DNA of 63,999 nt, filler included, from Octopus bimaculoides (Eukaryota): NCBI RefSeq assembly GCF_001194135.2. It is 9 parts of 8 records of this genome, joined end to end, with 100 filler letters (N's around TTAATTAATTAA, not from the genome) between each part and the next. Parts side by side here need not be neighbours in the genome. Positions count along the whole stretch, not along the records: positions 23,070 to 28,274 come from NC_068999.1; 8 more parts are not named here. One strand, given 5' to 3'. The position numbers and the translations under genes are program-made. This document shows, piece after piece, positions 1 through 63,999 of this stretch. Under the pieces are notes generated by a model. It searched no databases and was not told the origin of the DNA. It worked only from the letters and a program-made list of their open reading frames with translations. The first letter of the stretch is position 1; every line of letters starts with the position of its first letter.

Positions 1-64
<64 letters not shown>

Positions 65-167
65 ATGTGTGTCTGTGTGTGTGTGCGTGTGTGTGTGTGT
101 GTGTGTGCGTGCGCATATAAACACATTTAAGTATATGTATGTGTGTGTGCGTATGTGTGTGCGTGTG

Positions 168-212
<45 letters not shown>

Positions 213-584
213 GCACAGGTGAATAGCTAGGCGAAAGAAAATAGACAAAGAGACAGATTGGCGTCTAATTATACACAGAAGATTATACACGCCCATATAT
301 ACACTTGTGTATTAGAAGCTGCATATAAATCTATTTGTGTATATCTATGTGTATAAATTAACTCTATGTGTTTAGTGTAAGTGTCTCCGTGCATCAAATA
401 GGCGTGGAGCCGTCTGTGTGCGTCGGAAGATAGGCTGTGTTCTTGCAGATAATCATAGAAGGAATATGAAGTGGTTAATCCCCTTTAATCTCTCACTTGT
501 AATATGGTAGAGAAGTGATGCTGGCTGCTGGTGTAATACTGATAACTGGATTAAGATTTGCACCATCTCAATAAATATTTTGCT

Positions 585-587
<3 letters not shown>

Positions 588-624
<37 letters not shown>

Positions 625-973
625 GGTTTCCTTCTTCACCAACGTAATGATGGCGATAATGATGATGAGGACGTTGATGATCATTATGGTGGTAGTGGTG
701 GTGGTGGTGGTGGTGTTTTCGGTGGTGGTGGTAGTGGTTTTGACGGTGGTGTAAGTGGTGGTGGCGGTGGTGGTGGTGGTGGTGGTCTTGATACTGATGG
801 TGATGATGGTAGTAGTGATGATGAAGCTGATAATGATGATGATGATGATGATGACGATGATGATAGCGATGATAGTGATGGAGTGATGAAGATGATGTCA
901 ATGATAATGATGAACGTAACAACAACCATAGTAGTAGTAGCAGTAGTAGTAGTTTCAGCAGCAGCAGCAGCAC

Positions 974-1022
<49 letters not shown>

Positions 1023-1023
1023 T
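588..1023. repeat. Compound microsatellite (TC)n-(GAT)n-(GGT)n-(GTA)n
   Basis: Direct reading of consecutive di- and trinucleotide runs; these explain the homopolymeric ORFs here. Confidence 0.95.
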
Positions 1024-1155
1024 TGATACAGTATTTTGCATTCATTTTGAGTCCCTTAGTCTAATGATAATGTAAAAGAACGGCCGAATCGGTCGGTAGA
1101 GCAACAGACGAACATAAAAGATGCTCGGGCGTATTACACGCTTCCCAATATGACA

Positions 1156-1288
1156 GCGAGCTGGCATAACCGTTAGCAGGCTGGATAAAATGCTTAGCGT
1201 CATTTACTTCGTCTTTACGTTCTGAGTCCCAATTCCGCTGAGGTCGACTTTGCGTTCATCCTTCCGAGATCGATAAAATAAGTACATT
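1156..1288 (+). mobile_element. tRNA-derived SINE family A (Deu/Nin-like central domain), 3'-truncated
   Basis: GAGCTGGC..GTTAGC head, B-box-like GAGT(T)C(A)AATTCC, then GAGGTCGACTTTGC.TTCATCCTT.CG.G.TCGATAAAATAAGTAC; this family recurs more than 10 times in the window. Confidence 0.8.
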
Positions 1289-1299
1289 TGGACTGAAAA

Positions 1300-1490
1300 A
1301 TTACAAAACTGGATCTCTTCCTGTTACGGGTTCCAGACGAACCCACCTCACAGCAGGAAGCACAGACGAGGGCAGCAGCATCAAACTGCTTCATTGACCA
1401 AATGCCACATATCAGAGAAGGTTCCAAACATCACCGAGATTGACCATAATAAGGCCGAAACCGCGCAGTCTTGTGGTTTCGGAGCTGGAA
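1300..1490 (+). mobile_element. CR1-type LINE, 3' end of ORF2
   Basis: Translates as KLDLFLLRVPDEPTSQQEAQTRAAASNCFIDQ*, matching the C-terminal PDEP...RAA.SNS motif of invertebrate CR1-group ORF2. Confidence 0.7.
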
Positions 1491-1540
1491 GTGTAGGGAA
1501 TTCTCTCTCCGCACGCAATGTATATCTATATATATATATA

Positions 1541-1660
1541 TGGTCAACAGATGAGATCCTGAGACTCTCGGTGTAGAAAACACTTAGAAGCGCGCAAATG
1601 ATTTGACTCCAATGTCTTTACGAAGGACCAATTCCGTGGGGGTAAAGACTGGCTCTAAGA
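1541..1660 (+). repeat. Unclassified interspersed repeat starting at a TA-rich run (related copies about 36503-36600 and 52313-52430)
   Basis: Shared start (A/G)GTC(A/C)ACAGATG(A/C)GATCC...GC(G/T)CAAA..GATT in three places. Confidence 0.55.
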
Positions 1661-2154
1661 GAATCAAGCCGAGCAGATATGGAGGCAATAATGCGGATAA
1701 GAAGATCAAATATATTAAATATAAAAGTTTAGGTATAAAATACACAATATGTATACAGCAGAACCTCTCAGTACGAGTGCTCCATTGTACGATCAATATG
1801 CTGCAAGAGCCGAGACTCGTGCAAATTTGAATTTTTGTCTTGACTGGAAATCCGCGGAACGAGAATCACAAATCGTCCAATCTTTAAGGTAATATATTGA
1901 TTATCACTTTAAGATGATAATATTGCACTGCTAACGCAAAAAGTAAGACACAATATCAACTTGAAAGCTTTTAGTATACTGCGTAGTGTATTATTGTTGA
2001 AAAAACGAAATTCTGTGTCAATGCTAGTTATCAATATATATATATATATATATANNNNNNNNNNNNNNNNNNNNNNNNNNNNNNNNNNNNNNNNNNNNTT
2101 AATTAATTAANNNNNNNNNNNNNNNNNNNNNNNNNNNNNNNNNNNNNNNNNNNN

Positions 2155-2580
2155 CCTAGCAGCGGGAAATTTAGACAGTGTCACGTGACAACTTGCTGGC
2201 GCAGCCTGCTGGAGCCTAGCAGCAGGTATAAAAAGGGGGACTTGACATGACAATCAGTCGGACGCTGACACTCGTTGATGCTGCATCGAAGAGGCCAGGG
2301 AATAGAAGAAAGAAGACATGCACCCAACACCAGAGCTGAAGACACCTCCGAAAGAGGGGGGGGGAGGCACGTCAAAACGGTAGAGGAGTAGGGGCCGAAA
2401 CCGGACGTGGTTCCTCCTGATAATGTCTTGAGCTAACTGGATCCTATAAAGGAGCTGTTGTGGTAGCAGACCACGAAACATGGTTGAAATTCCTCCAATT
2501 ATACGTACACTACATTTATTTCGAATTATTTCATTGAGCTGAATAATGATCGTAAGACCACTGTCCCATGTCATCGCTCA
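2155..2580 (+). mobile_element. Possible LTR or pseudo-LTR fragment
   Basis: GC-richer island after a gap, with TATAAAAAGGGGG and decayed CTGA..GA/GAAAC-like motifs; termini not demonstrable. Confidence 0.3.
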
Positions 2581-3253
2581 TGGAAAATTGACTAACTCCA
2601 TAACTATATGAGAACTATAGATGTCAAATTTTAAAAGACCTCAGTTCTCTCCCCCACCACACACACATTCCCTCCATGAATTTGAGATCTTGTCCCTTAA
2701 TCTAATCCAGACATTTTTCATTTGCTAATAATATCCGTAAATATCCAGATTGGGGGGATTCCCGAACTTGGTACATTCGACTTAAAAGTGCGGACAACCC
2801 AGACCATTCCGTACTAAGGCTACCCAGCTGTCAGATGGTGGTTCCTCACTAAATGACATTTTAGGCAGTGTCACATGTGTTTATAATGGGCGTGTTTATG
2901 TATTGCATGCATACATACATACATACATACACACGCATACATACATATATGCATATAGATATAGAGATAGATAGATAGATAGATAGGTAGGTAGATATAG
3001 ATACATACATACACTTACAAACGCATATACATACATACGTGCATACATACATGCATACATGCATACATAATGTGTCGAATACATGAATGGTATACGCGTA
3101 GGAATTTTACAATAACGTGTAAATAAATACGCATGTGCATATATGCATATATGTGTATATAGATATATATGTATCTGCATCTATGTATGTGTGTCTATAT
3201 GTAGATGTATACATGTAGGCATGTATGATTGTATGTTTGTATCAACGGATATA

Positions 3254-3294
<41 letters not shown>

Positions 3295-3304
3295 NNNNNN
3301 NNNN

Positions 3305-3348
<44 letters not shown>

Positions 3349-4173
3349 GCTGTTCACACAGTGTACTGCGCTCTGCTGTTAATTAGTCTGTCCAACCCCG
3401 TATAAAGCAGCTCTATGGTCAAAGACATTCCATTTCAGACCATCCAATTTATTAAGACATAATAATGTATCTAGGACCACATTTATTTCAAAGCGTCCTT
3501 TTTGTTATTAAAATAGTAGGGGTATGACTGAACTGCTATTTCTAGCAAGTCGACCGACTACATACAGGCTTCCTCTTTCTCCTGTGCAGCTGTGTTGAGG
3601 TGTTTGTATACCGGGTCAACGAAATACCTTCCTACATTTTAACAATAAACGTACGGTGTATACCAGTTTAAACCCTGGTAGTAACTGAGTCAAGAAAAAA
3701 AAACGGTAAAATATAAGCTATATGACGATACTATTACTACCTGCCAAACCCCACCAGTACCACATTAATAGCCATGTAAAATATGGGAGGTTTTTTCTGC
3801 CGCTACCTGCATAAGTAAATATATTATCAATGTATTTATGTATGGAGAAATCCGCATTAACTTTGAAGTAAGAATGAAAATATGGTATAATCCAAGGGAT
3901 CTACACAAGATGCTGTATTACTTTGGCACTATAGAGCATGGGTTTTTACGAACGACGTGGTATTTGTGGTATTTGAGGTTGATTTAATACTCGGGGTATT
4001 TCCGAGATTCAATACATTTTAAATTAAACTAAATGCTTTGCAAGCTATCAATTTTGATCCAGTGATTCTTCTGCTCTGGCTTTATTTCTATCGAACTTAT
4101 TACAAACTGCATCGTAAATGGCTGTTCAACGTGGATCCAATACTGGAAATGTTTCCCAGATGCAATCTACTCT

Positions 4174-4204
<31 letters not shown>

Positions 4205-4619
4205 ACAACGGTAAATGAAGAGACTTCATTTTTTTTTTCTGCTTTTGTCGAATGCTAAATTAATTAGTAAGACTTGCCTCTTTATAATTTCTATTATGAT
4301 ACACTGAATTATAAATACAGTAAATTGAACTATCTTGTTGTTGTTGTTGTTATCATCATCATTATCATCATTAAGATCGTCTGAACGGATCAGATTATCA
4401 CTAATCCCAGAGTTTTACCCGTTATATAGCGGGTAATTTTGGAAGTATATTTATGTCTGCGCGGGTAATATTAGAAAATATGGCGTACATAACAATAATT
4501 ATAATAGTAATTTCCAAAAGAAAAATACTTATTACCTTAAAATCAAATTTAATTAAGACAAATTTCTCAACTGTGTATTAACAAAAATATGTTATTATTT
4601 CTGTAAATTTCATGATTTT

Positions 4620-5190
4620 TTTATCTTTTACTTGTTTCATTATTGGACTGCGGCCATGCTAAAGTACAACCTTAAAGAGTTTTAGTCCATGTCCGTCGCT
4701 AAGGGGGTGCAATGGACGGCCCTACCCACATTACTATTCAATGGTGCTCCCTCAGATTTACAGTGATACACTTATTTCGAAACACCACTTTAACATTATT
4801 ACAAATTAGAGCCCACGAAGAATATTGTGAAGCAACCCCAGGCACCAAAATCTGGCGACGCCTGTTTCAGTCGAACACATCGACTCCAGGACTCATTTTT
4901 CTTTCAACCTGGTACTTATTCTATCAGTTTCTTTTGTCGAACAGCTAAGTCACGGGGACATAAACGAACCAACACTGGTTATAAAGCAGTAGTAGGGGTG
5001 GGGTGACAAACGCTCGGGCACGCACACACACTTATATACGATGGGCTTCTACACAGTTTCCGTTTGCTAATTCACTCACAAGGCTTGGTGGGTCTGTGGG
5101 CTATTGTAGAAGCCCAAGGTGCCGCGCAGTGGGGACAGAACCCGGAGCCAGGTGGATGCATAGCGAGCTTCTCAACCACACAGCCAGCGC
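4620..5190 (-). mobile_element. SINE family B (tRNA head, internal microsatellite, CAGCATGGCCGCAGTC tail), interrupted by a MITE
   Basis: Reverse complement of the family B layout seen on + at 45438 and 51290. Confidence 0.8.
4688..4864. mobile_element. hAT-type MITE (177 bp) nested in SINE B
   Basis: Imperfect TIRs CATGTCCGTCGCTAAGGGGGTGC / GCACCAAAATCTGGCGACGCCTG; 8-bp TSD TTTTAGTC (4680-4687) / TTTCAGTC (4865-4872). Confidence 0.75.
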
Positions 5191-5974
5191 CTAAGAAAAG
5201 CACCTAGTTAAAGCACTCGCGCGGATCGACCGTGTATCGCAATCTACTTCTCTGCAAAATTTCTTCTTTAAAAAATGTGTGCTCTTTTTAGTAAGTTATA
5301 AAACACTTATCCTGCATCCCAGGTGTTAGCTCTCTGTATCTATCATTTACTCTATACAACGTAAAGCATGACTGGAGAAACAAGCAACGAACCAGTCAAC
5401 CAGTAATTATATCAGTAATCTCTAAAAAAAAAAGATGTTATAGATACCCGTATTTAATAAACTTTTTATTCCCATTTAAACCAAATCGAGACTTTTAAAC
5501 AGGTAAATAATAGTTGGCATGTGCGTGCGTACCTACTTACGCGCGTGCTTGCGTGCATGCTTGCGTGCATGCTTGCGTGCGTGTGTGCGTGCGCGTGTGT
5601 ACACGTTTTACATTAACCTTAAAGTTGTTCAGTAAAACCAAAATATAAAAATCAAGTTATTAAACAGCAGAAAACCCAAATTTACATTATATTACAATAT
5701 TAGGCTTCCGTATGAGAACTTGTACAACTAAGAATACTCTATGCGAGTGTGAATTCGGGTAATGTAGCATTTAAGGCGTGACCCGTGTGTTGGGGTTTCA
5801 GTTGAAAACAAACTCAAGATTTAGGGTAAAGGTCGCTTAATAAATAAATCACTGTTCTCCCTAAATTTTTCACTCCTAAATGTCACCAAAACTCCTGCGC
5901 CTTACGGGTAAATATCGAAGGTTCATTAATCTATTGAATGTATTTTATTAATAACCGGCAGAACTTAGAAAGTA

Positions 5975-6038
5975 ACTCAAGTGACGAGAATCTGGTGCGT
6001 TAGTACAGATTAGCACACGAAACTTTCAGCCCTTGAGT
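5975..6038 (+). ncRNA. Decayed type I hammerhead-like motif
   Basis: Stem I ACTCAAG/CTTGAGT, TGACGA (C3 missing), hairpin AATCTG/CAGATT, GAAAC, and GCC in place of GTC. Confidence 0.35.
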
Positions 6039-7008
6039 CCCTCTGTACCTTCTGCCTTACAGAGGGACAGAGTAAATGCACAAACGAACGCAAAACAGAC
6101 ATAGAAGGTCCCCAGCTCCTCACCAGTTATCAGCCAGAGGATCCAACGCAATTTCGCGCCTTTATATATATATATCGTATCAGGACAATTGCCCTCTAGG
6201 AGGATTACCCCCGCCCCTAGGACAATTACCCCTCTTGGTTAATTACCCCCTTTCCAATATATTAAGAACTTTTAAATCATCATCTGTTGTTCTCGGGGTA
6301 TATNNNNNNNNNNNNNNNNNNNNNNNNNNNNNNNNNNNNNNNNNNNNNNNNNNNNNNNNNNNNNNNNNNNNNNNNNNNNNNNNNNNNNNNNNNNNNNNNN
6401 NNNNNNNNNNNNNNNNNNNNNNNNNNNNNNNNNNNNNNNNNNNNNNNNNNNNNNNNNNNNNNNNNNNNNNNNNNNNNNNNNNNNNNNNNNNNNNNNNNNN
6501 NNNNNNNNNNNNNNNNNNNNNNNNNNNNNNNNNNNNNNNNNNNNNNNNNNNNNNNNNNNNNNNNNNNNNNNNNNNNNNNNNNNNNNNNNNNNNNNNNNNN
6601 NNNNNNNNNNNNNNNNNNNNNNNNNNNNNNNNNNNNNNNNNNNNNNNNNNNNNNNNNNNNNNNNNNNNNNNNNNNNNNNNNNNNNNNNNNNNNNNNNNNN
6701 NNNNNNNNNNNNNNNNNNNNNNNNNNNNNNNNNNNNNNNNNNNNNNNNNNNNNNNNNNNNNNNNNNNNNNNNNNNNNNNNNNNNNNNNNNNNNNNNNNNN
6801 NNNNNNNNNNNNNNNNNNNNNNNNNNNNNNNNNNNNNNNNNNNNNNNNNNNNNNNNNNNNNNNNNNNNNNNNNNNNNNNNNNNNNNNNNNNNNNNNNNNN
6901 NNNNNNNNNNNNNNNNNNNNNNNNNNNNNNNNNNNNNNNNNNNNNNNNNNNNNNNNNNNNNNNNNNNNNNNNNNNNNNNNNNNNNNNNNATATATACACA
7001 TACATACA

Positions 7009-7041
<33 letters not shown>

Positions 7042-7239
7042 GTATATATACACACACACACACACACACATATCAATACGTCCATCTATCCACACACGCA
7101 CACACACACATACGTGTGCGCCCGCGTATGTATGTTGGTTCTTCAAAACTGCAGAGGCAACTATAAAAATAATTCATAAGTTGATAAAGTTTGAAGGTGT
7201 TTAACTTAGGGTCTCCTTATGATATATGCTACAGGCCCC

Positions 7240-7490
7240 GGTGAAGGTGAGTGACTTGGTGGGTAGGGTATTCGGCTCACGGTCTTAAGGTTGTGAGTTC
7301 GATTCTCGGCGGCGCGCTGTGTCCTTGAGCAAGACACTTTATTTCACGTTGCTGCATTTAACTCAGCTGGTAAAATATCACTGAGAGTTACGTCAAGGGT
7401 ACGTGGAGTGTTCGGCCACTTGCAAGTGAATTTAACGAGCAGGCTGTCCCGTTGGAACACTTGTCGTCGTAACTAACGGAGTGCCATAAA
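7240..7490 (+). mobile_element. SINE family D: tRNA head, GTGTCCTTGAGCAAGACACTT (CORE/Meta-like) domain and shared tail
   Basis: A-box/B-box-like TGG..GGTAGGGTATTCGG / GAGTTCGATTC; tail GGCCACTTGCA..GAGCAGGCTGT shared with the copies at 38293 and 45868. Confidence 0.75.
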
Positions 7491-7789
7491 CAAGTCCTGG
7501 TTCGAACTTAACGTGATATTTATACATTGTGTATGTAGGGCAGAGTGGATAGAGTACAAGAAGTTTGTACTTTAGTGGGTGGAGACTTCTACACTCAAGC
7601 TATGGTGCATATGTTGGGATCGAAGTGTACATGACACATGAAACTCATACAGAATGAGGTGCGTGTGTGCGTGGTAACAATACACATATGGATGTATATA
7701 TCAGGTTATGTATGTGTTTGTGTGTGTTTGCGGGCGTGGAGGAGTGTTGGTAGCAATACTTATACAAGCGGTATGATGCAAACATAAGT

Positions 7790-8165
7790 GTTAAGAAACT
7801 CGCGTTGAAACCGCGTGGTTTCGGGTTCAGTTTCTCTACACGGCTCCTGGAACAAGTGTCTTCTACTATATAGCACTGAGCTGACCAATGCCTTTTAAAT
7901 AAATTTGCTGGAAGAAAACTGTGAAAGCCCGTGGCATGTATGTATGTATGTATACATGTATGCGTTTTTGTTTTCCCCCATCCACCGTTTGACAACCGGT
8001 GTTGGGTTGTTTACGTACTCCTGAGTTAGGGGTTCGGCAAAAGACAGCGACAAAGTAAGTACCAGACTTCAAAACAAAAACCGGGTCGACTTATTGAACC
8101 AAACCTTCAATGCGTTGCTACAGCATGGCCGCAGATCAATGGCTAATAAAAGAGAAAAGATAAGC
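7790..8165 (+). mobile_element. SINE family B, diverged
   Basis: CAAGTGTCTTCTACTATA, GGTTCGGCAAAAGA and CAGCATGGCCGCAG motifs in order. Confidence 0.75.
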
Positions 8166-8583
8166 GAGCATGTGCGCTTGCTTGCATGATTGTATGTGCG
8201 TCTGTTTGTGTGTGTATGTGTGTGTGCGCGCGCGCGCACGTGCATGTGTGTGGGATACAGTTTGCTTACGTAAACATTCTATAGATCGCTTGTTATCGTG
8301 TTATATCAAGCCTTGTGATCAAAGGCGCTTGAGTGTTGACCATCCAGTCATTTTGGTATTAGACATAGTATCTCTAAGACTACATTACTCATTATGATCT
8401 TTTTTTATTAAAAAAAAAAAGAAAAGAAAACGACAGAGTCTGATTTGGTTGCCATTTCTAGCTGATCGTACGACAACGTAGGGACACCTTCTTTATTCAT
8501 CATAAGAGTAGCTGTATGAATGCGTGTGCGGAATGTTATATACACATGTGTATGTATGTGCGGCGTGTGTACGTATTTATATG

Positions 8584-8614
<31 letters not shown>

Positions 8615-8799
8615 GCGGCGTGTGTACGTATTATATATGTGTGTGTGTGTGTGTGTGTGTTCATAAAATGTTTAGATACACGAAGGATTGACAATACATA
8701 CACATTTACACATGCATACACACATATACATACACATCTACTTACATTTGTACATATGTATTTATGTACGTATGCGTGTGTGTGTTTGTGTGTGTGTGT

Positions 8800-8837
<38 letters not shown>

Positions 8838-9124
8838 GATGGATCTCTTCTCACAAAGATTCACAGCTCCATCACTAAATCTTCGATGGCAACAAGAATG
8901 TTAGTTACTTGCCGAACTTTAGAAAAGTCTCGCATATTTTTACTGTTCCACTTCCAAATTCTGTCAGTAAATTTCGTGTTAGTTGAACGCTTTGACTGAA
9001 AACTTCTGCATTTCCAGATTGTCGATTAAACATTTATTAATATAACCAAGGGCACCAAGAACGGGGTTTATAATATGGGTAGAAAAAAAAATGAAGGTTT
9101 CGAAGCTGTTATCTTTAATCGTTC

Positions 9125-9330
9125 ATCTGTTTCACTTATTGGACCGCGGCCATGCAGGAGCACTGCCCTGAAGGGATTTAGCCGATCGAATTGACGTTGG
9201 TACTTTTTGTTAAAGCCTGGTACATGTTCTACCAGTCTCTTATCCCAAACTGCTACGTTACAGGGATGTAAACAGACCAATACTGGTTGTCAAGCAGGGA
9301 AGGGGGATAAACACATAGAAAATGACGCAC
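9125..9330 (-). mobile_element. SINE family B, 3' half
   Basis: Reverse complement of the family B tail (CTGCATGGCCGCGGTCC on the minus strand). Confidence 0.65.
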
Positions 9331-9336
9331 ACACGA

Positions 9337-9387
<51 letters not shown>

Positions 9388-9819
9388 NNNNNNNNNNNNN
9401 NNNNNNNNNNNNNNNNNNNNNNNNNNNNNNNNNNNNNNNNNNNNNNNNNNNNNNNNNNNNNNNNNNNNNNNNNNNNNNNNNNNNNNNNNNNNNNNNNNNN
9501 NNNNNNNNNNNNNNNNNNNNNNNNNNNNNNNNNNNNNNNNNNNNNNNNNNNNNNNNNNNNNNNNNNNNNNNNNNNNNNNNNNNNNNNNNNNNNNNNNNNN
9601 NNNNNNNNNNNNNNNNNNNNNNNNNNNNNNNNNNNNNNNNNNNAGTCAGGAGGGAAAGACAGTGCCCATGACCTGTTACAGAGCCTCTGAAAACTGGTTG
9701 GTAAGATATCATCAAATCGGGAACCCAGCGCGAACGCTTGCAAAAGAGTGAACCTTGCTAAAGGTATACAAGGTATCAGGTGGTGGTGTTAAATGTGACG
9801 ACAGGTTAACTAGGTAGGC

Positions 9820-10092
9820 CAGGAGTTTTCAAACAGTGGTCCCCGGACCACAAGGGGTCCGCAAGGACAAGACAGGGGGTCCGTGGACAGCAAATACATT
9901 TTATGGGCAATTTGATTTTATATATGTTTTTTAATCGAAATCTTTTAATTGACAATAAACCTATTTGTTAAATACTGTTAAATAAATAAATGTAAAAATA
10001 TGATATTTTGAGGAAATATTTATGTATAAATTTCATAAGGTAAAGCCTGAAATATAAAAGGGTCCGCAAGTCAAAAAATTTGAAAACCCCTG
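9820..10092. mobile_element. hAT-type MITE (273 bp)
   Basis: TIRs CAGGAGTTTTCAAA / TTTGAAAACCCCTG; perfect 8-bp TSD AGGTAGGC at 9812-9819 and 10093-10100. Confidence 0.9.
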
Positions 10093-10875
10093 AGGTAGGC
10101 CATGGTAGGGTTTGAATTCAGAATGCAAGGAGGCGGAACAAATACTGCAAGATATCTGGTCTGATGTTCTTATAGGTCCAACAACCCACCGTTTTGGGTT
10201 AATCTTTAAATTTTTATCATTTTTTTATCGACCCCGAAAGGCTGAAAGGCAAAGCTGATTTCGAAGCGGTTTGAATTCAGAACCTAATCCGAGCATGACC
10301 CTAAGGACTGGACTATTTCGCTGCTTACTTTCCTCATTGAGTCTCAAGGATATGGTAACACCTCTAGGGCTGGACAAAGCAGCTGACCACAACATTTTTC
10401 TCTTTGTCCCAACAACACAATATCAGGACTATAAAGTTTGCACTTGGCACAAGTTTAGATGGTAATGTTGTACCAATGTTCCTTGTATTGATCAGTAAGA
10501 CGTTTATTTATTCCAGAAGAGGAGCCACGGTCTGTGGCATGTGTGTTATTAGAAGAACCGAGTTATTTGTTGATCTTGGTGACGGTACTGTTGATATTTA
10601 AAGGAAAGAAAGACAATGAGATAAACAGGGAGTGAGTAAAAGAGAGTTAGAAAAAAGTAGAGCAAGAAAGAGAGAAAGAGATATAGACAGAGACGGGTGT
10701 GTGTGCGCGCGTCATACACATACAGGTTATAAAACAAAAAAACGGGACATAGGTTTCAATGTTGCTTATTCAAACCATTATACGCAAAAACGTATTCATA
10801 CATATACGTAAATGAATGTGTGTACACACACACACACACAAATATAGATGTATGTATATATGTATGTATGTTTAT

Positions 10876-10988
10876 CGTGTCTTTACATTCTGAGTTTAAA
10901 TTCCGCCGAGGTCGACTTTGCCGTTCATCCTTTCGGAGTCGATAAATTAAGTACCAGTTGTGTACTGGTGTCGATCTAATCGACTGGC
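10876..10988 (+). mobile_element. SINE family A, partial, runs into a gap
   Basis: TTCTGAGTTTAAATTCCGCCGAGGTCGACTTTGCC..TCGATAAATTAAGTACCAG. Confidence 0.8.
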
Positions 10989-11477
10989 NNNNNNNNNNNN
11001 NNNNNNNNNNNNNNNNNNNNNNNNNNNNNNNNNNNNNNNNNNNNNNNNNNNNNNNNNNNNNNNNNNNNNNNNNNNNNNNNNNNNNNNNNNNNNNNNNNNN
11101 NNNNNNNNNNNNNNNNNNNNNNNNNNNNNNNNNNNNNNNNNNNNNNNNNNNNNNNNNNNNNNNNNNNNNNNNNNNNNNNNNNNNNNNNNNNNNNNNNNNN
11201 NNNNNNNNNNNNNNNNNNNNNNNNNNNNNNNNNNNNNNNNNNNNNNNNNNNNNNNNNNNNNNNNNNNNNNNNNNNNNNNNNNNNNNNNNNNNNNNNNNNN
11301 NNNNNNNNNNNNNNNNNNNNNNNNNNNNNNNNNNNNNNNNNNNNNNNNNNNNNNNNNNNNNNNNNNNNNNNNNNNNNNNNNNNNNNNNNNNNNNNNNNNN
11401 NNNNNNNNNNNNNNNNNNNNNNNNNNNNNNNNNNNNNNNNNNNNNNNNNNNNNNNNNNNNNNNNNNNNNNNNNNNNN

Positions 11478-11522
<45 letters not shown>

Positions 11523-11769
11523 TCATATGTGTGGGTGTATGTATGTATGTTTGTATACTAAGTTATACATGAAAGCAATTATCAAAATAACTTACCAAAG
11601 ATACTAAAATCAAAGCTGACATTCTCCATTTCCTTAGTAAAGCTGGGTATTAAGGTAAGAAATCCCATTCATTCGGGGTTAAGGTGCGAAAACAGTGAGA
11701 AGCCGATGGTAAAATGTGCACCGCCGTCCAGTCAGGGTGGCGAGACTGTGTGTGATGGCTGGCGTAGTG

Positions 11770-12245
11770 TTGTTATGTATACGGATGTATGTGTGGGAGA
11801 GAGTGAGAGAGAAAGGCTGATGGTAGTATAGCATTATTGCTCGATGTGTGTGTGTGAACTGTTGTTATGTAAATGGAGGTGTGTGAGAGTGAGAAAGAGA
11901 AAGAAAGGGTGATGGTAGTGTTGCATTATTGTTCTGTATGTGTGCGTGAACTGTTATGCGTATGGGTGTGTGTCTAGGAGAGAAAGAAAGAGAGAGAGAG
12001 ATAAAAAGAGAAAGAAAGGATGATCGCAGCATTAAATTATGGTTCTGTGCGCGCGCGTGTGTATATATGTGTGTGGTGTTATTTTGTGTGTAGAGGTGTG
12101 TAGGGGAAAGAGAGAGAGAGAGAGAGCAAGAAAGGGTGATCGCAGCATTACAGTGTGGTTCTGTATGTGTGTGTAGTGGTATTATGTATGTGGTTGCATG
12201 TGTGGGAGAGAGAAAGGGTGATCGTAGCCTGGCATTGCGTGTGTG
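11770..12245. repeat. Degenerate minisatellite, about 5 units of roughly 90-110 bp
   Basis: Recurring GAAAGG(G/C)TGAT(G/C)G(T/C)AG..CATT anchor between GA and GT microsatellite segments. Confidence 0.65.
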
Positions 12246-12481
12246 TATGCCATAGATGGAGAGTGTGTGTGAACGACGGCAACTTCGTGTCTAATATGTA
12301 TAAGTGTATAAATGATGGTAACATTGTGTATCGTATATATGTGTGTATGAATGAGTGCTCCGTACTATGGGATATGTGTATGCATAAATGTGTGTGTGAG
12401 TGTGCGATTGACGGCAGCCTTGTATCATCATATGAATGAGAAGGACAACAACGTTGTATCAAGTATGTGTGTATGCATAAA

Positions 12482-12512
<31 letters not shown>

Positions 12513-14896
12513 GCTGACAAGCTGCTGTTGGCACACTAATGCTGGAGTGTATGTGTGTATGTAAGTATGTATGTATGTATGTATGTATGTATGTATATAT
12601 ATATATATATATATACTATAAACACACGTATGTACTGTATATATTTAGGTCATAGTTACGTTTATCTGTCAATGTGTTGTTAATGTGCTGTGCACTATAT
12701 GTGTGAGTGTGTACGTATGTGTGTGTGTGTGTGCGTGTGTGATGCTGATATGTGTTAGCCTATTGTAAGACATTCTCGTAGAACGCGTGTGTGACATGCT
12801 ATGTATTGGAAATGTGCACTTATGTATATGGTTGGCATGAAAACTGAACCGATACATTGTTGTTGTTATTGTTTAGCCTCTGGTCAGCCCTGAGCCAAAC
12901 TTATTTATCAATGACATTCCAGCTGTGACTGACCACCGTATCATTTTTTAAAAAAAATTTTATTTTTATTTATATTTGTTGCAAAACTATCACCACGTTA
13001 TCTAAATGTATACATTTCTAAGAGGGCAGTGATGTGATTTCAGGGAAATTTGGCTGCTATTTCTTGCATATCAAGCAACCACGTACAGGCTTCCTGCCCC
13101 TTGTTGCTTTAAAGACAGCCTTAGGTATGTGTGTATGTATGTGTGTGTGTGTGTATATATATATATATGTGTGTGTGTGTGTGGGGGGGGGTATGTGTAT
13201 GTAATGTTGCGTGAGAGAAACAAACAGGGCGAGCTTTTGTAACACTCGTAGCGTGCATGTGAAACTCTGTTTGCTTGTTGCAGTTGTGATGGAGCAGACC
13301 TCTTTCCAGTTCTGGCCATCCCCTATTATTATGCATATCTAATTATATCATCTTCTCTGTCCCTTTCTCTTTGGCTTCGACACTAAGGTATGAGTTTAGG
13401 GAGTTAGACCTGCTATTTCTGTAAAGACGAGTGGTCACATAGCGGTCTTAGCGTTGGCTTCAGTGGCATGTGTTTGTGTATGGGTTTAGGGCAAGGAGCC
13501 CAACAGGAATTTTACGAGGTTGTACATGATTACTTTCGGATCCCCAGTGGAGTGTCCCCTCAAAATTCTAAATTTATCTATTTATTTATTTATTATTTTT
13601 TTTTTTTAGAGAGGGGCCTGTCAGATATTCACGGGTCTCTCTCCTTAGATCTTTGGGTTTCCTGACCAACGACTGAACCTCCCTCTGATAAGCGTGTGCA
13701 TGTGTGCGCGTGTATGTGCATGCGTGCGTGCGTGTGTGAGTGTGTGCGTGTGTGTATGTGTGTACGTGTGCGTGCGTGCGTGTGCGTATGTATGCATGCA
13801 TGTATGTGTGTGTGGGGGGAATCCCATTACACGCTGCTTGTAGGAAATCCTATGTATGTTATTTAATTGAATTTCTAGATTTCTTGTCAATGGAGACAGA
13901 GCCGGCTTCTTAACCTAAATCCAAGGTGTCAGCTACATTAACAGGGTAGTTTGTACGTGTGTACAAGTGTGAAAGTATTTGGAGCCAGTATACATGCAGA
14001 TCTGTACGTTTTGTTTTATATATATATATATATNNNNNNNNNNNNNNNNNNNNNNNNNNNNNNNNNNNNNNNNNNNNNNNNNNNNNNNNNNNNNNNNNNN
14101 NNNNNNNNNNNNNNNNNNNNNNNNNNNNNNNNNNNNNNNNNNNNNNNNNNNNNNNNNNNNNNNNNNNNNNNNNNNNNNNNNNNNNNNNNNNNNNNNNNNN
14201 NNNNNNNNNNNNNNNNNNNNNNNNNNNNNNNNNNNNNNNNNNNNNNNNNNNNNNNNNNNNNNNNNNNNNNNNNNNNNNNNNNNNNNNNNNNNNNNNNNNN
14301 NNNNNNNNNNNNNNNNNNNNNNNNNNNNNNNNNNNNNNNNNNNNNNNNNNNNNNNNNNNNNNNNNNNNNNNNNNNNNNNNNNNNNNNNNNNNNNNNNNNN
14401 NNNNNNNNNNNNNNNNNNNNNNNNNNNNNNNNNNNNNNNNNNNNNNNNNNNNNNNNNNNNNNNNNNNNNNNNNNNNNNNNNNNNNNNNNNNNNNNNNNNN
14501 NNNNNNNNNNNNNNNNNNNNNNNNNNNNNNNNNNNNNNNNNNNNNNNNNNNNNNNNNNNNNNNNNNNNNNNNNNNNNNNNNNNNNNNNNNNNNNNNNNNN
14601 NNNNNNNNNNNNNNNNNNNNNNNNNNNNNNNNNNNNNNNNNNNNNNNNNNNNNNNNNNNNNNNNNNNNNNNNNNNNNNNNNNNNNNNNNNNNNNNNNNNN
14701 NNNNNNNNNNNNNNNNNNNNNNNNNNNNNNNNNNNNNNNNNNNNNNNNNNNNNNNNNNNNNNNNNNNNNNNNNNNNNNNNNNNNNNNNNNNNNNNNNNNN
14801 NNNNNNNNNNNNNNNNNNNNNNNNNNNNNNNNNNNNNNNNNNNNNNNNNNNNNNNNNNNNNNNNNNNNNNNNNNNNNNNNNNNNNNNNNNNNNNNN

Positions 14897-16501
14897 TGGT
14901 ACTTAATTTAACTGGTACTCATCTCGCAAGGATGAAAGGCAAAGTCGACCTCGGCAGAATTTGAACTGAGAACGTAAGGACGGCCGAAATACCGCTTAGC
15001 ATTTCATCCAGCGTGCTAACGATTCTGCCAGCTCGCCGCCTTAATAATAAAGATAATCCTTTCTACTAAAAGCACAAGGCCTGAAATTTTGGGTAGGGGT
15101 TAAGTCAATTACACCGACCCAGTACTTAACTGGTACTTAATTTATCCACCCGGAAAAGATGAAAGGCAAAGTCGACCACGGCGGAATTTGAACTCAGAAC
15201 GTAGCATTTTGCCCGGCGTGCTAACGATTCTGTCAGCTTGCCGCCTCAATAACAACAACAATAATAATAATAGTTTTGTGTTGGTATAAAAGTTGGGCTA
15301 CAGCAAATATTCTGTACAATACCACAGATTTGCTTGTCAGTTGTTTGACCTTAACTAGTTGAGCATGTCCTGTGGTGGCTGACGATATGTGCATCTCTGA
15401 TCACGTGCAGAAGTAGTAGGGGAGCATCATAGCCATGTGTTGAGAGGAATTTATTTGGAGTTCGAATATTTCATCTCTGGAAACATGAGTGATGCATGTA
15501 CCTGGTGTACCCTTATCAGACGGGTAGTCATGATGGGTATACTGGGCTTCATATATTTTACCTCAGGGTCACATTGATGGTATGGTCAGCTCTCTCACTC
15601 AATAATAATAATGATTTCTTTATTAACCAGAAGGGTTTACATTAAGAAAAACATTATGGACNNNNNNNNNNACATATAGATACATATCTGGGTACATGAC
15701 GTTGCAAAAAAACATGGACAATATGATAAACACGGTACAAAAAACAAGCAGGTCACATAGAGAACATATCCTTCATCAGCTGCCACCATTAAAACACTGG
15801 CGTTTCGAAGAGTTAGCAGCATGTATCGTAAGTGCAGGTATACAACTTCCTTAGTGGGTGCAAGCCCAGGACCAAAAATTTTTACAAACAAGATAGACTT
15901 TTTTTTCCATCTTAATATTAAAACGAACGCAGGTATAACAATAATGATTTCAAATTTAGGCGCAAGGCCAGCAATTTAACAGGTGGGGCTAAGTCGATTT
16001 TATTGACCCAGGGTTCAACTGTTATTTATTTTATCAGCCTCGAGAGGATGAAAGACAAAGTCGACCTCGGTGACATTTGAACTCAGATCGCGAGGACAGA
16101 CGAGATGCCGCTAAGCATTTTGCCCGGCGCGCTGACTATAAAAACAGCTCGCCGTTCTAGGTATAATAATAATAATCCTTTCTCCTAAAGGCACAAAGCC
16201 TAAAATTTGGCGGATGGTGGTGGTGGTGGGGGGGGACAAGTCGATTATATCGACCCAGTGTTTAACTGGTACTTAATTTAACTGGTACTCATCTCGCAAG
16301 GATGAAAGGCAAAGTCGACCTCGGCAGAATTTGAACTGAGAACGTAAGGACGGCCGAAATACCGCTAAGCATTTCATCCAGCGTGCTAACGATTCTGCCA
16401 GCTCGCCGCCTTAATAATAAAGATAATCCTTTCTACTAAAAGCACAAGGCCTGAAATTTTGGGTAGGGGTTAAGTCAATTACACCGACCCAGTACTTAAC
16501 T
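14897..16501 (-). mobile_element. Cluster of head-to-tail SINE A copies; 14897-15131 recurs at 16267-16501
   Basis: Several reverse-strand SINE A copies separated by (TAA)n; the two 235-bp segments differ at one base. Confidence 0.85.
15275..15610 (+). mobile_element. Unclassified retroelement 3' segment ending in CTCTCTCACTC-(AAT)n
   Basis: The same terminus occurs reversed at about 28658-28685 next to (ATT)n. Confidence 0.45.
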
Positions 16502-17186
16502 NNNNNNNNNNNNNNNNNNNNNNNNNNNNNNNNNNNNNNNNNNNNNNNNNNNNNNNNNNNNNNNNNNNNNNNNNNNNNNNNNNNNNNNNNNNNNNNNNNN
16601 NNNNNNNNNNNNNNNNNNNNNNNNNNNNNNNNNNNNNNNNNNNNNNNNNNNNNNNNNNNNNNNNNNNNNNNNNNNNNNNNNNNNNNNNNNNNNNNNNNNN
16701 NNNNNNNNNNNNNNNNNNNNNNNNNNNNNNNNNNNNNNNNNNNNNNNNNNNNNNNNNNNNNNNNNNNNNNNNNNNNNNNNNNNNNNNNNNNNNNNNNNNN
16801 NNNNNNNNNNNNNNNNNNNNNNNNNNNNNNNNNNNNNNNNNNNNNNNNNNNNNNNNNNNNNNNNNNNNNNNNNNNNNNNNNNNNNNNNNNNNNNNNNNNN
16901 NNNNNNNNNNNNNNNNNNNNNNNNNNNNNNNNNNNNNNNNNNNNNNNNNNNNNNNNNNNNNNNNNNNNNNNNNNNNNNNNNNNNNNNNNNNNNNNNNNNN
17001 NNNNNNNNNNNNNNNNNNNNNNNNNNNNNNNNNNNNNNNNNNNNNNNNNNNNNNNNNNNNNNNNNNNNNNNNNNNNNNNNNNNNNNNNNNNNNNNNNNNN
17101 NNNNNNNNNNNNNNNNNNNNNNNNNNNNNNNNNNNNNNNNNNNNNNNNNNNNNNNNNNNNNNNNNNNNNNNNNNNNNNNNNNNNNN

Positions 17187-18289
17187 GCGTATGCTCAGGG
17201 CAGGCTCGTTCACTCGCACCATTCTCGCCACTTTCAGCCACCTTTCGGCAAACTGGTTAGAACACAACACTTCTCTCTCTACCTTTATTTTCCTTTTCAA
17301 GTGAATCTTGAAGAAGCTCATCACAGATTGGCCAAAGAGAAGTGTTTGTCTTCAGCCCCTTCAATTTCGCCCAGGCCAACAGGCATAGTCAAGAAACCCC
17401 ACCATCCAAGATCACCCTGAGAGCCCACTCCAACTTCTTTCTTCCGACTCACAGGTCTACACTGAGAGTGGTACCATCCACTCTTGCTATTGTTTCTATT
17501 CTAATCGCTCTCTTCGGAGTGATTCACCACCAGTTGTTGACGATAGCCCCTGTCAACTGCCGCTAAACCAGTTCGCTAATCCGGTCCCTGAAATCTTTGT
17601 GAGCCAGTAAGAACGCATTCAACTTCCAGTTACTGGGTCACTGTCTACGGTTTCAATCTAAATCGACTGAACATATAAATTTGTGATCTTTGTAACCGAC
17701 CAATTTCAATTGTGGACAACCTACGCTATCCCTATCCTCTGACTTAACAAATACTCTATTTAAATACGATCTGGATGACCCACTGTGGTTGCTTCTTGTC
17801 CACACAGGCATATCAGGGAAATCCAGTCGGTACCTGTCAGAAAGCTGGAGAGTCCTGCGCAAGTCTTCGAGGCTTTTACACTCCCTTCTACTATGTGCTA
17901 ACCCCACACATTCCTCCGTGCGTCCAAAATACTATTCCAGTCCCCCACTAGTACTAAAGAATGTTTCTAGGCACCTGGAGAAATCTGGCCTCCTAGCCCC
18001 TTCGCTGCCATTCACGTCCAGGACCACTACCCTACCATCCGGGTCCAGGAAGATAGCCCGAACTTGGAGATCTAAGGATTTCCGGAGTAGCACTGCTACA
18101 CCGCTACCTGCTCCTGATAGACCACAAAATGAGAATACATCGTAATCCTCAAAATTGGATGGCAGAGCGTGTTTTCTGGAAATCCTTGTTTCACTAATGG
18201 CAGCCACATCTAAATCAAACGACCTGAGATCATTGAGCAAGTGGCTTGCTTCCAAGCTGATCCCAGGCCACGCACATCCACACACTCAT
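17187..18289 (-). pseudogene. ORF2 apurinic-like endonuclease domain, frameshifted
   Basis: LLNDLRSFDLDVAAISETR, GSGVAVLL, DPDGRVVVLD, WTRSN..SRSYLNRVFV, GYKDHK, then a WKLN-type motif; several stops and frameshifts. Confidence 0.85.
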
Positions 18290-18334
18290 TCTCAGTACAG
18301 TCATGCTAGTCGGAGAAAGAAAATGAGGAGGTTA

Positions 18335-19753
18335 CTAACCTTGATTTTCAAGAAGCACGGAAGTTTCGGGCCTCTCTACTGGCGAAAATGTTTTAAAAGG
18401 CCCTTCCAACAGCCTTTTATCAACAGATTTTTTTAAAATCCCCACACTACATGGACATTTTTCTCTTATAATTTTATAAACGTCTGACGACGTTTTAATT
18501 AAGATTCTGTCCCTGGGGGTTTTGAGGATGGAATCCTCAAATTCCTTTCCTTCTGTCTTTATTTTGTTTTTGTTTTGACTTACAAAATCCATCAATTCAT
18601 TGTTGCACTTGTTTACAGCAGCGAAATTGATGGATACATTTCTTCTACAGTTTGATGAATATTTTTGAAGTTCGGTAATGGTTGTTTCTGTGTTTCTGTG
18701 ATTTCATGCTGTTGTTTATGATGTTGCTGTTTCTGAAGTTGTTGTTCTTGTTGGAGTAGTTGTGAATTGTGTTACAGTTGTGGTGGCAGAATAAGTTTTT
18801 GTTGATTTCTTGGATTAGGGCTATGTACTCTCCTCCTCTTTCACCTACTCCCTTTTGACACTGATCTATTGATCATTCAGCTTTTCTGTTTCCATGTCAC
18901 TGGATGTTGGTTTGGGAAGAAGAGCATTTGGGAGGAAGAGCATCTGTGACAACCAGGGATAGACTCCTTCTTTGTCTTGGTTTGAGAGTGGGGTGTGCGT
19001 GGGCGTGGGAGTAGGTATAGGAATCTTGAGAATTTGTTTATGATTTTGCGCCTGTGGTGTTTGTAATGTTGGTAGCAGTGGGACTTCATTCTTACTTGTT
19101 TCTGGGTAGAAAGCTGTTAAGTGAGTTATAGATCCACATATGTGACATCTTGGCCTTCTACCCTCCACGACCACTGATAGGTGAGCGCCATCCGGGAGAT
19201 CGATTAGATCGAACAGCTGGTCGATATGGTCGTGCTTGCATTGCAAGGTCAGTTCCATACCTACACCTGATAAGTTTTGCTTAGGTAGTTTCTTGACCTC
19301 CAGTATTGTGACTTCGTCTTCTTCTAAACCTGCCAAGACGGCCGCCACTGACCAGGTAATGGATATTTCTGGCGGCACATTCAGCACCCTAATCTTGGCA
19401 AGACGTTGGCTGCGATAGCTGGGGATTAAGAAAAAGTTGTCATTCTTCAAAGTGGTTGTGGAATTACACCTAGCTTCTTCTTCCGTCCATTTCACCTCAA
19501 TGGTTCCAAACTTCTTTCCTCGGGTGATGTGGGTCTTTTGTTCCCCCACGCACCCAAGCCATTTTTGTACTTCGCTCTCGGGAGCATTTTCCACTCGCCT
19601 AGACTTGACTCCGATACAACATTATGTGACCGTGCATCTCGCAATATTTTCTATTACGTCCGACAGTGGGTTTAGAACCAACCTTCTCCCATCTCTTTTA
19701 ACAATTTTTCTAGCAAATTTTAATTTTTCTTCATCTATGTGGAAGCACTCCAT
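18335..19753 (-). pseudogene. ORF1 gag-like protein with degenerate CCHC knuckle
   Basis: Met at 19753 (MECFHIDEEK..), in-frame TAA at 19622-19624, then KIRVLNVPPEI and VEGRRPRCHICGSITHLTAFYP (last Cys changed to Tyr); frameshifted C-terminal part to about 18335. Confidence 0.75.
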
Positions 19754-20334
19754 GTTTCTCGCTGCTGACGCAAAATATCAGGGGCGACATTTGCATTTTT
19801 ATGTTTTATTTGTTTTTGTATTGTCGCTGTTTTTTTTTCTTGCTGTTGTTGTCGTTGTTGTTCTTGCTGCTGCTGCCACAGCTGCTGCTGTTACTGCTGT
19901 CACTGATGCTGCTGTTGTTCTCTTTGACAACACCTAAAGTTTTGATGTTGCTTAGAAATGTAACATTTTTTGCCCGGTGACGTTATTAAGTTTAGGCCAT
20001 TCGATGTTAATATTTTTATTTCTTTCCCTGTTCTCAAAATTTTTCAAGCCATTTATGATGGCTTCCTTATCAGCCATCTTTTAAAAATTGCAGAAAATTG
20101 CGAAATATTTATTTTTGCCGAAAACAGTAAAAGTTCAAAAATTATTTATGCGCACCCCCTGCAAAACAGTGGGTGTTTTTACACAAAAATACTATCTGCA
20201 CAATCGAGACAATTTCCGAAATGTAATGGCAACAACAGAAATGAAAAGACGGGGCTTTAGAAGGCCGAAAAGATTGCAAATACATTTTCAACTTATGGAG
20301 CACCAAATTTCCGTGACTTCACAGTACGGCGACC

Positions 20335-20369
<35 letters not shown>

Positions 20370-20372
<3 letters not shown>

Positions 20373-20568
20373 CCTTTTTACTATAGGCACAAGGCTTGAA
20401 ATTTGGTGGGAGGAGACTAGTAGATTATATCGACCCCAGTGTTTCACTTGTACTTATTTTATGAAAGGCAAAGTCGACCTCAGTGGAATTTGAACTCAGA
20501 ACATAGCGACGGGCGAAATACTGCTAAGCGTTTCGTCCAGCGTGCTAATTCTGCCAGCTCGCCGCCTT
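20370..20568 (-). mobile_element. SINE family A, near full length, flanked by (TAA)n on both sides
   Basis: Family A motifs in reverse complement. Confidence 0.85.
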
Positions 20569-20569
20569 C

Positions 20570-20620
<51 letters not shown>

Positions 20621-20622
20621 TA

Positions 20623-20761
20623 GGATACAACATACACAAATGAAAGAAAAAATAAAGAAAGAGTACTATAGACGAGTTAGATCAATACTAAAAACAGAGC
20701 TCAATGCTAAAAACAAGATAATGGGTATCAACACTTTAGCTGTCCCAATTATAAGCTACAG
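20623..20761 (+). mobile_element. R4/Dong-like (RLE-type) LINE, 5'-truncated RT C-terminal fragment
   Basis: IQHTQMKEKIKKEYYRRVRSILKTELNAKNKIMGINTLAVPIISYS, starting directly after (TAA)n and running into a gap. Confidence 0.75.
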
Positions 20762-21472
20762 NNNNNNNNNNNNNNNNNNNNNNNNNNNNNNNNNNNNNNN
20801 NNNNNTTAATTAATTAANNNNNNNNNNNNNNNNNNNNNNNNNNNNNNNNNNNNNNNNNNNNGTGTGTATGTTTGTACTTACGCATATATAAACGTACATT
20901 CCTCTATGTGTATCGATGTATGAGTGAATATGAAATGATTCGCACTCAGAAATAGAAAAAATACAGACATATACGAGAAGTACGCGGAAACACGCTGTGG
21001 GACGCGCCCGTTGTAGTTCAGGCTTCCACCGCTAGAAGCCACTTGATGCGACCTTCAGGCATCAGTCTGCTGACCAGCGCCGTCAATGCTTTGCGCTCAT
21101 CACTAACTACCACTTATCCGAATTTGTGGGAACTATGCACTGCCCTTTAATCCGAGGAAGGATTAAGCCAGACAAAAATTGCACACGTTCGACATGGAGA
21201 CGCACACACACACACACACAAAGACCTATCAAATTATTGATACTCGACTGAAAAATCTAGTTCAGGAATATCAAAATGGAAACTCTCTGCAATTTTAAAG
21301 AAGTAGCAAACAGAAACATTGAAGGAAAGGGAAAAATAAAACGACGGTGATTACCAGAAATGTTCCAAGGCTTCAATGTCAAGCAGAGAGTAGCGGAGTT
21401 GTTTTTAACGAAGAAAATTAAAGAGAAAGGCACGTCAGAGTTCGTAACAGAAAGTGGCTTACTGGAATACTA

Positions 21473-21519
<47 letters not shown>

Positions 21520-22222
21520 ATGTACGTGCATGCTCGCTCGTACGTGCGTGTGTGCTAGAAAGAATAAGGTGTTCGGAAAATGTAGAGTATGAGCATGTGT
21601 TTTGATGAGTTACTGCTCGGATACATACATGCATATTCACACACACACACACACANNNNNNNNNNNNNNNNNNNNNNNNNNNNNNNNNNNNNNNNNNNNN
21701 NNNNNNNNNNNNNNNNNNNNNNNNNNNNNNNNNNNNNNNNNNNNNNNNNNNNNNNNNNNNNNNNNNNNNNNNNNNNNNNNNNNNNNNNNNNNNNNNNNNN
21801 NNNNNNNNNNNNNNNNNNNNNNNNNNNNNNNNNNNNNNNNNNNNNNNNNNNNNNNNNNNNNNNNNNNNNNNNNNNNNNNNNNNNNNNNNNNNNNNNNNNN
21901 NNNNNNNNNNNNNNNNNNNNNNNNNNNNNNNNNNNNNNNNNNNNNNNNNNNNNNNNNNNNNNNNNNNNNNNNNNNNNNNNNNNNNNNNNNNNNNNNNNNN
22001 NNNNNNNNNNNNNNNNNNNNNNNNNNNNNNNNNNNNNNNNNNNNNNNNNNNNNNNNNNNNNNNNNNNNNNNNNNNNNNNNNNNNNNNNNNNNNNNNNNNN
22101 NNNNNNNNNNNNNNNNNNNNNNNNNNNNNNNNNNNNNNNNNNNNNNNNNNNNNNNNNNNNNNNNNNNNNNNNNNNNNNNNNNNNNNNNNNNNNNNNNNNN
22201 NNNNNNNNNNNNNNNNNNNNNN

Positions 22223-22262
<40 letters not shown>

Positions 22263-22728
22263 CATATATATATGCTTCAGTCATATGATGTATAATAAAT
22301 ATCATATACATCATATATACACCACGTATATGTATGCATGAGTATGTATATATATATATATATGTAGGTATGTATTTGTGTGTGTGTGTGTGTGTGCGGG
22401 GTGCATTTCATTTTAAATATATATAACAAAAATCTCTCTTTTCCACTGTCCAACCATTTGTCTTCATTATAATTAATTGAATTACCTCTGAAATATCAAT
22501 ACTTTTTTTCTTCTTCATAGGGTTATCTCTTAAAAATAATTTATAAAATGTAATATTACTGTAATATTTCTAAAACACCATCACACACACACACATACAC
22601 ATTCACGCACATACACGTACAATACACATACACTTGCAAGTATGCATACGCAGAGATATACACAGCTACACACACACACACATACACACACACACATATA
22701 TATGTATATGCATATCAGTACATATGTG

Positions 22729-22759
<31 letters not shown>

Positions 22760-22925
22760 ATATAGGTGTACTGGTGTGTGTATATGTGTATATATTGGTT
22801 AATAAGATATTCATATATGTATATGTTTGTATGCACGCATATTTACATACACACATACTCACACACACACACATGAGCATATATATGTATGTGCGTGTGT
22901 GTATGTAAATATGTGTGTACAGTAA

Positions 22926-22969
<44 letters not shown>

Positions 22970-23197
22970 NNNNNNNNNNNNNNNNNNNNNNNNNNNNNNN
23001 NNNNNNNNNNNNNTTAATTAATTAANNNNNNNNNNNNNNNNNNNNNNNNNNNNNNNNNNNNNNNNNNNNCAAAAAACAACAGACGAAGACAGGTGATATT
23101 GAAAACAAATAGATATATTAGTATAACGCTCGGGTATTGAGAAAGTTTTATATGTGTGTGTGTATCTGTAAATAACATGTGACAATTAAATTCGGTA

Positions 23198-23267
23198 GCC
23201 ATGATAAAACTCTGAGTTTCGGATGTTGGGGTGGAAACCCACGCCACCATCTCTTCAGTTATCTGGC
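23198..23267 (-). ncRNA. Type I minimal hammerhead ribozyme motif in a Penelope-like terminal repeat
   Basis: Minus strand reads GCCA GATAA CTGAAGA GATG..CATC C GAAAC TCAGA GTT TTATC A TGGC; a related partial copy lies on + at about 44884-44965. Confidence 0.6.
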
Positions 23268-23283
23268 CTTCGAAAAAATACTA

Positions 23284-24465
23284 TGTAAATGACCGTTAAA
23301 CAAAGGGAAATTACTGTGCGATTGACCGTTATTAAGGCAAAAGAACTATTAGAATGACCGCTAAGTGAGGGGAGGGAGTAAAGGTAAGGGAGTAAAAATG
23401 TCCATAGCATTCGCATAAGTGCACCAGTCCATACATACACATGCGCGCCCGCACACTCACGTACATGCACCTGTAGTGTACCTCTCTCTCTGTTATATAT
23501 ACATGAGTGCAGACATAGTGGTTAACAGCTAGCCTTCGGCCATACGTTTTGACCCTGTTGTGTCCACCACTCTGATTGGTTGGTATTGGCGTATTTTTGT
23601 CTCCTGTTTTATTTCGCGCCAGGGTGCAACCCAACCAATCACAGCCTTCAGATAAGGTCGCGTGGGACAGTCTTTCTGAACCCCTGTTTGACCCTATAGT
23701 ATCTTATAAATAGGTAGCTTTTCACCGTCCCGGTTGTCAGTCAGCTTTAGACCTTCTGAGGTCTAGCCGCTGGCCACAGAACACACAGCTAGTTCCAGCG
23801 ACGACATGAAACAGCTTCATGGAGATCCAACACTTCGTTCAACAGCTTACTGCAAACTCCTTCTTCGTCGCCACCGCCAGCTTCTTAGCGTCTACACCGA
23901 CGTCTCTACGTACACACCACCAACAGCACCCGCACAGGTTCTCTCAACACTGTTTGTGAATTGCTTCACCATGATTAACAGCGAGTACAATCTGCGAGAC
24001 CTCCTGTACCAAGTAACTGGCCGCAGCATCGGAGCTTCAACTTCTCGTGCGACAGTGACTTTTCTCGGCTCTGCCTTGCCGCCACAACTTCTTGTACAGC
24101 ACTTCAACTACTGTGTACCTTGACTATGAACTGGTATTTACCATCCTTGTGTCTGGACTTTCTTCTAATGTCCTTGTAGACTCTTTTCTATGCTTTGTAT
24201 TTCTCGCACACACATAGATCCAAGTTTGTATACACATACACTTTGCATGACGGCCTGTCTATTATTGTGTTTATTATGTCGCACTCACACACACAGACAT
24301 ACAAGTTGACATATCAATAAAACCTTCTACCGGTTGTGTCTCTCTTTTCCTTTTTGGCACTTATACTCAATTAACCTCTTTTCTTGTTTTTTATTTGTAT
24401 CGACCGTGCGATGTGCTAAAAAAAGCCATTCCTCGTCACCATATCCTGGTCACACGGTCGTTACA
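23284..24465 (+). mobile_element. Solo LTR (about 1.18 kb)
   Basis: Inverted termini TGTAAATGACCG / CGGTCGTTACA; CCAAT boxes at 23575 (reverse) and 23635, TATAAATA at 23705, AATAAA at 24316; the TSD is only approximate (TACTA/TACCT). Confidence 0.75.
23575..23712 (+). promoter_or_regulatory. Putative LTR promoter (CCAAT x2 and TATA)
   Basis: ATTGG 23575-23579, CCAAT 23635-23639, TATAAATA 23705-23712; activity not shown. Confidence 0.5.
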
Positions 24466-24632
24466 TACCTATATGCATATACTCATCCACCCTAATTTGA
24501 AACACACGCATGCTCACCCACACATTTGCCAAAAAATATATACATGCCCGCATATACGCTCGCACACAATATATACATACCCGCATACACACGCGGGGAA
24601 AAAAGTTCATACACACGTCTGTATACGCACAT

Positions 24633-25176
24633 GGGATCTTTTTTAAAACGGGGGCCACATTTTTCATTAACGAAACACTTTGAAACTTGGATCACTGGTA
24701 GAATGTGTCATATAAAACATCTTTTTCTCTTAGTCTTCTTAAAAAAAAAAGAAATCCATAAATTATTCCATGTTAAAGTTGTCGTATTTCTGTAATTTCA
24801 ACCAATCACTGACGTCCATTCAGCCGATATACATTAAGTGCCGACTACATAAACAAACGATTCTGAAACAATTAACCCTAACCCTAGGGTTAGGGTTAGG
24901 GTTAAAGCAAATTTAAAATGAAAAAAGCAAATAAAACGAAGAATCGTTTGTTTATGTAGTCGGCACGTAATGTATATCGGCTGAATGGACGTCAGTGATT
25001 GGTTGAAATTATCGAAATAAGACAATTTTTTACATGAAATAAATTCAAATACAAAAATATTTTTCTGTTCTATAACACAAAATAGATAAGTATACGAAGT
25101 TTGGAAGTCTTTCGGTACCAAAAGCACTACGTAAAACATTAATGAAAAATGTGGCCCCCGTTTTAAAAAAGATCCC
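24633..25176. mobile_element. 544-bp foldback MITE with a central telomere-repeat palindrome
   Basis: Perfect 38-bp TIR GGGATCTTTTTTAAAACGGGGGCCACATTTTTCATTAA; flanking direct repeat GCACAT; inner 71-bp inverted arms 24794-24864 / 24940-25010 with 1 mismatch. Confidence 0.8.
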
Positions 25177-25313
25177 GCACATGCACAAGAAAAAACAGGG
25201 CTAAAGGCAAAATACAGAAAAAAAGTGTAAAAAAGCAATAAGNNNNNNNNNNNNNNNNNNNNNNNNNNNNNNNNNNNNNNNNNNNNNNNNNNNNNNNNNN
25301 NNNNNNNNNNNNN

Positions 25314-25672
25314 CTAGGGTTAGGGTTAGGGTTAAAGCAAATTTAAAATGAAAAAAGCAAATAAAACGAAGAATCGTTTGTTTATGTAGTCGGCACGTAA
25401 TGTATATCGGCTGAATGGACGTCAGTGATTGGTTGAAATTATCGAAATAAGACAATTTTTTACATGAAATAAATTCAAATACAAAAATATTTTTCTGTTC
25501 TATAACACAAAATAGATAAGTATACGAAGTTTGGAAGTCTTTCGGTACCAAAAGCACTACGTAAAACATTAATGAAAAATGTGGCCCCCGTTTTAAAAAA
25601 GATCCCGCACATGCACAAGAAAAAACAGGGCTAAAGGCAAAATACAGAAAAAAAGTGTAAAAAAGCAATAAG
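25314..25672. repeat. Copy of 24884-25242 across a 71-N gap (probable assembly overlap)
   Basis: The 359 bp read as identical and both copies end at the gap edges. Confidence 0.8.
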
Positions 25673-26012
25673 GGTAAAACACGTGTGTGCGTATATAGAC
25701 GATAGTTGTTGTTGATAAACAACAGCAGAAATTTTATTCAGCTGAATGCACGTCATTGATTGGTTGAAATCACCGAAATACGACAAATTTAACACGAAAT
25801 AACTTCGTAAATAGAAACTTTTCTCAACAACGCTAAGAGTAACTGATGTTTTATATGACACATTCTACCAGTATACGAAGTTCCAAAGTGTTTAATTAAA
25901 GAAAATTAATTTCTCGATCTGCCGTTGAAAGGGAAAAGATCTAATTGCTCTTTTGGTTAATTCTTATTTTGTAACAATTTAAATAATACTTTCATTTTCG
26001 ACATTTTTTTTT

Positions 26013-26555
26013 ATATGACTTGACGAATTCAAAACATCAGTTCGGTTGTTTCCGTGAAAAGCTTAAAAGCACATGGTCAACTGTCATGAAATGGGAGGAG
26101 GAGAAGAAAGCCAATGAGTTGTACGTGCGTGCGTACTTGTTCCTCTGTGAGTGTGTGTGTGCGTGCTTGTTCTTGTCTGTGTAAGGCTTTTTTTCTTCTT
26201 CAAGTTTAAAATGCGTGCTTGTTCTTGTGTGTGTGTCTGTCTGTCTGTTCTGTTTTTATGTATTTGTGTGTTGTGGAATATAGATATAACGAAATTATGC
26301 CAGCAATGTCGCATTTTAAACTTGAAGAAAAAAAGCCTTACACAGACAAGAACAAGCACGCACGCACACACACACTCACACACACACACACAGAGGAACA
26401 AGCACGCACACACACACACACAGAGGAACAGGCACCCACGCACGTACAACCCATTAGTTTTCTTCTCCTCCTCCCATTTCATGACAGTTGGCCACGTGCT
26501 TTTAAGCTTTTCGCGGAAACAGCCGAATTGATGTTTTGAATTCGCTGAGTTATAT
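26013..26555. mobile_element. Palindromic MITE-like element with arms of about 200 bp
   Basis: CGAATTCAAAACATCAGTTCGGTTGTTTCCG.. is mirrored by ..CGGAAACAGCCGAATTGATGTTTTGAATTCG; the inner CTTCAAGTTTAAAATGCG block is also mirrored; no clear TSD. Confidence 0.75.
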
Positions 26556-26872
26556 CGAAGGAATGCCGGACTTAATGAGGTTTTACATAATGGCTCCGTA
26601 ATATGAAACAAACATTTTCATGAAAATTATTTCACGCAAGTTCTCAAATAGTTTTTCTGGTTTTGAAGGTGAGATTTGAGGGCAGTCGTAGCTAGGCGAC
26701 AGAGACTACTGTTTCAGTTATCAAACCCGGAACTAAATTCAAATCATCTCATTGCTACATTGACTAACATGGATGACGTACCTGCAAAAAGGAAAAACTG
26801 AATGACAGTACAGGCGATCACTTCGATCGACCAACTGAGGTCGAACTATTGAAATGGTTCGAAAGATATGAT

Positions 26873-27619
26873 ATGACACATAAAAAGCGAGGTATCGCCT
26901 ACATCTTCAACATTGAAAATTTCAGTGACTCGGAACTTAAAATTTGTCATGGAATATCAAAAGACGCACAAGATTTTAAAAGTGCGTTAAGAAGTCTTGG
27001 ATTTTGTGAAGAAGATATCCATGTTCATACAGATTCAAGAACCGAAGAAATGAAGGAGATTTTGCAAAGCTTTGGCGAGGAAAATCTTGATGTTGGTATT
27101 GATTGCTTTATTTGTGCAATACTGAGTTGTGGTAACTCAGACGGTCTTATCTATGGATACGACGATGCAATTGAACTAGAGAAATTACTTTCTTATCTGA
27201 AACCCGATCGTTGTCCATGTTTAAAAGGAATACCTAAATTATTCTTTGTTCAAGCATGTCGAGGAAGTAAGATTGATTCTGGGATCGAAAAAAATGATGC
27301 TGATTCCAATGGATTTGAAAAAACGTCACCCAAAATTCCAGTTATGGCAGATATTTTGGTTGCTTATTCATCGTGTAATGAATATCCTTCTTTTGGAAGT
27401 AAAGAAAGAGGCTCGTGGTTTATGCAAGCTCTAAGTGACATTTTAATGAAATATGGCAATAAACATGAAATCATGACACTTTTAACCGCTGTCTCTAACT
27501 ATGTTGCCTCTTTTGATTTCCAAAGTTCGGATAATTCAGTATACAATGGCTGTAAACAAATGCCTCACATTACGTCGACATTGACCAAACAACTGAAATT
27601 TTTGAACCGGGATCCTTAA
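26873..27619 (+). CDS. Intronless caspase-3/7-like (peptidase C14A) protein, 248 aa, predicted catalytically inactive
   Basis: YDM.HKKRGIAYIFN, CFICAILSCG, PKLFFVQACRG, IP..ADILVAYS, GSWFMQAL, CKQMP and STLTKQL occur in canonical order with no stops. The first in-frame ATG is at 26873 and the frame is open back to 26777. Confidence 0.9.
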   Translation: MTHKKRGIAYIFNIENFSDSELKICHGISKDAQDFKSALRSLGFCEEDIHVHTDSRTEEMKEILQSFGEENLDVGIDCFICAILSCGNSDGLIYGYDDAIELEKLLSYLKPDRCPCLKGIPKLFFVQACRGSKIDSGIEKNDADSNGFEKTSPKIPVMADILVAYSSCNEYPSFGSKERGSWFMQALSDILMKYGNKHEIMTLLTAVSNYVASFDFQSSDNSVYNGCKQMPHITSTLTKQLKFLNRDP

Positions 27620-28399
27620 ATAGAAACGGAGCTTCTTACAGTGAGAATTTCTGATGCACGCACACATACGAAAAAGATATATTCTAGAAACTCATGTCCG
27701 CAAGAAATAGAAATGGAGCATATTTTAGGAACTTATATATATTCAAATACAAACACTATTTTTACATATAATACCTGCAATATAAATTGTTAAATAGGTA
27801 AATGTAATATTTTCAATAATTGCTAATATGATTACAGAATTAATTTGATTTTATAAATATCATCTAACTTTTTAAGACGTTTAACTAAAACTTTTTTCTA
27901 CCATAAATTTCAATAAGAACACAAGTGCCTTACGTGTACACTCTAAATCTCAAAATAATTCTTCACTCTGAAAATTCAACTAACATTGTTTGGCGAACCT
28001 GACGCACTGTCACCCCTACTTCCGAAACCTACCTTTCCGACTTTTTTCCCCCACCGGATTCCTATGTTTTTGATGACAGAGATTCCGAATATGAAAAAAA
28101 AAAAGAAAAAAAACGTTTTCAAAATTTTTAATTCCCTACCAATTTTAATTTTTAACTTTCTTCGAATTTTTTTTTTTTTTTTTTTTCAATCTACGTGGAA
28201 AAATACGGAGATTAAGATTATGCAAAGTTTCAAACTGTTTAGTTAAAAAAAATAATTAAAAAATCTGTGATTGANNNNNNNNNNNNNNNNNNNNNNNNNN
28301 NNNNNNNNNNNNNNNNNNTTAATTAATTAANNNNNNNNNNNNNNNNNNNNNNNNNNNNNNNNNNNNNNNNNNNNATTATTATTATTATCATTATTATTT

Positions 28400-28616
28400 A
28401 AAGCGGCGATCTGGCGGAACCGTTAACACGCTAGACGAAATGATTAGCGGAATGTTGTCCGTCGCAACATTCTGAGTTCAAATTCCGCTGAGGTCGACTT
28501 TGCCTTTCATCCTTTCGGGGTCGATAAATTAAGTACCCGTGAATCACTGGGGCCGATGTAATCGACTGTCCCCCCACCCTCAAATTTCAGGCCTTGTGCC
28601 CATATTAGAACAGATT
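28400..28616 (+). mobile_element. SINE family A, full length, with (ATT)n on both sides
   Basis: Complete head, Deu/Nin-like domain and AGGCCTTGTGCC tail. Confidence 0.85.
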
Positions 28617-29744
28617 ATTATTATTATTATCATTATTATTATCATTATTATTATTATTGGGTGAGAGGGCAGTGCATGTTTCCATCTTGAATAATTCGCT
28701 CCGTGATGTGAGATATATGTGTGAGCAAGTAATAGGAGATCGAGCGAATACAATGTTTCTTTCGATGGTATACAGGTGATGCTTAAATATATAGGCAGTG
28801 CTACGAAGATACACTAGCTGTAGAATGTATACATAGTAACAAAATATAACGGCACGAATGCAATGTATATTATGGTACAGGATATACATACTAGTAACCG
28901 TGAGATGTTAGTAAATAACTAGGGCAGTTGATATAAAACGGTTATATGGTTGATGTGTGTAACATACATCACTTTCATGTTTTAGATACACTTGGACTAC
29001 ATAAGCGTATATGTATGTACATTTGTAAACATATACATGCTCAAATACACACACACACACTTACATATATAGATATATGAATATTTACAAATATATAAAT
29101 ACTAATATTATATATAGATATATATGTATATATACACATATATATATATATATATATATANNNNNNNNNNNNNNNNNNNNNNNNNNNNNNNNNNNNNNNN
29201 NNNNNNNNNNNNNNNNNNNNNNNNNNNNNNNNNNNNNNNNNNNNNNNNNNNNNNNNNNNNNNNNNNNNNNNNNNNNNNNNNNNNNNNNNNNNNNNNNNNN
29301 NNNNNNNNNNNNNNNNNNNNNNNNNNNNNNNNNNNNNNNNNNNNNNNNNNNNNNNNNNNNNNNNNNNNNNNNNNNNNNNNNNNNNNNNNNNNNNNNNNNN
29401 NNNNNNNNNNNNNNNNNNNNNNNNNNNNNNNNNNNNNNNNNNNNNNNNNNNNNNNNNNNNNNNNNNNNNNNNNNNNNNNNNNNNNNNNNNNNNNNNNNNN
29501 NNNNNNNNNNNNNNNNNNNNNNNNNNNNNNNNNNNNNNNNNNNNNNNNNNNNNNNNNNNNNNNNNNNNNNNNNNNNNNNNNNNNNNNNNNNNNNNNNNNN
29601 NNNNNNNNNNNNNNNNNNNNNNNNNNNNNNNNNNNNNNNNNNNNNNNNNNNNNNNNNTATATATATGTATATATATATATGTGTGTGTGTATGTATATAT
29701 ATATATGCACACACAGACAGACAAGAATTTTGGGCCATAATATT

Positions 29745-29776
<32 letters not shown>

Positions 29777-31883
29777 TGTATGTATGTATGCTTGTTTGTA
29801 TGAAATCGTTCTGTGAATTGTTTGAATTGTTATAGTATATTGCCAGTTCGCAAACTCGCATTATGTCGATTCATCAGTTAAATATTCCAGAAGTGTCCAA
29901 CAAAAATTTATATTTTGTAAATAGAATTATAACTCTTCACCGTATATTGATCATAGAAAATAGTTTAATATTAGGTTATATAAAGCCCGTAACGGGAACA
30001 AAAATGGGCATTTATACGCGTATACATACATGTGTAATAAACAGCTAAATATACCCTGTGTTTCTGTAAGCAAATAGAAGAAAATATCACGTGTCTATGT
30101 ATGAAGACGCGTTGCATTTCCAGACAGGTTTGTTTTCCTATAGAGGTTAGATTTAGAGCGTAAGACCTCAGCCACGTGATGTATATGAGGTTGGTTCTCG
30201 TAGGATACGATGCAGATTTTAGACGGGCCCTTGTTTTCGAATGCTATTACGGCCCCAGTTGTTGGGCAACTGCTTTATAGCAGCTGAATAGTATTGTACG
30301 ACTGCTAGATATAAAACAGCTGTGAGGTAATGCAAGAATTGTTTCCCTACACATTCATTTTTGAATTGTAATCGCATAGCAGTCAAATTTCGGTGGAAAT
30401 TAACAAAATTAATGCCACGTTGTTTCAACAAATGGATTTCATCAGTAAACACAAAAAAAGACAGCGCTATCGAATTTCATTCATCTTAATACATATCACG
30501 AAATGTTGAAATAAATAGTCGAGGAGAGAGAACGTCGATTTCGAGCTCCGATTGAATTAGAAAGCCTCTTGCTCTAATTTGCTCAGCATAGATCATTCCC
30601 AAGTGCTGAAGCCTTCAAATAAAAGACAGTTGTAAGTTGGTTTCCTTCTTATTACTACACTTGAATGAGGGCAGGTGGAAACTTAACTTCTCCTAGATGT
30701 TACTGGCTGGGATTTCTAGATTGGCTGTTGTCCGACTGAATGAAGGCCTACCAGTAAACCACTTTCTTGTAAAGCGGAATCCTTTTGGGTGTTTATTGAT
30801 TTCGACGTGAGAATCTAGGAGTCAAGTGGTGTAGGTCAATGTAGCACGCGATATTAGTTTGTTTTCTAGAATATGTTAACTAATCTTAACCTTATGTTCA
30901 CTAAAAAACGTGATTTTTTTTTTTTTGTTAGCTTGGGAAATGGTGCCTAATGAGAGGTAAAATTCCAAGATTTGTTTTCAAGTACAGAGTCAATGAACGA
31001 TTAAATCAATTTATGTTCGTAATCTGTACTCGCACCGGTATTTGGGGAAAGAAATCTTTGTGCACAATATCTACGCATTGCAGTCAAATCTTGGTAACAC
31101 ATCGTTGTAAAGGTTTGTGATTCTTCAGCAAACACGTCAGTTTTAGGGTAGTGATTCTCTACTAATTAAAGCTGAAGATGTGGTTGGAATTCCTAAAATA
31201 TGCAAAGTTTTTACACAGCGTTCTACAAGAGTAGTACCTGCCTATCGTAACGTTGATATCCAAGTGGTTGGCTTCAGATAAATTTGTTGTATCTTTATAT
31301 GTATGTATGTATGTATGTATGCTTTTAAGCCAAAATGCCTCAAAAATTTCCCATTCAGTACTATCTTAATCTGTCCATGATGTGTCTATCTGTTAATAAT
31401 ATTTGATATTGTCTTGTCTATGTAATTTCTAGCACTGAGGAAGTGTACACTACATGAAAAGTTCCATCATAAATAATTCAGTTAAATCTGTAACATTTAT
31501 CTCGCGCTTTCTACACATAGACATATACAGATATATGTAGATGTGTATGTACTTGCGTGCGTGCAAATCTAAAAACGAGTTACCTAGCTCTGTAAGTTTT
31601 GAGCTCTCACACATAGGGACAGCAATTGAACTACTCGATTGGGCAAAGCATTATTTACTGTGCATGCATCCCTTTCCATCTTCATCAGTTATATACATGA
31701 TGCTTTGGCTGCATCAAGGTCGGAAGGCCTGAATGAATGTCCACGTCTGCTCGCAACTACGTAGACAACAGAAACAGTTAGCAAATGCGTGGTAAATGTT
31801 AGCGGTTCATACTAGGCTGCATTTCAATGAGGTTTGTTTTGATATTGGGTCATGCAAAAAGTAATTTATTGATAAGCTGAAAG

Positions 31884-32085
31884 AAGACGGCAAGCTGGTA
31901 GAATCGTTAGCACGCCGGATAAAATAGTTAGCGGTAGTTCGTCCGTGTTTACGTTCCGAGTTTAAATTCTACCAAGGTCGACTTTGCCTTTCATCCTTTC
32001 GGGGTCTATAAAATAAGTACCAGTTGCAAACTGGAATAGATGTAATCGACTTACCCAACTCCTCCAAAATTGCTGACATGGCTGC
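31884..32085 (+). mobile_element. SINE family A
   Basis: GCTGGTAGAATCGTTAGCACGCCGG..AGGTCGACTTTGCCTTTCATCCTTTCGGGGTC. Confidence 0.85.
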
Positions 32086-32173
32086 GAAAATTTCAAAGCA
32101 ATATCAAACTGAACTGTTACTCAATACGTTTTAGAGAGTACATATCTTTTATAGGTTTACAAACAAATTGGTA

Positions 32174-32239
32174 ACAATGACTTCAAAGTTTCGGTCTACT
32201 AGACTACCTCAGAGTGTACGCCGAAACTTCAAAGTCATT
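32174..32239 (-). ncRNA. Decayed hammerhead-like motif inside a short inverted duplication
   Basis: Minus strand CTGAGGT AGTCTAGTAGACC GAAAC TTTGAA GTC ATTGT (A9 lost); inverted arms at 32176-32194 / 32221-32239. Confidence 0.4.
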
Positions 32240-32635
32240 TTCATTGTTATTCTTGTAAATGTATAATATATATACGCGTTTAAATTTAGGGGTGCAAGCA
32301 AGAATACTCAATAAATGCATTAGTTTTTATATATTTGTGTAAACGTATTGATCCATCCCTCATCTATCGTATTTCATCGTCACGCAGCCTTCTATGGTAA
32401 AAAAAAACAAAAACTAATGAATTGCAGCTCACAGCGTGGTCTCTGCAAGTAAATACGAACTAGGCAACAGTAACGATTTTATCCAATGTTTGTGTTCTTT
32501 TAAATTCAGAAACGCCGCCCACAACCCGTGTGTTTCCGAATAGCTATATGGGAAGAGAGAGAGAGGGGTAGAGAAGGAGAGAGAAGGAGAGAGAAGGAGA
32601 GAAAGGGGGAAGATAGTTGAATAGATAGAGATAAG

Positions 32636-33010
32636 CAAGGAATGACACTGGCATTTGTTAATTGAAATACCAGAATTTAGTTTAACTGAAAACTGAAGCC
32701 TCATTAAAGTCAAATGGCCCATCTGTAGGTACGTGAGGAAATTTTGGAATAAAGAGATTTTTTCTTTGTGACTACCTGTTAAGATTGTTGCCTGTAGGAC
32801 ATGGGGTTCATGGAAGTAGCAATTAAGCCAGTTCCATTACACAGGTGAGCTGAGTCAAGATTCCTAAGCAATATAATAGGAGCATCGAGCTTTAGCGTCA
32901 AGTTATGAGGTGGCATCCCAATTGATTTAAGAGTGTTCAGAAATTCAACAGGCTATTGAGCAGCCTGATTTTGATTGACTGTGGTGTGAATTGATGGAAA
33001 ATTCAATTCT
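32636..33010 (-). pseudogene. Helitron Pif1-like helicase fragment
   Basis: PVEFLNTLKSIGMPPHNLTLKLDAPIILLRNLD..LCNGT.L, a frameshift, then RLQFSVKLNSGISINKCQCHSL (decayed motif V, FA.TINKSQGQSL). Confidence 0.85.
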
Positions 33011-33194
33011 AATGTATCCGTTAAATTCTAAAATTCATGATTGAGTTTATCAACCATTTCATTCGTTGGAGCCATTACAGCTCTTTCACCTAGCCAGTTT
33101 ACATGAGTGTAGTTGACAACCAGGCATACACTCACTTACAAATACACTGTTACAGTCACATATACTAAGACAAACACACACAGATATACATTTA

Positions 33195-33582
33195 CGTAAC
33201 GAACCCGCAAACACCCACACACTCACAGACACATACACACTGATATACAAAATGTGTCATCATCGTCGTCGTCGTGGTGTAAAATGTCTTTTATTATGTC
33301 ATACGTAACGAACGCACAAACACATACACTCACAGACACATGCACACTCCAATATAAATGTGTCGTCGTCGTTGCATAAAATGTCCTTTACCATGCCTTA
33401 CGTAATGAACGCGCAAACACACACACACAAAATGTGTCATTGTCGTTGTATAAAATGTCCTTTGCTATGTCGTACGTAACGAACGCGCAAACTCTCACAC
33501 AGTCACAGACACATATACACTCATATACACTCATATACAAAATGTAACGTCGTCGTTATCGTATAAACTCTCTTTTACTATA
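33195..33582. repeat. Four-unit minisatellite (units start at 33195, 33304, 33401 and 33475)
   Basis: Each unit begins CGTAA(C/T)GAAC.C.CAAAC and contains AAATGTGTC..GTCGT..TAAAATGTC. Confidence 0.85.
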
Positions 33583-33984
33583 GTTGACTACAGAAAGATT
33601 ATTTTCGAGAAAATGCTATTGTTATAATCCAAATGAAAATAAATATTACACGTTGACATTCACGGGATGTAATGCTATTACTTTGTAAAATTTGATTTGA
33701 TTTGGTGGATTTGTTTCAGAATGCACAGGGAACAGACAGACTGACAGAGAAGGAATTTTATAGAGAAAGAGATTTCTACACTTGTGTGTCTTTCGAATGC
33801 CGTCGGGCTTGATTTTTCCCTTTAATCATTTCGTAGTTGATGAAACAAATACCAGTTAAGTACTGGGGTGAATATAATCAAATTAGACCCCTTCACCCCA
33901 ACCCAAAATAGCTGTCTTTCTGCCAATATTTGAAACCAATTTATATATTCGTGTGTGTATGCGTGTGTGTGCGTGTGTGTGTGT

Positions 33985-34200
33985 GTGGAGACTCGTGGTC
34001 TGGGGGTTAGGATTTTAGGGTCGTAATCTTAAGGTCTGAGGGTTTCATCTTCGGCACAGGTGGCGTATTTTGTCCTCAAGCATAGAACTTCATTTTACTT
34101 TTAAGTGCTACTTCTCTTTACTCAGCTGTAAATAGGCACCAGGCTAATGCTTGTACATCCCTCTCTCAACAGCCAAATCTTCAATGTTACGCCAGGTCAA
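33985..34200 (+). mobile_element. Old tRNA-derived SINE with a CORE/Meta-like domain
   Basis: GGAGACTCGTGGTCT..GGTTAGG head and ACTCAGCTGTAAAT motif, similar to the element at 7240. Confidence 0.45.
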
Positions 34201-34654
34201 TGATATAAAACTTTGATGGCGACTATCTTTGATCACGGTTACTTAAACGTGCAACATAATTAGCGAAAGCATAGTAACTACCGCTAATCTTAAAGCTTGT
34301 GAGTGATCGCTACGGTTTGAGACATGTACGCATTTCCATGTTCCCTTTGTAACCGTTAGGATTCGATTCAATTACACTGTGCTTTTATCACATGTCTTTT
34401 ATTAAATATTCGGAGCAGCCCAGATCTTTCGGGTCCATTTAATTAAACGGGAACTTGTGGATGTACATTGAGGGCATTGTACTTAAAATATAAAGGAAAT
34501 AACGTAACACACGGTTACGTTTAGGAAACACCAAGCTGCGGAGTACTGAAAAAGTTTCGAAGCGCTTTCAGGGATTAGGTGGTTCAGTTGCATCAACATG
34601 TGCATGTATAAAACCATATGTGCAGTATGTGTAGAGGCGCGTATGTATGTAACC

Positions 34655-34694
<40 letters not shown>

Positions 34695-34758
34695 ATATGT
34701 ATATATGTGTGTGTGTATATATGTATGTATACATATGTACATTTATATGTGTGTATAT

Positions 34759-34801
<43 letters not shown>

Positions 34802-35029
34802 TATATTTATTTATATCTCAATGAATATATCTCTATAAATATATATATGTGTGTATGCCCGTGTGTGTGTGCGTGCGTGTTTCTCTATGTGTGTTTGTAC
34901 ACTTCCACAGGGACACATTCGTGTATCTGTACGCACTTGAATATACATATACATACATACATATACATACATGCATATATACATGCATACATATATACAT
35001 GTGCATGCACTATACACACACATACACAC

Positions 35030-35111
<82 letters not shown>

Positions 35112-35574
35112 TGATAGATAGATAGATAGATAGATAGATTGATAGATAGATAGATAGATAGTTACAGATTTACACGTTTGTAGCTATAGATTTATGCGTA
35201 AGTATATGCACATATATATAAACAGATATTTAATATGTATGTGATGTGAATACGTTTGAATATATGTTTGAATGTATGGCTGTGTATCTATGTATGTTTG
35301 GATTCCTATATTTACATACTCACATTCATGAGTGCCTGAATCGAAACATGTACGTATGTATGTATGTATGTACGTATGCATGTATGTATAGCTAAAAGGT
35401 ACAGCTGTTTGATATAGAGTAATGAGCGTAGGGTAATTCGGAAAGAGAAAAGAGATCTGATTCCTCCAATTTGCTAGGAAAGGACACATACACACTCCCA
35501 CGCTCAGCCTGACACATACTTACATAGATCATGGACCAACAATAACAATGACAACAGAAACAACAATAACATAC

Positions 35575-35638
<64 letters not shown>

Positions 35639-36444
35639 TCATCTACATCATCATCGTCAAGACAATGAATCAAGAGTGAATGAGAAAAAATATATATAAC
35701 AAAGAGAAATGAAGCTAAAAATCGATATTGGATAAGGCAGCAGGAATATAATGGAGTATAATGGTTAGCCAAGGAAGAACTGTATTTTCGTGATCTGAAA
35801 AGCTGCCGAGAGGAAAATAGAATAAATAATATCAAAGTAGTGTTGTATCGAATTTATAATAGGAACATAATCGATCCCCTGTGTAAGAAAATGTTGGAAT
35901 GGAACCCTGGCATCGACCACTACCACCTTGTTTCTACGACATAGTCATTCATCTCAATTATTTGTTCCACACAGCACAACCACCACCACCACTACCATTA
36001 ATTCGTGTTTCATGGTTGTAGCTTTTTTTTTTTTGTTTTTGCCTGTGATTTCTTCTCGATGTAACAAACTACATACTTCTATTTCTATGTATTCTTGGCT
36101 CCCAGTCTCTATTTGTCTCTCTCACTCGCTCCCTATCTCTCCTCCCTTTCTCTCTCTCCCTTCTCTCTCTCCCCTTCTCTCACTCCCCCACTCTACCTCT
36201 CTTTCTCTCCCTTTCTACGTTTATCTTTCAATACACACATACATGATGCTTATGTATATGTATACATACATATATCTATGTGTTTGTGCGTGTATATATA
36301 TTTACACACACATAAATGTATACATACACACACAAGTATACACACACAAAAGTATATATATATATTTAGGGAGAGAGAGTGAGTAAGAAATAGATAGATA
36401 GATATGTATATGTATGTATGCACGTACTTGTGTGTGTGTGTATG

Positions 36445-36477
<33 letters not shown>

Positions 36478-36691
36478 GTGTGTGTGTCCACATAGATAGA
36501 TACAGTATATAGTCAACAGATGCGATCCAGAAATTCTTGGCAGAGAAAAAACTTTGTACCGCTCAAATGATTCGATGTCCTTACGAGCGACCAAATCTGC
36601 GAGGTAAAGAGTCGCTATAATAGGAATCCTGGTGAGCAGATATTGAGGCAATTATGCGGATAAATAAAATATTAGAGTTTGGGTTTGATAT

Positions 36692-36736
<45 letters not shown>

Positions 36737-37308
36737 GTACGTACATGCGTGTGTGTGCACGCGCGGGTGCGTTCGTGTGTGCACGTGCGGGTGCGTTCGT
36801 GTGTGTATGCGCGTGTGTGCGTGCATACGCATGTATACATGCAAATATGTAAGTACGTATACATGCAACCAGAAAGAAAGCAAAACTTAGAGATTATCAG
36901 ACGATGGATATCTAAGTACTAATATATAGATATTTGTATATCAATAGCTCAGATATATAAAGAGTAGAAATGACAGAGAAAATATTACATTTGTGTTCAT
37001 GATACAAAGAAGTTTAAAGGTTGAATCCCTGATGACGGGGACGCGATTAACCCAATGTTTATTTGCTTCAATAACTAGCTGCACATTATTGTGAACTACA
37101 TCTAACTGTATTATGATGGATCTCTGACCCCCTAGAAACAGCTGTTGGACTTATTACTCATTAGTTCATGCCCTTAATTTTTCTGTCGTTTGTACTCCGT
37201 GTAAGTTTGATATATTAATATATAAATATATAGACATTTATACTTAAATATTCATCGCCTGAAAATTTGTGTGTATATATGTGTGTATACATACATACAT
37301 ATATATAC

Positions 37309-37343
<35 letters not shown>

Positions 37344-37827
37344 AATATATATATANNNNNNNNNNNNNNNNNNNNNNNNNNNNNNNNNNNNNNNNNNNNN
37401 NNNNNNNNNNNNNNNNNNNNNNNNNNNNNNNNNNNNNNNNNNNNNNNNNNNNNNNNNNNNNNNNNNNNNNNNNNNNNNNNNNNNNNNNNNNNNNNNNNNN
37501 NNNNNNNNNNNNNNNNNNNNNNNNNNNNNNNNNNNNNNNNNNNNNNNNNNNNNNNNNNNNNNNNNNNNNNNNNNNNNNNNNNNNNNNNNNNNNNNNNNNN
37601 NNNNNNNNNNNNNNNNNNNNNNNNNNNNNNNNNNNNNNNNNNNNNNNNNNNNNNNNNNNNNNNNNNNNNNNNNNNNNNNNNNNNNNNNNNNNNNNNNNNN
37701 NNNNNNNNNNNNNNNNNNNNNNNNNNNNNNNNNNNNNNNNNNNNNNNNNNNNNNNNNNNNNNNNNNNNNNNNNNNNNNNNNNNNNNNNNNNNNNNNNNNN
37801 NNNNNNNNNNNNNNNNNNNNNNNNNNN

Positions 37828-37869
<42 letters not shown>

Positions 37870-38292
37870 ATTTAAAATTTGATTCCGAAAATGCCGGGAT
37901 GTGGAATGTGTGTTGAGCCTGTCATTTTGGCAACAAGTGTTCTTACTTTATTTCAACACCACACCTGGAACCTTCCCTAGGCTGGAACTGGAACTAACAA
38001 TGAATCTGATAATTGCGTACTAGCCTGCGTGTGTATTGAAAATTTCATATACTTGTATATTTATATGGATATGTACGTTGGTCTGTTCATGTGCATGTAT
38101 ATGTAATGGTTCTGACATATCAGCATATGCGTTGGTATATGTGTGAGTGTGAGTATCTGTATACGGTATATACACGGCTAGGCTAATGTCAACCCTATGT
38201 TGGTGTCATTGTTTTGAAAATACCTTGATTCAAATGAATCCTACAAACAACTAATTTATACATACACACAGACACACATACACACACACACG

Positions 38293-38620
38293 GAACAGCC
38301 TGCTCAAGAAATTAACGTTCAAGAGGCTGAGCACTCCACAGACACGTGTACCCTTAACGTAGTTCTCGGGGATATTCAGCGTGACACAGTGTGACATGGC
38401 TGACCCTTTGAATTACAGGCACAACAGAAACAGGAAGTAAGAGTGAGAGAAAGTTGTGGTGGAAGAGTACAGCAGGGTTCGCTACCATCCCCTGCCGTAG
38501 CCTCGTGGAGCTTTAGGTGTTTTCGCTCAATAAACACTCACAACGCCCGGTCTGGGAATCGAAACCATGATTCTCTGAGCGCGATTCCGCTACCCAACCA
38601 CTGGGCCATTGCGCCTCCAC
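38293..38620 (-). mobile_element. SINE with the family D tail and a different tRNA head and body
   Basis: Minus-strand head GTGGAGGCGCAATGGCCCAGTGGTTGGG..GGTTTCGATTCCCAGACC; tail shared with 7240 and 45868. Confidence 0.8.
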
Positions 38621-38673
38621 TCTCTAACGTACATATATATCTTTATATACATATATATGTATATATACACACA

Positions 38674-38891
38674 CGACGGGGTGCTGAAAAGCTCCTGCCT
38701 TAAAGGGTATCACGAAAGGCTTGATTGAAGTCCTAATCCTTTGAGTTCCTTTAAAGGGTTTAGAAAAACCGAAGGACCGCAGCAATAATTGTGTGAATCT
38801 GAGAGGGGAATATGTTGAATAAAATCATAATTAACTGATCCTCCTGAATTTTCTTTTACTCAAACCCAGGAACTTTTCGGAACCGTCCTCG
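38674..38891. mobile_element. mariner-type MITE
   Basis: TIRs CGACGGGGTGCTGAAAAGCTCCTG / CAGGAACTTTTCGGAACCGTCCTCG; the TA TSD appears decayed to CA/TG. Confidence 0.75.
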
Positions 38892-39096
38892 TGTTTATGA
38901 TTAATAGTTTGCTAACATTCCTGATTTAAGGTTCCATATTTGAATGCACATTCATCTCCTAAAATCTACACCCTGGAAATTCAATCATCACATCGGAAAT
39001 TAGGCTAAAGATTAGAGTTGTTCCGCCTATTGAAACATGTATATTAAAACATCAGAATACCAGTAAGATTTTCCACGATTCTCCTCATATCTACTT

Positions 39097-39250
39097 TTAT
39101 TTCCTTTTGCTTGAGTCCCTCGACTGCGACCATATAGGAGCACCAACTTGAGAAGATCGATTCCCGTACTTATTTTTAATTGTGGTACGAAAATCTATTT
39201 TTCGTTTACCGAGCCGCTTAGTGACGGTGGAAGGACAAACAAAGGCACTT
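39097..39250 (-). mobile_element. SINE family B, 3' part
   Basis: GACTGCGACCATATAGGAGCACC = reverse complement of the family B tail. Confidence 0.6.
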
Positions 39251-40649
39251 ATATACATACATGCATGCATGCATATATCTACACATACATATACATACAT
39301 ACACACATACATATATATTTATGTATGTCTGTATGCATGCATGTATGTATACGACTAGCTCCCACCCATTTTCCGACAATCAAATTCACTCCCAAGTTAT
39401 TAGTATATATATATATATATNNNNNNNNNNNNNNNNNNNNNNNNNNNNNNNNNNNNNNNNNNNNNNNNNNNNNNNNNNNNNNNNNNNNNNNNNNNNNNNN
39501 NNNNNNNNNNNNNNNNNNNNNNNNNNNNNNNNNNNNNNNNNNNNNNNNNNNNNNNNNNNNNNNNNNNNNNNNNNNNNNNNNNNNNNNNNNNNNNNNNNNN
39601 NNNNNNNNNNNNNNNNNNNNNNNNNNNNNNNNNNNNNNNNNNNNNNNNNNNNNNNNNNNNNNNNNNNNNNNNNNNNNNNNNNNNNNNNNNNNNNNNNNNN
39701 NNNNNNNNNNNNNNNNNNNNNNNNNNNNNNNNNNNNNNNNNNNNNNNNNNNNNNNNNNNNNNNNNNNNNNNNNNNNNNNNNNNNNNNNNNNNNNNNNNNN
39801 NNNNNNNNNNNNNNNNNNNNNNNNNNNNNNNNNNNNNNNNNNNNNNNNNNNNNNNNNNNNNNNNNNNNNNNNNNNNNNNNNNNNNNNNNNNNNNNNNNNN
39901 NNNNNNNNNNNNNNNNNNNNNNNNNNNNNNNNNNNNNNNNNNNNNNNNNNNNNNNNNNNNNNNNNNNNNNNNNNNNNNNNNNNNNNNNNNNNNNNNNNNN
40001 NNNNNNNNNNNNNNNNNNNNNNNNNNNNNNNNNNNNNNNNNNNNNNNNNNNNNNNNNNNNNNNNNNNNNNNNNNNNNNNNNNNNNTATACATATCTATAT
40101 ATGCATGTGTGTCAATAGACACACTTACAGACTCATTATATGCATATACACAAACCCATACTCACATTGCTTACATTGCAATATTACAATTTGGCAAGTG
40201 TATGATAAAGAGGGTACTCATTACATAATACAGAACATGTTGCTGATTTAATCAATTTTTCTTATGATTCGAGTTTATCGCCACTGTAGTCTTTCCAATA
40301 TAAAAACATACTTTCCAATATATGCATTAATGTATTCGCACCAATATTTGTTTAGTCTCACCGTAATATATTTACAATCATAATTGTACAAATATTGCTA
40401 ATTAAATGTACACATATTCTTAATTCGTTATTTTACTTTACTTTTCTAATCGTTTATACAAATGTGTAATACAGACGAAGGGTTGCGTGACGTATCACTT
40501 TCTTTGGAAATGTCAGACTTTTTCTGCAACTCGTCCTGTATGTTTAGTTTCAAAACCATTCAGTCTATTCGTAAATTTCCTTCGTGAAAATCTTGAGACC
40601 AGCTGTTCCGAGGATGGAGTAATTTTTGTGTTATACTTATGACATATCT

Positions 40650-40925
40650 AAGAGGGAATGGCATCAAAGTTTGTTATCAGGATTATACCAAAGCCTGAAA
40701 AGGATGCTAGTCCATAATGCCTAAGCTCCCAACCACTCCGTCTAGAAAAAGGATCAGGTACTACTACAATAGCTTTTATTCCAAGTGTCACCAGCTGTTT
40801 AATAACTGGCCAAAATATTTGAGGTATGTACATGAAGTGGGGATAGATGTTTTCAAGAACCATCTGGAGATTCAGGTGTGCAAGATACCAGATGAGTCAA
40901 TAATTCGGCAAGAAGTCTTGCCTGT
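40650..40925 (+). mobile_element. CR1-type LINE ORF2 C-terminal fragment
   Basis: PKLPTTPSR..YYNSFYSKCHQLFNNWPKYLRYVHEVGIDVFKNHLE..KIPDE resembles the CR1 C-terminal QLFN.LP..LR...VD.FK..LD..IPDEP motif. Confidence 0.65.
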
Positions 40926-41343
40926 TGGAAATGTGATGCAAATGGCGGTGCTACAGAGTGGCCACAGTTTTTGAACTGGAACATATGAAGGAAAATAAAA
41001 GAACACATGAAGGAACACATATATACAGTTACGTATAGCTAACTATATATGTGTGTGTGTGTGTATATACTTATGCATTCATATACATATATATGTGTAT
41101 GTATTTCATATGTATAATATATTTATATATAGGTGTGTGTATGTATATATGCATGTATGCGTGCATGCATCTATGTATGTATGTATTCATGTATATACGT
41201 ATATGCAAAGAAATACAAATGGCGGTGCTACAAAATGTCCACAGCTTTGGACCTGGAACATGAACGAAAAAAAACACACGTATATGAATGATATATATAT
41301 ATATATATATAACAGACTGGAGCGAACACGTTACAATGAAGTA

Positions 41344-41382
41344 GAGAAATTTGAAAAGACAACACGAAACCGGTTATTTCTC
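41344..41382 (+). ncRNA. Decayed minimal hammerhead motif
   Basis: Perfect stem I GAGAAAT/ATTTCTC, core TTGAAAA (two transitions from CTGAAGA), GAAAC and palindromic ACCGGT stem III. Confidence 0.45.
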
Positions 41383-41551
41383 GAAATACAATGTTTATAT
41401 ACAAAAAAGATTTTATAACATTTTTCTAACATTTTTCTGACATAATTTAAATATATACTTTAACCATATAACACAAGCCTTCTGTAGTTTTTTCACTCTT
41501 ATTATCTTTTATACATCCAACCACGTGCTTTCACATACCAACTTTCTCACA

Positions 41552-41633
<82 letters not shown>

Positions 41634-42440
41634 CACTCAAACGCATATATATTATACAAACTCGAGGTGTATGTATTTGTTCCTGTGTGTGGCGTCTCTT
41701 TTTACTTTCCATTATTAGTCCTTATTAGCCTCTAGCATTATCAATTGAAGACCGTTAAACATTTCGATCACGTAGCTGGGATTTCGAAACCACATGTTTA
41801 CTTCACAACTTGCGAAGTGTCTATTCTATTATTTTTTTTTGTGTATCGTATTCCGTTTACAATGTTCTCTGTCTAATATGCGTCTAGTTCTGTAAAACCT
41901 AACCGTTATTAGTCGCTCAGCGTTACATGGAAACTCTATTCACAAGCATTGTTCAATCCCTGTTTCTTTCTCCCAGTTTATATATCATTCATAATGCCAT
42001 ATTCTTTTCCTATGTATGCACAGGATACATACATACATACATACAAACATACATACATATATACGAATGTATACACACACACACATTTGGAAGAATGCAT
42101 CTCGAGTCTGATAGTAAAGCGATGAATAAGAGTGAGTAATTATCAGGTTAAAAGGAATAGGTAAGCAGCCTTCGAAGTTTCTAATCATATGGTCTACTAA
42201 CCCAATATTTACACGCTACTATTCATAATTTCATCATCTGCTTCGAGATCCACTGTTTTCCCAAAAATTATTTCAAGTTCACTTGAGGTTTATAATTTCA
42301 TGCAACGTCATTGATATATATATATATATATATATATATANNNNNNNNNNNNNNNNNNNNNNNNNNNNNNNNNNNNNNNNNNNNTTAATTAATTAANNNN
42401 NNNNNNNNNNNNNNNNNNNNNNNNNNNNNNNNNNNNNNNN

Positions 42441-42940
42441 AAGGCATGGAAGTGCCGTCTTGCCGACATGCCCAAGATGTGGGCGAGATAGGGAAACCGT
42501 CTTGCACGCTTTCGTGGAATGTTCGGAGTTGTCGGGACTGATAGCTTTTGCAGAACAACTGTTGTCAGTAATAGGAAGAGTACAGCTATCAGCTGAGTCT
42601 ATCATTGAGATTGTGCCACCTCCTTTCTTTGACAGGGAAAGCAAGGCCTGTTTTTTCTGCGTAGTCGCCATACTGAAAGAAATAGTATGGAAGACGCGTG
42701 TGAAAGGTATAGTGACAGGTACCTTTGTCTCCGGCCAGGGGTTGGTTAAATTTTTTAGTTACCACCTCAGTAGCAACATCAGGCTGGAGAAGAAGTGCCT
42801 GTCACGGGATATGTTTGTGAAAAGATGGAAGTCTGTGGAGCGAAAGCTGAGTACGAGTGGTAACTAGTAAGTAAAGTCAATCAAGAGGGAATGGTTCTAC
42901 CAGGATGGTCGGGTACCTTCCCTCAAAGTAAACTCATTGC
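42441..42940 (+). mobile_element. Tx1/L1-clade LINE 3' end (C-terminal zinc finger of ORF2 and 3'UTR)
   Basis: CPRCGRDRETVLHAFVEC (CX2C..H..C) and EIVWKTR; the frame is open from the gap to the stop at 42867. Confidence 0.8.
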
Positions 42941-43094
42941 AAATTGCAATGACTCTATTTTAAAAAAATTTTAGACTTTTAACGATAATTGATAATTTTT
43001 AATCGATAAAGCTACTCCACCTTTATGTCTGTCTGTCTGTCTGTCCTTGTTTGTCCCCTCTATGTAACGCCGTTAATGGCAAATATTTTATGAA

Positions 43095-43227
43095 ATAGAG
43101 TAGCCTGCTTACCAACCATATGATTCCAGGTTCAGTCCCACTGCGTGGCACCTTGGACGGATGTCTTCTACTAAAGCCTTCGGGTCGACCAAAGCCTTGT
43201 GAGTGAATTTGGTAGACGGAAACTGAA
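43095..43227 (+). mobile_element. SINE family B, 5' half, runs into a gap
   Basis: GGTTCAGTCCCACTGCGTGGCACCTTGG..GATTTGGTAGACGGAAACTGAA-type sequence. Confidence 0.8.
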
Positions 43228-43625
43228 NNNNNNNNNNNNNNNNNNNNNNNNNNNNNNNNNNNNNNNNNNNNNNNNNNNNNNNNNNNNNNNNNNNNNNNNN
43301 NNNNNNNNNNNNNNNNNNNNNNNNNNNNNNNNNNNNNNNNNNNNNNNNNNNNNNNNNNNNNNNNNNNNNNNNNNNNNNNNNNNNNNNNNNNNNNNNNNNN
43401 NNNNNNNNNNNNNNNNNNNNNNNNNNNNNNNNNNNNNNNNNNNNNNNNNNNNNNNNNNNNNNNNNNNNNNNNNNNNNNNNNNNNNNNNNNNNNNNNNNNN
43501 NNNNNNNNNNNNNNNNNNNNNNNNNNNNNNNNNNNNNNNNNNNNNNNNNNNNNNNNNNNNNNNNNNNNNNNNNNNNNNNNNNNNNNNNNNNNNNNNNNNN
43601 NNNNNNNNNNNNNNNNNNNNNNNNN

Positions 43626-43668
<43 letters not shown>

Positions 43669-44154
43669 ATCTTTTTGGCGTACATCATTTCAAAACATGC
43701 ATAAGTAATGAACGATTTCGATTACTTTTAATATTTAAGAAGCTTTATCTTTTTTTTTAGAAATAGCAAAATTGTCTGTTTTTCTGTTTATGCTTATTCA
43801 ACAATAAAAAAAAATTAAATTAAATTGTAAGGTTTTCTGTATAACAAAAAAAATGTAATAAACTGAAATATTTTCAATCTGGTATTGAAATTGTATCGCA
43901 TTCGGTTTTTCACTCGAGCCTCTTTCACGTATAAAAGAGAAAAAATATTTCAAGGGAGACTACTGTGGGGGTATTAAATAATCTTGTGTCATCATCATCA
44001 TCATTATAATCACCCTCTTTTATATTTTCAGCCGATTTATTTTTTTATTTAATTTTATTCTATTTTTTGTTGTTGAATTAGGTTAGACGGAAGTATTTAT
44101 ATAAGAATCTCTCTCTATCTCACACAAACCCCTCCCTCTCTCCTAATTCTACCT

Positions 44155-44189
<35 letters not shown>

Positions 44190-45070
44190 TCATTTTTCCC
44201 CGCTATCATGTTTTCGCAATGCCTTCATTAATACCCGACACCCGTTTATCTATCTATTTATTCATTCATTCATTCATTTACTTATTATAAAAACGCTATT
44301 AAGAAAGAAGGAGGGAAATATAAACACTGGATGAATAGTCTATCCTTTGTGGGATCTCTCGTCTGAACGGCCAGACGACACCAATTTTGAGAGATCCACA
44401 CACGTACACAGCCCCCCTTCTCTTTATCACAATAGAAGTTAATTAAAGCGTCGTCTTTCGTGCTTTGTGTCTGTCGGCTGACACTTTCCCCTTCAAGTCT
44501 TGAAAGAATTTCTCTATAAAAAAATGGCGTGTGTGTGTGTATGTGTTTAGGTATGCGGGTATGTAGGTGTATTAATATATGTACAGGTGTATGTACGTAT
44601 GCTTGTACGTATGTGTGTATATTCAGCTGTCTCTGTATATGTGTGTGTGTGTGATTATGCATGTATGATTATATATATATATATATGCACATATGTGTGC
44701 GCATAAATACATGTGTGCGTATGCACATCCAGGAACACACACACACACACACACACACTGTGCCACATATACATATGATCACACACAATATACACACATA
44801 TATATATATATATATATATATTGATAGAAAGGGCAACAAAAGAAAGAAAGAGACCTCGATATTATGTAAATAGAGGAATTTATCCCACCCCGGCATCCGG
44901 AACTCGGAGTTTTATCATGGCTACCGAAGAAGTGTCACATATTTTTTACAGATATATATATATATATATANNNNNNNNNNNNNNNNNNNNNNNNNNNNNN
45001 NNNNNNNNNNNNNNTTAATTAATTAANNNNNNNNNNNNNNNNNNNNNNNNNNNNNNNNNNNNNNNNNNNN

Positions 45071-45400
45071 TTTCAGGGGACTTCAGGCAAACACTGCCAG
45101 TTATTCCCAAGGGGAATAGAGCTGATACAGTACGTGCGTGTCTTAAGTCATCTGCATTGCTAAGACATTGTTACAATTGTGAGAACAATAACACAGCTTT
45201 TTCAGGGCCACCTCACATTCTATTGTTACCCACTTCTCAGAGTGCTGCAATGCTCTAGGCAAGGCTTTCTGTCCAGTTGCAAATTGATTGGTTGGTTTTC
45301 AACTTATAGCAAACTTTCCCTCAATAATCATAATTGAGTAGAATCATCAACAGTACTTTAAAACAATTAAGCCCCGAGCAACGCCGGGCACTTCTGCTAG
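45071..45400 (+). mobile_element. Internally deleted Helitron: helicase motif III joined to the 3' terminus
   Basis: SGDFRQTLPVIPKGNRADTVRACLKSSAL; 3' hairpin CCCGAGCAACGCCGGG and terminal CTAG at 45397-45400 followed by T. Confidence 0.85.
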
Positions 45401-45437
45401 TATATAATATATATATATATATGTATATACACACACG

Positions 45438-45810
45438 CGTGACTGTGTGCTAAGAAGCTTGCTTCCCGACCTTATAGTTCAGTCCTACTGTGTGGTACCT
45501 AGAGCAAGTGTCTTCTACAGCCTTGTCAGTAGATTTGGTAGATGGAAACTGTACGAAGCCTGTCCTGTATATATAGTATATGTGTGTGCGTGTATGTGTG
45601 TGTGTCTTTGTGTCTCTGTTTGTCCCCTACCACCGCTTGACAGCAGGTGTTGAGGTGTTTATGCTCCCGCAACCAGCGGTTCGGCAAAATAGACCAATAG
45701 AATAAGTAATAGGCTTATAAAAAGTCCTGGGGTCAATTCATTCGAGTGAAACAGTTCAAGGCTGTGCCATAGCATGGCCGCAGTCAGATGATTGGAACAA
45801 ATTAAAGATA
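45438..45810 (+). mobile_element. SINE family B, near full length
   Basis: Head, internal (TG)n, GCGGTTCGGCAAAA and AGCATGGCCGCAGTC tail. Confidence 0.85.
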
Positions 45811-45867
45811 AAAGATAGAAGCTATATACAACACACACACGCATAGTTGTATAGGTAAACAACGGGA

Positions 45868-46135
45868 TTAAATGGCATCCTGTCTGTTACGACGACGAGT
45901 CTTCCAGTTGATCCAATCAACGGAACAGCCTGCTGATGAAATTTACGTGCAAGTGGCTGAGCACTTCACAGACACGCGTAACCCTTGATATAGTTCTCAG
46001 GGAGATACAGCGTGACACAGAATGTGATTAGGCTGACCCTGTGAAGTAAGGTGCCTTGCTCAAGGAAACGTTGCGCCGCCATGTAGCGAACTCACGACCT
46101 TGCGATCGTGAGCACCTTAACCACTAAGCCACGTG

Positions 46136-46138
<3 letters not shown>
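45868..46138 (-). mobile_element. SINE family D, internally shortened
   Basis: tRNA head on minus, CCTTGAGCAAGGCAC domain and the shared tail. Confidence 0.75.
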
Positions 46139-46179
<41 letters not shown>

Positions 46180-46650
46180 TTATATATATATATATATATA
46201 TATATAATTTAAAGAAGAGGAAAACAGAATCACGGCAGGACAAGCTTAGTTCAATTAAATTAGTTTAATGGTGAAACGAAGTAAGCAAAAATGCATAATA
46301 GTGTCTTACAGCTGTTTCAGGGATATTCCAAGTAAGTGTCTCTTCGGGTCATAGACAGATATAACTCATTAAAATATATAAACATACATACNNNNNNNNN
46401 NNNNNNNNNNNNNNNNNNNNNNNATATGCATTGTTGTATTTCGGGACAGTTACTTTTTTTTTACCAATTAAACACGCATTTTATATACCTTCTTCATTAC
46501 TGTTCTTATTTTAACTCATGTCCACTGTCTGGAAATCTTTTGTCACACATCTGTGACCTCTGTCTAGATATGTAATTATACGCATGAGGATACATATATA
46601 AAACATACAAATCTGCACATACATACATACATACATACATACATACATAC

Positions 46651-46762
46651 AAACAAAATACCCTGTTGCTGATGTTGAAATTCCAATGAAGGAAACTTGG
46701 ATCTAGGTTAGAAACCGGTTCTTTCTTTACCGGCAAGAAATCTTGAAGTAAACTGAAAACTG
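46651..46762 (+). mobile_element. 3'UTR-only copy of the RLE-type LINE seen at 56010
   Basis: Shares GAAATTC(C/T)AATGAAGGA..CTTGGATCTAG.TTAGAAA.CGG.TCTT..TTGAA.TAAA.TGAA with 56370-56435; lies between (CATA)n and (CA)n. Confidence 0.7.
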
Positions 46763-46825
46763 ACACACACACACACACATTTATATACATATATTCAGAA
46801 GGGTGGGGGATCCGGACTGCATAGA

Positions 46826-47140
46826 AGTGAAAACCCAATTTTTCAATGGTTTCATTGATGTGGGCGGTATATGTGACCTGCATTGTCAGGCAACTACAAC
46901 TCTTAACTTGACAATAGATCTCGATCCACTCGTACATACGCAGTAGAGCGCTGCCTCGGAATTTTACTGGAAGCCTGTATATGAATTTCAGCCGCTGACC
47001 AGAGAAATTGTATCATTGATCTCTGTTCTTCCTTGGTATCAGCGGAGCGGCCATGTTTATACTCTGCAACACAGCAAAGAAAACTTGAGCGATCAAGGTC
47101 AAACTTAGGTTCGAAGAAACTTTGGGTGAAAGTCAGGTAA
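46826..47140 (-). pseudogene. mariner transposase N-terminal HTH fragment, degenerate
   Basis: TKEEQRSMIQFLWS.AEIH, then after a frameshift YEWIE and INETIEKLGFH. Confidence 0.75.
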
Positions 47141-47165
47141 TTATTTACTTGCTCTTCTATATAAA

Positions 47166-47203
<38 letters not shown>

Positions 47204-47216
47204 GCCACGCAAACAC

Positions 47217-47259
<43 letters not shown>

Positions 47260-47299
47260 GTCATGCAAACNNNNNNNNNNCACACAGCCACGCAAACAC

Positions 47300-47342
<43 letters not shown>

Positions 47343-47757
47343 GTCATGCAAACAGGAAATTAGAACTCAAAATATGAGTATATGTATATTTTTATTAATA
47401 TTTAGCAGAAGTGATTCAAGGTCCTAGAGTTTCGTGAGTTGGCACTTATCAAACTAGTATGTATATGATAATGCAATTGAAACAGTTGTTGGATTTTTAA
47501 GGTGTAATCTAAGATAAAGATAGGATTTTCTTCGTACATATTATTGATTGTTATATGTGTGTGTGCGTGTATAAAGTTTGTCCACCTTCAGATTTCACCC
47601 TGTGCTATCCACTAGTAGTATAATACGTATTTCCAGATTTGCATTTGGGCTTCTGTCGTATGTGAATAGATAGTTAAAAAAAATTATAGAGTCAACGGTT
47701 GGACATTTATTTTCAATCACAACCGCACTCCTTTTTGTTGACTACAAATTTTTTCAA

Positions 47758-49060
47758 TTATATATATATGATGAGATCCTTTTCCTCTTTGATCAGTTTT
47801 AGGACAATGTTAAACAGGGCAGGGCCTGTTGAGGAAAAGAAATTGTGTCGCAGTGTACCTACATGTTGAGCAGGGGACGTATGGCCCGTGGTCCCAGCCT
47901 TGAAACTAATGTTCAGGTCGTTTGGGCAATGCTGGCGGTATATTCTCCACATCGTGCAAATGATGTATCGCTCGCGGCGGTACTGGAGAGAGTAAAGTTT
48001 CAAGGCTTTAAGGCGGCGATCGAAGTAATCGAGATCAGTCATGCCCTGAATTCGTTAATGAGTGCCCTCTGGGGTGATTCAATTTTCGAAATGTTTTGTT
48101 TTGTTTGAGGAGACTACAGAGGGCAGTAGTATTCGAGGTGTGGCCGTACAAAGGAGGAGAAAAGTGGAATGATGACACCTTGTTCTCTGGACCGCAAGGT
48201 TCTTAAGATCCAGGAGCTCATCCTACGAGCTATATCGACCTTATTGTTGATGTGGGCACTCCAACTGAGATTGTTATCAACAATTACACCTAGGTCTCTG
48301 ATATTATTAGATGCTGTGAGCGGTTCCCATGAAGGAAGAGAGTATGGCTATTTTAGTATAGTCTTTCTTCCAAAATGCATCAGTTCGAATTTTCCCTCGT
48401 TTAGTTGCATTTTGTTTTTGTCTGTCCATTGACTCACCGCGTATAGGTCAGACTGGAGTTGAGTTCGGTCATCTTCTTCATTGATGATTTGCTGGACCTT
48501 AGTGTCATCAGCAAATATTTTCACTTTGCAGTGATTTACGACGCTGGAAAGGTCGTTTATGTAGATTATAAAGAGGAGCGGGACACCACTGGTGACTTTT
48601 GCTGGGTTTGAGTGGACTCCATCGACCACAACATGTGTTCTATTCGCCAGGAAATACTCAATCCAGTGTGGAAGTTTTCCACGGATTCCAACATTTGCCA
48701 ATTTTGAGAGTAAGATATTATGGTCAACCCTGTCGAACGCTTTACTGAAGTCAAGATATATGACATCAGAGTTCGAACCTGTTCCCAAGGATTTAAGTAT
48801 ATCCTCAATGTAAGAGCTGTGTTAGACAGTCCCTGTCACAGCAAAAGCCATGCTGATTTGCATTTAGGAGTTTGTGGATCTCCAGGAAGCCAACTGTCCT
48901 TGATCTTACCACTCTTTCGAACACTTTAATGATGTGGGAGGTGAGTGAGATTGGGCGATAATTGACTTCGAGGGATCTGTTTCCCTGTTTCAAAACTGGG
49001 ATGACAGACTGGGTTAGGAGCTGTTTCGGTATATAACCTGAAACTAAAGAATTTCTCCAC
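47758..49060 (-). pseudogene. CR1-type LINE reverse transcriptase, decayed, 5'-truncated
   Basis: NYRPISLTSHIIKVFER, NQHGF, YLDFSKAFDRVDH, SGVP..LLFIIYIND, FADDTK, LKLYSLQYRRER and LFNI; frameshifts present. Confidence 0.92.
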
Positions 49061-49148
49061 TGGGACCACGGGCCATTTCTAAAGAATTTTTAGGTAAAAT
49101 TATACTAATGTGTCCACCCATTTTAATTTAATTTAATTCTATGTCTTT

Positions 49149-49236
49149 ATGCAGCTGAGGATTGCTCTGCATTTAAATTGATGTAATGATTGCATTGTCC
49201 ATTTAAATGCAGTTGCTTGAAACGGTCGTACTGCAT
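49149..49236 (+). ncRNA. Type I hammerhead ribozyme motif with intact core (Penelope-type)
   Basis: ATGCAG CTGAGGA [stem II with 12-bp CTGCATTTAAAT/ATTTAAATGCAG] GAAAC GGTC GTA CTGCAT; predicted cleavage after 49230. Confidence 0.65.
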
Positions 49237-49395
49237 TACCTCTGAATATCCTTGTTGCTTATTTTGGTTTTAACTACCTTATTTTGAAATTGTATGGATA
49301 ATACCGTACTAAATTCCGGTGCCTAACTTAAGTACCTAATTCATCTGAATCTATATATTTATATGTATATATATATTCATATATATATTTATATG

Positions 49396-49444
<49 letters not shown>

Positions 49445-49636
49445 GTCATGTGCCTAATAATCAGGTTTACAATGTTATATGATATGCTTGGTTTTATTTT
49501 TCAGGGCGTCTTTCGGAGTTTTGTAATTAATCCCTCTGACAAATGTAGCTAATTTTCACACTGGAGCTTTTCATACCACCGATAACTAATTTGAACGGTT
49601 TGACGTAGTCGACTTGCCTTTTCTTCAAAATTGCTG

Positions 49637-49866
49637 CTATTGGCAGAATCGTTAGCATGCCGGGCAAAATATTTAGCAGCATTTCGTCCGACTTTATGTT
49701 CTGAATTCAAATCCGCGGACATCAACTTTGCCTCTCATCCTTTCGGGGTCGATAAATTAAGTACCAGTCAAGTACTGGAGTCAATGTAATCAACTGTCCC
49801 CTACCCCAAATTTCAAGCCTTGCGTCTTTAGTAGAAAGGATTATTATTATTATTATTATTATTATC

Positions 49867-49928
<62 letters not shown>

Positions 49929-50140
49929 GACAGTGAGCTGGCAAAATCGGTAGCTTGCCGGACAAAATGATTAGTGGCATTTCGTTCGTCTTTCGCTCTG
50001 AGTTTAAGTTCCGCCGAGATCGACTTTACCTTTCATCTTTTCGAAGTCGATAAAATAAGTACCGGTTGAACATTGGATTCAATGTGATCGACTTCCCCTT
50101 TCTCCAAAACTTGACCTTGTACCAGAATTTGAAACCATTA
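49637..50140 (+). mobile_element. Two tandem SINE A copies joined by (ATT)n
   Basis: Copies at about 49637-49845 and 49926-50140. Confidence 0.85.
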
Positions 50141-50360
50141 TTATTATCATCATTGATTTGACTCAGGTTCGGTCTCATTCCTAGCAGGTTTTATGTAGGT
50201 AGCGGGTTACTACCTGTAACCTTAAGTATCCACTAGCTTTCAATAGTCTTTCAAGTGCTTAGAAACCTCCTGATAATCTTTTCTGTCCTTAAGATGCAAG
50301 CTGTACTGCATCAGGGCATAGCCACTGCCTGGTACTGTATCAGAGCGTGGCCACTACCTG

Positions 50361-50436
<76 letters not shown>

Positions 50437-50445
50437 ATAAAACGA

Positions 50446-50503
<58 letters not shown>

Positions 50504-50697
50504 TACCAATATAATTGCATTTTATTTCATCTTCCGACTGGGTCTGAACCAAAGATGAAACGTATTTATCAGATGGAGAGAAATTTCCTGAAAATGTGGG
50601 AGGTTGATGTGAACACAATTTTCTGAGTCTCACAGATTGTTGGTTTCCCAGGGATTTGGTAAAAAAAATTGTCAGTACCTTTCTTGATCGTTCCTAT
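50504..50697 (-). mobile_element. R4/Dong-like LINE 3' end embedded in (TAA)n
   Basis: IGTIKKGTD..IPGKPTICETQKIVFTSTSHIFRKFLSI* (RLE C-terminus); 3'UTR hairpin TTTCATCTT/AAGATGAAA; (TAA)n tail. Confidence 0.75.
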
Positions 50698-51289
50698 TAT
50701 TATTATCATCATTATTATTATAAAATTGTCAAAGTACAAAAACCTCAAAATTGAAGTAGTAGTCATCATTCAAAGTTTTAACAAAACTTCGTAATAATAA
50801 ACAAACTGTTTTCGACAAACTTTAACGAACCCACAAGTGCTAATACGATGTAAGTCCAACACGAACAATAATAATGGCTTCAAATGTTGGCTCTAGACCA
50901 ACAAGTTCGGAGTATCTGTATGCAAGTGTATGTAAGCGAGAGAGAAGGAGAGAGAGAGAGAGAGAGAATATATATTTTTAGATTTACAAAATTTATTGCT
51001 TAAATTCTAAGAGAATCTAATCATAAACAATTATGGTAAAATTATGGTAATGTATAATACACACAAACGCACTGTTTATATATAGAACAAATGATAAAGA
51101 TGGAAAATGGAATATACGAGATTTCATTTTCCGTCTCTACTATTTATTATATACTCAACGAACTTTGGGGAATTCCTGATGTAGATCCAGCGACAATTAT
51201 GTAAATACCGTTGATGACTTCAGATAGACATAGGCAGTGAACATGCTTCATTGCCCAACTACTAGGATCAGACCCACTACTTAAATAAT

Positions 51290-51600
51290 TGGCTGTGTGG
51301 TAAGTAGCTTGCTTACCAGCAACATAGTTCCGAGTCCTAGGGCAAGTATCTTCTACTATAGCCGCGGGCCGGCCAAAGCCTTATGAGTGGATTTGGTAGA
51401 CGGAAACTGAAAGAAGCCCGTCATATATATATATATATATATATATGTTTGTGTCTCTGTGTTTGTCCCCCAACCGCCGCTTGACAACCGATAGAATAAG
51501 TACTAGGCTTATAAAGAATAAGTTCTGGGGTCGATTTGTTCAACTAGAGGCGGCGCTCAAACAAATGACTGAAACAAATAAAGAAATAAAAGAGTAAAAG
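51290..51600 (+). mobile_element. SINE family B
   Basis: TGGCTGTGTGGTAAGTAGCTTGC..GGATTTGGTAGACGGAAACTGAAAGAAGCCCG.. Confidence 0.85.
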
Positions 51601-52210
51601 AGAATATATATATATANNNNNNNNNNNNNNNNNNNNNNNNNNNNNNNNNNNNNNNNNNNNNNNNNNNNNNNNNNNNNNNNNNNNNNNNNNNNNNNNNNNN
51701 NNNNNNNNNNNNNNNNNNNNNNNNNNNNNNNNNNNNNNNNNNNNNNNNNNNNNNNNNNNNNNNNNNNNNNNNNNNNNNNNNNNNNNNNNNNNNNNNNNNN
51801 NNNNNNNNNNNNNNNNNNNNNNNNNNNNNNNNNNNNNNNNNNNNNNNNNNNNNNNNNNNNNNNNNNNNNNNNNNNNNNNNNNNNNNNNNNNNNNNNNNNN
51901 NNNNNNNNNNNNNNNNNNNNNNNNNNNNNNNNNNNNNNNNNNNNNNNNNNNNNNNNNNNNNNNNNNNNNNNNNNNNNNNNNNNNNNNNNNNNNNNNNNNN
52001 NNNNNNNNNNNNNNNNNNNNNNNNNNNNNNNNNNNNNNNNNNNNNNNNNNNNNNNNNNNNNNNNNNNNNNNNNNNNNNNNNNNNNNNNNNNNNNNNNNNN
52101 NNNNNNNNNNNNNNNNNNNNNNNNNNNNNNNNNNNNNNNNNNNNNNNNNNNNNNNNNNNNNNNNNNNNNNNNNNNNNNNNTAGTCTCCTTTAGAGAGACT
52201 TAGAAATATT

Positions 52211-52300
<90 letters not shown>

Positions 52301-52625
52301 CATGTGTGTGTGTATAGTCCACAGATGAGATCCAGATATTCTGCGTATAGACGACACTAAGTAGTGCTCAAAAGATTCAAACTTAGATTCCGATGTCATT
52401 ATAGGGGGTCGATTCCACTAAATTAAGACTATAAGGAGGATCCATTTGAGCGGGTACAGAGGGAATTATGCAGATAAGCAAATTAGATACATTAAATATA
52501 TTAAATATAATAGTTTGGGTCTCGTACCTAAACAGTTATATTTAATATATTTAATTATCTAATTTGTTTATCCGCATAATTGCTTCTCCTCTCTCTCTTT
52601 CTCTCTCTCTCTTTGTCTGTCTCTT

Positions 52626-52733
<108 letters not shown>

Positions 52734-52803
52734 NNNNNNNNNNNNNNNNNNNNNNNNNNNNNNNNNNNNNNNNNNNNNNNNNNNNNNNNNNNNNNNNNNN
52801 NNN

Positions 52804-52908
<105 letters not shown>

Positions 52909-53267
52909 GCAATCGGGCGAACGAAGCAGCACAGAAAATTATGCCCGGTTGCATATGCAACTGCTCATACTTGTTCTACGGAAACAAGTGTAGGTCGTTG
53001 GAACAATAAAAATATGCTGTATGACATTGTGAAATAAAAGGAAATAAATTTTGAAGATGTATCAGTCTCTATATTCTTTATCGTTATAACTATTGCAAAT
53101 ATACACTCCAGATAATATTACCATCCAGTGAAGCGAACATAGAATTACCCATCAGAGGAATTTACAGCATGAATGACAACTCCTAGTTGTCATACACGAT
53201 AAATACTTATCGTCGCGGATAGCCGTAACCTGGAACGTAGCTGAGAGCTAGCACGGTATGCGCCCGG

Positions 53268-53335
<68 letters not shown>

Positions 53336-53794
53336 TAGCAAAACACGTGAATATTTTACGGAATTAATGGTAAACGTATTGGGTTATTTCTGAACACTTT
53401 ATTCAAAAAAACCTGAAAGTGTAACTTGTATTGCGTTTGTACCAAAAGGTAGTCGCTCATCTGCTAACCATTGAAGGAACAGTGAAAAAAATTGGGATAC
53501 AATTACTTAATGTACTTTATATAAACACTTAATATACTTTATGCACAATTTTATAGACTTAATACACAGCACTATCCCTCCTTCTCTTTCACTCTTCACG
53601 TTACCTTCTTTTTCTCCTTTTTCTTTCACTTTTCGCCTTTCCTTTCAACTAATCATGTGAAAGCGTTACAGACGGGCTAAGTAACGCAGGAAAAAAAAAC
53701 TTAGTTAAAAAAAAATTGCACATTTCACTCACCACTACTTCTACCTCCTCCATAATTATTATAAGATAATGATGATGTTGATGATAATTATAAT

Positions 53795-54010
53795 AATCCT
53801 TTCTACTAAAGGCACAAGGCCTGAAATTTGGTGGGAGTGGACTAGTCGATTACATCGACCCCAGTGTTTCATTGGTACTTAATTTTATCTATCCCGAAGG
53901 ATGAAACACAAAGTCAACCTCGGTAGAATTTGAACTCAGAACGTAGCTACGGGCAAAATACCGCTAAGCATATTGTCCAGCTTGCTAACGATTCTGCCGG
54001 CTCGCCGCCT
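53795..54010 (-). mobile_element. SINE family A, full length, between (TAA)n tracts
   Basis: Family A motifs in reverse complement. Confidence 0.85.
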
Positions 54011-54034
54011 AATAATAATGATAATGTGATAATG

Positions 54035-54106
<72 letters not shown>

Positions 54107-54334
54107 TCAGAAGAAGAAGAAGAAGAAAGGGATTAAAAATTCCAGGCAGACATCAATAAAGCACTGTTTTAAACGAATTTTGTTAACACTATTCAACAAT
54201 AAGTCCTGGGGTCGATTTGCTCGACTAAAGGCGGTGCTCCAGCATGGCCGCAGTCATATGACTGAAACGAGTAAAAGAATAAAAGAAAAATGTACTAATC
54301 TCCGTATTCATTGTAATTCTCTTATATACATTTA

Positions 54335-54387
<53 letters not shown>

Positions 54388-55735
54388 GTACATGTATGTA
54401 CATACCTACATCTACATGTATATATAGATGCATATCTGGGTACAGGACGTCACAAAAAAACGTGGACAAAATGAAAAACAGAACATAAACAGAGCACAGA
54501 AGACAAACAGGATACATAGAGAATATTTTCTTCATCAGCTGCCCCTATTCTAAACTAAGTGTTTCGAAGAGTTAGGGCAGGACGTATTGTTAGAATAGCT
54601 CTTCCCGCGGAAACAAATTAAATTAGATTAAATTTGTAATGCAGAGGAATTAAGTGGCAAACAAAACACGACAGGAAAACGATACTGAAAATAAACAAGA
54701 AGGGCTGTAGGCCAGACGTGAAAAAAATATCTGTATACTAAACGCTGTGATGTGACGAACTTGAGGGGAAGAGAGAAGAAAGTTCGTGCTAGCTTGGCAG
54801 TGGCCAAGAGAAGAAAGAAAACAATAGCCGGTCACATGTGACCAGCGAGGGATAAGGAGAAAGAGTGTAGAAAAAATAATAAGGTACTCAGATATCTGGA
54901 TGGTTGTACATTTACAAATTTTTATTAATATGTCATGTTTTTATAAATTAGCGCTTGCATCTATTTTAGTAGATTCTCCAGATTTAATTTTTCTTGAGAG
55001 AATTTGTCTCTTTTTATAGTATAATTGAATGTGTAGGGATGGAGAGAGATATATAGGATAGTAAGAGAGTGTAAGGAATGGGGGTAAAGTGAGAGAGAGA
55101 GTGTGTGTGTGTTTTTGTGTGTGTGTGTTTTTGTGTTTGTGTGTTTTTTTGTTGGTGTGTGTGTGTGTATGTGTGTGCCTGTGTATCTGAAAGGAGTGTC
55201 AATGGGAAAGAGAAGGCGAGAAAGAAGGAAGAGTGAAAGAAGAAAGAAAATTGTGTTTACAGCTCGTTAGTTCTTTCAATGACAAGTTGATTCTTGGTCT
55301 TTAAAAATGGAAAAACCAGGTGGCTATTTAAGGTGGGGCATTGTTTGGAAGAAAGTTGTTTTTCAGACATACATGCATACATACAGATATAGATATATAC
55401 GTACATACACATCTATGTTCATACATATATAAATATTTTTATTTTATGTTAGGTGCCCTTTTAAAGCCTGGCCAGGCTCATGGGCCCGGTTTCCCGGTTT
55501 CAATGGCGAATGTGTTCCCCAGCCAGTCATGCACTAAGTATGCGTGTAAGCAAATATAAAACGCACCTTCACACACACACACACACACANNNNNNNNNNN
55601 NNNNNNNNNNNNNNNNNNNNNNNNNNNNNNNNNNNNNNNNNNNNNNNNNNNNNNNNNNNNNNNNNNNNNNNNNNNNATATATATTTATATATATGTGTGT
55701 GTGTGTATGTGTATTTGTGAGTGTGTGTGTGTGTT

Positions 55736-55773
<38 letters not shown>

Positions 55774-56009
55774 ATCAGAACATGCATAACACCTACATGT
55801 GCTAACATGTCTGCACATATATTTGCGTTTTATATTTACTTACACGCATACTTTGTGTTGCAATATTTATTTTGTATATTTCTCAACACTCACACGCGCG
55901 CACACATACATGCATACATACATGCATACATACATACATACATACATGCACACATACATACATACATACATGCACACATACATACAGACATACAGACATA
56001 CATACATAC

Positions 56010-56435
56010 AAATATAAAGCTAAAGATAAGAGAAAACGAAAACTCTTTTACAAGAAATTGAAAGTTACTTCACCCAGATTACAAGTTCAGGTTTATACCT
56101 GTAATTATTGGGACACTGAGATATGCAACAAACTGCCTAAGCACCAGTTCTGAGAAATTAAGCTTCTCAAAACCAGAAAAAAGAAAGCTGATTCAACGAC
56201 TGTAGATTCAAGCTGAGCAAGCATTGGAACAGTAAAAAATTGTAAAACTGTCCAGAGCTTTACCATTTAAGTATATACGTGCATGCCTAGACATGCAACT
56301 ATATGCGTGAGAATATATGCATAAAAATGTTTACATATCTCCACATGCACTGATGCCCTGCTGGTGTTGGAGAAATTCTAATGAAGGAGCCTTGGATCTA
56401 GTTAGAAAGCGGCTCTTGAAATAAAATTGAATAAT
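56010..56435 (+). mobile_element. RLE-type non-LTR retrotransposon 3' end (clade uncertain)
   Basis: LLHPDYKFRFIPVIIGTLRYATNCL..RKLIQRL*IQA..GTVKNCKT, a decayed restriction-like endonuclease C-terminus, plus 3'UTR; flanked by (CATA)n and (CA)n. Confidence 0.65.
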
Positions 56436-56914
56436 CACACACATACACACACACTTGCGCACACATGTTTGTATGTATGTGTGTATGCTTGTATATAACA
56501 TGTATATGTATATATAACGATGGTGGAACGATTATGAAGATCACTTCGCAACCACATGACTTGAGTTCGCTCTCACTGCATGGTATATTGCACAATTTCT
56601 TTCAGCACTGCCCAGATGCAAACTAAACCCACACGAGAGGCTCAGGTGTTTGTATATAGCAGGTAGGGAACCAGCTGGTTCTGGGGAACAGACACTATTA
56701 TCGTAGTTGCACTCATCTGAGCGATAGGCTACAGAATATCTATCAGCGATTTACTGACAATCAGTCGAGTGGCAACCCACTTGATTCGGGTCAGGATGTA
56801 TGTATGTACAAAGTAACAGGATATATTTTGGTTTCGGCTGGGGTTTCAGTTGTTTAATCGTATAATCTCTTCCCACGATCCCTGTATATTTGCATTTGTC
56901 TATCTATCTATCTG

Positions 56915-57015
<101 letters not shown>

Positions 57016-57488
57016 NNNNNNNNNNNNNNNNNNNNNNNNNNNNNNNNNNNNNNNNNNNNNNNNNNNNNNNNNNNNNNNNNNNNNNNNNNNNNNNNNNNNN
57101 NNNNNNNNNNNNNNNNNNNNNNNNNNNNNNNNNNNNNNNNNNNNNNNNNNNNNNNNNNNNNNNNNNNNNNNNNNNNNNNNNNNNNNNNNNNNNNNNNNNN
57201 NNNNNNNNNNNNNNNNNNNNNNNNNNNNATATATCAATACGGTAAAAAATTGGATATCAATTAAGATCAATTTAATACCAGGGAACAAGCACATTAAAAG
57301 AATATTTTTTATATATATTTTTATATATATATTTTTTATATATATTTTTATATATATATTTTTTATATATATTTTTATATATACATATACAATAATCCTT
57401 TATATATATATCAATACGGATATACCGGATATAGAAAAACAACACGCGTGTATTTATACACATACACCTATCGAGACATACATAGCTG

Positions 57489-57550
<62 letters not shown>

Positions 57551-58196
57551 TATCCATCCATCCATCCATCCATCCATCCATCCATCCACATACCAACCCA
57601 CAATGTACATAGTATCTGTCAGGCTGAAGTTGTAATCTTAATATATTCAACGTATAAGATTTCTATTTCACTATGAAATGCTGATTTAATGCATGGAATC
57701 CTGTATTTAATTTCATTGAATGTCTCATGTTCATGTTCATTGCACATACTAACGCACAATGCTATTAAACACATTAAGTGTGAGTTAACTCTGGTATGAA
57801 ATAAAGATATCACAGAAATTGAATAAAAACTGCTTATGCTGTGCCTTTACAGAATGGGGAGCGTTTTTGCATGTGTGCGTGTGTGTGTGTGTGCTTTACA
57901 TTGCATGTGTATCTCGCTTTCACAGTTGAGCAGAGTGTAAAAACTTTATTCCACGTGAAAATACAAAATTGTAATTCTTAATATATATAGATACATACAT
58001 ACGTACATACATACATACAGAGAGAGAGAGAGAAAGATTGCTTTAGTGCGTGACATTTGGCCCAATGTTCCAAAAATTCAACAAAAGCAGACCAAACGGA
58101 ATATTCACATACAAGACGTAACTGTTTCCCCATCAGCCGTAGCCCAAAAGATCATAACAATTTCGTGCCTATATACGTGCATCCGCTCCCTTAAAC

Positions 58197-58287
<91 letters not shown>

Positions 58288-58448
58288 GAGGTTATAAGAG
58301 GTAATAGTGTCAATAAGACCCAAAGGTGTCAGGTAATGCTGAGTAAGTGCTATGGACAGACTATAATTAAGCATCCAGGTTCGGTAATTATGCGAATAAG
58401 GAGTCCAACATAGGTCATATATCAACATGCGTATATATAAAAAAAAGT

Positions 58449-58550
58449 TTTTCAGAATGAGATAAAAATCCAAGGCTATGAAAGATTTTAGAACATTTAT
58501 AAATAGGTCTTACAGCTGTTTATAAATGTTCTAAAATCTCACTCTGAAAA
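58449..58550. repeat. Template-switch-like inverted duplication at a Penelope-like end
   Basis: Perfect 21-bp inverted arms 58483-58503 / 58519-58539, and a second pair 58449-58463 / 58536-58550 matching 14 of 15 bases. Confidence 0.75.
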
Positions 58551-58552
58551 TT

Positions 58553-58623
<71 letters not shown>

Positions 58624-58992
58624 TTGGATAGTGAGTATGTTTTAGAAATTTCACTACCAGTGGCTAGCATGTATAAAAAGTCAATAGACAACATATTCTC
58701 AATATAAAATAGTGTACATTTAAACACAAGAGAAAACTGCTGTCAACAGGCAGTTTTTACACGCTAGAAGAAGTAGTCAAAACGCTTGTGCGGTGAATTT
58801 GAAAAATTATAATGTATAACGATTAGACACATGTTATTCGTCTCTTAGTTATGTGATAATGTTATGGTGCATGTAAAAATTTTCTGTTTATTCATGTTTT
58901 ATTATGCCGGCTACAGCCTAAAGATATCACTGGTAAAACCAGTTTTTTCTAGGTCGCAACGATATGTGGAGATATATTGTAGGATAATAATG

Positions 58993-59057
<65 letters not shown>

Positions 59058-59310
59058 CCATGGATGGAATTTATAAATAATACATAGCTATGCGTTCCGT
59101 AAATCTCTCAGTTATACAGCCAAGAAATGAACGCATGGACATGATCCATTTGATGTCCATGGATACTAGGGACTGTACTGTAATCATCCCAGGGATATGG
59201 AACGTGATCTTAAGGAACATGTGAATCGAGGAGACGGGCGTAGCGATGCATTAAAATAAATTTCATCCAGGGATTATTATTTTTATCGTATACACACACA
59301 CACACACACA

Positions 59311-59364
<54 letters not shown>

Positions 59365-59394
59365 ATAATATATATATATATATATAATAATAAA

Positions 59395-59936
59395 AGCAAA
59401 ATTTCTTTCCTGAGAGACCTTGCTGCATGCAATCAAGCCCTATGCATAGCACTCGTGGAAACTCACCTCAGCCCTGATATAGAGGATGCAGAAGTACACG
59501 TACCAAAATATGTCATACTGCGAACAGACAGAAGGGAAAGGAGCCATGGTGGAGTTGCTGTATACATCCGTGACGACCTCACACCCCAGGTCTTACCGTC
59601 ATACTCAAATTCGGTATGCGACATCCTAGTTGTATACATAAGACAACATAATATAGTCATATGCAATGCATATTGCCCACCGGATGCTCCAAACCACATA
59701 GGCAAATTTGAAGATTGCCTCGCTAGAATTAAAGAAATCCTCATGAAACTGGAACACCATGTGACCATATTTCTTATGGGTGATTTCAACTTCCCCAACG
59801 TCAAATGGCCCGAAGGTCTCATACTCTCAGGAATGACTTATCGCAAGCAAGCACAGGTGGAATGCCTGCTCAACCTCATCAATGCCCTATTCATGGAGCA
59901 AACTGTTCTCAGACCAACTAGAGCGAATAACATTCT
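59395..59936 (+). mobile_element. CR1-type LINE APE endonuclease domain, open reading frame, cut by a gap
   Basis: IALVETHL, RTDR..SHGGVAVYIR, AYCPP, MGDFNFPNVKW and PTRANNI. Confidence 0.9.
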
Positions 59937-60036
59937 NNNNNNNNNNNNNNNNNNNNNNNNNNNNNNNNNNNNNNNNNNNNTTAATTAATTAANNNNNNNN
60001 NNNNNNNNNNNNNNNNNNNNNNNNNNNNNNNNNNNN

Positions 60037-60069
<33 letters not shown>

Positions 60070-60619
60070 CATGCATACACGCACATAGATGGATAGATAA
60101 ATAGATAGATAGAAGGATAAATACATAGATAAATAGATGTGTGCGTGTGTGTATGCGTCTCTGTGTGTATGTGTGTGTGTATTAAATTTAAAATACACCG
60201 CTGATGTTCACTTTAAGGAAAAACAAAAGCAACAAAAACAAACGTAAACCTTATCACCATCTTATGTTACCGATCACATATCATCACAATTGGAACACCT
60301 GTACATACGTACATACACACATACATACATAGATATGCGTGTGTCTGTGTGTATGTGTGTGTGGGTGTGCGTGTCTATTTGTATGACAATATCATTAGTA
60401 TATATAAAGATATTAGTAGTAAATATATTCATACATACTTATATACTTATACAAATATATATATATATATATATTGTATATATTGATATATATAATATAT
60501 TATATATGTATGTACACACACACATACATATAAAGATATACACACATATATATACACCATATATGATATATAATATATATATTATACATTATATATATAT
60601 GTATATATATATATGTACG

Positions 60620-60654
<35 letters not shown>

Positions 60655-60755
60655 NNNNNNNNNNNNNNNNNNNNNNNNNNNNNNNGTTTTTATTGGCTAA
60701 ACTGGCAATATGACCATCCCCAAGTACAACAATATATATATATATATATATAAAT

Positions 60756-60794
<39 letters not shown>

Positions 60795-61033
60795 CATATT
60801 ATATTATATTACATATGTATGTTTTGTTCTTGTTAAATTTCTCCATTTGTTGTGTTCTTTTTATTTAATCCTTGTAATATATATGTATGTATACATATAT
60901 ATACACACTCAGACGTATCTTACATATTACGTCACTGTGGATAGATAATTATTGCGTTAAACATTTAGTTAACAAACTTTAACATTATATTAACATATGT
61001 ATATGTGTGTGTTTGTGTGTGTTTGTGTGTTTT

Positions 61034-61071
<38 letters not shown>

Positions 61072-61254
61072 TGAGCAAGTGGTATGTTAACACAACTCTA
61101 CATGCATGGGAAATGTCCACGGCGTCTTTGAAGTATCGGTTTCATTATCAGGTGACGGTGGGCATGTTGAAACTTCAAAGTCACAATCAACTTTTTTTTT
61201 GTACGAATATCGTATTTGCTAATCCTTGAGTTCAAGCCCTAAGCTTACAAGGAA

Positions 61255-61345
61255 CAAATCCTGGGGTCGATTTCTTCGACTAAAAGCCTTTAAGGCGGTG
61301 CTCCAGCATGGCCGCAGTCAAATGAATGAAACATCTAAAAGAGCA
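61255..61345 (+). mobile_element. SINE family B 3' fragment (another at about 54195-54290; a 5' fragment at about 61637-61715)
   Basis: CCTGGGGTCGATTT..CGACTAAA..GGCGGTGCTCCAGCATGGCCGCAGTCA. Confidence 0.75.
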
Positions 61346-61503
61346 GTCTGACAATTCCTCGGAACATACACAGGCAACCGCCCCCTCCCCACACGTGTGT
61401 GTATGTAAAAGACAGAATTCTTCAATTTCCGTCGAACACATTTACTTACAAGGCTTTGGTCAGTTCCAAATGGGACTGAACCCTAACCCTAACCACACAC
61501 ACA

Positions 61504-61546
<43 letters not shown>

Positions 61547-62243
61547 CTATCTCTCTCTCTCTATATATATATATAATATAATATATATATGTTATATATA
61601 ATATATAATATAATTATATATGTGTGTGTGTGTGTGTACAAGTGTCTTCTACTATAGCCGCGGGCCGACCAAAGTGAATTTGGTAGACGGAAACCGAAAG
61701 AAGCCTGTCGTATATAAATATATATATATATATATGTGTATGTAAGTATGTGTTTGTTCATGTTGTTGTTGGTGCTTATTTGTTTACGATTTTATTTGGT
61801 TCTTTCCTGACTTCATTGTTAATTTGTTTATTTGTATTTATGATTGTTTACGATCATATTTACGGTTTTGCTAAAACATTTGTAGTTGTCTGTCGTCGGT
61901 TATTTCTTAATAACATGTTTATAATATGTTAATGATATGTTAATGACACCTTAATAGTATGTTAATTATATTTTGACAATATGTAATTCTTTAATCATTC
62001 TATTTAATATTGGTATTGTATTTTTTTTAGCATTGTTATTTATATATATTTCTCATTTTTCGCTTGATCCGTTTGGTTCGTTAAGTATCAAGTAGCCGTT
62101 AAATACTTACACACACACACANNNNNNNNNNNNNNNNNNNNNNNNNNNNNNNNNNNNNNNNNNNNNNNNNNNNNNNNNNNNNNNNNNNNNNNNNNNNNNN
62201 NNNNNNNNNNNNNNNNNNNNNNNNNNNNNNNNNNNNNNNNNNN

Positions 62244-62298
<55 letters not shown>

Positions 62299-62600
62299 GT
62301 ATATATATATACATATATATATACACCATTCCTCCATATGATCGGCGCTTGGAATTTTGTGAAGATATTAAGATATTTTTCTTAACATGAAACCGATGGT
62401 AGCCTGAATGCACAAATAAAGAAATTTTATCCACAAATGCAATGTTGAGCACTCACTTTCATCGTTCGACATTTACGTGTGTGTGTGTGTGTGTGTGTGT
62501 GCGTATAATGCATATATATGTATATCTATATATATATATATGCATATATATATATACATATATATATGTTTGTATATATATATATATATATATATACAAG

Positions 62601-62640
<40 letters not shown>

Positions 62641-62694
62641 CATACNNNNNNNNNNATATATGTTTGTATATATATATATATATATATATACAAG

Positions 62695-62734
<40 letters not shown>

Positions 62735-62812
62735 CATACATATATATATGTATGCATGTATCTATATATTCATATATATATGCGTAAATATATATATGTG
62801 CATAGACACGTA

Positions 62813-62847
<35 letters not shown>

Positions 62848-63039
62848 NNNNNNNNNNNNNNNNNNNNNNNNNNNNNNNNNNNNNNNNNNNNTTAATTAAT
62901 TAANNNNNNNNNNNNNNNNNNNNNNNNNNNNNNNNNNNNNNNNNNNNATGTTTTGGCAGGGCATTGAAGAGCTGAAACCGAGGCTGCTGCAGTATCTCGT
63001 TCTTATGTGAGATGTGTATATATATATATATATGTGCGA

Positions 63040-63999
63040 AGGAACTTGCGAACGTACGTACGTACGTAAATACGTAACTAAGAACGTATGTAAGAACGAA
63101 CGAACGTACGTACGTACGAATGCACAAAATAACTTACAAACGATCGAACGAACGTAAGTACGTACCCATGTATGTACGATCGAACGTACTTACGAACTAA
63201 GGAACGAACGACAAAACGAACGTACGTAAATAAGTACGAACGAACGTAAGAAATAACGAACGAACGTAGGTATGGAAAAATGAGCAAACGAACGTACGTT
63301 TGTAAGTAAGTACGTGTGTATGTACGATCGAACGAACTTCCGTTTGTACGTACATTCATACATACGAATGAACGTAAGAACGTACGAACGTAAGTACATA
63401 CTTATGTACGAAAGAACGAACGTACATACGAACGAACGATCGTACGTACATACGAACGAACGTACGTACGTAGATATGTGCGTACGAACGAATGTACGTA
63501 CGTACGTAAATACGTACCTAATTACGTACGTACGATGAGCGAACCAACAAACGAACGTACGTACATACGTACAAATGACCGAACGTACTTACGTACGAAT
63601 GATCGAACGAACGAATGAAAGATCGAACGAACGACAACGAACGAACTTACGTACGGACGAACGAATGTACGATCGAAGGAAAGAACGAACGTATGTACGA
63701 ACGAAAGCATCTACATACCTCCGTACCTAGGAACGAGCGATCGAACGAACGCAAGAACGGACGAACTTACGTACGTTAGCACGAACGGACGTAGGAACGT
63801 ACTAACTAACGTACGTACGTACAAATGCACAAAAGAACGAATAAACGAACAAACTTAGGTACCTAGGCACGGACGTACGTATGTACGAATTTAACGAACG
63901 AAAGAAGGAACGTATGTACATACGCACGTACGAATGACCGAACGACCGCGCGAACCAACGAACGTACGTACGTACAAATGAATGAACGTACGAACTAAC
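63040..63999. repeat. CpG-rich degenerate tetranucleotide satellite (ACGA/ACGT mosaic), continuing past the window end
   Basis: About 960 bp of GAACGAACG / TACGTACG permutations. Confidence 0.9.

What the first reader, a model, noticed from the sequence alone, without database searches (positions are those of the whole stretch)
26873..27619. Executioner-type pseudo-caspase: catalytic His and both S1 arginines replaced in an intact intronless ORF
Compared by eye with caspase-3, SHG (catalytic His121) is SCG (codon 27128-27130), RSGT (S1 Arg64) is CHGI (26945-26947), and SWRN (S1 Arg207) is SFGS (27395-27397). The nucleophile QACRG (Cys codon 27257-27259), GSWF, PKLFF, ADILVAYS, KQMP, STLTK and a linker Asp site (NDADS) are retained over 248 stop-free codons. 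Loss of exactly the catalytic and Asp-recognition residues with the fold and dimer-interface strand preserved resembles decoy regulators such as cFLIP or C. elegans CSP-2/CSP-3. Here the scaffold is caspase-3/7-like with no DED or CARD. It may be an uncharacterised dominant-negative, allosteric partner or IAP sponge.
Basis: partly seen in the sequence, partly recalled or inferred. Interest (0 to 1): 0.85.

Follow-up and report, generated by a model that had tools for sequence, protein, structure and literature searches.

The report
Octopus dead executioner-caspase paralogue
This Octopus bimaculoides gene encodes a caspase-3/7-like protein that has lost its catalytic histidine and both aspartate-binding arginines, a loss shared with two other octopus species, so it is probably a non-enzymatic caspase look-alike rather than simple junk, but it evolves very fast and its start region is damaged in this species.

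Summary
ORF 26873-27619 (+) is a full-length Peptidase_C14 domain (E=3e-49), closest to Sf-caspase-1 and caspase-7/-3. Arg64->Cys, His121->Cys and Arg207->Gly sit at the stated codons, and QACRG is kept. The window is O. bimaculoides chromosome CM046619.1. The gene is the first member of a tandem array of octopus-specific effector-caspase genes whose coding regions are single exons. Syntenic orthologues in O. vulgaris and O. sinensis share the losses (Arg64->Cys; His->Cys or Tyr; Arg207->Glu or Gly), so the inactivation predates the species split.

Selection evidence is mixed. dN/dS is about 1.1, against about 0.45-0.6 for two neighbouring paralogues, and differences are spread evenly over codon positions. 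Yet the 245-codon domain has no stop or indel in any species. Replacements also avoid family-conserved residues (7/97 vs 63/148, p=4e-10), in both lineages.

"Intact" needs qualifying. In O. bimaculoides the ancestral N-terminus (about 35 codons) is cut off by a 1-nt deletion and the family start ATG is now TTG.

"Intronless" is normal for octopus effector caspases and is not a retrogene mark.

The gene model already exists in public databases, and similar dead caspases are noted in oysters.

Verdict: a new member of a known kind, of moderate interest.

The parts
26873..27619 (+). Caspase-domain ORF (p20 + linker + p10), 248 codons plus stop; the annotated protein P0001
   Evidence: Pfam PF00656 E=3e-49. 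Identical to a gene call on O. bimaculoides CM046619.1 at 21769765-21770511.
26777..26872 (+). Remnant of the ancestral N-terminal peptide. It is in frame with the main ORF (…KKEKLNDSTGDHFDRPTEVELLKWFERYD) but has no start codon of its own.
   Evidence: It aligns with residues about 8-35 of the O. vulgaris and O. sinensis orthologues.
26769..26801 (+). Ancestral second ATG, now heading a 10-codon dead-end reading frame (MDDVPAKRKN*). A 1-nt deletion lies between 26793 and 26794 (GGAGAAAAC in the orthologues, GGA-AAAAC here).
26760..26762 (+). The family-conserved first start codon (ATG in A orthologues and in paralogues B and C) reads TTG here.
26945..26947 (+). Cys codon at the S1-pocket Arg64 position. 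It is Cys in all three species.
27128..27130 (+). Cys codon at the catalytic His121 position. It is Cys in O. vulgaris and Tyr in O. sinensis.
27251..27265 (+). QACRG pentapeptide with the nucleophile Cys (27257-27259) retained.
27284..27343 (+). Intersubunit linker (residues 138-157), containing IEKND/ADS. It is predicted disordered.
   Evidence: pLDDT below 50.
27395..27397 (+). Gly codon at the S1-pocket Arg207 position. It is Glu in O. vulgaris and Gly in O. sinensis.
27554..27601 (+). C-terminal strand KQMPHITSTLTKQLKF, equivalent to the caspase-3/7 dimer-interface strand. 15 of 16 residues match O. vulgaris and all 16 match O. sinensis, with A-specific changes relative to the family consensus.
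   Evidence: Its role as the interface strand rests on established caspase-3/7 structures and was not tested here.

Best explanation
The gene is a catalytically dead executioner-caspase paralogue (a pseudo-caspase). It arose by tandem duplication inside an octopus-specific, fast-evolving array of caspase-3/7-like genes.

It lost the general-base His and both P1-Asp-binding arginines before O. bimaculoides split from O. vulgaris/O. sinensis. It has since been kept as an open reading frame with its fold-determining residues under constraint, while its surface and former substrate-binding loops change freely.

Shown: the fold, the residue losses, the shared ancestry of those losses, the tandem context, ORF maintenance and site-specific constraint.

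Inferred: it cannot cleave after Asp and acts through protein-protein contacts. The most likely mode is as a dimer partner of active array members, or as a cleavable decoy for them, in the manner of cFLIP-L with caspase-8 or mosquito CASPS18 with CASPS19.

In O. bimaculoides the protein, if made, starts at the conserved Met36 and lacks the short prodomain.
For: - Full-length Peptidase_C14 match. AF2 model with pLDDT 82.8 and pTM 0.83, with TM 0.84-0.92 to caspase-7, caspase-3 and Sf-caspase-1.
- His121, Arg64 and Arg207 are replaced in O. bimaculoides, O. vulgaris and O. sinensis. All 16 other octopus paralogues examined keep His121 and Arg64.
- Orthology rests on flank alignment and on a conserved A-then-B gene order in all three species.
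- There is no stop and no indel across 245 aligned codons. Neutral simulation gives P(no stop)=0.023 for the 103 observed substitutions. The flank indel rate of about 0.009 per bp predicts about 7 indels in 735 bp.
- Amino-acid differences avoid residues that are at least 90% conserved among paralogues: 7/97 vs 63/148, Fisher p=4e-10.
- The same avoidance holds in codons 1-150, where there is no conversion signal (p=3e-5), with equal silent-change rates in both classes.
- It also holds in each lineage separately: O. bimaculoides p=0.016, O. vulgaris p=0.004.
- The former active-site positions themselves vary between species (His site C/C/Y; next residue G/S/S; Arg207 site G/E/G), as expected if catalysis is gone.
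- RefSeq models two isoforms for the O. sinensis orthologue, one of them spliced.
- The neighbouring paralogue B is listed among the proteins of the O. vulgaris skin-mucus proteome.
Against: - dN/dS = 1.13-1.17 (bootstrap CI 0.66-2.1), against 0.48-0.62 for paralogue B and 0.44 for paralogue C.
- Differences fall 34/33/36 over codon positions 1/2/3, as for unconstrained DNA.
- Coding divergence (about 14%) is no lower than in the noncoding flanks (8-15%).
- In O. bimaculoides the family start ATG is lost and a 1-nt deletion cuts off the N-terminus. This leaves three upstream ATGs before Met 26873.
- No transcript or peptide evidence for this gene was found. Its accessions are absent from the stored parts of the mucus proteome tables, and no RNA-derived contig carries the exact protein.
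- Gene conversion within the array could mimic part of the site heterogeneity. The C-terminal third is closer to the O. bimaculoides B gene (91-93%) than to the O. vulgaris orthologue (84-87%).
- Partner binding was not tested.
Confidence: 0.55

Rival explanations
1. The gene is a decaying or very recently dead pseudogene, at least in O. bimaculoides. After the active site was lost, constraint relaxed and the copy drifts. The open frame and conserved core are leftovers, helped by occasional gene conversion from functional neighbours.
For: - dN/dS is about 1.1 and changes are evenly spread over codon positions.
- The coding region diverges as fast as the flanks.
- The start ATG is lost and a frameshifting 1-nt deletion lies at the 5' end in O. 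bimaculoides.
- There are signs of exchange with paralogue B in the C-terminal third.
- No expression evidence was found.
Against: - The domain is open and free of indels in three species, with a joint chance of roughly 1e-4 to 1e-5 under flank-calibrated neutrality.
- Replacements strongly avoid conserved residues, even where no conversion is detectable, and in both lineages.
- Conversion would have restored His and Arg64, yet no species has them back.
- The O. vulgaris and O. sinensis copies are full length.
Confidence: 0.3
2. The gene encodes a re-tooled active enzyme. The retained Cys nucleophile works with a different base and a rebuilt, non-Asp S1 pocket. Alternatively, the three cysteines now at the old active site (positions 25, 86 and 129) form a redox- or metal-sensing site.
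For: QACRG is strictly kept in all three species. The A lineage gained cysteines at the Arg64 and His121 positions and one more at Ser116.
Against: The replacing residues are not conserved between closely related species (C/C/Y at the His site, G/E/G at the Arg207 site, G/S/S next to the His site), so there is no consistent new catalytic set. No known caspase works without the His.
Confidence: 0.07
3. The residue changes or the frameshift are assembly or sequencing errors in an otherwise ordinary active caspase.
For: The window contains an assembly gap with an exactly duplicated 300-nt flank 1.3 kb upstream. Both public O. bimaculoides records derive from the same contigs.
Against: The three residue changes recur in two independently sequenced species. 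The deleted base is not in a simple homopolymer.
Confidence: 0.03

Closest known systems
Executioner caspases of family C14A (human caspase-7/-3, Spodoptera Sf-caspase-1)
   Same: Same fold and domain order: short prodomain, p20, linker, p10. Sequence identity is 37-40%. QACRG, GSWF and the C-terminal interface strand are present.
   Different: It lacks the catalytic His and both S1 arginines, so by established caspase chemistry it should not cleave after Asp.
Bivalve executioner-caspase expansions with lost catalytic residues (Crassostrea gigas Cg3A with His->Tyr; the Cg3/7-like A-H cluster), Vogeler et al. 2021, PMC7836458
   Same: A lineage-specific, tandemly clustered mollusc caspase-3/7 expansion in which some copies have lost His and/or Cys. 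That paper also proposes loss of catalytic function from sequence alone.
   Different: This is a different mollusc class and an independent expansion. Here the p10 is kept, and the loss is shown to be shared by three species with site-specific constraint.
Aedes aegypti CASPS18, a decoy caspase paired with CASPS19
   Same: A catalytically inactive effector-caspase paralogue. As summarised in PMC4840389, casps18 shares expression profiles with casps19 and is considered a decoy caspase that enhances casps19.
   Different: This is an insect Decay-type lineage, and its function was tested experimentally. Nothing has been tested for the octopus gene.
cFLIP-L (PMC7586951) and C. elegans CSP-2/CSP-3 (PMC3591282)
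   Same: Caspase-like proteins without catalytic activity, reported to regulate an active caspase by pairing with it.
   Different: cFLIP-L carries two DEDs and belongs to the initiator lineage. [quoted passage not shown] The reported anti-apoptotic phenotype of csp-3 was not reproduced in PMC3591282. The octopus protein has a complete effector-type p20/p10 and no recruitment domain.

Membership tests
Peptidase C14A caspase domain (Pfam PF00656), executioner type | Full-length p20/p10 caspase fold | tested here: met
   Pfam E=3e-49 over profile positions 1-232 of 233. AF2 model with TM 0.84-0.92 to caspase-7, caspase-3 and Sf-caspase-1.
Peptidase C14A caspase domain (Pfam PF00656), executioner type | Catalytic dyad His121 + Cys163 | tested here: not met
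   Cys163 is present in QACRG. His121 is Cys here, Cys in O. vulgaris and Tyr in O. sinensis.
Peptidase C14A caspase domain (Pfam PF00656), executioner type | S1 pocket Arg64 / Gln161 / Arg207 for the P1 Asp | tested here: not met
   Arg64->Cys and Arg207->Gly. Gln161 is kept.
Peptidase C14A caspase domain (Pfam PF00656), executioner type | Short prodomain with no CARD, DED or DD | tested here: met
   Peptidase_C14 is the only Pfam domain found. Orthologues have only about 35-38 residues before the domain.
Peptidase C14A caspase domain (Pfam PF00656), executioner type | Activating Asp site in the intersubunit linker | tested here: inconclusive
   IEKND/A is present in a disordered linker, but it is offset by one residue from the caspase-7 IQAD site. 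Cleavage was not testable.
Functional pseudo-caspase / decoy caspase (cFLIP-L, CASPS18, CSP-2/3 kind) | Caspase fold with catalytic residues missing | tested here: met
Functional pseudo-caspase / decoy caspase (cFLIP-L, CASPS18, CSP-2/3 kind) | Retained by selection across species | tested here: inconclusive
   For: the ORF is open in three species, there are no indels, and replacements avoid conserved sites (p=4e-10). Against: omega is about 1.1, changes are uniform over codon positions, and the 5' end is frameshifted in O. bimaculoides.
Functional pseudo-caspase / decoy caspase (cFLIP-L, CASPS18, CSP-2/3 kind) | Binds and modulates an active caspase partner | not testable with these tools
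   Only single-chain structure prediction was available. The interface strand is conserved among the A orthologues, which is suggestive only.
Functional pseudo-caspase / decoy caspase (cFLIP-L, CASPS18, CSP-2/3 kind) | Expressed as RNA and protein | tested here: inconclusive
   RefSeq isoform models exist for the O. sinensis orthologue. Neighbour B is in the mucus proteome, but the A accessions were not found there, and those files were truncated in storage.
Processed (retroposed) pseudogene | Intronless copy of an intron-containing parent gene, dispersed from it | tested here: not met
   All array members and a canonical octopus caspase-3-like gene have single-exon coding regions. The gene sits in a tandem array 13 kb from paralogue B.
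Processed (retroposed) pseudogene | Neutral evolution with disabling mutations | tested here: inconclusive
   Omega is about 1 and the 5' end is frameshifted. However, the domain itself carries no disabling mutation and shows site-specific constraint.

The most novel reading that the evidence does not exclude
The first two genes of the array are complementary dead caspases conserved in three octopus species. Gene A keeps the Cys but lacks the His and the S1 arginines. Gene B, 13 kb downstream, keeps the His and Arg64 but has Cys->Ser and has lost Arg207.

Together with the active members they could form a fast-evolving heterodimer system that tunes, or acts as a decoy for, effector-caspase activity at mucosal surfaces. 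The high replacement rate would then reflect a host-pathogen arms race, for example bait for pathogen caspase inhibitors.
Probability: 0.15. Interest if true: 0.7.

Novelty: new member of a known kind. Interest (0 to 1): 0.4.

Why it matters
Pseudo-caspases with a tested role are few: cFLIP-L, CASPS18 and CSP-2/3. Mollusc caspase expansions contain many untested candidates. This locus offers a compact case. It is a tandem array with active members and two differently disabled members, conserved over three species. In such an array, heterodimer regulation of effector caspases could be tested directly.

It also shows that a whole-gene dN/dS near 1 can coexist with clear site-specific constraint. 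For genome annotation, the automatic names ('caspase-1-like', 'caspase-7') hide the fact that the protein cannot be a working caspase. The O. bimaculoides model is also N-terminally truncated by a frameshift.

Tried and rejected
- **Retrogene idea:** rejected. Single-exon coding regions are the rule for octopus effector caspases, including the canonical caspase-3-like gene.
- **Pure neutral pseudogene:** weakened by the ORF and indel simulation and by the site-avoidance tests.
- **Positive selection on variable sites:** not demonstrable. Omega in the variable class is 1.2-1.3, with CIs spanning 1.
- **Recent gene conversion as the full explanation of the heterogeneity:** rejected for codons 1-150. 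It remains possible for the C-terminal third.
- **O. sinensis B protein P0008:** the look-up failed because the exact product is not on record. P0080 and L006 were used instead.
- **Bacterial-type promoter and terminator scan:** uninformative for an animal gene.
- **Other features in the piece:** Rfam, tRNA and Pfam scans of the other ORFs found nothing.
- **Literature:** searches for an octopus or cephalopod pseudo-caspase, and for the orthologues' accession numbers, found no paper.
- **Not run:** the representative-library HMMER search, because 50% clustering would collapse this family.

Full report
**1. What is in the sequence**

The piece 23070-28274 is identical to O. bimaculoides chromosome CM046619.1 (GCA_001194135.2) around 21.77 Mb. 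ORF 26873-27619 (+) encodes 248 residues. It matches Pfam Peptidase_C14 end to end (E=3e-49). Among solved structures it is most similar to Spodoptera Sf-caspase-1, human caspase-7 and caspase-3 (E=1e-47 to 1e-40). An AlphaFold2 model has mean pLDDT 82.8 and pTM 0.83, with only the intersubunit linker (residues 138-157) disordered. It superposes on caspase-7, caspase-3 and Sf-caspase-1 with TM 0.84-0.92.

- Arg64->Cys at 26945-26947.
- His121->Cys at 27128-27130.
- Arg207->Gly at 27395-27397.
- QACRG, with its nucleophile Cys at 27257-27259, is retained.

**2.

The ORF is not the complete ancestral gene. Paralogues and orthologues begin about 35-38 codons upstream (MT..DA…). In the window that segment is recognisable but broken:
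- The family start ATG reads TTG (26760-26762).
- The next ATG (26769) opens MDDVPAKRKN*.
- A 1-nt deletion after 26793 (GGAGAAAAC in both O. vulgaris and O. sinensis) shifts the rest of the N-terminal peptide into the frame of the main ORF.
- Three upstream ATGs therefore precede Met 26873.

The deleted base is not in a simple homopolymer, so I take it as probably real. The two public O. bimaculoides records are not independent assemblies.

'Intronless' is not a sign of retroposition. The coding regions of the orthologues, of array members B and C, and of a canonical octopus caspase-3-like gene on another chromosome are all single exons.

**3. Genomic and evolutionary context**

A protein search found an octopus-specific clade of about 17 effector-caspase clusters at 55-72% identity. 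This is well separated from the canonical octopus caspase-3-like proteins (about 40% identity). On the O. bimaculoides chromosome the gene (A) is followed after 13 kb by paralogue B (P0003) and, 38 kb after B, by C (P0005), all on the same strand.

The closest relatives of A are O. vulgaris CAI9736557.1 (281 aa) and O. sinensis XP_029648416.1 (283 aa, plus a spliced isoform X2). Flank alignment and the conserved A-then-B order show that these are orthologues.

The orthologues share the losses:

| Position | O. bimaculoides | O. vulgaris | O. sinensis |
|---|---|---|---|
| Arg64 | Cys | Cys | Cys |
| His121 | Cys | Cys | Tyr |
| Arg207 | Gly | Glu | Gly |

None of the 16 other paralogues examined has lost His121 or Arg64. 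The inactivation is therefore old relative to the species split and is not a sequencing artefact.

**4. Is it under selection?**

The signals conflict.

Pointing to relaxation:
- Nei-Gojobori dN/dS between O. bimaculoides and O. vulgaris or O. sinensis is 1.13-1.17 (bootstrap CI 0.66-2.1). For paralogue B it is 0.48-0.62, and for the catalytically intact paralogue C it is 0.44.
- The 103 nucleotide differences fall 34/33/36 on codon positions 1/2/3.
- Coding divergence (about 14%) equals that of the colinear noncoding flanks (8-15%).

Pointing to retention:
- None of the three species has a stop or an indel in the 245 aligned codons.
- Random placement of 103 substitutions leaves the frame open in only 2.3% of simulations.
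- The flank gap rate (23 openings in 2,439 aligned bp) predicts about 7 indels in 735 bp.
- Amino-acid differences strongly avoid residues that are at least 90% conserved among the 16 paralogues: 7 of 97 against 63 of 148 (Fisher p=4e-10).

Gene conversion in a tandem array could mimic this last pattern. There is a hint of exchange with B in the C-terminal third, where A of O. bimaculoides is 91-93% identical to its own B but 84-87% identical to O. vulgaris A. However, the avoidance persists in codons 1-150, where A is clearly distinct from all paralogues (6/61 vs 36/89, p=3e-5). Silent changes there are equally frequent in both site classes. Conversion has also never restored His or Arg64.

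Polarising changes with the paralogue consensus gives equal numbers on each lineage (24 and 24), and both lineages avoid conserved sites (O. bimaculoides p=0.016, O. vulgaris p=0.004).

My reading is that the fold core has stayed under purifying selection since the active site was lost, while the surface and the former substrate loops are free or diversifying. A very recent death of the O. bimaculoides copy cannot be excluded.

**5. Mechanism**

By established caspase chemistry, peptide-bond hydrolysis needs the His121/Cys163 dyad. P1-Asp recognition needs Arg64 and Arg207. All but the Cys are gone. The replacing residues differ among close species. This argues against a re-tooled active site and for loss of catalysis.

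What is conserved among the A orthologues:
- The core.
- QACRG.
- The linker Asp motif (IEKND/A or VEQND/V).
- The C-terminal strand that forms the dimer interface in caspase-3/7: KQMPHITSTLTKQLKF, 15-16 of 16 residues identical, with A-specific residues.

The most likely mode of action is therefore non-catalytic. It would pair with active array members, or be cleaved by them as a competing substrate, and so change their activity. This step is inference and nothing here tests binding.

Expression evidence is indirect. RefSeq models two isoforms in O. sinensis. The O. vulgaris skin-mucus proteome lists 13 Peptidase_C14 proteins, including A0A7E6FHF5, the B neighbour. The A accessions were not found in the stored parts of those tables.

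**6. Comparison with what is known**

It works like a pseudo-caspase:
- cFLIP-L (PMC7586951).
- C. elegans CSP-2/CSP-3 (PMC3591282).
- Most closely, the mosquito effector-type decoy CASPS18, which shares expression profiles with, and is considered an enhancer of, its partner CASPS19 (PMC4840389).

It has no DED or CARD, so it is not a cFLIP homologue. It also has a complete p20/p10, and CSP-3 is described only as lacking a caspase active site.

The nearest precedent in kind is the oyster executioner-caspase expansion, where His->Tyr and His/Cys-less copies in tandem clusters were noted and suggested to be inactive (PMC7836458). I found no paper describing this in cephalopods. The exact 248-aa protein is already a public gene model in NCBI, UniRef and EukProt.

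**7. Verdict**

The gene is a new member of a known kind: a lineage-specific dead effector caspase. Interest is moderate, raised somewhat by the pairing with a differently disabled neighbour in a fast-evolving array. It is lowered by dN/dS near 1, the damaged 5' end in this species and the absence of expression or binding data.

Noticed in passing
L003:10001-10846 (O. bimaculoides CM046619.1, 13 kb downstream of the window gene); orthologues at L007:10001-10831 and L006:25345-26184: The next gene in the array (P0003, annotated 'caspase-7') is a second, differently disabled caspase. It has QASRG (nucleophile Cys->Ser) and Arg207->Gly or Ile, but keeps His121 and Arg64. The changes are conserved in O. 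vulgaris and O. sinensis, with dN/dS of about 0.5-0.6. Its O. sinensis form (A0A7E6FHF5) is listed in an O. vulgaris skin-mucus proteome. Another orthogroup (P0013/P0010) also has EASRG.
   Followed up: partly
window 25243-25313 with 24884-25183 and 25314-25613: A run of N (an assembly gap) is flanked by an exact 300-nt direct duplication. This is most likely an assembly artefact at the gap rather than real biology.
   Followed up: partly
window 24661-25029, centre about 24870-24905: A large foldback: 90-nt arms at 24775-24864 / 24940-25029 (94% complementary), with outer 87-nt arms at 24661-24747 whose partner lies at 25819-25905 beyond the assembly gap. The centre is a head-to-head telomere-like repeat (CCCTAA)n/(TTAGGG)n. 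It may be a foldback or MITE-like element. No Rfam or Pfam hit.
   Followed up: no
window 26013-26555: An inverted repeat with 170-nt arms (89% complementary) and a (GT)n/(CA)n-rich core lies about 320 bp upstream of the caspase ORF. The O. vulgaris locus aligns to both arms with a single segment (L002 about 9632-9786), so the hairpin may be specific to O. bimaculoides.
   Followed up: partly
L005:10001-10777 (O. sinensis P0016, orthologue of active paralogue C): The O. sinensis model is 258 aa and diverges from the family after about residue 239 (…LTAVLTWLPLETS…). This suggests a frameshift or assembly error near the 3' end of that gene.
   Followed up: no
Whole octopus-specific caspase clade (P0002-P0018): Orthologue pairs between O. 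bimaculoides and O. sinensis/O. vulgaris are only 77-85% identical in protein, with omega about 0.45-0.6 even for catalytically intact members. The whole array is fast-evolving, which may point to an immune or mucosal role.
   Followed up: partly
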